A stretch of DNA of 64,000 nt from positions 1 through 64,000 of the forward strand of contig KZ538297.1 of assembly GCA_000934665.2 (NCBI GenBank), in the 5' to 3' direction. The stretch is from Catajapyx aquilonaris (taxonomy: Eukaryota). Position numbers and translations under genes: made by a program. Below the pieces are notes generated by a model. That model did no database searches, had not been told where the DNA came from, and saw nothing but the letters and a program-made list of their open reading frames with translations. This document shows, piece after piece, positions 1 through 64,000 of this stretch (position 1 is the first letter of the stretch; every line of letters starts with the position of its first letter).

Positions 1-1462
1 GAATAAGGGCCTTGCATTCGGTGATAAAACACTGCTAAAACATGAAACTCGCCCCAATTGGTCTTCGGGCACTACTGAACATGTCTGTAAGTGAGGCCAC
101 TATGGATGACCCCGCTGGGGGTCACTCGCAGGGTTGCCAGATCTAATGGGCTCTCTAAGTAAACTATGTGAATAGGGAGCTTGCATTCGGTGACGAAGAC
201 GTGAAACTCGGTACAATATAGTTTTTTGCACACTTTCGAACATATCTGGACCTGGAGACACGATGACCCACCCCGGTGGAGGGCACTATCATGGTGTTGC
301 CAAATCTAACAGACTGTGCAACATGCGTTTATATTTTGATAGGGAGCTTGCATTTGGTGACAAATACGTGAAACTTGGTAGAATTGTTCTTTGGACACTT
401 CCGAACATATCTGGACGTGGAGCCACGATGACCCACCCCGAGGGAGGGCATTATCGCAGGGTTGCCATATCTAACAGAATGTGCAACATGTGTTTATATT
501 TAAATAATGAGCGTGCATTCGGTGGGTCATCGTGGCTCCACGTCCAGATATGTTCGGAAGTGTCCAAAGAACTAACGTACCAAGTTTTATGGCTTTGTCA
601 CCGAATGCAAACTCATTATTCAAAAATAAACACGTGTTGCACATTCTGTTAGATATGGCAACCCTGCGATAATGCCCTCCCTCGGGGTGGGTCATCGTGG
701 CTCCACGTCCAGATATGTTCGGACGTGTCCAAAGAACAATTCTACCAAGTTTCACGTCTTCGTCACCGAATGCAAGCTCCCTATTCACATAGTTTACTTA
801 TAGAGAGCCCATTAGATCTGGCAACCCTGCGAGTGACCCCCAGCGGGGTCATCCATAGTGGCCTCACTTACAGACATGTTCAGTAGTGTCCGAAGACCAA
901 TTGGGGCGAGTTTCATGTTTTAGCAGTGTTTTATCACCGAATGCAAGGCCCTTTTTCATGTAAAGGTGTGCAACACATGTTCGATTTGGCAACTCCGCGA
1001 TAATGACCCCTGGCGAGGCCACCAGGGGTTACCCACCGTGACCCCACGTCCAGATATGTTCAGATGTGTTCAAAGAACTACCGTACCGAGTTTCACGTTT
1101 TTATCACCGAATGCAAGCTCCCAATTCACATGATCTTCGCAGAGATGTATGTTTGGTCCGTTAGATCTGGCAACCCTACAAGTGACCCACAGCGGGGTCA
1201 GTCATCATGGCCCCTCATCCAGTTCTTCTCGGAAGTGTCCAAAGACCAATTGTGGCGAGTTTCATGTTTTTGTCACCCAATACAAGGTCCTAAAAGGATG
1301 CTGCATCTGGTAGTTATGGAAACCCTGCGAAATGGACCACCACCAGGGTGGGTCATCGTGGCTCCACGTCCAGATATGATCAGAAGTGTCCAAAGGACAA
1401 GTGTACCGAGTTTCATACTTTTGTCACAAAATGCAAAGTTCAACCCCTTAGCACCCGGACTA
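1..1462. repeat. ~165-170 bp tandem repeat array that switches orientation at ~522 (foldback-like; truncated at window start)
   Basis: TTGCATTCGGTG-like motif at ~12, 181, 349, 514; reverse complement CACCGAATGCAA-like at ~599, 764, 935, 1105 and degenerate copies to ~1440. 1-200 is the near-exact reverse complement of ~760-952. Confidence 0.85.
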
Positions 1463-2669
1463 TTAACATCCATGTTTACCACGGAAGAAAAAGAGCTTTA
1501 TCAGTGCAGAATCATCCCAAAATGAATAATGGAGCAGATGAAACAGGCAACTTGAAGCACGCATACACCTGTACACTGCCACCTGTAAATGACGAGTAAA
1601 AAGTATGCGTTTGCCACTTGCAGGCCACTAGCTCAAAATTATGAACATTTTTACTGAATAATAAATGTACCTAAATCACGGATCTAGTTAGGCAAATGTG
1701 CTTGTTATTTTAACCAGCAAGTGCGTCACAATCTCACCAGCCACTGATTACAACAGTGTGTGGCCAGGTGCCTGACCAACAATGTCGCATAAGCTGCTTA
1801 TGTCATCTAAGTTGTTATCAGCAACTCCAGCATCACATCCATTCTTATGATAATGCCAATTAATTCGTGCTATATAAGTAACATGCTACAATTAATAACA
1901 TGCATAAATAACATGCAACTGGGCCCAGGGGGGTGTGGAAGCTGCAGGTGGTTTGGAGTGAAGGTAAAGAATGAGGAGACGGGAAAGACAAGTAACAATA
2001 CATCTAACAATGATCATGACACCACGGCCAGCCTCTTCCATGCTCTTCTGTTCCGAAGCCTGACACATCTGAAAATAATCATACTTGATGATGTTAGTGG
2101 TGGCGCCATACCAAATTGGCAATATCAGAAGACATGAACGATCAGCTGGAGTAACCAAAAAAAAAAAAAGTGCAATAGTAATCGGCACCTCTGGAGTTCT
2201 GTGACAGCAATGACCACAACATGGCTCGCATTATGGCAATGCAGGAATGAAAGTGAAATGTGAAATTAATTATCGGTTGACAAACATTAAGGATTGACCC
2301 CTTATTACCACCAATCTCGTCAGATAAAAGTGTACAAAAAAAAAAAAGCTAAGTGGCACAGCGTCAAGCAAATTACCTCATTTCACCACATTTTCAAATG
2401 GCTGATGCTACAAAATGCAATGTAGTGCAGAGTCGCTCAATTACCTGCCCCATCAGTGCACTTCCCCATTAAACATACCACCTATACCTTGTTAAGTGAA
2501 AAAGCAAGTTTGTGTTTGGGTAAGGAACTTTCAGGGGGAGCGTATTACCAGGCTTATCCTAACGCAAGTCGAAACCCGGCAGCAAGCCTAATGGCGCGCA
2601 TGACATCTGAAACAAGGAAAAGCATAAAATTAGAATAATTACGCAGCATCATGACAACAGTGGTAGAAG

Positions 2670-3742
2670 TTAACACTTAACTAGTGACCTGGAAAATCCT
2701 AACACTGACGGTGACCTGGGGTCTTTTAAAACCCCAGGGGATTTTTTAAATATAAATTGCCTTTAATGATAAATATTTGCTAGTTAATTCTTTTTACACC
2801 TGCAACTGTTTTTATACAATTTGGTTTAATTTTCAACTCACTGGCTGCCGTAGAACGGAATTTTAAAAAAATCACATGCCTAACCATGCAATATTTTCAG
2901 ATTTTACCATGACCAAGCCATGACGAATCTAGATTTTCCAAGTCCTGAAATATTTCACAACTGGTGACCTGGGGTCTTTTAAGACCCCAGCTATTTTCCA
3001 CCCCTAATTTTTCCGATCACACCTCTGTCTGTCCACCTCGGATATAGTAGACACCTCGGATATAGTATATAGGCCACAGCCGCCTCCTTCCTTCCCTTTC
3101 CCTGCTTCATTCCGGTGATGAGAAAAATAGTAAAAATGGAAAAGAGTTCCAGACAAAAAATTGGGAGAAATCCCCCCCTAGGAAAGCCCGTAGGCTGATA
3201 ATGGGGTATCAAATTATTATTACCTCGGATATAGTAGATGCATCATTGGTCACACGCGCCCCCTGGCAGGCCCCTGACTTCCGCAACTCTTGCTCACACC
3301 AATGTGTCCAATGTCTACTATAGCCGAGGTGGCGTGTGACCAATGTGTCTACTACATCCGAGTGTACTATGTCCGCGGGACCAATGTGTCTACTATATCC
3401 GAGTATATTTTATCCGATGTGTCTGCTATACCCGAGGTGGACAGGCAGACAGAGAAACGTTTTTATGTAGATGTATTCATACCTTTCTCCGGATCATATT
3501 TTTCTAATTCCTGAAATGTTACTCAACTGGTGACCTCCAGGTGACACCTCGGTGGGTAATTAATTGATTTTAGCGGTTTTGTGTGACTTACAAAAGAAAA
3601 TTGAATCGAATATATGTTGAGAAAGGTTCAACTGATTTACGAAAAAAATATATTTTCCTTGATATTAAAATTAAACGTTTTATAACAAAAAAAAATTGCA
3701 CCTGGGGTCTTAAAAGACCCCAGGTCACCAGTTAAGGGTTAA
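2670..3742. mobile_element. non-autonomous piggyBac-like element with a nested MITE (~3024-3451)
   Basis: TTAA at both ends (2670-2673, 3739-3742). TIR CACTTAACTAGTGACCTGG matches the reverse complement of CCAGGTCACCAGTTAAGGG, with internal TIR copies at ~2711 and ~2960. Inner inverted repeat TCTGTCTGTCCACCTCGG...CCGAGGTGGACAGGCAGACAGA. Confidence 0.75.
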
Positions 3743-5527
3743 AGCAAATATCTGCATCGGCATGCTGTCTTTGTTGGTATGTCAAGGGGAGGTAGCATAT
3801 TATGTGACAGGTCATGATGTAATTTTCCCTTCAAATTAAATTGCTCATTGTTGCAATGACGCAATATAATGGGTCTGCACAAACTTAATATTACTGCATA
3901 TTTCACTATTTCACTTACCAGCATTTTTCCAAGTGGGTATACAAAGCGCCTGACAAAAACAAGTCTCACTGGGCACTGTCAACCCGTATCCCAAAATAAA
4001 AACCATAACGTGTTGCATCGTGCGATGCCCCCCCCCCCCCCCNTCGTGTGATGCCCCCGTCCGGATCATCGTCAAGGTCGACCTCACGCGCGCATCAGAT
4101 TTATTTCCTAAAATCCCTCCCCCAAATCGAAGTTGCAAAATCGCGAGCATGTTCAGCACACCTGCCCCCATTTAACCAGAATTAACACGCGACACATTGG
4201 GAGGGAAACCGGAGTTAATTTGACGACTGTGCGTTTACAATCGACTCTGTGTCGGGAATCACATTTTATTGGCCTATGTGTACTGCCATATTAGGTCATA
4301 CGCGCCCATGTTTTACCAACCTTTTTTAGCCGCCATCAGGTAAAAGCTGTGTCGGCTGCAGGCATCTGCTCTCTCAACTAGGTAAAAGCTAAGTGCAGCA
4401 CATAGCACCGGTCAAATGTTTGGGAGCGGAAAATGCGCGGCAAAATGTCGTCCATCTTGTGTGCAGATCGGCCGCCATCTTGCCTATACACTCTAGCCTC
4501 GCACGGGGCCCACATTCCCCCCTTTTTGGCGCCAAAACCTGCTGTGACGTCACACTTGTCGTATGACCTCCCGACAACCCCTACTCTCGCAACCAACCCC
4601 AACCCCAAGCACACCCTTGGCCCCGGGGCCGGGCACCAACCTGCCTGCCCCACCAACACCGACGCCCTTGGCCCTAAATTCACGGGTGGTCAGCGAATAA
4701 AAATAAGGGGGGGGGGNACGGTTGGCCCTCGGTGGTTGGTCACCTGTCCACCTGGCCCTGGGCAGAGCTGGCGTAGGGCGCCCCGGGGTCAGTGAACCAC
4801 CCCACTGAGCGAGGGTCACTGACCGATAAAGAGGAGCGTCCCTGACGTGCGTCCGATCCGCTCCAGACACAGCAACAAAAAGAGCCGGAGGAAGGAAGGT
4901 TCCAGAAGATCTTCCAGGGCCAGAGGGAGCTGCTGATTGGCTGGACCTACCCAATCAGCATCTGTGGCGCCAAATCACGGCCATCTTGGGTCCCAATTTT
5001 GCATCCACTGTCTTTAACCCTACTGCACTTTGAATCGTATTTGCAATATTATTAATATCGTTCAACATGCATGGAATTTTCTGCATTAAAATTATTATTC
5101 CTATGTGATGTGGCTTCGTAAAAGAAATTATTTCGACAGTAGCGGTTATTTTTTTTGGAAACTAACAGCTGCGTTATGTGCAAACAGTTATTTTGTAGTA
5201 CAGTAGTAGCCTACCGTATCATAATAATATAGAATTGGCTCGAGACTGTGCCTCTGTTTGTCCGGGGTGATTCTTAGCAACATGGCAGTCCCACTACCCC
5301 TCGCACGACCCTGAGAGTGGCAGCCATGTACAGGTAGGGGGAAATGCGCCATCTATGTGAGGGATATGGTGCTACGTAATCAGTCGGAGGGCCTGGGTAG
5401 TTTTGGGAACGCGGTTCCAGTAGTGGTTTTAGACTTGGTTGTCAGACTGTGATGTAAGAAAGACATGAAAACTACGCTACCGTACCGGTACTTCTAAAAG
5501 TGCGATGAAATTACTGTACAGTGAGGG

Positions 5528-5598
5528 AGGTGTAGATGGCCGAGATGGTAACGTCTCGGCTTGCTGAGTGAAAGGCCCCAGGTTCAATCCCCGCCTTG
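5528..5598 (+). other. degenerate tRNA-like sequence (SINE head or tRNA pseudogene)
   Basis: A-box-like TGGCCGAGATGG and B-box-like GGTTCAATCCC at tRNA spacing; no convincing acceptor stem. Confidence 0.45.
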
Positions 5599-5754
5599 GG
5601 AGTTTTCCTTTCAAACAAATGTCAGAGGTACAGTAACCTACACCTCCTGTCCACAGACAGACAGACGGATGGACAAATCCGTTCTACGCCAAAACATTTT
5701 CAGAACCTGCATTTCGAGTAGAAATCTACCATCAAATCACGCATCGACTGGGTT

Positions 5755-5988
5755 CAGTGAGGCTTAACGTCGGCCTATTTCCCTCCTCCTGGAAATTTGG
5801 CCACTATGGGGATCTTCAACGTGCACTCGCGCAATGTCACAAGCACACAGGACCGACGGCTTTACTTCCCCTCCGAAGGATGGCGCACTCTCACTTTTCT
5901 ACCACCCTGAGAAAAGTCACCGACCTCGGCCGGGTTCGAACCCACAACCTTGGGACCAGAGGCGACCACTAGTCCACCAAGGCCGGCT
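5755..5988 (-). mobile_element. tRNA-derived SINE with a Deu/Nin-like central domain
   Basis: Minus strand begins GCCGGCCTTGGTGGACTAGTGG, has B box GGTTCGAACCC, then CATCCTTCGGAGGGGAAGTAAAGCCG...GTGCACGTTGAAGATCCC, resembling the recalled Deu/Nin SINE core. Confidence 0.7.
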
Positions 5989-7093
5989 AATCATGCATCG
6001 ACTATAAAATATCATTTCAAATTACCGCACAGGAGTAAAATGAGGACCAAGTTGCTCAAAGCCACAAATTTTTATTATACATGGTCAATAAACCAGCTAC
6101 GAGCAGCAAATATCCATCTTCTCGTTCACACAGTGTGGGGAAAGAAATTGAAACACCATTAACATAACCCTTGCTCTGTTTCATTAATCCAAATAAATAT
6201 GGTCAGCATGACCTCTGAACCTTTCTCTCTCCCAAAAGAGCCCGACTTGCCAAAGAGTTGTCCACTTTTTAATTAGTGATCAGGTGCATGAACACCAAAT
6301 CGTGATCTTCCCAAGTCACGATTCCTCTGGACAGAGAATGCTCCGAGGTCACACTGTTGGATACATGGTCACCTGTCAACACTGACCATCTACTACTTGC
6401 ATCACCTGCAGTGGCTAAATGCCACCCAGCTGTCAATCGAAATGGGTCAAGTGAATGCAGGGTCAAGCTAGATCTGAACAGATTGCCCTCTTGCAGCTGA
6501 TCGCCAGCATGCCTACATAATAATAATGGAAGTTAACCAAACAAAAAAATACCAAACAAAACCAGCGGGTTTGTAGGGAAAGGAAACAAACATGTAAACC
6601 TATGTAGCAAATGTACATAGTACACCTGCCTTGCAGGACAGGTAGGGGAGGAGGGGGATGAAAACAAAAATATATTATTTATTTATATGTATATATACCA
6701 AGTCGGAATTCCACAGATTTTTTTAAACGTCGCCCCCACAAATCTGGGTTGATGATTTCACATGATGGGATCACCTTCAGGGGAAGGGATGAGGTCAAAA
6801 GGTCACGAGGAGGCAAGTCCCTTCACCAGCTTCAGACGATGTTCCTGAATAACAAGAAACAATGACACATTGAAGGAGAGGAAAAGTAAGGGGACAGGGA
6901 AATGTGTATACCCAAAATAACACCGCCCTCCTTGGGAATTCAAAATGTAGTGTTCACTAGCTAATTGTAATTGCAAGTGACAGGAATGTTGGGAAAGGGG
7001 GGAGAAGGGGTGTGAGAAAAAGGGAAGGAGGGGCTCGTCAATTATTCCAATTCAAATATTTCAGTTTTCCCATACCAGTCCCCCTTCAGCACG

Positions 7094-9953
7094 TTAACTC
7101 TGCGAGGCTTGCCTGTTTTGCAGGAGCCGTTCAACAGCCGCGTTGATGTCTCCAAACGTTGCAATCAGTGCTGGAAACGGGAAGGAAAAAATAGTGATTA
7201 ATCTGCAAATGACGCAAAATGCAAGAGCGGTCTTACCTTGCAGGTTGGCCTCCCTATTGACGAAACCCATGGCTGTTAGCTGCTCCATTTGGGTGCGGTA
7301 TCGCTCCTCTGGAGGTTGATTGCTTCCCGGACTCTGCCCTGCCATTGCCGATATCTACAAAAAAAGGGACGGCTACAGTTTGCGTTCCTGCACTGGCAGT
7401 ATCAACAGCACCCGCACTTGAGCCGGGTTGAAAGCAGGCATTAATTTAGAGATCATACCATTCTAGCCATGAACTGGTTGAAAACGTCCTGATTCTCGCC
7501 AAGATTTGGGACGCCAGGTGGCCTGCTCTGAGTGCTGCTGTCTCCTCCTAATGTGGGTGATGCGGCTGTTGTGTTCTGTGAGGATGGTGTGGTGGTGGTG
7601 GTCGTGGTGGTTGCGGGCGCCGTGTTGGCGGTGGTGGTTGGGAGGCTTCCGGTGAAAGGGTGCAGCGGCCCCAGCCCCATGCTGTTGACCAGCCCAGGCG
7701 CAGCCTCTCTCAGCTGCTCGATCCCCTGCTGGATCTGCAGGATGGCGTTGAGGGCCTGTGGGTTAGACATCATTCCTTGAACGTCCGGGTTCTGAAGTTG
7801 CTGTAGGTAGTTCGGCATCATGATCCGCAGCTGGTCCATCAGCGCTGGGTTGCCCGCAAAAGCAGGGTTGGCCCCCAGAACCTGCGTTGCAAGGTCTGGG
7901 TTGGCAGACATGGCCTGGATCATTTGCTGCGTGTAAGGTGCATCCAGCATCTGCCGCATGAGCTGTGGGTTCTCAATCATCTGTTGCATCATGCTCTGCA
8001 TTCCAGGTGTGTTCATCATGCCAAATGGACCTTGGTCGGTGGCTCCGGCCGAAGCGCTTCCACTGCCCGAGGTGGCAGTACTCCCAGCGCTGCCTCCACC
8101 GTCTCTCGACCACGGGTTGGGCAAAGGGTCCCTGTTCTCCTGCCCCTGCCGACCGTCAGTCCCTGGTCCGGCAGCGCCCCCACCTCTGGATGCAAATGGG
8201 TTTCCTACAATCTGTTCCTGCGCGGCATTGAGCATTGGCTCCTGGATGTCCCTGTACATGCGCTGGAGGGCGTTGAATCCTCCAGGGATAGACTCCAGGT
8301 TGGACATGGCACGATCCTGAGTTCGCATCAGTTCCTGCAGCATTGCTGGGTTGCGGGCAAGCTCCATCGTCTGGCGCAGAAGGTCCGGATTGTTCAGCAT
8401 GTGGGTCACCTCAGGGTTTCTCTGCACGGAACGATAAGGATTCACATCATGACCCAGACGATAAACAACCTAATTACGCTTATTTTAATCAAAATCAGTG
8501 GTAATAGTTTAGAAACGTTTCTGAACGTTGGCTATGCAGGCTTGTGGCATTTCCCGCATACCGTTTAACCCGAGACACCTGCTTGGCAAGTGTAATGGTT
8601 TTTTAAAAAGTGGTCAGACCTGTTTACATCGGGAATTGACCTGATGACCAGAAACTGCAACAATTTATGTAGTAAAAAAAACAGCCATGCAATTAAAATT
8701 AGCCACGCAAGAACATTGTTGTTACACAATAATTTAAAATTCGATTACCTCCATGAGCTGCTGCATCTGCGGGTTGGATGTGAGCAATTGCCTCATGTAA
8801 TCAGGATTGTTCATAAGACTCTGCACAAACGGGTTGTCCATAATCTGCCTCATCATGTCCGGATTGGAGAATAGCTCTCTCTGTACCCTCTGCTGAAGCT
8901 CCATGAAGTTGCCCGAGCCCATCCCAAGTCCTCCGAGTCCGGCCAAACCTCCCAGGCCGCCCAGGCCAAATGGAGTCGCCCCAATATCTGCGGGTCTTGA
9001 GGTAGGTGCAGGCTGCTCTGGAGGTGCGGCCGAAGACGCAGCAGTCGCCGCACCCGCTCCAGTAGACCGATTGGTCTTGATAACCAGATGGACAGTCAGG
9101 CCATCCTTTATGTTATGTGTCTGCAAGTTCTCATGGTCCTTCATTATCTTCCCTGCGAATATCAGGCACAGCTGCTCAGGTTCGGCATTAAACTTCTTGG
9201 CAACAAGGGCCTTGAACTGAAAAATAAAGTTACGACGACTTATTAAGACGCACTTCTCTGAAACCTGAAAAAGCGACATACTGTAACACTATTTGAGCTG
9301 CAGTGATCGTGCGCAACTAGGCGAAAATAACGTCTGGTTACACAAGCTACAGTTTCAGTGATTTGAATCTAAAGGAATCGGTTTTTGTCTTAAAATTCAT
9401 GCAGTGCTGCATGACTTCTTACAACAAGCGCTATGGTGTTGCCGTGGCATATTAAATAAATTCTCCTTCTACGTGCGGGAAATTCTTCTTGAACAATACA
9501 CAATGAAAATTTTCAAATATATAAATCAAGGCAGCCAAACTGCATACGAAAAACCTGTGAAATGAATCAGTGAACCCAGAAGCCCCGCCATGATGACCTA
9601 GGCATTTCTGAGCCAAGGTGAATGGGGTGTATCATTGCCACATGGTTTCTTTTGTGATGCAAAAAAAAAAAACCAACCATACGCCCATTTCTCAACCCAT
9701 TATGCAAGCATCGGCTCATTTGTCACTACAACTACTCTTCAATAAAGCCGCATTTCCTGTCATCCTGCCCGTGGGCCCAGGCATTTCAAAAATATGGTCA
9801 TGTACTACAAGTTACAATAAAGGTCCGTGCCGCATACCCTATATAGGGTCAGGCACTACCCAAGAATAAAGCCGCATTTACATGCGAGCGATGAACAATT
9901 GGTCTCATCGCTGATAAATCGCTCGCATGTAAATGCGGCTTAATGGTTGCAGT

Positions 9954-9987
<34 letters not shown>

Positions 9988-10829
9988 TCATACCCCGTTA
10001 TCAGCCGGCGGCTCTTTAGGGGGGAGTTTTGTTTTGACTGGAACTCTTTCTTTACTTCGCTTTTGGGGATAGGATAAGGATGGAAGGAAGCGGTTGTGGC
10101 CTATTATTTTAGGAAACAACCCCGGCATTTACCTGGAGGGACCGTGGGAAACCACAGAAAACCACAGTTAGGGTTGCCGGCCCCGGGGATCGAACCCAGG
10201 ACCTCCCGATTAGCAGTCGGATACCATATCCCCTCCGCCACCACTGCTTCGGTAATGATTGCAGTTATTGCACGGTACTCCACATTTTAATTGCCAAAAT
10301 TTACCCATCTGCAACGCTCTATTTCACGTTAAATGTACGCAGCATGACAGCCCAAAATAGCACCGTCATCTTATCACGTACCCGAGATAATTCACCGACC
10401 TCAATCAGACAAACTGTTAAAAACCGTCACTTTTTCATTCCAATCATTATGATTACTCTTCTGTACGTAATTTAGGTTGGTAATTTGCTCGCACAAGTAC
10501 GGTGTGCGTTTAAATAAAAAGATCTGGTACGCACTATTCGGAACGGGGTAATCCCGTGATGTAATTCAATTTCGTCCCCAGTTACCATTCGAATAATACT
10601 TTTTTTTTTGGTCCCCCTCCCCCCATTCCAAGAAATGGAACTAGGCCTAGCTCAACCACCCGGCTTGGCCCCTCTTTTCTTCCGCCCTTTGAGCTGGGCC
10701 TCCCCTCCCAATCAAACTCACGTCCTTGATGGAAGCATCCTGGTCCACCTCCACGGTCTGCTTCTCCTTCGGAGTCTTGACGTTGACAGAGATGAGAGAC
10801 TTTGTCGACTCCTCGCTGCCTTCCGCCAT
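7094..10829 (-). CDS. UBQLN: Ubiquilin (UBL-STI1-UBA), 5 coding exons: 10829-10722, 9216-8749, 8421-7459, 7354-7237, 7170-7094; ~577 aa
   Basis: UBL motif [28 protein letters not shown]1 repeats ([28 protein letters not shown]); UBA motif [35 protein letters not shown]. All introns GT-AG and in frame. Confidence 0.97.
9869..9941. mobile_element. 73-bp palindromic MITE, PIF/Harbinger-like
   Basis: Perfect 24-bp arms AAGCCGCATTTACATGCGAGCGAT; TAA-type flanks; longer relative at 57738-57983. Confidence 0.7.
9957..10252 (-). mobile_element. tRNA-derived SINE (family A) with (TTA)n tail
   Basis: B box GGTTCGATCCC on the minus strand; near-identical flanking duplication TAATGGTTGCAGTTAT / TAATGATTGCAGTTAT; homologous to 44561-44789. 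Confidence 0.8.
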
Positions 10830-11562
10830 CTTTAGAACGTCCGACGATGATTTCGGCAAAATCGGAATGAAAAAAAAAAAAGAAAAAAAAGAAGAGGCGC
10901 ACCGGATGTAGAGGGAGGTGGAGCCTGGGGGCGGATTTTAACACTTGTTTAACACAGAACGGTGTTAAAATGGCCTTAATTAATTAATTACTCATTAATA
11001 TTTAAAGCGGATGGTTCTAATTACGGCCGATAGTTCGGGAGATTAGCAACGTCAATGTTGTCCAACTTGGACCGGTATGCGCAAGCGTCTGACGGAATTG
11101 CGCGAACAGAACACTCCAACGCATGCGCTTTACACACTAATGTGAGTGTGCAAATATCGATATGTTGCATGCCGATACGGCCGATTTTATACAATTCAAT
11201 TCGCAATTATAGCAATTAATGCAATAATTCATTACCAATACGTACTGACAAGCACTTAGCCTAAAATACGCGCAATGATTGCCGGCATTGTTGGTAGAAA
11301 GCGGCATTGAAAGTTGAATATCGATGTATCGATACGGGTGCGAATGTTCTGGAAATGCGACGATGACGTCATGGGAATGGCCGCGCGGGTAAATAACTTG
11401 AAAAACATTCAAAAAAAAAAAGAAGGGAGAGTAGTTGGTCGCGTGACTATTACGTGTGTACCTGTGTTTTCCGCTGATGCAATTCATAGCTAATTGCAGG
11501 TCTCATTGCACACCATTGTTACAGCTCACAATCTGCAACTGTTTCCATCCATTACGTTCTCC

Positions 11563-11646
<84 letters not shown>
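11563..11646. repeat. (AAT)n microsatellite, ~28 units
   Basis: Read directly. Confidence 0.98.
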
Positions 11647-11744
11647 CGTGTGATGGAATGCAAATTTTGGCCCGTAAATTGCCAATTGTGCGTTCGAATT
11701 TTATTGCGAGCAACAACACAGGCTTTGATAAACTTATATTTGAT

Positions 11745-12099
11745 TTGGGAGCATAGAGGCGCAAACTTCTGTCGGCGCCTTTGATGTTCGCGTCTCTCTG
11801 TTTGGGGGCGTTGCCAAGGCTGGCGGCCATTTTGAGGTGTGGGGAACGCCAACGAAGTATAAATAATGGTACAGGCAAAAATATGGTCAGCCATCTTTGA
11901 TGGTTTTGGCGGCCATGGCAACTATACATGACAAGAACACGCGCGAATCAAAGATGACGGGCCCTATTTTAGCCTGTACCCTATATATACATCGTTGGCG
12001 TTCCACACACTTCAAAATGGCCGCCAGCCTTGGCAACGCCCCAAACAGAGAGACGCGGAAATCGAATGTTTGCGCCTCTTATGTAGTATATGCTCCCTG
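11745..12099. mobile_element. MITE (family B) with long internal inverted repeats
   Basis: Termini GGGAGCATA...TATGCTCCCTG; internal palindromic arms CTCTGTTTGGGG..GTTGCCAAGGCTGGCGGCCATTTTGA; ATTTGAT on both sides; second copy at 29329-29666. Confidence 0.85.
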
Positions 12100-12234
12100 A
12101 TTTGATCGTGATATTGATCATGATGTGCCCAGTGATGAGGACAGCCAATTTTATTTCTAGAGAGATCATATTGCGTTGCCGTGGCAGCAGATCCTATTGT
12201 TTATAAGCCTATAGAGAGAGTAACAGTGGCATCA

Positions 12235-13320
12235 TCTTTATATCTATAAATAAGGAAGCTTCATTGTTAGTTTGGATGTTTGTCCCTTATAGAAATCCAG
12301 GGGAAGGCCCCTACACCGCCTTAAATTAGCATATCGGGGGTTACTTTTTCCAAGGAATCTATAACGCCGCATGTTTCAGCTTCCGAAAATGAACCTAACT
12401 CCCACAACACGCATATTCCTGCCTCAACAATTAGCTTACAATAATAACAATAAATCAATTTGCATTCCCATGGACATGCCTATATTTTTTTTAGCTATTT
12501 ACCTCCCTGCATCGTACCGCAGGGAGGGAACCTTTATTTCGTCTTGATGGAACCTTTTTGACGTAGCGCCCGGGCCCACGGGCAGGGTGACTGGGAGGGG
12601 ATGTGCAAGGCGCATGTGCAATTCTCAAACGGTATATTTTGTGAACTCCCCCGGGTGGATTAGTCTGAGGAGATTCCACCCGAAACGAAGCCAGAGAGTA
12701 CCCAACTCTGCACGGGATGAAGGAGGGAACCTCGGGCTGGGATCGAACCCGGAACCTTAACATCCGTGGGAGCATACGTTTCCGCAGCGCCACTTTTGTC
12801 TCCCCTAGGAAATGCCCTTATGCCACAATATACTTAGCAAATTAAACCATCTCCGTAAATTCAGCGCATCCACCAATTACGCTAATTGGCCACCTCACGT
12901 GACTTCGTATCTTATGGTAATTCCGGGATTTTGTGGGATTTTAAAGTAGACTTCCTGACAAAGTAAATACAATTAAATAATACAGCATTTGCAAAATATT
13001 ACTCCGTGTTGGAAACAAAATTTCCCATCATACATCTGTACGTACATTTCTAAAGTTCTTCAGAGCAAACATATGGAACGAGGTGGGGGTGTGAAGTGGG
13101 GTTGAGGGGTCAAGGGGTCAAAAATGCAGGGGAAAAAACACATGGCTGTGCAGTCTTTTCCTGGGCCAACTCCATCCGCATTCCTCCTTTTACACATCCA
13201 ATCAGAATATCCGTGTCGACTGTACGCTATAAGACAAGCAGGTATAATCTATCACAGATATGTACCCCTGTCTTTACCAGCACCCCCAACATACCCGGGC
13301 AACGCCGGGTAACCTGCTAG
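12235..13320 (+). mobile_element. non-autonomous Helitron
   Basis: 5' TCTTTATATCTATAAA; 3' hairpin CCCGGGCAACGCCGGG followed by CTAG; inserted between host A and T; internal tRNA-SINE-like fragment at ~12735-12793. Confidence 0.75.
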
Positions 13321-15537
13321 TCCTTATTATTTTGGTGTAGTAGTGAGAGCCTGCTGGAAAGTTAGCACTGTTCTTGCCGCCCGGTTGTTTAATTATTTAG
13401 TAGGGGATTTTGCTCTAATTGTAGACGCTGTCACTTTTTTAAAAAAGAGAGAAATTTATTGATATTTCATCTTTTTTTCCCCCGCCTTAATATTATTGTT
13501 TCCATGTCATATATTGTGAGTTGCTCATCACCAAAGAGCAGTAGCCTACAAGACAGAATCCGCCTCAATATTGTCCTGAGGGCACGCCGCATTTTTTTAA
13601 ATAATAGGCTTCACCTTTTGGCATTTGACATTTTTTGAAAGCAACGCGGAAGCTCCTAATGAGAGAACCGAGCCCGTTTGGCTTTTCAAAATGAGACTTG
13701 TACGCCGCAAAGTATTTATCCTATAAATTGGCATACACAATTCGCAAGAGGATGGGTGGGTTAAGCCGCTTATCATTATTATTGTTATTGATACACTTCC
13801 TGGATTTTTCAAAAAAATGTTATTCTTGAAATTAGGAAGCTTGTTAATGAAAAAATAATAATAATTTACGAATCCGTTTCATTCATTCTAGGGTGAACGC
13901 CTGGTCATTTTTTATGCAGAGGTCATTTGGTAGGTATATCCGAATCGAGGTAATGCAATTAGCATCGAGTGAGGTCACGGGCCGCATTGTTTCCAAAAGT
14001 TGGGCCCGAAAAGTTTGTTTCCCCGAAGGAAACACCGCATCCACCCGGATGTAGATATTATGAATCAAAAATCATTTTCAATTTACTATTTCAGTTTTGC
14101 CATGAATTTATGAACGGCTCCATTCCGAAAGTGGAGTTGTTTTATAATTGCGATTTTGCATCTCCAATAATTAGGGCACTAACCTCACTTTACAAACAAA
14201 GTTTTCTCTGATGTCACTACTTGTTTTATACTGCATAAGTTTATGACCATCTGAACAGGGAAAACCGAAGGGGTTTCACTTTCAGTAGACGGAAACTTCT
14301 CAATGGGAGCAAATTACGCGTGATTATTTCCTGTAATTAGCCACTTTTTATACAGCTGGTTCTCATAATATTGAGTACAGGTACCTTGACCTCAATGTTT
14401 ATTTCATATGCTGCAGACTATTGTTAAGAATGTGTAATTACAACTTATAAATTTCATCCTCATCGCGCACTGTCTATAATATGTATATCCTTGAAATGTG
14501 TCACCTTCGTTCCCAATCACTCTTCATGACATGTGACCTGTCCACTTTGTCCACTTTGTCGAGGTCAACAAAAGGCCTTGCCCATTTTGTCCTCCACCTC
14601 CGCCTGCCCATTATATCCACAACATTTTCGGTAATAATTCCTGGAACCACCAGTATAGGACAATAGGAGGAACCTTATATACGAAGCGGAAAGAGCTAAG
14701 TAAAAGCCAGAAAGAAAATGTATTTCCAGGAGATAACGAGACTACCTTTTGTTTGTGAAGCATTACCTATAAAGCCGGCCTCTCTTTTTCCATCAACACT
14801 CTATAAAAGGTGTCAATGATGCCGAATTAATGGGCTGCCCGAGGAAACGTAAGTAAGGGCGCCATTGTGAGCAGGTGAGAACCTCCTCATTGTTCTTGGG
14901 GGTATCTTGGACCCCCGTCTCCTGGACACAAACAAGAGCAAGTGTAGGCAGAACAATGCGACAAAAAGACCCGGTCCATTTCGCTGGGTATTTCCGGACT
15001 GACCCCAACCAACCAGGTCATGTGTGTGGGTGTGATCAAGTCTTTTTAGAAAAGGTTTTACCCATCACATATTGTATAGGCCAAATAATAATAATAATAA
15101 TAACTCGTGGTCACAATGTTTAAGACAAAATTCCCTAACTGTGTGGCCATAATGACATGTGCGTTTGTGACTTTAATGCCAAAGGTCAATATAGTAATTG
15201 TTTTGGTCACGTGTTTTTATGTGGTTATTAGAAGGGGCATCTAACATGACTCTTGCCCCGGGCCCCAGAGAAGCTCTGCAGGGGCCTGGGAGGAGGGATG
15301 GAAGATGGAGGATGCTGGGAAGGATGAAAAATGGTGGGAGGGAAAAAAGCAAAAAAGGTTCTGAATATATAGTATCGACGTGGTTCTACACCAGGTGTTG
15401 ACAAGGAAGCGCACGCATATTCTGTCTATATTTCTCAAAAACTATACAAGTCGAAACCTTGAAGACTGACCACTACAACTGCTTGCGAGCAGAGGATGAC
15501 ATATTTACCACACTTGGTCCAGCAAGCAGCCTGCATC

Positions 15538-16850
15538 ATGAAGGTTAGTTGCTGTGTACTGTGCTATACATTACAACATTACAAGTTGAGTCCATCAGGG
15601 TTGATTCGCTTTAAAATACGGGTTGCCATGCTAAGTAATCCGCACCATTTTCTTTCCTATAACGGGCTCTTGGCCTGCGGACTTGTAAGTTGATTCATCA
15701 TAAGTGTAAATGCAATGGCGCAATTATGAAATTATTGGAAACGCACAGTTTATACATGAATTTAACTGTGGAGTTAAAACAGTTGGAAAACGCAGGGTGC
15801 TGCATTGTTCAAGTTCAGTAATGCTCACAACAATAAGGGATGGTTCACTTCGAACTTCTTGCTGGGGTGAACGATTCGTGGTTTGAACTGTATAGGGGAC
15901 TTGAGAGGTGGAATTGGCCTGTTTTGTTAAAGTGAGTGTGAATTGTGCCCAGTTGGCGATCCTGATTGTGATGCTGTTCGTCGGGTCAGGGCTGACCTTG
16001 CGCGAGGTCGGGGTCAACCCGCGTAATGCCCACCTGCTGCTGCGTGCCCTGGGCATGCCCTGGGGCATCAGGGCCATACACACCCAGCAGGGTTATCTGG
16101 CTGACCGCTCTGTCCTCACGACGCGAGTGACTGAGGTCAAAAGTGCCCTCTGGCCCACTGACAATAAAGGTATGTTCAGACGTCACCGACGCGACGTCGC
16201 AGTCACACTATAGAGTTGTATCCAGCAGGCGACGGCGCCGACATCAGGACCTGGAACATCACGACTGGAGTCCGTTACAAGCGTGACTGCCAACCTCCGT
16301 CGACCGCCCTGCGTGAGGTCATGGGGTCGGAGTTCAAGAGGTCACTGATGGCAGAAGACCACCAGGAGTTGAAGCAGCGTCTCATGGAGCAGCAGCTGCT
16401 TGACGTGCGTCGAAGGCGTCGAACCAAGCGGTAAGTCTCCCCACTCGCCCTTTTCCATCTCAACCTGACCTATTGACCTCAGGACAGCTGATGCCGAGAT
16501 GTCTCCCTGGACCTGCGAGATGCGGGAGTTCTGGCGGGAGATGGACCCGTCATTCTGGCCTCTTTGGATCCGTGACGTCGAGTGCACCTCCACCAGCTGC
16601 TTGGATGGTATCTACCACTGCAGGCCTCACAATTACACCGTCAAGGTACATGATCGTTGTTGTGGTATGTCCAGAACTGTCCCAAATTATTCTCTTTGGG
16701 CATGACTGGCAGGTGCTGACGCGGCAGGCGGCCGACGAGGTGTCCACCTGCGAGGACCAGAACGTGATGTCCCTTCCAGATTCGCTGCGGAAGGAATGGA
16801 AGTTCCACAGTGTGAACGTGACCGTCTGGTGTGACTGCGTCTTGAGTTGA
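15538..16850 (+). CDS. trk-like: Trunk/PTTH-family secreted cystine-knot precursor, copy 1 (divergent). Exons 15538-15543, 15953-16169, 16226(or 16229)-16430, 16483-16645, 16713-16850
   Basis: Signal peptide MKLAILIVMLFVGSG; furin sites RYKR and RRRRRTKR; mature domain SPWTC...WIRDVECTSTSC....YHCRP..YTVKVL...C...WKF..VNVTVWCDC follows the Trunk cysteine pattern; introns in frame. Confidence 0.82.
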
Positions 16851-18961
16851 AGACGCCATCACCTTGGTGCTGGTCAACTCTGTGTTTTATTTGTTTGTAG
16901 GGTTTCAAAACCCTATGATTGTCATTAGATGTTCCACGCACAATTAACCTGGACATCATATCCAGGATGGTGGAACCCAAGAAGAAGCCATATCAAGACA
17001 GTAGAAAATATAGACACACTGTACCGCACTCCAGTACCGGTACAAGCATTTTGTATTGGTACAAGCTGCAGCACGCACACTTAATAAAAACTGACCATTG
17101 GCATCCAACACCGATTGGATTTTGATATTATAAGTATAGTTACCACAGTCAAATGGGACCGGAAGCGTCTTCCTGTTGGCATCTTGCTGCAAGCCTCCAG
17201 TACCTACAACGACATACAAAATGTACGTACATAAACTTAAGGGGGGATTTTATTTCCATGTAGCCTACAGAGTTCTGGCCACTTCACGAATACAAGATGG
17301 GTCATAAATACAATTATGGCAAAATAATTGGGATGGGGAGGTCAAAGTACTTTTCCAGCCATTCCAGAACCTGTCCCATTCTTTTTAAAGACGATTTAAA
17401 AAAATATAACGTCCAACTATACACGGAGTCATCCACTGTTCAGTACTGACAGTGTACTAATTAGCAATCGGCTAAAACAAAATTAACAGCCACAAATACT
17501 GCTATTTAGCACTCAGGCCACATTTTAGTAGCAAATGATACTTTGAAAGCAGATGGACACAGCGGATTTTTAAATAATAAATCATAATTACTAATTATTA
17601 TTTGCCTCTGCGCACTACTAAAAATGTAGTACTTCTTTCTCATGTAACGGAAACTTTTAAGTACTAAAATCGGCTGCTAATTAGCTGCTAAAATCGTTCT
17701 CATTATGTAGCTCATTTTCGCTCATATCAGCAGATCAGCTAGCAGCCGCTAAATGTTTTTAGCGGCTACATCCGCAACTTCTATAGATTGATTTTTTTTA
17801 ACGAACGCAACCGAGTGCGCATCCACACTCGCGCACGTCCATTGTTCCAAAGTTACGCTTCTTAGGTTAGCTCCAGAGCCTTTGGCAACAAAAGTTTTGG
17901 AAACAATTTGCCCTAACTCTGTTGCGCACTCGGTTGAGCTCGTGTAAAAAAAAAAATCATCACGCATATTTTTACACGTGATAACATGGGATCACGCATA
18001 TTCTCATGCGTGATTAGGCTTTTACTATTTGGCAACACTGCTTGCCCCCCCACACACACTTGAGCGTAGTACGATAGACCACTGCCAGTTGGCGCATAGG
18101 CTGTCCCTCTCTGCACACTACTGCCGTGCTGAGGGGGAAAGTCGTACTACTGCATGCACGTTGGTGATGAGTCTCCGCGCGTACAAAGCCCACCAGGGTG
18201 CTCTCGCCCCCCCCATTGAAGTGGCTCCCACACTCTCTGACCACTATGTCCGCTAATTATTGAGCGGGTAAAGTTTTTTAACAAATTGTAACTATATACT
18301 AATTAATACCTATAGGCGATGGGTCAAACCGGACGAACTTGTGGACAGAGAGAATAAGCGGATTAGGTGTATAGATACTGCATTATGAAACACGTTGTTT
18401 AGACGTGCTTTTGCTTTTGAGAACCGACTAAGACATCACTGAGTTGCTTTTTTCCCCCCCCAACTTGTCGTCATTCAGAGATGTTTTTCTTCGGGTACAT
18501 ATGAAGATCTAAAATGTGTCGTATCCGTCTTCTCTGCTGGTTTTTCGGGGGCAACACAAAAGGAAAACGTCTCCAACGGCAACCATTGGACCAGGTTGAT
18601 TGCACTGGGAAGAAACCCAATCCAGACGTTGGAGCATATTCATTCGTCGCTTTTGATGACCGGATGATTTCCTCATTTGTGACAACACTGTGGTCCATTG
18701 GATGGTGGGAGAGGAGGAGAGATGGAAGGATGATGGGGGGGGGGGGGGGGGGGNAGATGGGGGAGGGGAAAAAGGTTCTGAATAGAATCGACGTGGTTCT
18801 ACGCACGTAGGTGTTGACAAGCAAGCGCACGCACATTTTTTTTCAATATTTCTCAGAAACTATATAAGTCGGAACCTGGAAGACTGACCACCACTGCTTG
18901 CGAGGCGACTCTCCAGAGGACTGATGACGTCTTAGCCACACTCGGTCCAGCAAGCAGCATC

Positions 18962-20291
18962 ATGAAGGCAAGTAGTTGATGTGTACTGTACTACAAGTAT
19001 ACATTTATACAACATTACAAGTTGAGTCCATCAGGGTTGATTCGTCTCAATACAGGTTGCCATGCTAAGTAATCCGCACCATTTTCTTTCCTATATAACC
19101 AGCTCTTGGCCTGCGGACTTGTAAGTTGATCATCATAAGTGTAAATGCAATTAATTGGTGCAATTATGAATTTATTGGAAACGCACAGTTTATACATGAA
19201 TTTAACTGTGGAGTTAAAACAGTTGGCAAACGCAGGGTGCTGCATTGTTCAAGTTCAATAATGCTCACAATATATAAGGGATGGTTCACTTCGAACTTCT
19301 TGCCGGGGTGAACGATTCGTGGCTTGAACTGTATAGGGGACTTGAGAGGTGGAATTGGCCTGTTTTGTTAAAGTGAGTGTGAATTGTGCCCAGTTGGCGA
19401 TCCTGATTGCGGTGCTGTTCGTCGGGTCAGCGGTGACCTTGCGCGAGGTCGGGGTCAACCCGCGTAATGCCCACCCCCTGCTGCTGCGTGCCCCGGGCAT
19501 GCCCTGGGGCCTCAGGTCCATGCACAACCCTCAGCCCAACCATCTGCTGGGTGACCGCTCTGTCATCACAGCGCCAGTGACTGAGGTCAAAAGTGCCCTC
19601 TGGACGGACACTGACAAAGGTATGTTCAGACGTCGCCGACGTCGCAGTCACACTACAGAGTTGTGACCAGCAGGCGACGGCGACGACAGGACCTGGAACG
19701 CGACTGGAGTCCGTTACAAGCGTGACTGCCAGCCTCCGTCGACCGCCCTGCGTGAGGTCATGGGGTCGGAGTTCAAGAGGTCACTGATGGCAGAAGATCA
19801 CGATGAGTTGAAGCAGCGTCTCATGGAGCAGCAGCTGCTTGACGTGCGTCGAAGGCGTCGAACCAAGCGGTAAGTTTCCCCATAACTCGACCTTTTTCTC
19901 CCCATCTCAACCTGACCTATTGACCTCAGGACCGCTGATGCCGAGGTGTCTCCCTGGACCTGCTCGATGCGGTACCACTGGCTGGACATGGGCGCGTCCT
20001 TCTCGCCTCGCTTCATCCGTACGGCCGAGTGCACCTCCACCAGCTGCTGGCATGGTATCTACCACTGCAGGCCTCGCGACTACACCATCAAGGTACCGTT
20101 TGTGTGTGGTATGTCCATAACTGTCCGAAATCATTTTCTTTGGGCATGACTGGCAGGTGCTGAAGCGCCAGGCGTCCGACGAGGTGTCCACCTGCGAGGA
20201 CCAGGACGTTGTGTCTCTTCCAGAGTCGCTGCGGCAACAATGGAAGTTCCACAAGGTGACCGTGACCCTCTGCTGCGACTGCGTGCGCTGA
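18962..20291 (+). CDS. trk-like: Trunk/PTTH-family secreted cystine-knot precursor, copy 2 (conserved). Exons 18962-18967, 19394-19619, 19671(or 19674)-19869, 19930-20092, 20157-20291
   Basis: PWTCSMRYHWLDMGASFSPRFIRTAECTSTSCWHGIYHCRPRDYTIKVLKR...WKFHKVTVTLCCDC matches the recalled Trunk motif (PW.C...W.D.G..FPR.IR..EC...CW....C.P...TIKVL.R...CC.C). First intron would be GC-AG. Confidence 0.88.
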
Positions 20292-21641
20292 GAACGCCGC
20301 CATCTGGTCAATTTTGTGTTTGTTTGTTTGAAGGGTTTCAAAACCCTATGATTGTCGTTAGATGTTCCACGCACAATTAACCTGGACATGTCCAGGATGG
20401 TGCCACCCGAGAAGAGGCCATATCAAGACAGTAGAAAATAGAGACACACACTCCAGTACAAGCATTTTGTATTGGTACAAGCTGCACCACGCACACTAAA
20501 TAAAAACTGACCATTGGCATCCAGCAACAACCTATTGGACTTTGATATTATAAGTATAGTTACCACAGTCAAATGGGACCGGAGCGTCTTTCCTGTTGGC
20601 ATCTTGCTGCAATTAGCCTCCAGTACCTACAACGACATACAAAATGTACGTACATAAACTTAAGGGGGGATTTTATTTCCATGTAGCCTACAGAGTTCTG
20701 GCCACTTTCACGAATACAAGATGGGGTGATAAATACAATTATGGCAAAATAATTGGGATGGGGAGGTCAAAGTTCACGCCCTTTCCAAGGGGACACACGT
20801 CGGGTGCAAGGAATGTTGCGAAACCATCTCTCTTGTTTTGCGCTTTTTATCATGTTCATTTCTGGAATTGGCGTGGTCATACAATTATGTATACTGGGAG
20901 AGAGAAAGAGAGAAAACTGTACATAAGTACTGTACAACGCATGGGAATAAACCAACACTGATTAAAATCACTGCCCCCGCCAAAAATAATTCAGAGTGAC
21001 CAACGTGTCCACTACAATCGGAGACAAAATGGGCAATCTCATTGTTGGACCAGTCGCACCAACCGATGTCAATTGAACGTCAAAATTGTGCTTGCCTATA
21101 TCGATCAATAATTAATAGATGAAATATTTGATTGACATTGTCACAGCAGCTGATAAATTCGGATGCCAATACTTTACGTCTCCGATAGTACCCCCCAAAC
21201 CTTCTCAGCACTTTTCCAGCCATTCCAGAACCTGTCCCATTCTTTTTAAAGACGATTTAAAAATAAAATAAAACGTCCAACTATACACGGAGTCGTCCAC
21301 TGTTCAGTACTGACAGGCGTACTAATTAGCAATCAGCTAAAAACAATTAACAGCCACAAATACTGCTATTTAGCCACATTTAGCAGCTAATTATAATTTT
21401 AAGCAGACGCATTCAGTCGAATTTAAAAAAAAATAATCTGCGCAGTGGAAATTACTTAAATGTACCTCTTTCTCATGTTAAGTACGAAAATCGGCTGCTA
21501 ATTAGCTGCTTTAAAAAAAACGTTCTCATTATGTAGCTCATTTCCGCTCATCATACCAAATATCAGCAGATTAGCTGTTAATTTTAGCAGCGCTATGCAG
21601 CCGCTAAATGTTTTTAACGGCTACATCCGGCAACTGCTATA

Positions 21642-21848
21642 CAGGGTGGTCCAAGTTCAAGTGTCGTTTTATAACGGCGATTAATAGCAGTGATTTTGCG
21701 ATGACGTAGCAGCGACGCGTAAAATGTTCCATTTCGGCGCATCTTCGGCGCAATCGAAGTGGGCAATTTTACACGTCGCTGCTACGTCATCGTTAAGCGC
21801 TTCTATTAATCGCCGTTATAAAACGACACTTGAACTTGGACCACCCTG
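21642..21848. mobile_element. Tc1/mariner-type palindromic MITE
   Basis: ~46-bp perfect TIR CAGGGTGGTCCAAGTTCAAGTGTCGTTTTATAACGGCGATTAATAG; TA target duplication; absent from the paralogous site at ~17783. Confidence 0.92.
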
Positions 21849-22208
21849 TATAGGTGGATTTTATTTTAACGAACGCAACCGAGTGCGCATCTACACTCGC
21901 GCAAGTCCATTGTTGACGCCCCTCTAATGTTCGTTCCAGAGCCTTTGGCAACATCGCAAAAGTGTTTGCGCGAACTATGTTGCGCACTCGGTTGAGCTCA
22001 TTTAATTAATTTATCCATATAATTTAGAGCATCTTTCCGCATCACTTGTCCCCATTGGACTCGCTGGACAGCTCTTCCGGTCATTGTCACAACAATCAGA
22101 TCTTCTTTTTTTTTTTCGAGGGTTATTTTTTTTTAGGTACACATTCCTTAAAATATAATAATCTCTCTTCTGTGCAGCGCATCATACTGGGGTATGTACA
22201 TGTTGTTG

Positions 22209-22880
22209 TCAGGCATGGTCCGAGTTCCGGTTGGGTCTCTTCCTCTTCTTCTTGGTAGGTTCCAGCTGGCAGGAACATCCGCTTCTGACCTGGATGTAGT
22301 CCAGCCTCCAGGGCGAAGATGAGGTCGAAGAAGAGAAAGGGTCGCGCACCAGGGCGTACGTGTACGAGTACTGCTGGACACACCTGGAGAACCTGGACAG
22401 CCTCCTCTCCAGGAACCTGCAGGGCTGCTCGGCCACCCCTGACCTGCAGGACACCTCGTAGAATCTCTGCTGGACCGCCGAGTCTCTGAACAGCTCCAGG
22501 AGAAGACCATCCCGGTTGCGTCCGGACAAAGGTTCCACCATCTCCACCACGGATGGACAGCACTCCAGGGCACCTCCTCCAGACACAGACTCCTCCTCCT
22601 GCTGGAGCATCTCCAGGACCTCCCTGCGACGACCCCTGGACGTCGACGACCTCTTGCTCTGCTGGTGATCCTCCAACATCTCCCAGCTGCTTCCACCCTC
22701 GCGGCTCCTGCAATATAAAAACAGAGAGTTTGTCTGTTTGTCCCCGGGGCTACCTAACCCACTTCCGGGCTACACTGACCTGTTGCTCCTGTCCAGGTGA
22801 TGCAGTCTTCTTGCCCTCGCCCTGGCGCCCCTTCCGTAATTAGACGCAACAGTGCAGATGCAGCTGGCCAGGGACACCAC
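22209..22880 (-). CDS. Neurotrophin/Spaetzle-type cystine-knot precursor; exons 22880-22780 and 22707-22209, 5' exon not identified
   Basis: CCPS..EMVEP...RNRDG...ELF.....QRFYEVSC.......PC.F.......SRCVQQYSYTYALV......W.LDYI.VRSGCSC fits NGF/Spaetzle knot spacing; polybasic RARARARR and RGRRR upstream; splice phases compatible. Confidence 0.82.
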
Positions 22881-25800
22881 CTGCAAAAACAAGCAACAAT
22901 TAAGCACACTGTACACACACAGTAGGTCAAGCACACCTGCTTTGCCGCCCGCTGGAAGAAGACCGTAACTCAACATCCACTTTCCCTTGCGGCGAGAAAA
23001 AAAGGAGTGGTACCAAAAGCATCCAACAGATGGAGGTGGGGTGCCCGTTCCTTTTCCCACTTCCTTCAACGCCACCTCTTGGTGGCTTTCGGTAACACTT
23101 TCTTACTTTTCTCGCCGCAAGGGATGTGGATTTTGAGTTACGGTTTTTTTTCCAGCGGACGTCAGTGCTGGGGGCTACACCGACCCCCTGAGTGGTCAGC
23201 AACCCAACGCATTTCCCCGTAGCAATAATTCCGGCCTAAACAAACTCATATAAACTGTTGCTTTGCCAGGGGAAGTCGAATGGGGCAAGCTTCCCATTGA
23301 GGTGAGAATTAGGCTGCCAAAAGGGCGCTTCCGTGGGCGTGGGAAATAAGCGGGGGTCGTTTATTTCAAGCCTCTCTGTGAGTCATCTAGCTTCCTCACT
23401 CACACTTATATATTTTTCCCAAGCACATAAGTCATATCTGGTCAATATCATTTCATTATACACAAGGGCGCAGTGGAATCTGCTTTTCCTCTTTTGTATA
23501 CAAACCTGTATACCGGCTTTTGGCATTTTCGAAGTCTCCAACAGGCACAATGGCGCAAAAGTTTCTCAGCTTGGAAAAAGGGTCTTTGAAAGCTTCTTAT
23601 TCTCACGCCTTCTTAGCTACAGAGCTGCTGGAGGAGGTCAAATAATGTCAACACATTCCCACACCTTCGTGTTCCTCACCTGCCAGGCGACGACCTACGC
23701 CATCCAAACACGTACAGTGTAATTACAGTGTCCACAAAATTTAAAAATAAATTGTCGTGGGGAAAAGTTGCGGATTGTTGACTCCAGCAACAATCGTCCC
23801 ACTGCTATAGTTACTGCTAAGTTAGCAGTGGAAAATTCGACACAGGCGAATTCGGTTGTTGGAAGCAAACAATCCGCAACGTGTTATTAAAATGTGATGT
23901 ATTACACACACACATAATACCCCCCCCCCCCCAAAAAAAAATGATTTACCAGAGAAAGCCCGCATTTTCAACAATTTATTACGCCAGCAGCTAAATAACT
24001 GGACAGTTGTTTGATAAACCGTTGTATGCACACACACACAAAAAAAAGTAGTTTGGATCATTTACTATTCAAAAAAGTCAGCTTCTCATAGTCGTAAATA
24101 TGCTGGGTTGAATTAACTGCTCACCAAAAAAAAAATGAATTGCATCGGCTCTACATGAATGGTGACATTCCATCGGAAGTTGCGACAAATTGATGGGGCT
24201 AAAAGGTGTAGATGTTTACTGGCCACTTAATTTTCTCTAGGCGCTATAGACAAATTCGGTGGCTCCATCATCACTCGACTTTTTTTGCCCTATAAAAACG
24301 ACTGGAAGGCCAATAACTACATGTTTTTGTTTTTTTGGGGGTGGGTCGTTGTTCCTTCAAGAAAATGAGCTGACAAAGTAGCTGCCGGAGATCCTAGTCA
24401 AACTGGTCAATTTACTCGCGGAAAAAAAGGGGCGATAAAAGCATAAAGTGTTACAGACAACACCTTTGATTCTAGTGGAGGCGACAAAATTACAATAAAA
24501 ACCGATTCATTACACGTGATGTGCTTAGAAAATAATTTTGGCATCCTTGTATGGCTTTCCCTTCTCTCTTTTTTTTCTTGGTTCAATTTTCCTTGGAGAG
24601 GATTATCCAACTGCTTGTGATTACATGTCACCAAGGATCAGGCGGCGTTTCTTGAGATCACAATCTTCACGCTCCTGGAGGAATCTGATATCCGTGGTGT
24701 CATCACCAAAAGTGTCGTGGGGGTCCTAACAAGTTTAGATTCAAACACCCCCCCACCCAACCAACCATCCAGTAAATCAGCTCTCTGATGATGAAAGCCA
24801 AGTGGATGACGATGGACAGCTAGGGTCACTCACCAAAACACATGTTGCAATTGCGTATATTTACAAGCGCCAAGAAAGAACCGTTACGAGCCCCGAGTTC
24901 AACAGGATGACTGGCAAACTGATTCTTCCCCCCCCTAAAAGTTAATTGGCTCAAACTTCCCATACTTCAGACAGGGTCCCCTCTCATATATGTAAGAAAG
25001 AGAAACTAGTAGCACTTGTCTGAAGGAATTTTTTTTTTTCGAGACTGGACAGGTGTTGACCACTCTGACGGAAGGGACCTCTTCAAACTTCTCCGCGTTT
25101 AGCACACAGGCTTCCAAACCTATAGAAGCTTTCTACCGGTCTGTGATTGGCACTGCAAATATTTGCCAATGTATACAAGTCATTCAGAAGTCACGCAGCA
25201 GCATCTAAAACGACAGATTTTTATCCTGTGCATGCTTGCTGGTTAAAATTTATACGGCAGCAACAGGTACGCGTAAATCATTTTTTTCCCCATCGCGATA
25301 AGTTAAATGAAATATAAAGACTTTGCGTGAATTCCGACGATATCTTACGAGCGCTTCAGCAAACAAAATAATTTTTTCTTCCTTATTACGTCACTGTATA
25401 CGTTCATTCATACCGAGATAACAAGTCGACAAAATAACCTTACGGCCTGCTGAAGTTTGCTAATTTTTAACGACTAGCAACTATTTATAGAGAGGCTATT
25501 CTTCGGAATAATTGGACCTTGTTATGGGCAGCCAATTGTTGGAGCTGGCCAGAGCCAACGCAATGTACAGTGGGTGTGTATATAACAGATCGGGGGGGGG
25601 GGGGGGGGGGACAAAAANCAATGACGCTTGAATAATAATGCACAAGCAGTTGACACATGACAGCAATGGCGACAGCCTTGGAAGAATCTCTTCAAGGACG
25701 ACACACACACACTTTTCTCCCTTCAACTAAACCAACAAGATGTCCCCAAAAAATGCACGTGCACATACCAGAAGTAAGCATCCCGGAGACATACGTGTGG

Positions 25801-26845
25801 GTAATACACATGTGTGTGTGTGTACAAAAATTTCGTTCCCGATCAGTAAGCCGACACTTGAAAACTATTATTTTGTTACACCGATACCTAGGTGCTATAT
25901 ATAGACCTTTTTTTAATCACGAGAGGACGTCACTCACCCAGTATCCTGTGACGCATCAAGATACGTGTGCGTTTCAGGTATGCGGTACTCGCGGGTACAG
26001 GGTGAGCCGACTTGTACACAACCAGTTGGTTTTAATTACGCATTGTTGACGCCCGATAATTTGGAGCCGCAGCTGCTTCTCATTATTATACGCAAGAGTA
26101 AACAGATCGTTGCGACAGCGATGACCTTATACGTTGTTGGAAGACAATGCAGCAATGCATCACTTGGAGCTGTACCGTATGAATTGTCCAGTCCGGGACC
26201 GGACACAAAAGCGTGCCTGGAAATGTTAAATTTTATATACATACAGGTTGGTGCACTTATTGTTCGTACCAGCAACCTGTTCGAACTGCCAGCTTTCTCT
26301 CTTATTTTTATTTAAATAAAATCGCAGACTTGGACAGTGCACCCTGTATGTATGGCACGCATCGGCAGAAAAACTTTTGGACAGAAAATTTATTTTCCAT
26401 CCCACCACTCTGTGAGAGTAGCTGTGATTAATTGTCATAAGGAGGAATAATCATGATGGAGTGTCTCCCGCGACATTGCTCCCACATTTTTTCCCGCCCG
26501 GGGGCGTCATAAAGAATGGTTAAAGTGGATTCGCGACATATCATCTGTCGCGAATATCTTCGCACACACACACACACAGAGAGAACGAGCTGTTCACCCC
26601 AGCAACCATTTGAAGCAGTTTAGAAGCCGGTAACGCTGGCAACACCGCATTTTCGTCTTTTGTCGGCAATCACGTGATACCGCACGGCTCCTGATTGGCC
26701 GGTTGGGACCACGTGACCGGGCGGCGTTGCCATTTTTTGTTGATACGTACCATAAAGAATCTGAGCAGGTCGCGGTGCATGATGCGAGAGAGGTCGGTGG
26801 GTGTCCCGGGGTGCCGGCTGTGATAAGCAGGCGCCTCGGGAGGAG

Positions 26846-27190
26846 ATGGTGCAGCACCACCTCCTCTTTCTCCTCCTCCTCCTCCTCTTCCTGGGCGCCA
26901 ACAGCACCGCCGCCGCCACGACGCCGTCGGCCACCAACACTCTTCCCTCAGTGATGGAGATGACGGGTACCTCTTGGTCGCAGGCCCTTTTAGCCCAGGT
27001 CGCCAACATGAGATTTCGGGCAACGCATGCCCCGTTTCGACGCCTCCGTCTCCTCCTCCCTCCTCCTCCTCCTCCCTCGACGTCGCTTCTTTTTCGCCCC
27101 CGCTGCACAACCGACGCCCTCACCGACGACGTCGATGGGGGCGTCGCACCACAATCTGCCGAAAAGAAATTGCCAAGGAGAACAAGTTAG
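26846..27190 (+). CDS. putative secreted small protein or first exon of an unresolved gene
   Basis: [24 protein letters not shown] is signal-peptide-like and followed by a Thr/Ser/Pro-rich region; GC-rich island with ATTGG box at ~26694. The Leu run coincides with a (CTC)n tract. Confidence 0.35.
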   Translation: MVQHHLLFLLLLLLFLGANSTAAATTPSATNTLPSVMEMTGTSWSQALLAQVANMRFRATHAPFRRLRLLLPPPPPPSTSLLFRPRCTTDALTDDVDGGVAPQSAEKKLPRRTS

Positions 27191-27712
27191 GAACATTCAA
27201 ACAAAGATCGTGATTCGAGTATACTTTTTTTCCTATCCATAAAGAAATCCAAATTGGACAACAATGACATGGAATGTTGTCGGTCTAATTTCTCGTTGCC
27301 AAGTAACCTATTTTTAAAAAAAATGTTATCACTGTTATAGAAACAGTCAAGCACGATTCGTGATTCGAGTAGACTTTTTCTCACTGCCAATGAGATCCCA
27401 ATTGGACGACAATCACATGGAATTTCCTTAGCAATATTAGAAACATTCAAGCACGATTGGAAAAATCACTCGATCGTGATTCGAGTAGACTTTTTCTCAC
27501 TGGCAAGGAGATCCCAATTGGACGACAATCACATGGAATGTTGTCGGTATTTCCTTAGCAATATTATAGAAACATTCAAACAAAGATTGGAAGGAGAGAA
27601 AAAAATCACTCGATCGTGATTCGAGTATATTTTTTTCCCATTGATAAGGAAATCCAAGTTGGGAGAACAACGACAAGGAATATTGTCGGTCTCATTTCTC
27701 GTTGCCAAGTAC
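27188..27712. repeat. degenerate tandem repeat, ~4 units of ~120-150 bp
   Basis: CGTGATTCGAGTA recurs at ~27209, 27359, 27475, 27615, each followed by TCCAATTGGAC..CAAT.ACATGGAAT-like sequence. Confidence 0.8.
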
Positions 27713-29328
27713 TCAAGTAGGCCTAACCTAATCATGTAGACTTCACCTTGGAGGATAGAGTGAAAACCGGAAGTGGTGAAGTTGACCATGGACCCTACTT
27801 AGGCTCAGCCGAATCCGAAACCCGTTTGCGGTTTAGGCCCTGATATCTGTCCACAGACAGACAGACAAACAGAGCGACTCTATGAGACATTTTTTCCATG
27901 AGAAATAAAAGACTTAAGAATTGTGGCTATTGATGTCAATGTGACAAACAGTGACATAGGAGGGGGGAATGGCCACATGTGACGTCATTGATGTCCCAAA
28001 CGCACGTGTACGGTCCGACACGTGTCATTTGACGCTATTTCCGTCCAGCAAGTTTACTCATACTCAGACCCCCACCATTTCTGCCACTTGTCCTCTAACA
28101 GTTTACATATTTCTTTTCCCCTCCTCCACCCAGAGATGGACCCCCCCTACACGAAATATTTTCCTATTAGTCTCCCAGCCACATATTGCGAAAATTGTGT
28201 GGGCGTATTGCAGTTCCAGTTCTTGTTAATGACTGATGGTTGTGGTGGGTAGAAAAAGGCTATACTCGCAGCATAGGAAGGGTTTATTGCATCGGTTTTA
28301 TCTCCTCCTCCGGCAGCACTCAGCCGGGTGCAATAAATACCAAAGGCAAAGAGAGATAAGGTAAATTTTCTTTTTCTCTAGCTCTGTTTTGTGCACTTTG
28401 GCCACACTTTCTGCACCAAACTCAAATACTCAACTTCAACTAGAGTTTCCAGGAACAAAAACCCCTCTCTTGGAACAAACACATTGCACATTGCTAATGG
28501 GGAGGGTGACTACTTCTTCTTCGCCTACACCTTTTTTGAAAGAAAAGGAAAAACTGCTAATTAATTGTTATTACTAGCGGCGTAAGCGCGATCCATGATT
28601 AATTACTGTAATTATAGCCATGCAGAAGTAGCAGCGCCCTTTAATAAAACGCGTCGATTTTCGGCATGCATGCAAACCATCAGGTGAGACAACCAATTAA
28701 CAGGATTAGAGAAATTACAAGGTACCATCGGCGACATAAAGTCGGGGGGCAAGATTACTCTGTTATTATTCTATATTTTGTATATAAACAGGCACGGAAA
28801 TGTATACAGTTTATGTCGTGGTTTCGATGGTAAATCCACAACAACTAGTTTAATTTAAAAAAAAGAGAGTTGTTAACCTTATGACGTCAGTACGTTCCAT
28901 TTACCTGGAGATGAAACGCTTGCTTTTTATATACGCGTGTAAAAGCAGGAATTTTGGAGACGGTGGAATTCAACCCGCAAGAATTTTCTCTCCAATATTG
29001 GACATTTACTTCTCTTTTCTTAGGACGCAACCGCAATAAGAAAATTCCAACCGCCGTAATTTTAACCTGCCCGTAAAAATATCGACGGGTTAATATAGTT
29101 ACTGACGTCATAATGTCAACAACTAATCTTTCGTTACGTGTGTAAGCGTTCTGATTGGCCCACCGCATATTGTTACCGCTACACTTCTGATTGGCCCCTC
29201 GTTGACACTGTTTACTCGTATAGGGTTGAGGTCATTTCCATGGAAATACCAAGGAGATTAACAAACGTTCTTCAGCACCGCAGGCCGCAGGCCTAGAAAA
29301 ATGCTGGCGAAGTGTTTTTCTTCTCTAG

Positions 29329-29666
29329 CAGGGAGCATAAGAGGCGCAAACTTCTGTCGGCGCCTTTGATGTCCGCGTTTCTCTGTTTGGGGCCGTTGCC
29401 AAGGCTGGCGGCCATTTTGAGGTGTGGGCAACGCCAACGAGGTATAAATAGGGTACAGGCAACGCCATCTTTGATGGTTTTGGCTGCCATGGCAACTACA
29501 CGGCACGAACAGGCGCGAATCAAAGATGGCCGACCCAATTTTTGCCTGTACCCTATTTATACCTCGTTGGCGTTGCCCACAAATGGCCGCCAGCATTGGC
29601 AACGGCCCCAAACAGAGAGACGAGGAATTCGAATGTTTGCGCCTCTTATGTAGTATATGCTCCCTG
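29329..29666. mobile_element. MITE (family B), second copy
   Basis: CAGGGAGCATA...TATGCTCCCTG; near-identical to 11745-12099; flanks TCTCTAG/TCTATAG. Confidence 0.85.
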
Positions 29667-30797
29667 TCTATAGTTTGACTCCCAAGTCCTGAGTTTGTTA
29701 CCTGAACTAAAGACGTGTGAATGAGATTCCTGAGCAGGGTAGGGCCAGACTTCCTGTTTGCACACAAATTTTTGGACAGCCATTTTTGGCCCTCCTTCTC
29801 AGCCAGGTATTTTGAGTACACCTTTTACTTGCATAAACGGGCTGCCCCTCTTTTTTTGTGGCTTAATTGAAATCGTAGTGAGTGTCCCCCCTCATGACAC
29901 CCTCATCCATCTTCAGGGTGTTGGACTTAATTGACGTGTCAAAGGATCAAGCCACCTGGTTTCCTACTTCAACATGCAGCAATTAATTTTTTGGGGGGGA
30001 GGTTCATGTGGCGCCTTAGGTGGGCCAAAAACACCCTTAATAACATGTTCCAACAAATCACTGGGTGCACACACTTTAGAAAAAAGGTCTGAAGGTGATA
30101 ACTGGGTGCTAATTGGCCACCGCTACACAACCTTATTTTTTGTCTCTCTCTCTCTCTCTGTCATTTACGTAGTGTGTATGTGGAATCCGCGATTTTTACA
30201 GAGAGAGCTGATGGGAGGGTGTCAGCCTCAAGGTTCCGTTTCGTTACGGTGGGGGAAGGGGGGAGAATAATAGATGGCAAGAGGGGTTCCGAACCCTCCA
30301 CTTAGCGGTATGAACGACCGTCGTTTCGGGCTTAAAAACCGTTGTTCCAGCTGACCTTAAAGTGTCGGCCTGCGCCTTCAAACTATCAACAACTCTCCTT
30401 TTTTTTCCTTCAAAAGAAACTCCGGAGAACTGCTCTGACTAAACTGGTGAGGATTAAAAAGTGTGCGCATGACACACACCCTAATAAAGCTTAAGACCTT
30501 CGCAATTTATTTTTGCAAAACAGCTAAATCCACAAATCATGAAAGTCTTTTATTATGACAATCATTCACTTCCTGTTTTGCATTTGGTTCATGTCTCCTG
30601 GCTTATCCCATTTTTGGTGTAAATCGTGGTGTAAATTATGCGTGATAGCATAGAAAAAAAAGGTGAAAGTTTTCGCTGGATAAATGAGTCGAAATGCACT
30701 CTTTCCCCACATGAAGTACATTATTAGTAACAATAAATCCTATGTTTTGGACACTAAGATTATATATTTAAAAAGTGCAGTTTCTCTCGAATCAACA

Positions 30798-30872
30798 GGA
30801 GCCGTATACTCATCCAGGTCACTCGCAATCGACTTTGTCGATTGCGAGTGACCTTGATGAGTATACGGCTCC
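30798..30872. repeat. 75-bp hairpin (36-bp stem, 1 mismatch, TTT loop)
   Basis: GGAGCCGTATACTCATCCAGGTCACTCGCAATCGAC-TTT-GTCGATTGCGAGTGACCTTGATGAGTATACGGCTCC. Confidence 0.9.
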
Positions 30873-32814
30873 AGCAGTCTCAGTGGTCTAAAAGTGGGTT
30901 AGGTAGCCGTGACATACATACCAACAAACTTTCTGCTTTATATAGTGCACAATATTTCAGTACTTGCAACTGCTGATGAAATTAAATACGCCATTTGCGT
31001 AATGAAGCCTCAAATCTTTCCCAAGTACCACGTTGCGGTGCAATTATAAAGTTATTCACTCGGCATAATTATACCAAGGCGGGTTGATGCAACAGCACTT
31101 CCTTGATTTGTATACGAGGTCGGTTGTCGAGCTTGAAAAATTCCAGGCATGAAACGACTGATGTTCCTAAGTTCCCAAACAAATATCGTGTCGTGATTTT
31201 GGTGACACAAGTCTGTCGCAACCTCTGGATTTATTTTATTTTTTTTCCTGCTGGGTTCTACTGACCTTTTCGCTTTCTTTATTGTCTCCCTGGCCGCTGG
31301 ACAGCAGGCCATAAATCGCTCAGACACTCTAGCCAAGACCAAACACTAATAATTGGTCCGAATTGGAGGTGACGAATGGACCTAACTTCCCCCATGATTG
31401 GCGGGATTAAACGCGGCTGCGACCTCCCTAAATCTTTCTGTGGGAGTGTGACAACCATTTGTCACCAATCCCTCCTACCAGAGAAAAGGCCTAAGAATTG
31501 GCAATGTCACTGGCCCACACTCCAGAGGAAAAAGGTATTAGAGTTTCTCTTCGTGTGTGGGCCCAAATAACTACACACACTATACCTTTCCCAAGACATT
31601 TTTCGCATCTTGATGTCAAATTGAGATGTTTGTAAACGGCCGTGTGAAGCAGCAGCCCAAGTCTTTTCATTCCAAGATGTTTCAAGGGGTTGAACTCCAC
31701 CCATTGGAAGGATACACCCGCATTTCTTTCCCACCAACATTTTTTTCTTCTTCTTCTCTCTTTCTTCTACCTGCCCTCTCTAGCCACCTTTTTTGAGGCA
31801 ACAATATCAGCTCGGTATACAAAGAGGTGTTGGAAGCTGACATGGCCACACCAATCTTTTTTTCTCTCTCTCCAAGTGGAAGAAGTCAAGAAGCCTCTTC
31901 CTATACACAACAGAACACCCTAAAAACATCCAAAGAATTCCGACACAAACACTGTGCAATAGGTAATTTCAAATGTGTAAAAAAATTACAAACAGAAGCC
32001 ACTTTCTGGTATGAAATGATTTAGAGTGTACATGGAGGGGCATTGCAATTGCATCTAATTGCTCAAGGCCAGAGCAAAATCGCATGATTGCACAAAATGG
32101 GCCAGACATCCAGCAACCTTGACCATTAGTGCGAAAATTTCTGCTGCCTCCTACTGCGAACATCCAATGTTTTGCATTAAGATTATTGCAATTTATTGGC
32201 AGGAGGTGTATATGTATGTATAAACTGCGCATCCCAATTCGTATGCCAAGAAAGCATTTTGAAGTGGGCATGGGCTCCATCAGATAGGTAAGTAGATCTG
32301 TCTGGCTCCGACCAGCCTCTCGCCCCCAATATATATACACATTTTTTCGAAATCTGTCTTGCTGTGCACATACTCTTTTTTTTCAGGATATCGCATATAA
32401 AAGGGGCTTCCTAGATTTTTATAGACGTGATGACGCACGGATTTGTCCCGGAGGACGACCGGATTTTGCTCTCTGCCCGGGACTTGTGGGTGAATATACG
32501 TTATATATATCGTTAAAAAAAAGAGAGACCCAGTCCCCGAGACGAGTAGGCGGCAAAGGCGGTGAAGAAAAGCGCATTATCTCGTAGCTCTATCCGACTT
32601 TGAGCGCGTGGAAACAAACGCCGCCCGAATTTTCATTAACTCCTTCAGAGCCAACACACACACAAAAAAGGGGGGACCCCATTCATGCCCAGGAAGTCAC
32701 GAAAAAAAAAAACAATCAGGAAACTACAGACGAAACCATTTTGTACTGCCAACTGTGTTCATTGCAACTATTTCAAAATATTATAAATGAATTCCTGCAA
32801 TCACATGGCCAGTA

Positions 32815-33620
32815 TCACTCTAAAAATGGTCTATGTAGTGATACAATATTCACTCCTTCCACACTCGTTTTGAGTCAAAATCACTCTATCACTCCAGTGA
32901 AAAAAATAATCACTCATTTTGAGTGATAATTTCACTCACTGAAACAGTAGTCTTCCTGCTCATTTTGACGCTTCTTTTAGAGCTGATTTTCCACTCGATT
33001 TGGGCATAAATCTTTGCGGAGTGAAATTCACTCAAAAATCTCTCAAAAGTGAGTTATTTTGACTCAAAACGAGTGGGAGTTTGAGCCAAAATCGCTATAT
33101 TAAATTCACTCAAAATCACTCAAAAGTGAGTGATTTTGTCTCAAAACAAGTGGGATTTTGAGTCAAAATCGATATATTAAATTTATTCAAGTGAGTGATT
33201 TTGACGCAAAACAAGTGGCATTTTGAGTCAAAATCGATATATTAAATTCACTCAAAAGTGAGTGATTTTGGCTCAAAACGAGTGGAATTTTGAGTCAAAA
33301 TCGATCTGTATATAATTAACTCAAAATCACTCAAAGTGAGTGATGTTGACTCAACGAAACGAGTGGGATTTTCACGCAAAATCGCTACAATAAATTCACT
33401 CAAAAGTGATAGTGATTTTGACTCAAAACAAGCGGCATTCTGAGTCAAAATCGATCGGTATATAATTTACTCAAAATGACTCAAAAGTGATAGTGATTTT
33501 GACTCAAAACGAGTGGAATTTTGAGTCAAAATCGATATATTACTCGTTGCAATTAACTCAAAAAGAGCATTTTTCGAATATTTGAGCGAAATTTTCACTC
33601 GCAAATCTCTTAGAGAGATA
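32815..33620. repeat. satellite-containing element, ~60-70 bp units with a short inverted left arm
   Basis: CACTCAAAAGTGAGTGATTTTGACTCAAAACGAGTGG repeated ~7 times over 33030-33560; reverse-orientation fragments at 32850-32940. Confidence 0.8.
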
Positions 33621-34725
33621 ATCTGTCCAAATAAGTGTGTATACAGATTCCGACCTTCGACTTGTACCAGAAAGGCACAAAATCCTATTGTTTACTCGAT
33701 ATACGTACAACGAAAACACTTAAGGGGGGGGGGNGGGGGGGGGGAAATGTGCGGAGGTTGGTTGTGTGTATATAAGGAAAGGTGACCTACAAAATAGGAT
33801 TTTTAAAAAAAAAGGATTTGAAAAGAACAAAGCCGCTGTCCCGTACTTGGTGTACTTAACACCTACGGATATGTTGTTCAATGCATACAGATCCGGTTTG
33901 GGATATATTTGCATTTATTGTTATGATTTTTCGCTCTCCTTCTTCTCGAGTATAGCGATTACTGAGGGGTCTGATTACCATTTTTATTGCATAGCTCCAG
34001 GCTTCTAAGTGCTGGCTGGTACATTCCTTAAAATTTTGCTTCAAATAAAGTCCGGTTGACATTGCTCCAGGGCAAAGTGGGTGTGTTTTGCTGCAGGTGA
34101 ATGAAACTGTGTGTGTCTGGCTATGGCCCAACATAACTCGTACAAGTATGGTGCAACCACAAGCAACCCCCCTCCCATTGAAGTCAGTCCCGCAGAAGAT
34201 ATAGAGCCAGACTCTCTCAGACCCCGAAAAAGGAGGGTGATGGTCACCACAGATTGGGCAAAAATAAATCCGAAAGGAAAGGCAGGGCTTGGAAGTATCG
34301 CAAACCACAAGACAACAAGGAGAGCAAACGCAAAATTTTTGCCCTCATTCACTTTCAGTACTTGACCGAAAAAAAAAGTGCAATCAGCTCCCCCCAACCC
34401 ACCTACAAAAAAAAAAACTAGAAACGAACCCCCCCAGTCCTATCTGTTGGTCGTGTCCAGGTCTTATCCTGTCCCAAATGCATTTCTCTGGTCCCGGATG
34501 ACAAACAGCAGCATTGGAAAAACACGACCAAAAGTGTGACCCTCACCCTTATACAACAACCAATCGTAAATCGAAACACTGCTGTGCACAGGTCTTCTTC
34601 CGGACAGAATGAATTACTGCACCTTGATAATAAAGAGAATGAAAAAAAAACTAAGGGTCAACATTGTCTGGAAAGGGGGGGGGGGGGGGGAAAAACAGGC
34701 CAAAAAAAGGACATTTAACCAATCC

Positions 34726-34869
34726 NNNNNNNNNNNNNNNNNNNNNNNNNNNNNNNNNNNNNNNNNNNNNNNNNNNNNNNNNNNNNNNNNNNNNNNNNNN
34801 NNNNNNNNNNNNNNNNNNNNNNNNNNNNNNNNNNNNNNNNNNNNNNNNNNNNNNNNNNNNNNNNNNNNN
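34726..34869. other. assembly gap (N run)
   Basis: Read directly. Confidence 1.
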
Positions 34870-36830
34870 GGGGGGATTCTTTGCGGAAATAATTTGTCCC
34901 AAATGTGGACAGTCCACACACACAAAAAATTTGTGCACAATATTTTGACCCGGAAGATATGCCAATTTTTTTTTTTTGCAACTGACATGTTGACTTTACG
35001 GTACCAAAAAAATTTGCCTGCCGGACTTACGCACCTGTCCGCATTCTAAAGTGTCCACATCACCTCCCGCAGAAATTTGCGAGACCAATTAGCGAAACAT
35101 CCAAGTACACACTATCGTCATCAACATATCACAACATACGTCACCTACATTTTTGGATCCCCCTATTACCACGAACCACATTACAGGGTGTCCATAAGTA
35201 TAATTGTTCGACCCAGAAACTATAAAGTGTTTGCTCTCCTTTTAACCTGGTTTCTGGTGCAAACAATCAGTTTTTTTATTGGTCACTGTACAGGGTGGCT
35301 CAAAAGTGCCTATGTGTCCACACTTTAGGGTCACCCTGTACATATCGCAGTTCTTGGAAATATTTTCTAAAAAAAATCTCATTTTTTTTCTTCAAAAAAA
35401 ATGGGTGCTCATTAAGTGTATGGCAGTTAGGCCTGCCGCTGATTGGATAATTAGAGGCCTAGGAACTTCGGCGCCTTCTATTTAGTGGGGGGAAACCGTC
35501 CCCCCCTCTCGTAACAACCCACCAATTTTTTGATGGCCCATTCACCAACCGATTAATTGCAACAATCGGCACCTGCTCCTATATAGTTGGAAGACCATCT
35601 TAATTGAGACACTGTAGAAAAAAACCATCGCTTCGCTCACATTTTTTTTCTATGCCTGCGGTTAGCGAAACACTCGCTTCGCTCACGTTTTTTATATGCC
35701 TGCGGTTAGCGAAACACTACTCGTTTCGCCTCTAATTTTTCTGCGCCTGCGGCGGTTAGTGAAATTCGGTGATTGTTCGCACCCCCTATAGCACAACCTG
35801 CTTGGAAGTGAAAGCAACAATACGTACCTTGGGTCTCAAAATTTGTTTGCCGGTCCTTACACTGTTGGCATGTACACTTTGGCAGACGACCAAGTTGTCA
35901 GGAGGTTCCATTGGTGACATATAGTCGGCATGCCGCACCTTTTTCTCTCTCTCGGGCAACACTAGATCACTGATGCGCGCGCACTATGTCACCTTTTTTT
36001 TTTTCAAACGCGCGTGCGATGCGTGCGATCCGTGCGTGATCGCGCAGCAGAGTGAAGGAAGAAGCTCACTTTGGCTGGCTTGGGGAGCTTCTTGGCTTTT
36101 TTGGGTCCCCCCTCCTCCTCCTCCTCACCACCACCTACCACCAACCCTGGCCTCCTACTGATGATGATGGTTTGATGATGCCAAGGCCCGCCCTCACCAC
36201 TTTCCCATTGGTCACCACAACCGATCACTTTACCTCAAACAGAATGTAGTCACTAAAAGTTTTGACAACTTGGATGTCACCTTTCCCCCCCCCATCAAAA
36301 TGTTGGCAACATTGTCAGCAACGGTACTGAAAAATACAAAAAGGGGTCAACCTAACCCGAGGGTAGAAGCCCCCCCTTTTTCAACAACAAACAGACCGCC
36401 TTTTGCAGGGGTCGCGACAATAAGACACGGCAACAATGCTGCACAGCAATATTGTCACGTAATTGTCAATCGAGTGAGCAGCACTCGAGTGTGTTAACCA
36501 AACAATAAGTGTGCAGCAGTATACATCTATAGCTCTCGATGACGTAGCTATATATTTCGCGCGGTGTCCTTTTTTTTCGCGAAAATGCAAGGACCATTGC
36601 GTCACGTTTTTTTTGTGAAGCGGTGGCCGTACATTTTATTGTCAAACTAGATGACCTCCGCGTCACATGTGCACAAACACAATTGGCCATGACGCGTGTT
36701 GGATATGATCAATCAGATGTTACGTAACAGCGTGACGGGGTGTGACACATGCCAGATTAAATATGGGAATATTTTAAAATATAATTAATATCAGTGTGTA
36801 TAAGGTCTTGTAGAAGAAGTTTTTAAATTC

Positions 36831-39800
36831 GCGCACCCACACTCGCGCAGCTCCACATTGTTCTGATAACAACTATATTTGTCAGAGTGACTCACCAAGG
36901 GCCCGAAATAATAATTAACAATAAAGTAACTAGTAGAACAAATAATAGTAATAAATAACATTTATCACAAGAGGAATAAAAATATTATTTGTTTTGTTTT
37001 TATGAGCTCAATTTAAAATGAACGCAGATGGCAACAACCGCGAAAGTGGATGAGTAGTGGAGCCAATGTTGCAGTTGCCATATAACAGATTTGGGCAAAA
37101 ATAATAATTAATATTTAAATAAATAAATAAAATAAACTAATATATAAAATATCAATAATGATAAAGAATAACAAATGGTTTATTTTATTCTTTATTAATA
37201 TTTTATTATTTGTTTTATTATTCCCCCTATGATTAATGGTACAAAAGTTTTTTTCTCAGGAGACCGGGGCACAGTTGGCAGGAGCATGGCAGTGACTTCT
37301 TACACGAGGTACCAGATGAAAAAGATTTGGCGGTTTTTTCGATTTTTTAAAATGGAAAGGTCCACTGTGCCCCAGTCTCCCCTATACCATTAAAATAATA
37401 ATAAATCAACAACTAAATATTAATAAGGAATAATATTGCAATATTAATGATATAATAAGTAAGAATATATTCATGAAAATAATATATTTTTGAATAACTA
37501 TTAAAAATAATGATGAATTAATAAGATATTTTGAATAACTATTTAAAAGTAATGAAGAATTAATAAATTAAATAATGATGAAATAATAAAATATTGACGA
37601 AAAGATAAATATTAATGAAATATTGACCAAAATATTAGTAATAAAATATCGATGAAAAGATAAATATTAATAATATAGTAATAAGGTAAATCGTAAGCCA
37701 ATAATAGGAAATAAATTACAATTGATAATATAGGTAATCAATATTAATAATTCGCACCTGTATAGCCTCTAAGGTTCGTTCCAAATAAGCCTCGGCAACG
37801 TCCCAAACGTCGTCCATTTTGTCCCTCCCTCCAAGCGTAGTGTTGGAAATAAGTGCAAGCGCAGTATACACCCACTATACATACTTTGTCAGCAAAGCAT
37901 TGATAATGCCAACCGTGCAAACTGCGCGAACTGTGGTGCGCCGTTGCGCTCGTAAAAAATTCATCCAGTTTAGTAATAAATATTATGCATAATGATCTAT
38001 AATATGGCTGTTGTGTTGTATAATGGTTGTATTGCTCAATTTCGTCCCCCCGTCCAAACCGATTGAGATTCCGGCAGTGTCGTAGCTATACGTCGCCCCC
38101 CAGTCGGCGCGACAACAATTATATCCTCCTGCGCCAATCAGAGTAAAACACAATAAACCCCCCCAATCCGACCATATACTGACTTGTGAAAAGGCACAGC
38201 CAAATGGACAGAAGGAACCTTCTTGTTTCACTGCCCATCAGGCTATAATTGACTGGAAAAGGGTCATCCTCCTCCTCAACCGACCCCATGTCACACCTTA
38301 TATACCCCCCCTCACCCAGCAGTGTGTGTGCGCTAAGTGACTGATGGGTGTGGCCTAATAAAACGACCACAAAAATCAGGACTTGCTTTCGCAGCCGGGT
38401 CGTAACGAGACTAATGGAGAGACGACTACTGCAGCTATAGATGACTTATTCACTTCACTTGGTCCCAACCCGCGACCCAACGTCGCCAGCATCGCGCTGC
38501 TGACCCGGACGCCCACCCATGCTGTAATAGACTTGGCTTATTACAATGCAAAAAGAGAGCCTGCCGCGGGAACAAAAACCCTGATTTGTGATTGTGATGC
38601 CTCGATCAACCCTCGCCACTTCACAAATCCCACGACAAGAAGCACCTCCAGATGAATCGCAACCGAGTGCGCACCACAGTTCGCGCAGAGTGCACGGTTG
38701 GAATTATCAATGAAATCTGTGAACTTATTTCCAACGCTACTCTTCGGAGGAGGAGGAGGGAAAATGGCGGACGTTTGCAACGTTGCCGTGGCTTTGGAAC
38801 GAACCTCAGAAGCTGCTGATGTGAATTATTATTATTTATTGTTTATTAATATCATTTTATATTAATATATTATTTATGAGATGTTATTATTATTTTCTAT
38901 TGATATATTATTTCCTGTTTATTAATATTATTTTCTCTTAGTATATTATTTATTATTTATTAATATCATTTTCTATTAATATATTATTTATTAATATCAT
39001 TTTCTATTAATATATTGTTTATTAATATCATTTTCTATAAATATATTATTTATTAATATCATTTTCTATTAATATACTATTTATTAATATCATTTTCTAT
39101 TAATATACTATTTATTAATATCATTTTCTATTAATATATTGTTTATTAATATCGTTTTCTATTAATATATTGTTTATTAATATCATTTTCTATTAATATG
39201 TTATTTGTGAGATGTTATTATTTTCTATTGATATATTATTACCTGTTTATTAATATTATTTATTGTTTATTAATATCATTTTCTATTAATATATTATTTA
39301 TGAGATGTTGTCATTATTTTCAATTAATATATTATTATTCTTATCTATCAATATTATACATTATTATTTTCCGTTATTATTTATGTTAATAGTATTGCTT
39401 ATCTTAATATTATTTTTCTGTTACAGTAATCTATATTATTTACTCATATCATTATTTATCTACATTGTTTATTAATATTATCTATTAATATTAATAAGTG
39501 TGTATATTATTATAGTGTTTATTATTAATTAATTAATAAATATTATCTGTTAATATTAATATGTCTGTATATTATTAGTGTTTATTATTATTTATTAATT
39601 GTTAATATTATCTATTAATATTAATAAGTGTTTATTACTATAAATGTATTTATGGTTAATATTCTCAATTTATTTTATTTGGTAAATTTTTATGATACGG
39701 TATGTTAATATCATTATCAATTGAAGGGCTCCATGGAAGAAGGGGGTAACTAGATATTATTTATATGTTAATGTCATTATTATATTATTTTATAGGCTAA

Positions 39801-39920
39801 TATTATCTATTATATTATATATGTGTCTATATCATTATTGGTATTATTTCGGCCCCTAGAGATGTAGTAGCTCTGACACCTTTGTTATCAGAACGTTGGA
39901 GCTGCGCGAGTGTGGGTGCG
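36831..39920. mobile_element. ~3.1 kb foldback-like composite: two inverted, AT-expanded arms around a ~700 bp spacer
   Basis: GCGCACCCACACTCGCGCAGCTCC at 36831 is inverted at ~39897-39920; 37770-37950 is inverted at 38660-38815; AT-rich arms include a 31-bp minisatellite (38955-39300) and a small MITE (37259-37383). Confidence 0.75.
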
Positions 39921-40920
39921 CACTAGTTCTCTGCCCTAAACTGTCATGGCGGACATGTCGATCTCTCTCTTTTTAAAAAAAAAAAACATTTGGGAATTGC
40001 GGTCGGGTCCCCCCAAAAAATGCTTTACAAATTCTTCCAAAGATATTCTTCCGTCTCCTAAAGACTCCTTTTGGTCCATCATCAACTCCACACAGCATCA
40101 TCACCATCCCAGCCCCCTGCATCCCAGAATGACGAGTCCCAGTGTTTAATCGGAGGAAGGCCCTCCCCCACAAGAATAACTCCTTCAACGAGAGAGACAC
40201 ACGCACCAAGGCACGAGCACAAAAACCAACAATAATTATTAGCACTCGGACCGATGCTCAAACAATGGGAAGGGGGAAAATAAAGAAAGATCGGAATATT
40301 TTACCACCACAACAATAACAATCGCCACTTTTCATATTATTATTGTCCTGCAAAAAATGAGGTCGAGGAGGAGGGCGCCTCGTTCTCTAATAATAATAAT
40401 ATATTCTCTCGAACCATAGACAGAGAGGACCCATGCCCACACAGCACACACAATAAGCGACGTGCAAACAAATCATTTCTTCTTTTTTTTTAAAAAAAAA
40501 AAAAAGGAAAAAGGTCCCAGCACAATTATCACTTATTGCTCAATTAACCTGGCAATGATGCGCACCTATTCTGCGAACAACAATTAGTCTTTATTTGCAC
40601 ACATCAGGGAAGGAAAGGTCGCAACCTTTTTTTTTTTTTTGCGATAACAATACCTTGTTATTCTCCCCCGATTCGGGTTTCGACAGCTACCAACAATGGC
40701 AGCTAATTAAGGAGGAGAACTGGAAATAGGATTGTTTGCTCTAGAAACCTTTTAATTAAGCAAAAATAAAATGTAATCGAAACTGGTTGTGTTAGCAACG
40801 TGGCAAACAAACACAGACCAACACAGGGATTGGAACTGGTTGTGGTTTCAGTACATTTCGGCTTCTTCCGCGTGCAGGAGGGGGGGTCAAAGGTCAAGGT
40901 CCATCGAGAAGGTCACAACA

Positions 40921-42074
40921 ATGCAGGGGACAGACTGGGAGTCTCTGTACCTGCAGAGCATTGGATTCAAAAGCATGTGTGGGGCAGCAGGCTCAGGTAC
41001 ATGTCCATTAACTAACTGCGATTAGGTTCCAGTAACGTCGTTGCATTGTTGCAGAGTGTCGGGGTGTGTACCCTTCAGCCACATCCGGATTGCGGCATGC
41101 GACTAGAGCCGGTACATACGACACCAACTATCCCCATGGGTACCCGCCTTGCAGCGACAAGCAGTGCTACTACCTTAGCCGTACGTACATTGATATGCGG
41201 TGTAGCAGGAACACCCTTTTAATGACCTACAAGTCTATCCGCATTAGACAAAGCGACGGTCGAGCGGACGACACCGCCAGTACCGTTCGTGACAACCTGC
41301 AGGAGGCACGACCAGGAAGACCCGAACTGCTACCTGTCCGCCGGCACAGGCATACCAACGTGCGAGGACCAGGACGACGACCCGTGCATCAACAGCAGGT
41401 GCGTCGTATCCTGGACACCCACCACGAACTGCCCACTGCGGAAGCACCGGCACTACAACACCTTCTGCTGCGATCACGGAAACTACTCCAGGTACGCCAT
41501 CGCACCCTGGACATACATGGGATGCTAACAAGTTGACATTTGCAGATACGAGAAGACACCGAGCCCGCAGCATCGGTCTGGACTGAACAACTCTCTGGAC
41601 CAGTGCCGTCCAGCCCGGATACCCAGACCATGCGAGGACAGCTGCCACCGTCCACCAGCAGTGATCAGCGCAAAGAGTATGTGTCCGCCACATGGCGAGT
41701 GCGGTACATGGATTCCATGGAGGTTCCCGGACGCTCCCGAGCCAGGCCGGCAGACACTGGGGGGACCGGTCCCCGTACCCAGAGAGCCCCCGCTGTACCC
41801 TTGCAACATATCGGACGGTCATGTGGTATACAGGCGAGACGCGTTGCAGGCTCCTGCGACCTTCTGGGGCGCCTCGGCCCAACAGGTCAAGGGTCAGCCC
41901 AACGGTTACCCGGGGTCGACCCCGTTCAGGAACCACCGGCGAAGGATGCCGTACCCAAGCGCAGTGAACCACCTCCACTCTGAGTTCAACCCGCTACCGC
42001 CGCTCAAGTACCACCACTACAAGATGCCCAAGAGGGAAGGCACCGTCCGACCCAACCTTCTCTGGTCACCCTAA
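40921..42074 (+). CDS. unrecognised Cys/Pro/His/Tyr-rich protein, 4 exons (40921-40996, 41055-41180, 41248-41491, 41546-42074), ~324 aa
   Basis: Three short GT-AG introns (58, 67, 54 nt) join into one open frame; GC-rich coding-like sequence; AATAAA at 42118. Confidence 0.75.
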
Positions 42075-42152
42075 CCTATGACCCCTCCCCCCGCCTGACA
42101 CAAAATTTACAGTCTCAATAAATTCACATGAATTTTAATTCGGCGTCACAGT

Positions 42153-42813
42153 TCACTTAGATCCGGACACAAGCCAATCCAGCTCGTAGTGCGGCTCAAC
42201 GGGAAGGGTGCTGTAGTGTCGGAACGGGTGCTGCCAGTCCCGGTAGTACGTGACGCCTGTGGTCTTCCGAGCGTTCTGATGCCAGTATGTGTACGGCGGT
42301 TCGTGGTACAGCGACATGCTGCGGGCCTGAAATAATTTCATTAGTACATGGTAATTGCATGTGACATTATCGGCTCACCTGATGCAAGTTCTTCATACTG
42401 GGTATGGGCAGCAAGTACGGGTTCGGTATAGGGGCGACGGTGGTCAGCAGTCCTGGGACCATCACATCCGGGTAGTCCATCCCATGGTAGGGCATCGTCT
42501 GTGGTGCAGGTGGCCTCGGAGGCAGTCGGGCCTTCTGGAAAGGAGCGAATGCGTTGACCTCCACCATTCTGCCGGCCGGGACGGTCAACCCCAGGATGGT
42601 CCCTTTGCCGATTGGTCCTGCGATGGCCTGCAGGGTTGCCGGGGCCTCCTCGTAGCACCCCAACTGCGGACGGGTCCCAACCAGCAGGTGGGCACCGCAC
42701 AGCCCACGGCACGCCCCCTCCTGGATGTACTCCCTGCCGTACATACAGTTGGGGTACGAAGCCATCGGGTTCTTAGGGCACCCGCACTCATACGCAGAAC
42801 GCAATCGGGCCAT
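42153..42813 (-). CDS. unrecognised Pro/Tyr/Cys-rich protein, 2 exons (42813-42379, 42326-42153), ~202 aa
   Basis: ATG in AAAATGG context; 52-nt GTGAGC...TTTCAG intron in frame; ATTAAA on the minus strand at 42139-42134. Confidence 0.75.
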
Positions 42814-43159
42814 TTTGACAAGCTTCAAAAAAAAATTTAGCTACCTTCTAATAACGAGTAGTTCCAACCAGCCGAACCATGGAAACCATTGTTTACAGAT
42901 GCCAAAATAGCATGAATGACAGGTTTTGGCTCAGGTTGGAAAACGTGGGCGACGCGACCACAGGCATTTCACCCAGCTATGAACATAAACCTCATCCTTC
43001 CGTCTCGGGAGCTATTTCAAGATATGTTTTGAAAACACAAGCCGAGCAGATCTGCTCACCGAATGACGGGCAACGCCTTAAAAACTGACCACAGATTGTA
43101 CAGTGACCAGAACAGTTTTATTGACACTACAATATTATTCAACAGCGCATACTATCGCG

Positions 43160-45646
43160 TTAAGCCCAGAGGCTGAGGTTGGCCCTCCGAGCAAAGTCCT
43201 TGTACGAATTGTGGGCGTAGTATTCCCCAAATGTCGGGAAGGGGATGGCCAGGTCATCATCAGATATGCTCCTGAACACCGGCTCTCCGTACAGCGTGCC
43301 CACGTCCCATCCAGGCACATCCTTCATCAGATCAGCCTCCACCTCACGGTTACGTCGCAGATGCTTCAGAAACCTGTCGCAAAAATATTTCAATAAGGCC
43401 ACTGCAGTTCCTAAAAAAACGAATCTGTCAGCAGGCAGCAAAAACACACCCCAAGAAATTCCTTCCCGTTTTTCCCTCCGTCTTTCCTCACCCCTTTTAT
43501 ATATAAACCTGTGAGGAAAACAATCTCGGGAGGAAGGAATGCGGATTCCAAATACCGGTCACCTCCACACATTTCCGGTGCCTGCAGGGTACCTGCAACC
43601 CTTCACAGGAATTGCTCAATGCATGTAACCCTTACCCTTGAGATTCCTTTTTTCGAAAACGTGCAGCTACGGTTTGCGGGAAAAGGACCGTTACAGACCA
43701 GGGAAACTTACATGCGGTCCCGTTCGGCATACATGAACGGCTGGAGGGCTAGATCCGAGCTTCTCATCTCGACGGCCTGGCGATGAATTTTCTTGTAAGT
43801 GAGCCAGTACACGTAGCAAGCCGCGGCCGTCATTCCAGCAAACCCCAGGAACATTGTGTACCCTGCAACGAACACTCGCATCAAAATCGGTTTAAACACA
43901 TAAACCATGTTGTACCGCTCCATTTATTTTGAAGATCTGAATAATGACCCGTTTGCATACGAGCGATTTGACCAACGATACGCAGCATTGTTTGCTTCCA
44001 AAACGCGATCGCTACTTTTGGACACATCGCTCGCATGTAAACGTGGCATTAAACAACATGATCCCCAGCATGTGAAGCTGACAAAAAAGTTGGCCGAATA
44101 TATAAAATGTGCTATTAGCTTTCAATGCGAATTAAAGTCGTCTTATTACATTTACATGTACAGATCCCTTCCAAGTCAATCCGCAACAGCAATTACAGTG
44201 TTTATTAATTTTTATTATTATTGTACTGTATGTTAACCCTGTAATGCCCACTGGGTCATATCTGGCACACAATTTAGTGCAATTTTTGCAATTTTTATAT
44301 TTCCTGTAAGTGCCGAATTGCACTAAATGGTGTGCCAGATATGACCCAAGGGGCATTACAGGGTTAACTAATTACTGTGTTTATTAATTTTTATTGTACT
44401 GTACGTGAACTAATTACTATATTTATTAAGTTGATTGTACTGTACGTAAACTAGTGTTTATTAATATTTATTGTACTGTATGTGAACTAATTACCGTGTT
44501 TATTAATTTTTATTGTATTGTATGTGAACTAATTACAATATTTATTAAGTTGATTGTACTTTATAATTGATATTAAGGAGGTTGGCCCAGCATTTGCCAT
44601 TCAACCTCCAAGGATAGGGAGGGAAGGAAGCGGCTGTGGCCTATTATACGGAAGCGACCCCGGAATTATCCTAGAAAGACCGTGGAAAACATCAGAAAAC
44701 CACGGCCAAGGTTGCCGGCCCCGGGATTCGAACCCAGGACCTCCCGATTAGCAGTCGGACGCCTTATCCACTATGCCAACCTGCTTCGGAAGTTGATTGT
44801 ACTGTACGTGAACTAATTACAATATTTATTAAGTTGATTGTACTGTACGTGAACTAATTACAATATTTATAAAGTTGATTGTACTGTACGTGAACTAATT
44901 ACAGTATTTGTTACGTTTTATTGTACTGTACGTGAACTAATGAGTGTTTATTAAGTTTGTACTGTACGTAAACGAGTGTTTATTAATATTTATTGTACTG
45001 TATGTTAACTAGTGTTTATTAATATATATTGTACTGTATGTTAACTAGTGTTTATTAATATATATTGTACTGTATGTTAACTAGTGTTTATTAATATTTA
45101 TTGTACTGTACGTTAACTAATTAGTGTTTATTAATTTTTATTGTACTGTACATGGAAATGTAGTTATTGTACTGTACGTGAAATTAAGTTAATTAATTTC
45201 TATTGTACTGTACCGGTACGTGAAATGAAGATTTCCTTATGAAATACGACTAGTTACCAAAACCGCATGAGAGAGTAAAAATGTGCTAAAAATTCAGCCA
45301 AATGGGAACTAACATGCAGTGATAAATGTATGAAAATTTTCCATATTTATAACTGGTAACAACCAGGGTTATAAACACGTAATTTTAGGGGGCGACACTC
45401 CAGCTGACATTTTAATCCAACTTATTTCCAGGAAATGTTCTTATAGTGTTCCATTCCAATTTCCATTTCTTTGTCGTCCCCCCCATTGTTCCCACCCCTC
45501 CAGTCCTTCCGACCCTCTCTAGACCCGCTTGGATCCCTTCCATTACCGCTGAAGTACTGCCTGGCTGGTATCCTGGCGAAAGGGATGGAGCGATAGCCCC
45601 CAGAAGGAGGCATATCCTGCTTCGGCTTTGCCGTTGCGGACGCCAT
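43160..45646 (-). CDS. NDUFA13: NADH dehydrogenase 1 alpha subcomplex subunit 13 (GRIM-19/B16.6); exons 45646-45547, 43862-43712, 43373-43160; 154 aa
   Basis: KQDMPPSGGY..I.F.R; FSGYTMF transmembrane segment; ALQPFMYAERDR; LRRNRE.EA.LMKDVPGW.VG; splice phases consistent. Confidence 0.96.
44233..44367. mobile_element. piggyBac-like MITE
   Basis: TTAA-CCCTGTAATGCCC...GGGCATTACAGGG-TTAA; ~50-bp inverted arms. Confidence 0.88.
44561..44789 (-). mobile_element. tRNA-derived SINE (family A)
   Basis: Homologous to 10070-10252; B box GGTTCGAATCCC; flanked by AAGTTGATTGTACT on both sides. Confidence 0.82.
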
Positions 45647-45698
45647 CTTGGCCAGCAGATCGGCCAGTTTCACACCATCAAGTACACGGATGCCATGG

Positions 45699-45709
45699 TG
45701 CGCATGCGT
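45699..45709. promoter_or_regulatory. NRF1/Ewg-type palindrome TGCGCATGCG in the NDUFA13 / Myb-like bidirectional promoter
   Basis: Consensus match ~55 bp upstream of the NDUFA13 ATG; NRF1 is an established regulator of respiratory-chain genes in vertebrates. Confidence 0.5.
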
Positions 45710-46132
45710 CGTACGATCTCAGGGGCTACTAGAAGGTGTAATCCAGAATGGTAGCCAACATACGGAATCGAACGTGCGAATCCGTAAAATGTTTACAAAT
45801 ATAAGTAGCGTACAGTAGTTTGCTAATTAATTTAACTTAAATGTGGATCGTACGAACGGTTAACGCGATGGTTTTGGCTACCCGGACGTACCGTATCCGC
45901 TACTGTAATAGCGTCGTCTGTAGCGTCGTCGGCGTCGCCTATAGCGTCTATAGCCAGATGGCGTCGCCGCACGGTTAGCGTCCCAACGATAACCTCCCGT
46001 TAGCCCAACACGAACGCTAACGAACAAACTAACGAATACCGTATCAAGCCTACCGTATTTACCTGTGGCGGTAAGTTCAATTTGGCCCCAAAATATAATT
46101 GTCAATTAATGACAGGCCAATTAGCCAACAGC

Positions 46133-46888
46133 ATGTCCATGAGTATGTCCAACCAGCGTAAGAACCCGGAGAGGATCCGGTTCCGTGTTGCGGACCAGAT
46201 GATGCTGCTGGAGCTGGTCCTGGAGCACAACCCGTTCGAGACGCCATCCAAGTGGGCGCAGGTTCAGGAGGAAATGTGCCGCAGGTGGGGGAAGCCCTTC
46301 TCAATACGGCTGTGCCGGGAGCATACGCACCACGTCCTGAAGCAGTTCAGGCGGGGCGACCTTCTCAACCTCCGGAAAGGGCTGAACACGGAGCAGAGCC
46401 TGGTGAAGGAGAGTATGCTGCGGCAGGCGGCCGCCATGGAGGACGCCTCCGGAAGGAACGGGAAGTTCGTGCCGTCAACCGCCATGGTGCCCGAGATCGC
46501 ATATGAAGATCCGGACGCATCCCTCACCGCAGACGGAAACAACCCAGACGGTAAGTTACATCACATCAAATCACCCGAACCTAACCGTGTTACCCACACA
46601 GTTGAAATGGATGAGAGCACGAAGCTGGAGAGATCCAGGTGGGATCACGAGATGGAGCTTCGCGAGCGTAAGATGACGCTGGAGGAAAACCAGCTGCAGC
46701 TTGAGCACGAAAAACTGAAGCTGGATATGGACCGGTTCCATCTGGAACAACTGGAGCGGAAGGCCAGGCTGGAGATGGAGCTGGAGGAGCGACGCCACCG
46801 GCTACGAATGGAGGAGAAGGCGGCGGAAGGAACGCAGCAGCTTAACAAAATGGTGTCGCTACTGCTGGAGAAACTAACTGACAAATGA
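46133..46888 (+). CDS. Myb/SANT-like N-terminal domain plus C-terminal coiled-coil protein; probable 51-nt intron 46551-46601
   Basis: RF...D.MLLELVLEHNPF....KW..V.......F..R.C.EH...L..F helical pattern; E/R/L-rich coiled coil; architecture resembles Harbinger-type accessory proteins. Confidence 0.7.
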   Translation: MSMSMSNQRKNPERIRFRVADQMMLLELVLEHNPFETPSKWAQVQEEMCRRWGKPFSIRLCREHTHHVLKQFRRGDLLNLRKGLNTEQSLVKESMLRQAAAMEDASGRNGKFVPSTAMVPEIAYEDPDASLTADGNNPDGKLHHIKSPEPNRVTHTVEMDESTKLERSRWDHEMELRERKMTLEENQLQLEHEKLKLDMDRFHLEQLERKARLEMELEERRHRLRMEEKAAEGTQQLNKMVSLLLEKLTDK

Positions 46889-47032
46889 TTAAATTGTGGT
46901 GTAACTAGTAATGGTTTATTAGCAAACGTCACAAATTAGACACTTACGGATCAGCCCAACAAGGCGTAGGAACAGGTGAGTCCAGCTTTTAATCGTTAAT
47001 TTAAGAATACAAAAAAAAGGACATGCCAGCGA

Positions 47033-49164
47033 TCACTCCTTCATCGACTCCTCCGTTGGTCCTTGTGCCTGCGGCGCCGTCGAATCCCTATCCTTCTTCT
47101 TAGATCCGGACACAATGTCGTCGATTCGAAGAAGCAGGATCGCAGTCTGAAAAACATGCGTTGTACTTCCTGGTTCATTACTGTGTACCGGCGGCTTACC
47201 TCAATCGCAGTCTTGTACGTCTGCAGTTTGACGGCAAGCGGCTCCCACACGCCCTTCTCGGCCATGTCAGCCAGCTCGCCACTCTCGCCATCGATGCCCC
47301 AAGTAGCCCCGCCGGTCGCATGCTTAGCCCTCAGTGCCGTCAAACTCCTAAGCGCGTTCCCGCCGCAATTGTGTGCAAGCGTACGCGGAATGACCTCCAG
47401 CGACTGAGCCAAAGCGCGGTATGGCCACTGCTCAACTCCAACCATCCCCTTCGCTTTCTGGCCCAATGCTTGCGCTACGGACATCTCTACAGCGCCGCCG
47501 CCTGGCACAAGTCGGGGGTTAAGCCGCAGGTTACGTGCCACATGCATCGCATCCTGCAGATTCCGCTCGACCTCCATCAGGATATCCTTAGACGGCCCAC
47601 GCAGCAGGATGGTGCAAGCTTTCGGCTCCTTGCAATCGACAACGAATGTGAAGTACTCATCGCCCAACTTGCGTACTTCGAACAGGCCAGCCTCTGTGCC
47701 AATATCCTCCTCGCGGATCTCCTCAGTGCGGCTGACAACCGTCGCGCCGCACGCCCTCCCGATGCGGTTGTTGTCGGTCTTCCTAACACGTCGAATTGCA
47801 GTGATTCCGGCCTGCACCAGATAATGCTGGGCCAGATCGGACACTCCCTTTTCCGTGAAGACGACATCGGGCTTAGCGCGAATGATGTCAGCGCAAACAC
47901 GCTGGACGTACTCCTCCTCGATTTGCAGGATCCGAGTGAAGTCATCCTCCTTCATGATCTCCACGTTGGTCTGTGAAAATACATATTGATAAGTCATATC
48001 GATGCGCATACTGACAGTACTCACCATGCTCTCGCCTTTCTTATACTCGAGCGAACAATCAAGCAGAAGGATCCGGGGGTTCTCGACCTTCCGCTTCATC
48101 TTCGGGTGGGTCACGTCCTTGTTCAGCATGACCCCCGATAGTACCTCGCAGTCGTCCAGTGTCCCGCCGGGTATCTTCTCCACCTTGGCGTACCGCTTGA
48201 TGTCGATTTCCTTCCTGTCGCCTTCCTCCAGGCTAACCTTCTTGACAGCCTCCAGGGCCATCCCGCACACCATCTTGGCCCACTTACCGGCCATCTTCGT
48301 CCCCAGGCAGCTGTTGACCACCTGGGTCACTCGATCGGTGTCGGTCAACTCCAGCGGGATTGAAACCTGCATTTGGAGGAAGCGGTGTAACCAGTGCGGA
48401 GTGAAACGGATTGTACACAGTACCTGTTCTGTAAGTATGTTGATAGCGTCCTCCAGTGCCTGCCTGTACGCCCGGATCAGCACAGTGGGATGCATCTGCT
48501 GCTGTAGAAACTGCTCCGCAACCGCCAGCACCTCCCCGGCCAGCACCACAACCGAGGTGGTCCCATCGCCCACCTCCTCGTCCTGCGTACGGGCGATCTC
48601 AATCAAGGTCTTGGCAGCCGGATGCTGCACCGTGATCTCCCGAAGAATAGCGTTCCCGTCGTTGGTCATCACAATCCCGCCCATGGGGTCCAGCAGCATC
48701 TTCAGCATAGCACGAGGCCCCAAGCATGTCCGAATCACATCCGCTATAGTCTGTAACAAATGGGATTTCAATAACCCAAAGCTTCGCACCGCAATTAGCC
48801 ATTTTGTGTAAGTCACAATTTTTACTTTTAAAAAAATATTTAGGCTAGGGCTGGTCAACGACCCGGGTCAAGCCGACCTGATGGGGGTTGTTCCATAACC
48901 ACCCTTATACGTTCATTCCGGCCCGTGTGTCTGCCCCTGGGCCAACCAACTGATGTTCCATCCGCCCCTGGGCGAGCCCCACCCACGTGCAATCCTCTCA
49001 CCTTTCCAGCCCTGATGTTGTCCGCCTGCACCTTCTTCCCCGACTCCCTCTTCACGTTCTGACCTGCAAAAGACGACGGATTAATCACCCTACGTGTTCC
49101 CCAGTGTTTGGTGGGCAAAGATGGACTTACTGAGCACGATAATCGGAGCCATTCCGCCTTGCAT
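47033..49164 (-). CDS. CCT3: T-complex protein 1 subunit gamma; exons 49164-49131, 49063-49002, 48750-48424, 48366-48025, 47970-47200, 47146-47033; ~549 aa
   Basis: IRTCLGPRAMLKMLLDPMGGIVMTNDGNAILREI, EVGDGTTSV, EIDIKRYAKVEKIPGG, LLLRIDDIVSG; all introns GT-AG and in frame. Confidence 0.97.
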
Positions 49165-49274
49165 TAGTGTGTGAGTCACGCTTTTTGTAGAATCGAACAC
49201 GCCTTCTTGTTCTCGAACTTTTCCTTGTTCGGAAAGGAAAGAGTTTCGTCCGGTTCCCACCAGGCGGCGACACC

Positions 49275-50506
49275 GTATGTGCGCATGCGCTATGGCCACT
49301 TCATACGGTACGCATGCGTTCAACGGGATAAACCTCCCGCTGATAAACTCAGGGCCAATCGTATTACAGGTGTGGGGCATACGAACCAATCATATTGCAG
49401 CATGGTTGAACACTAGTACGTGCAAACTGCGTCCAACAGGATTTACACCTCCCGCAGAATACACTCAGAGCCAATCGTATTACAGGTGTGTGCAATGCGA
49501 ACCAATCATATTACAGCTTCGTTGTACACTAGTACGTGTAAACTGCAGCCAACCGGATTTACCTGTGCCACGGATACAATCAGAGCCAATCGTATTACAA
49601 GTGTGTGCTATGCGAACCAATCAGAGTGGAGCATTATCACACACTAGGACGTGTAAACCGAGTGAAAGGCGCGATCGGGCGCGATCCAAACGTGATCCAG
49701 TGCGCATGCGTTAAACCGGGTTTACACCTCCCGCAGAATACACTCAGAGCCAATCGTATTACAGGTTTGTGCTATGCGAGCCAATCAGATTGCAGCATTA
49801 TTGTACACTAGGACGAGTAAACCGCGTCCAACCGGATTTACACCTTCCGCGGAATACACTCAAAACCAATCGTATTACAGGTGTGGGCCATGCGAACCAA
49901 TCAGATTGCAGTATGGTTGTACACTAGGACGTGCAAACTGAGCGAAAAGCGCGAACAGTGCGCATGCGTCCAAACCGGATTTACACACATACCACCGATT
50001 CACTCAGAGCCAATCGTATTTCCGATTCGTTCTATGCAAACCAATCAGATTGCAGCATGGTTGTACACTAAGACGTGTAAACCAAGTGAAAGGCGAGTGC
50101 GCATGCGTCTAAACTGCATTTACACATACCACCAATGCACTCGGAGCCAGTCGGATTGCCGGTCTGCCCCATACGAACCAATCAGATTGGAGCATTATCA
50201 CACACTAGGACGTGTAAACCGAGTGAAAGGCGCGATCCAAACGTGATCCAGTGCGCATGCGTTTAACCGGGTTTACACCTCCCGCCGATACACTCAGAGC
50301 CAATCGTATTACAGGTGTGTGCCATGCGAACCAATCAAATTGCAGCATGGTTGTACACTAGGACGTGTAAACCGCGTCCAACCGGATTTACGCATACCAC
50401 CGATGCACTTAAGAGCCAATCGGATTTCCGGTGTGTTCCGTGCGGACCAATCACAATGTAGCGTGGTGTCACACTAGAACGTGTAAACGAACTGAAAAGC
50501 GCGAAC
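49275..50506. repeat. ~9-unit tandem array (~115-165 bp) carrying CCAAT pairs and TGCGCATGCG palindromes, upstream of CCT3
   Basis: Each unit reads TACAC...CACTCAGAGCCAATCG-TATTACAGGTGTGTGC.ATGCGAACCAATCA...TACACTAGGACGTGTAAAC; CCAATs 31 bp apart (e.g. 49471 and 49502). Confidence 0.9.
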
Positions 50507-50716
50507 TTACAAATTCAGTAACTGAGACAACACTATTTGCACTGTAAATAAATTGCAAAAATTAACACGTGTATACACCTTGTTCCTCCTGCCCTTTACC
50601 AGCCACCCAAAATCCAGGCGTGTGCTCGCCAGAAAAAAAAGGACCGCCGCATCATTCTTAATGCCAGAACAGCTGTTCACATACCGGTACTTGCATAAGA
50701 GCGTGGCGAACACAGC

Positions 50717-51001
50717 ATGACCACAGTGAGTGTACGCAACAGCACTTTTGAATTACGCCGGTGCATTCAACTGTCCTCTCGTTATTAGCCGCAGCAGCAG
50801 CAAGAGACCCTGGTGTTGCTCAGTTCCATGATGCAGAACGTGCTGGACAGCATCCAGGACGTAATGAGCATTGCGCTGGAGAGCAACCTACACGACGACA
50901 TCAAGACTGCCGTGTCCATGTGCATACTGGAAGCGCAACAGATCATGATGCAAGGTCAGGAGCTGATGCAGAGCGGCCTGCTGGCGATGCAACCGCCGTG
51001 A
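50717..51001 (+). CDS. unrecognised 73-aa Met/Gln-rich helical protein; exons 50717-50725, 50789-51001
   Basis: ATG ACC ACA|GTGAGT...TTATTAG|CCG in frame; GC3-rich codons; AATAAA at ~51122. Confidence 0.6.
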
Positions 51002-51347
51002 TCACCCCGCAGCGTGTCGCACTGTGTCCCAGACGTATAAGGTGTTACGCCTTAATCAAATCTCACGACCCGAAACATTACTGACAGTACCCTGGAATTT
51101 TATTGATCAGAAATTCGTTTAAATAAAATTAATGACATTTTTGTAAAAATAAACCGCAAACTGTACACAGCACTTTCAAAATATTGATTCACAGGGATGC
51201 TAATCGCTTCAATTATTTTTGTATGTTTAAACTATCGGGGGGGAGCGGTCATTGGCACATTTTAATCAGCTTCGTGCAAAGTCACGCAAAATATCACAGG
51301 GGGGGTCCTCGAACCGAGCACAAGCACCGCACTAATTAAGCACCTAA

Positions 51348-54300
51348 TCACTTCACCCGTGTCCGGCTGAACAAATCCTCATCCTCCTCTTCGTCGCTGT
51401 AAATCTCCGGCATCTTGACCCCACCAGCACCGTTTATGACCTTGTACCCCACTCGACCCCTGCTCCCCCACTGTTGCGAATTGTCACTCTCCCCGCCACT
51501 GGGCTGGACCCACCTCCAGCACAACACGTACGCACCGAGCGCCACCACAATCCCGAAGTTGACTCCCAGAGCCAGCAGGAGCCAGAAGTACCACCGGTCG
51601 CTCGACTGCAAGTTCCTCAGGAGCGATCTCGGGTAGCACAGTCCCGTTACGATATCCGAGTCCTCAGACTGGGGAGTGGTCGCTCCTTGCTGCTCCGATT
51701 GTTGCAGCTGAGCGTCTCCGTAGCATAAGACGCACTGGTAGTCGTTGGGGCCTGTGCATGTGTGGCATGAGTAGTGGCACGGGATGCATGCGTCCGGGGA
51801 TGAGAAGTCTTCCGGTTGGTGGTACAGCGGGAAGAAGTGGTCCGGACAGGAGCTCACACACGAGGAATGAAGCAGGAGGAGCCCCTCTGCGCATTCTGTA
51901 ACGACAAGCGGGGGGGGGGACGGAAGGCGGAAAAGTACATTAGTCAAATGGTCTCATCAACACCGGGAAAAGTACCGAGATTCTTCAATGCAGCACTGCA
52001 TGAACTCGGGCACTACTTTGCACAAATTTTGCAGAAAAATGTACGCCATTCGCACACTGCATCAAAGAAGCCCATGTCCAAAAATAGATATATACAAAAA
52101 ATGTACATTCCCAAATATCTTACAAAAAAATTAAAATTTGTACACAAACACGTTAAAATTAACAATGCAATGCTAAAAAAAAACACCAAAAATCATACTT
52201 GGTATTACAAACATGAAACCAACAAATCATACTGTACACCATGCAGTTTTACATAGTACTGCATGCGTTCCGTTCTACAATTGACATGATCATATTTTTT
52301 TTAAAAAAAAGTGTCTCATGCTCAATCGTGCACTTGACGCCTCGTTTCAAGACCTAACCGCAAGCAAATCGGCTGTGATTTTACAGCGTTTAAAGCAGGG
52401 TGAACTACCCATGCAGCAAACGGAACTATGTTAACTCACCCAAACTTGTCCCCCAAAGGCTCGGTTCGTACAGGGTAAGGTAGAGGACGGAAAAATTTCG
52501 AAAACTAAAAAAAGACCGGGATGTACCAAGTGCCAGGAAATATGTACAAAAAGCGGTTAAGAGCATAGAGCGAGAGAGACTATTAAGGAAGTGCTAGGTA
52601 AGTGGTGAAAAGAACTAACCTGTGATAGGGTGGGTGGGTGAATGTGTGAGTTCCGCACTTGCCCCCAACACCTGAGAAAGAAAAGCCCCCCTGCCTTCGT
52701 CTGGCACTTGGCTGGATGGGGAATGTTGATTCCGAGGGGGACTAAGGATCGGACGAGGTAACCGCTGGGCCAGCCATGGGGCAGGACCTGCTCTCCACCG
52801 CAAGTAAAAACATCGCAGCGATACCCCCCCAAAGCACAACCTAACAAAAAGTCGTGGGGAACGCGATCCCATCAAACGCAACCAACCTTAGGAAAAACTT
52901 TGGTTTTTATTCCCATTTTTCAATGTCCCTGCTATACAAAAAAAAAAAAGAGAGACACATACTCCTCTTTTTTTTTCTTTATGTAAAGATATGTCTGCAC
53001 AATAAACAACAAGAACTTGGAATAACAACCACAAGTTTGGGCGGGGAGGGAAAGAATGAGGTACGAGTTTACAATAATTCTATTTTATATTACCGGCATG
53101 TAATCATTAATAAATATATTAAAATTTGATGCTTGCAACATGCCTCCTGATTGGCGGCTAGGTATATTTGAAAAAAACGGTAGATTTTACTGTCCGTTTC
53201 CGCGTTAAAGTCGACCTCTTTGGAATGTGGGCAAAGAACTGCTGAGTCCCCCAGTCGGCCCCAATCACGACTCACTTGCAAGCACCGGAATACTGGTAGG
53301 AACAATAAGGCGAAATTACACCTACAAAAACAAATAATCTTGCTGTCCGCCCACCACCACATGCAACACTTGGGTGCGGACCTGGGTGCGGATGAGTCTG
53401 AGGTGGGGAAGGAGAGAGAAAAAGGTTACCCCCTAAAAAGTGAAAACCATTCGGCACTGCATGTGTGTGGGTCTCTTCTCTCTCAAAAAAAACATTCCGT
53501 CTCTCTATTCTCGAGAGACTTCGTCATGGGTTAATAATAAAGTGTGATGTAACAAGTGGTGCTGTGTTTTTAACCAAAAATTTTGGTTATTATTGTCCTC
53601 CATTTCACTTTGTACTGGAAAGAAAACACTTGGGCTAATAAATTACAATCGTCATTAGAGAAAAACACTATTATACAATTCGCTTTTTTTAAAATTCCCC
53701 TGATCAAAGTGGCTCACTAAGTTTTTGCGCCTTAAGCTACAATATTGATTTCATTGCTGATCGATTTGCGTGTGTGTTTTTGCACACTCGCCCTTCTAAT
53801 ACTGCTAAATTTCCACAGCTCAGAAAAAAACAGTTAGTCGTAAACTAAAAACATATCAGCTACTGCCTCGCAAAAATCGTAATGGAATAGTACTCAACCT
53901 AAATTATTAACATATCCGACGCAAAGGTTTTCAATCTTCCTTCCAGTCAATTAAACAAATAAGCCACCGAACGAAAGCAACGTTTAAAAAAATACTCAAT
54001 GCACAGATTACGCCTTTCCCGCCGCAAAAACAACAGATTGAAAACCGCTGCGTACGACACACATTGGCACATACACAACACAAAGAAACAAACGCTTTAA
54101 GATTTTTTTAAACGAGTGCAATGTTGGCACTATGTATGCAAGATCTGCTCACTTAACGAAGCGCTGCTATTGAAATCGTACACACCAATTACAAGCACCA
54201 CGACACAGTTTTTTTTTTTTAACAAGAACGTCCCCTACAAAAATTGTTACCGATGAGCTCTTAAGTTTAAATGCAGTCCTTTCTTGTTGGCACAGGAAAA

Positions 54301-57300
54301 AAGTTTTAACATATACACCAGACGCAAACAAGTTTGGTTGGGGGGAAAACACCAGGAGGAAACAAAGCACCCGATAAAAAACCATCTCGTTAAGCGAAAC
54401 GAGACGATAGAATCAGAGCAGGGGGGGGAAATAATCAGTCTTGAGAGGCAGTTCTTGGATGGAGAGAAAACAAGGAAGCCAGCCATTTCCCCTCGTTTAA
54501 ATTACACAGAAAGCTTCAACATCGTTAAAATGACTGCAATTGCGAAATTAAAACCCGTGTTAAGTGCGATAAAATTTGTGGATCCAGCAACAACTCTTGC
54601 CGTTAATAAACACAAAAACAACCAAGCACCAGCTACGTATCCAGGGGGGGAAAACTCATCTCCTGGGGATTCCTAACTATAGGAAATTGTCCTAATTAAC
54701 ACCCTTTTTTAAAGATATGAAAGGAACACTGGATATATTATTATAATTAGAACCCATTTCCAGTTAAAGGGTCATTTTTAGAATGATATAAATTTCAGAA
54801 GGAATCGACACCATCGTGTGACTTCAGTCTCTTTCCCCCCGCACATCTTTTTTAATTAATCCCAACTTTCATGGTCGTAAGCGTCACTTTGCAGTGTCCT
54901 GCCTCTCAAAATCTGTCTCGAACAAACACTATTTTATATACACGAGTCGCTTAATCCTGTCCACCCTATTCGTTATAATATATCTATATATATTTATATC
55001 TATGCAGCCATTATTATTTATAATATACTTTATGTACACAATCACAACCACTCCATTCATAATTTGTTTAAAAAAAAAAAGTGTCGATTCGATGAATGAA
55101 AATAAACAGTATAAAAATAACAAATAATATCGTGGGTCACATTTTCCGACATGGCTGAGAAAATTATTATAACGTGATTTGAAGGGTGGGGGGGAAATAA
55201 ACAATAAGCACGATTTTGTCTTTAAAACTTTAGCTTAAAAAATCTTTGGTGTGGTGGTGATGGTTCATAAGCCGTTTTGGCTTAATATTTCGTTTCTTTT
55301 GAAAGTGTTTACAAACAGGAACTATTTTTTTTCTCTCGATTCTTGCTGGACAGTTTTTTTTTCAAAAAAAAAAAAAACAAGTTTCAGGTGTCCCGAAAAA
55401 AAGAAAGGCAAAAAGTGTCTCTCTAAGGCAGGAAAGATGTATGCGTGTGTCCGAAGGACAGCACTTTGCATAAGGGGCATAAAAATGAGTTAATACTTCC
55501 TTTCGATCCTCTTTCTAATTTTTTTTTTAAACAAAAATGTCAAGCAGACATTTTCGCGCCTTTAAAAGGCACCCCAAAAAATTTTGGGCTTGGCTCGGGG
55601 GTGAAGAATTACTTAAAACAAAAAAAGAATTTTATTTTTTGAGCAAGATTCAGAGGGAATGTCACGAGACGTGAAACATCGCTTCACAGGAAGGTTATTT
55701 TTTTGGGGGGGATATTGTTCGTTGCAAAAATCTGGAACTTGTTATTGTATAAAGAGGAAGGTTTTTTAACAATGAGTAAAACTTATTTCACCCGCACCCT
55801 AAAGGGGGAAACGAAAGTGCTTTCTGCATATGCCGCCTGCCTCCCTTTTTGGCATCAACGTTTCAACGCTACTCACAATAATCGCGACCCTTTTTACTAT
55901 CCGCAAATTGAGAAAAACAAGGGCTGTCCAAATCCAAGTTAGTTCGTTACTGTGCCCTTGACGTAATTACTCGTTTCGATGCCTCCTACAATATTACAGC
56001 ATGAAAAAAAATAAATCAGCCACTTCTAGGAAGTCAATGCAACAATGGTGGGGGAAATTATCCCCCCACATCGTTTTTTCTTTACCACAGTATAAAACCT
56101 GTCCCCTCGGAAAATGTCCAAAAAAACTACTGAACGTAACATCTACACACATCTAGTCATCACATTCAATCGATATAGGTTGTTGTGTCAATTTACAATA
56201 ATAGCCCACCGACAATTTTATTAGTTATTATTCATCTTTTTTTTTTAGCGCTTTGAGTCAAACTTCCTGGTTTGCAAATCCTCCCCTCTACGTCTTTCTC
56301 TCTGTTTTTTTTTTTTTTTTTCCTCCCCTGCCATGGGGGATGAGCCGAACTATTCCGGCTCGAAAAGAAAGGCCTACAACAAACCCCCAGCAGCTGATTT
56401 GAAAAAATGAGCAATAGTCTAAAAAGTCTTTCCCACAAGTCTCTGCTGCAATTTGTTTTTATTTATTGTATATTAAAATGGTTTTAAAGAGATTTGAAAA
56501 TGGTTGAAGAGGAGATTGGAGCTTAAGAAGAAGAGTGAAACTTGGATAGAGTTGGACGAAAACTGAGTTTGGGTTGCTATGAACCTGGGGGGGGAACAAA
56601 AAGTGCTACTTTTTATTACCGCTTCTCAATTCCCTTTCTGCTAACTTGCGACAGCTGTTTTCACGTCAATTGGCAGTGGTTATGTGGCGTGTTATTTTTT
56701 CTTCCCAAAAAACGGACGGGGATGCTCGCTACTAATATTCCTCGCAATAACTACCTCGGCTGTAAGTAACAGTACCTGACATACCCCTCAAAAGTTGGCC
56801 ACCTCTTTTTTTTTGTCTGGTGCCATTACTCAACAGCTCCAGGAATTGAGCTAACCTTCCCCTTTTTTTTCTTTCAACAATTCTCCCTAATGTCCATCAT
56901 GCTCAACCTCCTCCCGACCACCAACACCACCACTGGGAGCCCCCACGCTCTCAAGGGAACTCAACTGTTCCCCGCCCTGTTGAGGAATCCTGCTGCATAG
57001 ACTTGGGACACAAATAAAACGGAAAGGCACCAACCTAAGCAGGCCCCTGAATCCGATACCTTCTGGCACAAGGCTGCTGCAGCTGCGGAGGAGGAAGAGG
57101 AGGTGATGCTGCTGCTCCTTCCCCCGTTCTCCCCACCCTCTCCTGCCCTCCCACTAATATCGGGGAAGCCCTGTCCGGATGTGGAATGGTGGGAGTGGCT
57201 TCCGTCACGTGTCTGGTGCGGCTGCTGGTCCAGCTGCTGCAGTTCCGATTCGTCTGGCGGAGTGTCTGGAATGTCCTCCAGTCCCAGCGAGGAGGGAGGG

Positions 57301-60300
57301 GAGGAGGATGGGGAGAATGAGGAGGAGGCAATGGCAGACTGCTTCTTACCCGGCACTTTGTTGGCGGACGGATCCGAAGGAGGAGGAGGCACAGGGCCTG
57401 TGGCCGTCTCCGTGCCGAACAATGCCACGTTCCAGTTGGCCAAACTGCCTGCAGGGGACAGCAACACACATTAGCCAACATTCTCACAATATCAGCTGTA
57501 GTTGTTAACGAAAAGAAAACACTGGCATGCTATGGCTATCCTGTGAGGTAACATCCCTTCAAAAGTGCGTACTTATTCGATCATACTGCTCCTGAAGACA
57601 TCAAGGCAACACTAACAATCATAGGTTACCAATGAACATGCTTATTAAAAAAGTACACAACATTAGTTTAAAAATATTTTAAAAAACACCCATGCACCAG
57701 TTAGAAAATATTTCCCATCCGCAAACAATTTGAACATTAAAGCTGCGGTTACATGAGAGCGATTTTGATCAGCGTTGAGCGGCCAACCCAATTGTTTGCT
57801 GCGAAAGTAACAATCGATTTTGGTCCCCAAACAATTGGGAGATTCATTCCCCAGCAATAACATCGCTGATGAAATCGTTCTCGTGTAAATGCAGCGATGT
57901 TGCAGCAATTAGCTATGAGACCAATTGTTTGGGTCGAAAACAGTACATTGCTGATAAATCGCTCACATGTAAACGTGGCTTAAAAATGCCAGCCTGGCCA
58001 ACCCACACTGAATCCAGAGTACTTTTTTTGTTTAAATTACTGAAGGTGCGCAATTATAGTGTTATTTTCTGGCGCTCGTACTCCACATGCACCATGCTTC
58101 ACTGGAAGAACTGCATGAGATTAAACTCCCCACATTCACGACCTTACTTTAGGTACGTACTCGACAACTACACCTTCATTCGCAACCGCACAATCACTAC
58201 TCACGTGTCATGCACACAGTTAGACACACAGTCATGCAAGCAAGCATAGAACGAAAAAGGAGTTCTGCATCCTCCTTGCCTGGCTTGTGATGCTGTGAGT
58301 CTGACTGCTCCTCATGGAGGAGCTCCACCACCTTGTTTGCAGGCCTGATCGGGGTGGGTCGAGAGGGGGCGGGAAGAGGCGGAGGGTAGGGCGGAGGAGG
58401 CGGAGGCGGGTAGTACGGGGGAGGCGGAGGGAGGTACGGGTGCCAATGGGCAGGTGGACTGTCGTATCGCTGGCGCGGGTACGTGTAGAACACATGGTGG
58501 TACTCCTTTGGGTACTGGTAAACCGGGGTGTGGTACGTGGTGCTGGGAGGTGGCGGGGTTGTGGTCGTGGTGGTGGGAGGTTGGGTTGTCGTTGTGGTCG
58601 TAGTCGTCGTTGTAAGCCGACCCCTTCCCTTCCCGTACCCACTGTTGCTCATGTTCTTGGCCTTGCTGCGGTTGATGTTTCGAGCAGGGGCGGTACGGGA
58701 GGGCTGCTGGGGAAGGCGCTTTGGGATCGGAAAACGGGCAGAGTTGTGGGGCGGAGGTGTCGGTGGGGGCGGAGGTGGCTGGGTGGTGGTAGGCGGGGGC
58801 GGAGGAGTAGCCAGAAAGGCCTCGGGATTCTCCAGGGTTCCATGCAGGAGGAGAGACCACTCGTGGATCACTGCACGACCTTCGCATCGTTACATACGAC
58901 GAGTTAAGGAACGGTCGGGGAAAAGAAGTGAGAGAGAAGAAATTATGTCCATTATTATTAACCCACCACCGCAACCATCAGTTAGCAAAATTTCTACTTC
59001 CAGCTAATTCCCAACAATTAATTTAAAAACCAATCTATGTGCAATGCTCAGAAAAGGCTGCCTGAAAGGATCCCAACAATGAGAGCAGTAACAGTGCAGG
59101 CAGTCACCAAACGAGTATTGTAATTACATTAAATAAAATACAAGTTAATCCCCAGATAGGTACAAGCAGCACGTACTCAATTCGACAGATATTCAACACT
59201 GTAAAACGCAACATTTTCCACGGCTTGCCAGGTTACTCTTAAAGAGGACTTCACGCTCCTGAAAAGGCAATTAAAAGCAAGCCGTCTGGTACCCAACACC
59301 GACCTGCACACTCTCTCGCATTGTATGTAACCGGTGCTTTGTACTGACCTGTGTACCTCCCTTCGTTATGTATCTCCAGGGTCCAGACCCCGATGGGACT
59401 CTCGCCCCAGCAGTGAACAGTCATGAAAGGCCACGCCTGGAAGCCAGCCCTGGAGTTATCATGAGTGCGCCTTGCAAGAAGAGTCGACTTGGTTCCGGCT
59501 GGGGACGTCAGGTAAATCTGGATATCCCCACGACGACCAGCGGACAAGCTCACCTTCGCCTTTTATAATGCGCACACATGAGCAAACATGTCGGTTTAAA
59601 ACAGTCGTTGCCAGCTCACCTGAACGTGCTCCAGGTAGTTGACACCAGGACAGTGAAGAACCTGGAGCTGAAGTGTCACCTGGCTCTTGGCCGGAATGAA
59701 CTTATCCACATGCGGGGCTGGAATCTCGCACTTTCTCTGCTCCGGAGCCGTCTTCCAGATGCGAGCCAGCTTAACCATGGCCCCCGCATCCATCAGGCCG
59801 TACCCAAACGAATGGCTCACTGGAAATGCGGAATTCCATTAATATGGACAAGTCGCCTACGTACGCAGCCACTTACCATTCTTCCCAACCCCATTTATCT
59901 GCCAGTCTGGCGCCTTCAGGTTGGCAGGCTTGGCCGTCCTGACAACAATGTGCTGCATGTCCCTCCAGGTCAGGTTTCGGTTGGCATGCAAGGCCAGAGC
60001 ACAGATCCCCGCAGCCAGAGGGGCCGAGGCGGACGTGCCAGTGTGACTGGACGTGCATGAGTGATGAAGGTCGGTGGTCACTATCTGCTTCTCTCCTGGC
60101 GATCCGCTGGAGTAGGTGGTTGCCAAGGTGGAGCTGCAAGCCTCGGAGTACCACGGAACCATCCCGGTCTCTGTCGCACTGCTTATGCTCAGAGTCCATA
60201 TCGAGTTTGTGTACCTGTAAGGTTGCAATTATATAATTAAAAATGACAACAATGCCATCAGCGACTTACCCATCGCAGTTGCAGTTGTCATTGTCTCTTC

Positions 60301-62040
60301 CGCCGTTTCCAGATGCCCATACGAAAATCGAGCCTTTCCCGCCTCTCCCTTTGGACACCCCTTCCATGAACGCTCTAACAGCGAGTTCCCCCGGCCCATC
60401 CACAGTCTTCCCGTCGTCATCCGGGCCCCACGATGCAGAGTAGATGTCAATATGCTGCGGATTGAGGCTCAGAGATCGGGCTTCCACCGCATCAGTGACG
60501 TCCCCATCCAGCATACGCACTCCTCCGACACTCGCCTCGTACGCGACTCCAACTGCACAGAACGAGTTGTTCGAAACGGCAGCCACTTCTCCAGCGCACC
60601 TGGTTCCATGGCGGTTTGTGTCTATCAGGTCATAGCGAGGCATCGGGTCTTCATCATGGCTATTTACATCATAGCTTGCAAGGGGATCCTATTGCACAAA
60701 AAAAAAGAACACTCGAGTCTCTTTACATCCCACCGAAAACCGTCATTTATGCGCATATGCATTGATTCCTGAAGTCGCATTGATCAACTGTTTACAGATC
60801 ATGACCATGAAAGCTAATGAGGCATGCCGACTACATTCATTCTCAATCTGCCTACAGTATAGGCTGCTCTCAGCGCATGAAAACGACAAGTGCACTCACG
60901 TAGTTTTTAACAATGTCCGGATGATCCTTCTCCAGGCCGTCATCCAGAATAGTCACCACCACTCCCCTTCCAGTGACATTCTCTTCCCAAGCATCCTTCA
61001 CGTTCATATCAAGTCCATTCCCACGGTTCTGAAAAATTAATATGTCGACAGATCACTCTCATACAAGTGCCGATTAGCACGAGTTGAAAGGAATAAGTGG
61101 ATAGTACTTACAAGATACCACATCTGTGGCCACCTCGGATCGTTGAAGTTGAACGCTCTGGATTTCCCACCCCTCGCTGCCCTGCTGCTGCTGGGCTTCC
61201 AGTCATGGCTCTGGTAAACCACAAAGTCCCTCTTGACCCTCCTCTTGGCCCGCTGCTGCTGTGCCCACTCAACGCCGCCTTCCGTCGACAAGCGCTCATG
61301 GTACTCGACATTGGCATCCGCAGACCGCCGGTGGATCCCAGGGTGGTGGAAATGGTAGCAGTTGGTGTGGATCTAACGTAAAAGGCAAAAACATGAGCTG
61401 CTCAACTCGGCAGCTGACCTTGAACCAGACCTTCATGTTAAGCCGGTTCAGGTTGGCTAATCACATGAAACTCCTACGAAGCTACCCCGAGTTAAAGCGC
61501 CTGAACGTGCCGCACTACATTTTCCATCAAATATTATCAACGTCGCTATTTGCTAGCACGAACATGTCCTTTCGACGTGCGAAATCATACATCCGAAAGT
61601 TTGCCCCCAACTTCCCCCCAAAAAAATCCACTCTGTCCATTCAACAAGTGAAAAAAAAAACTCTAAACTCAATTTTCCCTCTGCCGTACTTCCGAACTTC
61701 CTTTCCCCCCAAGACTATCGGCATGAAACTTGGAAGTTCCCTGGAGCAAAGAAATCATCCTATTCAAGCTCACAGGAAAGGAAAATGGAAGCCTGCAGGA
61801 CACTCCAGGATGTAAATTGAACTTCCATAAATTTTGCGCACTTGCCAAAATAACCGTCTGGCTTTTTACGGAATGAACTCTCACCTTCCCCCAGTTGACG
61901 AATCCGTGCCTCGCAGCGATCTCGTCCGCTCTCTCGTCCCCTCCGTTGAGACACACGCCCCACTCGGACACATAGTGAGCTCCGACCCACTGACACAAGA
62001 CCAGGGCATGGATCACCACTCCCGCCGCTTTGACCAGCAT
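51348..62040 (-). CDS. Fur1: Furin-1-like proprotein convertase (membrane-bound, Cys-rich isoform); exons 62040-61885, 61372-61112, 61028-60900, 60688-60270, 60214-59877, 59819-59620, 59559-59349, 57448-57035, 51895-51348
   Basis: Signal peptide; pro-domain ending RRVKR; catalytic [25 protein letters not shown] domain ([16 protein letters not shown]); furin-like Cys repeat; TM; tail with YKVI and acidic cluster YSDEEEDED. Confidence 0.93.
57738..57983. mobile_element. PIF/Harbinger-like MITE, same family as 9869-9941
   Basis: TAAAGCTGCGGTTACATGAGAGCGAT...ATCGCTCACATGTAAACGTGGCTTAA; shares internal ATGAGACCAATTGTT with the short copy. Confidence 0.7.
58197..58870 (-). CDS. Fur1: alternative furin exon (P-domain end plus Pro/Thr/Tyr-rich tail, no TM)
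   Basis: GTGCAG acceptor in phase 1 gives [12 protein letters not shown], the canonical W.L.L.GT last strand of the P domain, parallel to [13 protein letters not shown] in exon 57448. Confidence 0.78.
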
Positions 62041-63139
62041 CCTAACGCCGCTCTCCTCTGCTCATGGAGAGAACCAGCTTCTCTCAGCCAGCCGCAGACT
62101 CTCTCGCTTCAACACTGCGCTACCCTGCAATAAAAAGACGGCACACAATAAAAAGCCAGATCCCCCGCCAACAATAGGGCAGGAAACATGCGCCAGTCAT
62201 CACATGCACATTGCGAAACAGGGGATGGCATTTACATCCTGTACCGTGATCATTGACTGAAAATATGCGAACGAGTTGCGAATTTTGTGCAGCTCACGAC
62301 AATTTTTTTTCCAACGAAAAACAAATTGGACCGATCCATACATGTTGCAGATCCAGCCACTTTAATGCGACCGCAATGTGACGTCACCCAAGTTTTTTGA
62401 GGTTAGTGAAAGTAAAAACCTCAATTGCTTGGTCCACTGAATAACACACATGCTATTCTTGTAAATACACCATATGTTCCCCCGACGTCCGCCTGTCCTT
62501 TTTTTTCCGTGTTTACGTTTGCCAGGTACCATTTTTTTGAACCGACTGACCGACTTTCAGTGACTCAGTTCATCGGCTAACTTGGCCCCCCTGTTTACCT
62601 TCAGGCTCATGGCAATTGGAGCCTAACAGTTGTAATTGCAACTCAACGGTCGTGTTGATTTGCCGACCATTTGGAATCAAGTTGGGGGGGGGAAACAAAA
62701 GGGGACCTCGCACCCTGTTTGTTCAAGCCCCGATTCCAATTAAGCCGTGCACTGGCCATACACAGCCAATCAATAAACATGTGAGGTAGAAACAGATTAA
62801 AAAGCTCCATATCCGTCAGGCATAATTTTAATATCGCCATCTCACCACCTGAACAGTCATGAAACTATTTGCAGGCATGAGTTACTGTAATTAACACACC
62901 TTGAAATACAGTCACCCAAGGTCGCACATCTCACGGAACAATTATTGCGACTTATTCATCGCCACATAATCGCCGAAATATTTCGCACTCATAAATTTAC
63001 ATGTGGCGTACATTTTGTACGGAAATATTCAAGTGCAAACACTTCAATTGTTGTCGACTAATCTTCGCTTCAGACTCTTAAATTTTACATATAAAGATAT
63101 TGTGCTTTGTGGAGTACAGGCAATGTATCACTCTGTACT

Positions 63140-63720
63140 TTCGCAACGGGTAAAAATTCAGCGCCAAGTACCGCACTCATTCTGCGTAACTCGCTGCAAT
63201 ATTTGGCAGTATAAATGTACATTTTTGGCGTACATACAATCATTATGTACATTTTGCAACTGGAAAAATTAAGCACAAGTACCGCAATTATTCTGATCAG
63301 CACACACCATATCTTCGCTGCGATATTTGGCAGCATTTTACATGCATCATTCCGTACTTTTGCATCGGAAAAAAAATTCAGCGCAAGTACCGCAATTACT
63401 CTGACAAATTCACACCGTTATCATTGCTGCAATATTTGACAGCATTTTACATTTGTGGGGTACATGCAATGTACGTTCGCATCTGAAAAAATTCCGCGCA
63501 AGTACCGCAATTGTTTTGAACTCACAAGTTGTACTACAAGCCTCATTACCAACCGATAATACATGTCGACTGCAAAACTACGTGCACTCCACTATTATCC
63601 GACTGCCATCAGCAATTATTGTGCCGTTATCATCGCTGCAATATTTGACAGCATAAATTCGCATACATTCTTCCAACTTGCGGCGTACATGCATTGTATT
63701 AATCCGTACTTTTGCGACTG
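63140..63720. repeat. degenerate ~110-120 bp tandem repeat
   Basis: AAAAATTCAGCGCAAGTACCGCAATT...GCTGCAATATTTGGCAGCATTTTACAT recurs at ~63152, 63263, 63372, 63487. Confidence 0.75.
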
Positions 63721-64000
63721 ATCTGTGCCGGTTGCAATTACAAGCCTCGTTACCAACCTATTAATTAATACATGTCGGCTTGTGCGCTCAACTTGGGGTT
63801 CACACCACAAAAAATTATCTGCGGGTAATTCCAGATTGCGCTAAGCCATTACTTGGTACTGGAATGTTCAGCGGAACATGTCCCTCATGCGACAATGTCA
63901 GATAAAAAAAGGTTGGCGCATTAAAATTCCATAACACTTTCCCCCCCTATTAATGAATGGAATGACATTTTTTTTTTTAAAGAATATTGTTCTAGATATT

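Follow-up and report, generated by a model that had tools for sequence, protein, structure and literature searches.

The two Trunk-like genes that lie side by side in the window (the whole stretch of DNA analysed, the first 64 kb of contig KZ538297.1 from Catajapyx aquilonaris) are probably real tandem paralogues that form a gene-conversion mosaic and in which change is concentrated on copy 1, a judgement that applies to the architecture of the locus and not to the fate of copy 1. Each duplicated unit holds one five-exon gene of 241 codons for a secreted cystine-knot protein, and both genes are on the plus strand (Table 1). In blastn searches and alignment the units are 87% identical across 15352-17348, with weaker collinear pieces up to 17947. 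Splice sites in both genes are GT-AG throughout, apart from the GC donor of copy 2 intron 1; it is the conservative copy 2 that relies on this donor. No third copy was found by tblastn within the 64-kb window.

Table 1. Features of the tandem locus (positions in the window)
Feature	Position	Strand	Basis or remark
Duplicated unit 1 (copy 1 and flanks)	15285..17950	+	blastn and alignment against 18700-22005
Copy 1 TATA-like box, altered, TATACAAG	15443..15450	+	sequence-read; putative function
Copy 1 exon 1, ATG AAG, GT donor	15538..15543	+	gene model
Copy 1 exon 2, signal peptide and variable N-terminal pro-region	15953..16169	+	gene model
Copy 1 exon 3, conserved pro-domain, RYKR (16273-16284) to RRRRRTKR	16229..16430	+	gene model
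Copy 1 exon 4, first knot half, derived (D13E, G15D, R21L and others)	16483..16645	+	gene model
Copy 1 exon 5, second knot half, TGA stop 16848-16850, first Cys of CC pair replaced by Trp	16713..16850	+	gene model
AATAAA 3' of copy 1	17083..17088	+	sequence-read
Duplicated unit 2 (copy 2 and flanks)	18700..22005	+	homology carries on upstream of internal single N at 18754
Copy 2 TATA-like box, TATATAAG	18861..18868	+	sequence-read
Copy 2 exon 1, ATG AAG, GC donor (AAG/GCAAGT)	18962..18967	+	gene model
Copy 2 exon 2	19394..19619	+	gene model
Copy 2 exon 3, pro-domain	19674..19869	+	gene model; 40% of 48 residues identical in springtail Trunk P0009
Copy 2 exon 4, first knot half, family consensus kept	19930..20092	+	gene model
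Copy 2 exon 5, TGA stop 20289-20291	20157..20291	+	gene model
AATAAA 3' of copy 2	20499..20504	+	sequence-read
Low-divergence block B, putative conversion tract: intron 1 (3' part) and exon 2 (signal-peptide part)	15601..16040 (copy-1 coordinates)	.	13/349 non-coding mismatches
Low-divergence block D, putative conversion tract: exon 3 (most), intron 3, exon 4 (first bases)	16261..16500	.	2/52 non-coding, 0/26 four-fold sites, dS 0.03
High-divergence block E, unconverted: exon 4, intron 4, exon 5, start of 3' UTR	16501..16900	.	20/106 non-coding, intron 4 11/64, four-fold 6/34
Near-identical block G past AATAAA, putative recent conversion tract	17189..17348	.	1/160 mismatches

Trunk proteins are a family of secreted, furin-processed cystine-knot ligands of the receptor kinase Torso. 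On sequence grounds, both genes of the window are assigned to the Trunk branch of the Noggin/Trunk/PTTH family, as the initial annotation had proposed in calling them Trunk-like. Copy 2 exon 4 has 227 matches among library proteins at E<=0.001 (best E 4e-13, best identity 55%), and the nearest named relatives are P0009 and P0151, both entered as 'Protein trunk', from the springtails Allacma fusca and Folsomia candida. Another match, P0019, is a fly-type Trunk that agrees with the fly Trunk given in supplement 1 of PMC6660194. Each of the tblastn queries P0009, P0001, P0007, P0019, P0006 and P0014 recovers both copies, copy 1 more weakly every time, and the pro-domain matches P0009 at E 1e-10. 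With exon 4 alone, the Pfam Noggin profile (PF05806, gathering cut-off 24.1 bits) scores 24.6 bits for copy 2 and 16.5 bits for copy 1, compared with 21-36 bits for named Trunk relatives; the match spans profile positions 132-174 of 211, and exons 2 and 3 have no match to the profile at E<=10. Matches of copy 2 exon 4 to PDB sequences are weak (Noggin 1m4u, E 0.019; PTTH 5aoq, E 0.037). The predicted structure of a near relative, P0154 (pLDDT 83), has the PTTH chains of 5aoq as its best fold matches (TM 0.68-0.76).

The cysteine framework of the knot (C1...C2...C3...C4, a loop Cys and a C-terminal CC.C) was counted in 147 rows, 6 of which were not parsed. Copy 2 has all eight cysteines, as do 80 other rows, while copy 1 has seven of the eight, a pattern present in 29 other rows. 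Features of a secreted precursor are found in both translations, namely a hydrophobic N-terminus, the basic sites RYKR and RRRRRTKR, and the conserved pro-domain. Each gene encodes a precursor of four parts, in which a signal peptide and a variable N-terminal pro-region precede the conserved pro-domain between the R-x-K-R sites, and a knot domain of about 98 residues, which would be the ligand released, makes up the C-terminus; either precursor may be cleaved by furin at the basic sites. The two copies group as sisters with SH-aLRT support of 95 in a 147-row tree and with support of 97/75 in a 45-row tree.

Divergence between the copies is a mosaic whose block borders do not track exon borders. 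Identity is 88.0% in the upstream region, 85.7% in exon 2, 92.6% in intron 2, 96.9% in exon 3 and 96.2% in intron 3, then 82.8% in both exon 4 and intron 4, 85.9% in exon 5 and 93.1% downstream. The RYKR..RTKR stretch does differ at just 1 of 53 residues, as had been noted at the outset (Q/D, in the codon at position 16363, along with two synonymous differences), and the first half of the knot does differ at 14 of 32 residues, counted from the first Cys, with the frame intact. The accompanying statement that intron 1 is nearly identical holds for its 3' 350 bases but not for its first 60 or so, which are much more diverged; overall the intron is 95.3% identical, with 19 mismatches in 406 aligned sites and 23 gap columns. 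Non-coding mismatch is 3-4% in blocks 15601-16040 and 16261-16500 and 0.6% in 17189-17348, versus 19% in 16501-16900. Such unevenness is not due to chance, as it was reached by 1 of 10000 shuffles in a dispersion test on 1193 non-coding sites. Mismatches fall on 11 of 64 sites in intron 4 compared with 15 of 401 when intron 3 is pooled with the 3' part of intron 1 (p=2e-4), and among four-fold sites exon 3 has no difference at 32 compared with 6 of 34 in exons 4 and 5 (p=0.025). By maximum likelihood (ML), dS rises from 0.031 in exon 3 to 0.236 in exon 4 and 0.485 in exon 5. The block formed by the rest of exon 2 and intron 2 is ambiguous, since its Nei-Gojobori (NG) pS is 0.19 yet differences are few at clean four-fold sites (1 of 16) and in the intron (4 of 54 sites).

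The initial annotation had read this contrast as a young duplication, with neutral divergence of about 4%, in which positive selection had pushed apart the exons for the mature ligand in copy 1. Identity is indeed 95-97% in introns 1 and 3 and in exon 3, the differing codons of exon 4 carry a replacement in 18 of 20 cases (8 of them with two or three base changes), the NG dN/dS of exon 4 is 1.43, and change is concentrated on copy 1. Neither part of that reading is borne out, however, and as a whole it is very improbable. The pair does not look young where the copies are unconverted, as non-coding mismatch in those blocks is 14-19% and dS is 0.24-0.49. Nor is positive selection borne out as the cause of the contrast, as exon 4 has an ML omega of 0.84 (2dlnL against omega=1 of 0.10) and exon 5 one of 0.26, neither exceeding 1. 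Moreover, the upstream region is likewise 12-14% diverged, and the block borders lie off the exon borders. Silent sites and intron 4 are as diverged as replacement sites (intron 4 11/64; non-coding sites of 16501-16900 20/106; four-fold sites of exons 4 and 5 6/34). Because dS in the mature exons is thus as high as dN, the very result named beforehand as refuting selection, an older pair that underwent gene conversion is favoured, which was the alternative that the initial annotation had mentioned as conversion sparing the mature exons. Purely synonymous codons make up only 2 of the 20 that differ in exon 4, so it is arguable that silent change there is low, and the estimate leans on codons with multiple hits and on intron 4.

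Gene conversion of an older pair fits best, as inferred from the two copies compared. The duplication is not a young one, silent divergence being about 0.2-0.3 where the copies escaped homogenisation. Three or more later conversion tracts, each some 160-440 bases long, would then have homogenised the 3' part of intron 1 together with the signal-peptide part of exon 2, exon 3 together with intron 3, and a stretch past the poly(A) signal. Conversion would not have reached the segment that begins with exon 4 and runs into the 3' UTR, and nearly all of the protein change there belongs to the copy 1 branch. Alternatively, an old pair could have acquired the same pattern without any conversion if strong constraint on non-coding elements and on exon 3 had held the low-divergence blocks together. 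The exon 3 protein is conserved out to springtails and regulatory elements could sit in intron 1, but the near-identity extends to 0 of 26 four-fold sites differing in RYKR..RTKR, 2 of 52 sites in intron 3, 13 of 349 in intron 1 and 1 of 160 past the poly(A) signal. Since the low-divergence blocks include four-fold, intron and post-poly(A) sites, protein constraint does not account for them, and constraint in place of conversion is very improbable.

The two units could also be diverged haplotypes of a single locus that the assembler set in tandem. The tandem order depends on one assembly, in which an N with a poly-G run at 18754 lies close to the start of unit 2. The copies, which have very high-copy repeats in between, are not bridged by any contig placed on the locus. 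Some blocks are allele-like at 96-99% identity, and all four DNA runs come from one sample, which is probably the source of the assembly. Against this, homology between the units crosses the N to about 18700/15285, the 750 bases ahead of unit 2 have no match upstream of unit 1, and the tails beyond 17950 and 22005 do not match each other. The units differ by 13% mismatch overall, 28 indel events, 5 coding indels and 30 ligand residues. Word depths of the contigs over exons 4-5 of the two copies, 31/27/11 and 28/32/19, are close to the 38/33/23 of the flank contigs, where word depth is not to be equated with copy number. Taken together, these observations make misassembled haplotypes extremely unlikely, and two paralogues remain the preferred account.

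That copy 2 keeps the Trunk consensus while copy 1 departs from it was proposed from the start, and the first-finger motif, residue counts and tree branches agree on this point. The motif W..D.G....PR is well conserved among 145 homologues (D 0.90, G 0.95, R 0.88) and is intact in copy 2; in copy 1 the three residues D, G and R are replaced by E, D and L, respectively, while the W, P and Cys are kept. Scored against each of four outgroups, unique residues in copy 1 and copy 2 number 16:2, 14:3, 13:3 and 9:3 (p=0.0013, 0.013, 0.021 and 0.15), and all outgroups tried are closer to copy 2. End branches for copy 1 and copy 2 are 0.31 versus 0.086 in the 147-row tree and 0.38 versus 0.011 in the 45-row tree. 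In exon 4 the nearest relatives are about 54-58% identical. Copy 1 is acidic (pI 4.7), has gained two N-x-T sequons and would carry a free loop Cys, and it retains 10 of the 12 columns conserved at >=90%.

What has become of copy 1 is less certain than the architecture. The chance that its product is still secreted and functional, but binds a receptor or partner in an altered way, is put at slightly short of even. A more specific proposal, which is tentative and rather unlikely, is that copy 1 is a secreted ligand remodelled at the first finger that acts unlike Trunk, whether by antagonising Torso, by forming heterodimers with copy 2 or by binding another receptor; it would then be an independent repeat of the Trunk-to-PTTH type of split, kept apart by selection against conversion in the ligand exons. 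Somewhat less probable than a functional product with altered binding is that the same mosaic arose without any new function, copy 1 being redundant and drifting under relaxed constraint with its front half intact only through conversion from copy 2. Omega on the copy 1 branch is about 1, the estimate running from roughly 0.9 to 1.6 on the assumption that silent change is split equally between the branches. The near-invariant D, G and R and one Cys are gone from copy 1, its TATA-like box is altered and its Pfam Noggin score has dropped below the cut-off. In neutral simulations, 1331 of 5000 runs had no stop and 1644 of 5000 kept at least seven of the eight cysteines, so that neither outcome is improbable singly. 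Set against drift, the splice sites and frame of copy 1 are all intact, the seven-Cys pattern recurs in other family members as counted above, and exons 4 and 5 have no frameshifting indels where 2.45 are expected with one neutral branch (P(no frameshift)=0.086). The product of P(no frameshift), P(no stop) and P(>=7 Cys) is about 0.008 if the terms are treated as independent. With both branches neutral, 4.9 frameshifting indels are expected in these exons (P(0)=0.007), and indels are multiples of three in 5 of 5 coding cases versus 7 of 23 non-coding cases. For constraint acting on copy 1 alone, the case is weak.

In the textbook case, two diverged paralogous ligands, Trunk and PTTH, act on a single receptor kinase, Torso, and the wider Noggin family is known to switch between BMP and kinase signalling. 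Another, independent pair would offer a natural experiment to learn which positions of the ligand decide the choice of receptor, and in this locus one copy is frozen while the other has been rebuilt at the most conserved finger of the family. The locus is also a small, clean example of how conversion tracts can fake the picture of a young duplicate with a fast-evolving ligand. For now it represents an ordinary product of tandem duplication, seen in one assembly.

Tandem duplicates are commonly homogenised by gene conversion except where function has diverged. The window pair shares with such duplicates the near-identical and diverged blocks with borders off the exon borders and an unconverted part that may be functionally distinct, although the tracts here are read from two sequences. 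Members of the Noggin family can act on BMP signalling, receptor-kinase signalling or both, according to passages of PMC9071555. Noggin and Noggin-like proteins (PF05806; ApNL1 and ApNL2 of the pea aphid) belong to the same superfamily as the window copies, whose exon 4 profile scores resemble those of named Trunk proteins; in contrast to Noggin, exons 2 and 3 lack a match to the N-terminal part of the profile, the end at which Noggin has its BMP-binding clip region, and the tree places the copies with Trunk. Trunk itself (Drosophila trk and its orthologues, and the springtail 'Protein trunk') has in common with the window genes the signal peptide, the pro-domain motif and the basic sites before a C-terminal knot, and sections of PMC6303783 describe its cleavage by furin to an active C-terminal fragment. 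Copy 2 has all of the Trunk framework PW.C ... W.D.G ... PR ... C ... C ... C.P ... LP..LR..W ... CC.C. The window locus differs from Trunk in having two tandem copies, one of which is acidic and has neither the D, G and R residues of the motif nor the leading Cys of the CC pair. PTTH of Bombyx, known in complex with Torso (5aoq), is of the same fold family, its chains being the best fold matches of the P0154 model and matching copy 2 exon 4 weakly in sequence. The PTTH knot in supplement 1 of PMC6660194 starts with C.C and lacks the loop Cys and the CC pair; neither copy has this pattern, as both start with PW.C as in Trunk and keep the loop Cys. The copies also pair as sisters and not with PTTH in the tree, a weak indication given that the matches were drawn by a Trunk-like query. 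PTTH is described in parts of PMC6660194 and PMC6303783 as a diverged Trunk paralogue that acts on the same receptor, and copy 1 is by analogy a comparable case of a diverged Trunk duplicate.

The two Trunk-like genes lie in collinear units that share a core of about 2 kb with 87% identity. Introns of both genes are GT-AG throughout, the sole exception being the first intron of copy 2, where the donor is GC (AAG/GCAAGT, at 18968) in an otherwise good context. A TATA-like box is found about 100 bases upstream of each ATG, and AATAAA follows the stop codon by about 235 bases in copy 1 and about 210 bases in copy 2. The conservative copy 2 thus combines the GC donor with TATATAAG, and the diverged copy 1 a GT donor with TATACAAG; either difference might alter expression. 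A third copy was not found in the 64-kb window by tblastn. Within unit 2, a run of some 25 G is interrupted by a single N, and the equivalent sequence in copy 1 is mixed G and A. This N was considered as a border of the repeat and rejected, since homology continues through it. Elsewhere in the window, an intronless stop-to-stop frame of 608 codons encodes CCT gamma (TCP-1 gamma), matching Pfam Cpn60_TCP1 with 495 bits and PDB CCT3 chains with E 3e-220; it could be the organism's normal housekeeping chaperonin gene or a retrocopy. Exons of a ubiquilin gene, with ubiquitin, STI1 and UBQLN1 domains, are also present.

Coordinates of features in the window (blocks A-G are consecutive segments of the alignment of the two units, in copy 1 coordinates)
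Feature	Position	Strand	Detail
Unit 1 (copy 1)	~15285-17950
Unit 2 (copy 2)	~18700-22005
Copy 1, exons 1-5	15538-15543, 15953-16169, 16229-16430, 16483-16645, 16713-16850	+	241-residue translation
Copy 2, exons 1-5	18962-18967, 19394-19619, 19674-19869, 19930-20092, 20157-20291	+	241-residue translation
TATA-like box, copy 1	15443		TATACAAG
TATA-like box, copy 2	18861		TATATAAG
Block A	15390-15600		non-coding mismatches 29/201
Block B	15601-16040		non-coding mismatches 13/349
Block C	16041-16260		non-coding mismatches 4/54
Block D	16261-16500		non-coding mismatches 2/52
Block E	16501-16900		non-coding mismatches 20/106
Block F	16901-17188		non-coding mismatches 22/271
Block G	17189-17348		non-coding mismatches 1/160
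Poly-G run, unit 2	18735-18760		single N at 18754
High-copy repeats	17704-18237, 21442-21975
Parts alike downstream of the copies	17782-17947, 21849-22005		79%
Stretch almost without contig cover	18772-19038
Run X2 contig with copy 1 letters	19227-19273
Gap	34726-34869		144 N
Single N	4043, 4717, 25618, 33734
CCT gamma frame	47041-48867	-	608 codons
Ubiquilin gene exons	7453-8469, 8734-9288	-

Family searches were run exon by exon rather than on whole spliced proteins. Against Pfam Noggin (profile positions 132-174), exon 4 of copy 2 scored 24.6 bits, with a cut-off of 24.1, and that of copy 1 scored 16.5 bits; named Trunk relatives reach only 21-36 bits on this profile. Matches of copy 2 exon 4 to solved structures are weak (Noggin, E 0.019; Bombyx PTTH, E 0.037). 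With the same exon as query, a full HMMER scan across 1.84 billion representatives returned 227 proteins at the threshold of E<=0.001, of which 19 reach E<=1e-10, with a top identity of 55%. Two of the library proteins that match the window genes, P0009 from Allacma fusca and P0151 from Folsomia candida, both springtails, are recorded as 'Protein trunk', and the knot of another, P0019, is nearly identical to the Drosophila Trunk sequence in supplement 1 of PMC6660194. The pro-domain exon also matches P0009 (40% identity over 48 residues, E 1e-10), unlike the N-terminal pro-region encoded by exon 2, for which conservation was not found. The knot begins with PW.C in both copies, which is a feature of Trunk, whereas the PTTH sequences in that supplement begin with C.C. 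The description of the genes as Trunk-like in the initial annotation is thus borne out by the exon 4 matches to profile and library, the named springtail Trunks, the pro-domain similarity and the start of the knot. A homologue search with exon 4 of either copy gave no match, and hence no orthologue for the derived copy 1, which is weak evidence.

A near relative of the window proteins, the library protein P0154, was modelled from a 60-row alignment with a pLDDT of 83.1. The top PDB matches of this relative's model are two PTTH chains of 5aoq (E 6.5e-5 and 1.1e-4; TM 0.68 and 0.76), followed by IL-17. Its residues 14-41, the conserved Trunk pro-domain that corresponds to exon 3 in the window, are predicted with confidence as a single long helix (pLDDT 90-94). 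The pro-domain, nearly unchanged between the window copies, may therefore have a structural role. Furin-type proteases yield the active C-terminal fragment of Trunk, according to the sections of PMC6303783 that bear on it, and the motif RRRRRTKR immediately before the knot is consistent with cleavage of this type. On the evidence of the sequence and by analogy with Trunk, the product of each gene would be a secreted precursor. Furin-type convertases would cleave it after RRRRRTKR, and possibly also after RYKR, to free a knot of about 98 residues.

Between the copies, the stretch from RYKR to RTKR differs at 1 of its 53 residues, and in the first half of the knot, counted over 32 residues that start with the first Cys, 14 differ; these are exactly the counts of the initial annotation. 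A sliding mismatch count divides the alignment into alternating blocks whose edges are independent of exon borders, and the observed dispersion of mismatches, taken over 1193 non-coding sites only, was reached in 1 of 10000 shuffles. Intron 4 is more diverged (11/64) than the 3' part of intron 1 together with intron 3 (15/401; p=2e-4), and clean four-fold sites differ at 0/32 positions in exon 3 versus 6/34 in exons 4+5 (p=0.025).

Divergence between copy 1 and copy 2 by region (mismatches per aligned sites; dS, dN and omega from pairwise maximum-likelihood codon estimates, with 2dlnL against omega=1)
Region	Identity	Mismatches	dS	dN	omega	2dlnL
Intron 1	95.3%	19/406
Exon 2	85.7%	31/217
Intron 2	92.6%	4/54
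Exon 3	96.9%	6/196	0.031	0.031	1.00	0.01
Intron 3	96.2%	2/52
Exon 4	82.8%	28/163	0.236	0.197	0.84	0.10
Intron 4	82.8%	11/64
Exon 5	85.9%	19/135	0.485	0.127	0.26	5.82
Exons 4+5			0.329	0.164	0.50	3.24
First 490 bases downstream	93.1%	32/465

The initial annotation had read the contrast between pro-domain and ligand as a young duplication with positive selection on, or neofunctionalisation of, the copy 1 ligand. Silent and intronic sites of the ligand block have diverged as much as replacement sites, a pattern that the annotation itself had named as refuting selection; positive selection as the source of the contrast is not supported. Nor does the pair appear young, as a silent divergence of about 0.2-0.3 instead points to an older event. 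The most economical account has the duplication older and at least three conversion tracts, in blocks B, D and G, later. Two findings weigh against such a mosaic: only 2 of the 20 differing codons in exon 4 are purely synonymous, and block C is ambiguous, with a pS of 0.19 yet 1/16 differences at four-fold sites and 4/54 in its intron. By the Nei-Gojobori method the ratio is 1.43 in exon 4 and 0.50 in exon 5. Under a history of duplication and later conversion, copy 1 would owe to conversion the promoter-proximal region, signal peptide and pro-domain that it shares with copy 2, and the ligand block may have stayed unconverted by chance or because conversion there was selected against.

Most of the assignable change falls on copy 1. 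A tree of 147 knot domains, built by a quick method on 93 columns with 145 of the 150 listed matches (in the other five the knot could not be cut out), places the copies as sisters (SH-aLRT 95); the end branch of copy 1 measures 0.31 and that of copy 2 0.086. A more careful tree of 45 rows, comprising the top 35 matches, the library protein P0101 and seven of eight further proteins (P0158 was dropped), again gives sisters (97/75), with end branches of 0.38 and 0.011, inside a 15-row clade (99/99) that contains the springtail Trunks. Residues unique to copy 1 and to copy 2 number 16 and 2 with P0009 as outgroup (p 0.0013), 14 and 3 with the library match P0001 (p 0.013), 13 and 3 with P0007 (p 0.021), and 9 and 3 with P0101 (p 0.15), and these counts leave 11-17 further sites assigned to neither copy. 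Relative to the frequencies among 145 homologues, the first finger of copy 1 is without the D (0.90), G (0.95) and R (0.88). Copy 1 also lacks the Trp that follows the third Cys (0.66), and of the CC pair it has lost the first Cys (0.58). The 12 columns conserved at 90% or more are kept at 10 positions by copy 1 and at 11 by copy 2. Loss of a Cys was dropped as an unusual feature of copy 1, since its 7-Cys pattern is common to 29 other family members and is not odd in itself. The pI of the mature part is 4.73 in copy 1, which contains six Trp and two N-x-T sequons, and 6.81 in copy 2, where sequons are absent; among the relatives it is 7.0-8.9.

Indels between the copies are multiples of three in 5/5 coding cases versus 7/23 non-coding cases (0.30^5, about 0.003). 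With the indel rate of the diverged non-coding blocks, the frameshifting indels expected in exons 4+5 number 4.9 if both branches were neutral (probability of none 0.007) and 2.45 if one was (0.086). When 35 random substitutions were introduced in 5000 trials, 1331 products were free of stops and 1644 kept at least 7 of the 8 Cys. Long neutral decay of copy 1 is unlikely on these tests, which combine to about 0.008 if independent, each being weak singly. Branch omega is estimated, by an even split of silent changes rather than a fitted model, at roughly 0.9-1.6 for copy 1 and about 0.1-0.2 for copy 2. Copy 2 is the conservative Trunk and likely the ligand of Torso. Copy 1 has changed in the first finger, which would face the receptor, and in its charge, its sequons for glycosylation and its number of Cys; for this copy we tentatively favour a working ligand with altered binding, which might act as a modulator, as a heterodimer partner or on another receptor. 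Drift of copy 1 under relaxed constraint is a somewhat less probable reading of the same substitutions.

It is also conceivable, at a very low probability, that the two units are haplotypes of one locus. Several findings argue against haplotypes: the sequence that precedes unit 2 has no counterpart ahead of unit 1, the tails of the units have no match to each other, and 28 indel events and 30 residues of the ligand separate the units. The stretch is covered by four DNA runs, all from one sample and probably those used for the assembly, with contigs that match both copies exactly. Contigs with exons 4-5 of each copy have a word depth, which is not a copy number, similar to that of flank contigs. 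A contig joining copy 1 to copy 2 was not found among those of the four runs because of very high-copy repeats, one downstream of each copy, with word depths of thousands to tens of thousands. These repeats are probably transposable elements; they are partly alike and include a hairpin-like inverted repeat. The contigs end at the poly-G run of unit 2, and cover is almost absent over 18772-19038. In run X2 the only contig over 19227-19273 carries copy 1 letters at 4/4 sites that distinguish the copies. Contigs cannot separate a misplaced copy 1 contig from an assembly chimera or an allele produced by conversion; this one was taken for misplaced or chimeric, and not as evidence of conversion. 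A 144-N gap and single Ns elsewhere in the window are signs of a scaffolded short-read assembly.

A published report of this Trunk pair was not found in a literature search of general rather than species-directed scope, and two motifs of the window proteins are absent from the supplements of PMC6660194, as far as the content of these files extends here (two of the eight in part). As described in portions of PMC6660194, Trunk is widespread in animals and PTTH is a diverged insect paralogue that acts on the same receptor; members of the Trunk/Noggin family vary in signalling activity, according to portions of PMC9071555. What is new here is a pair of Trunk genes in tandem, of which one is frozen and the other fast, probably part-homogenised by conversion, and this is an arrangement of a kind already known.
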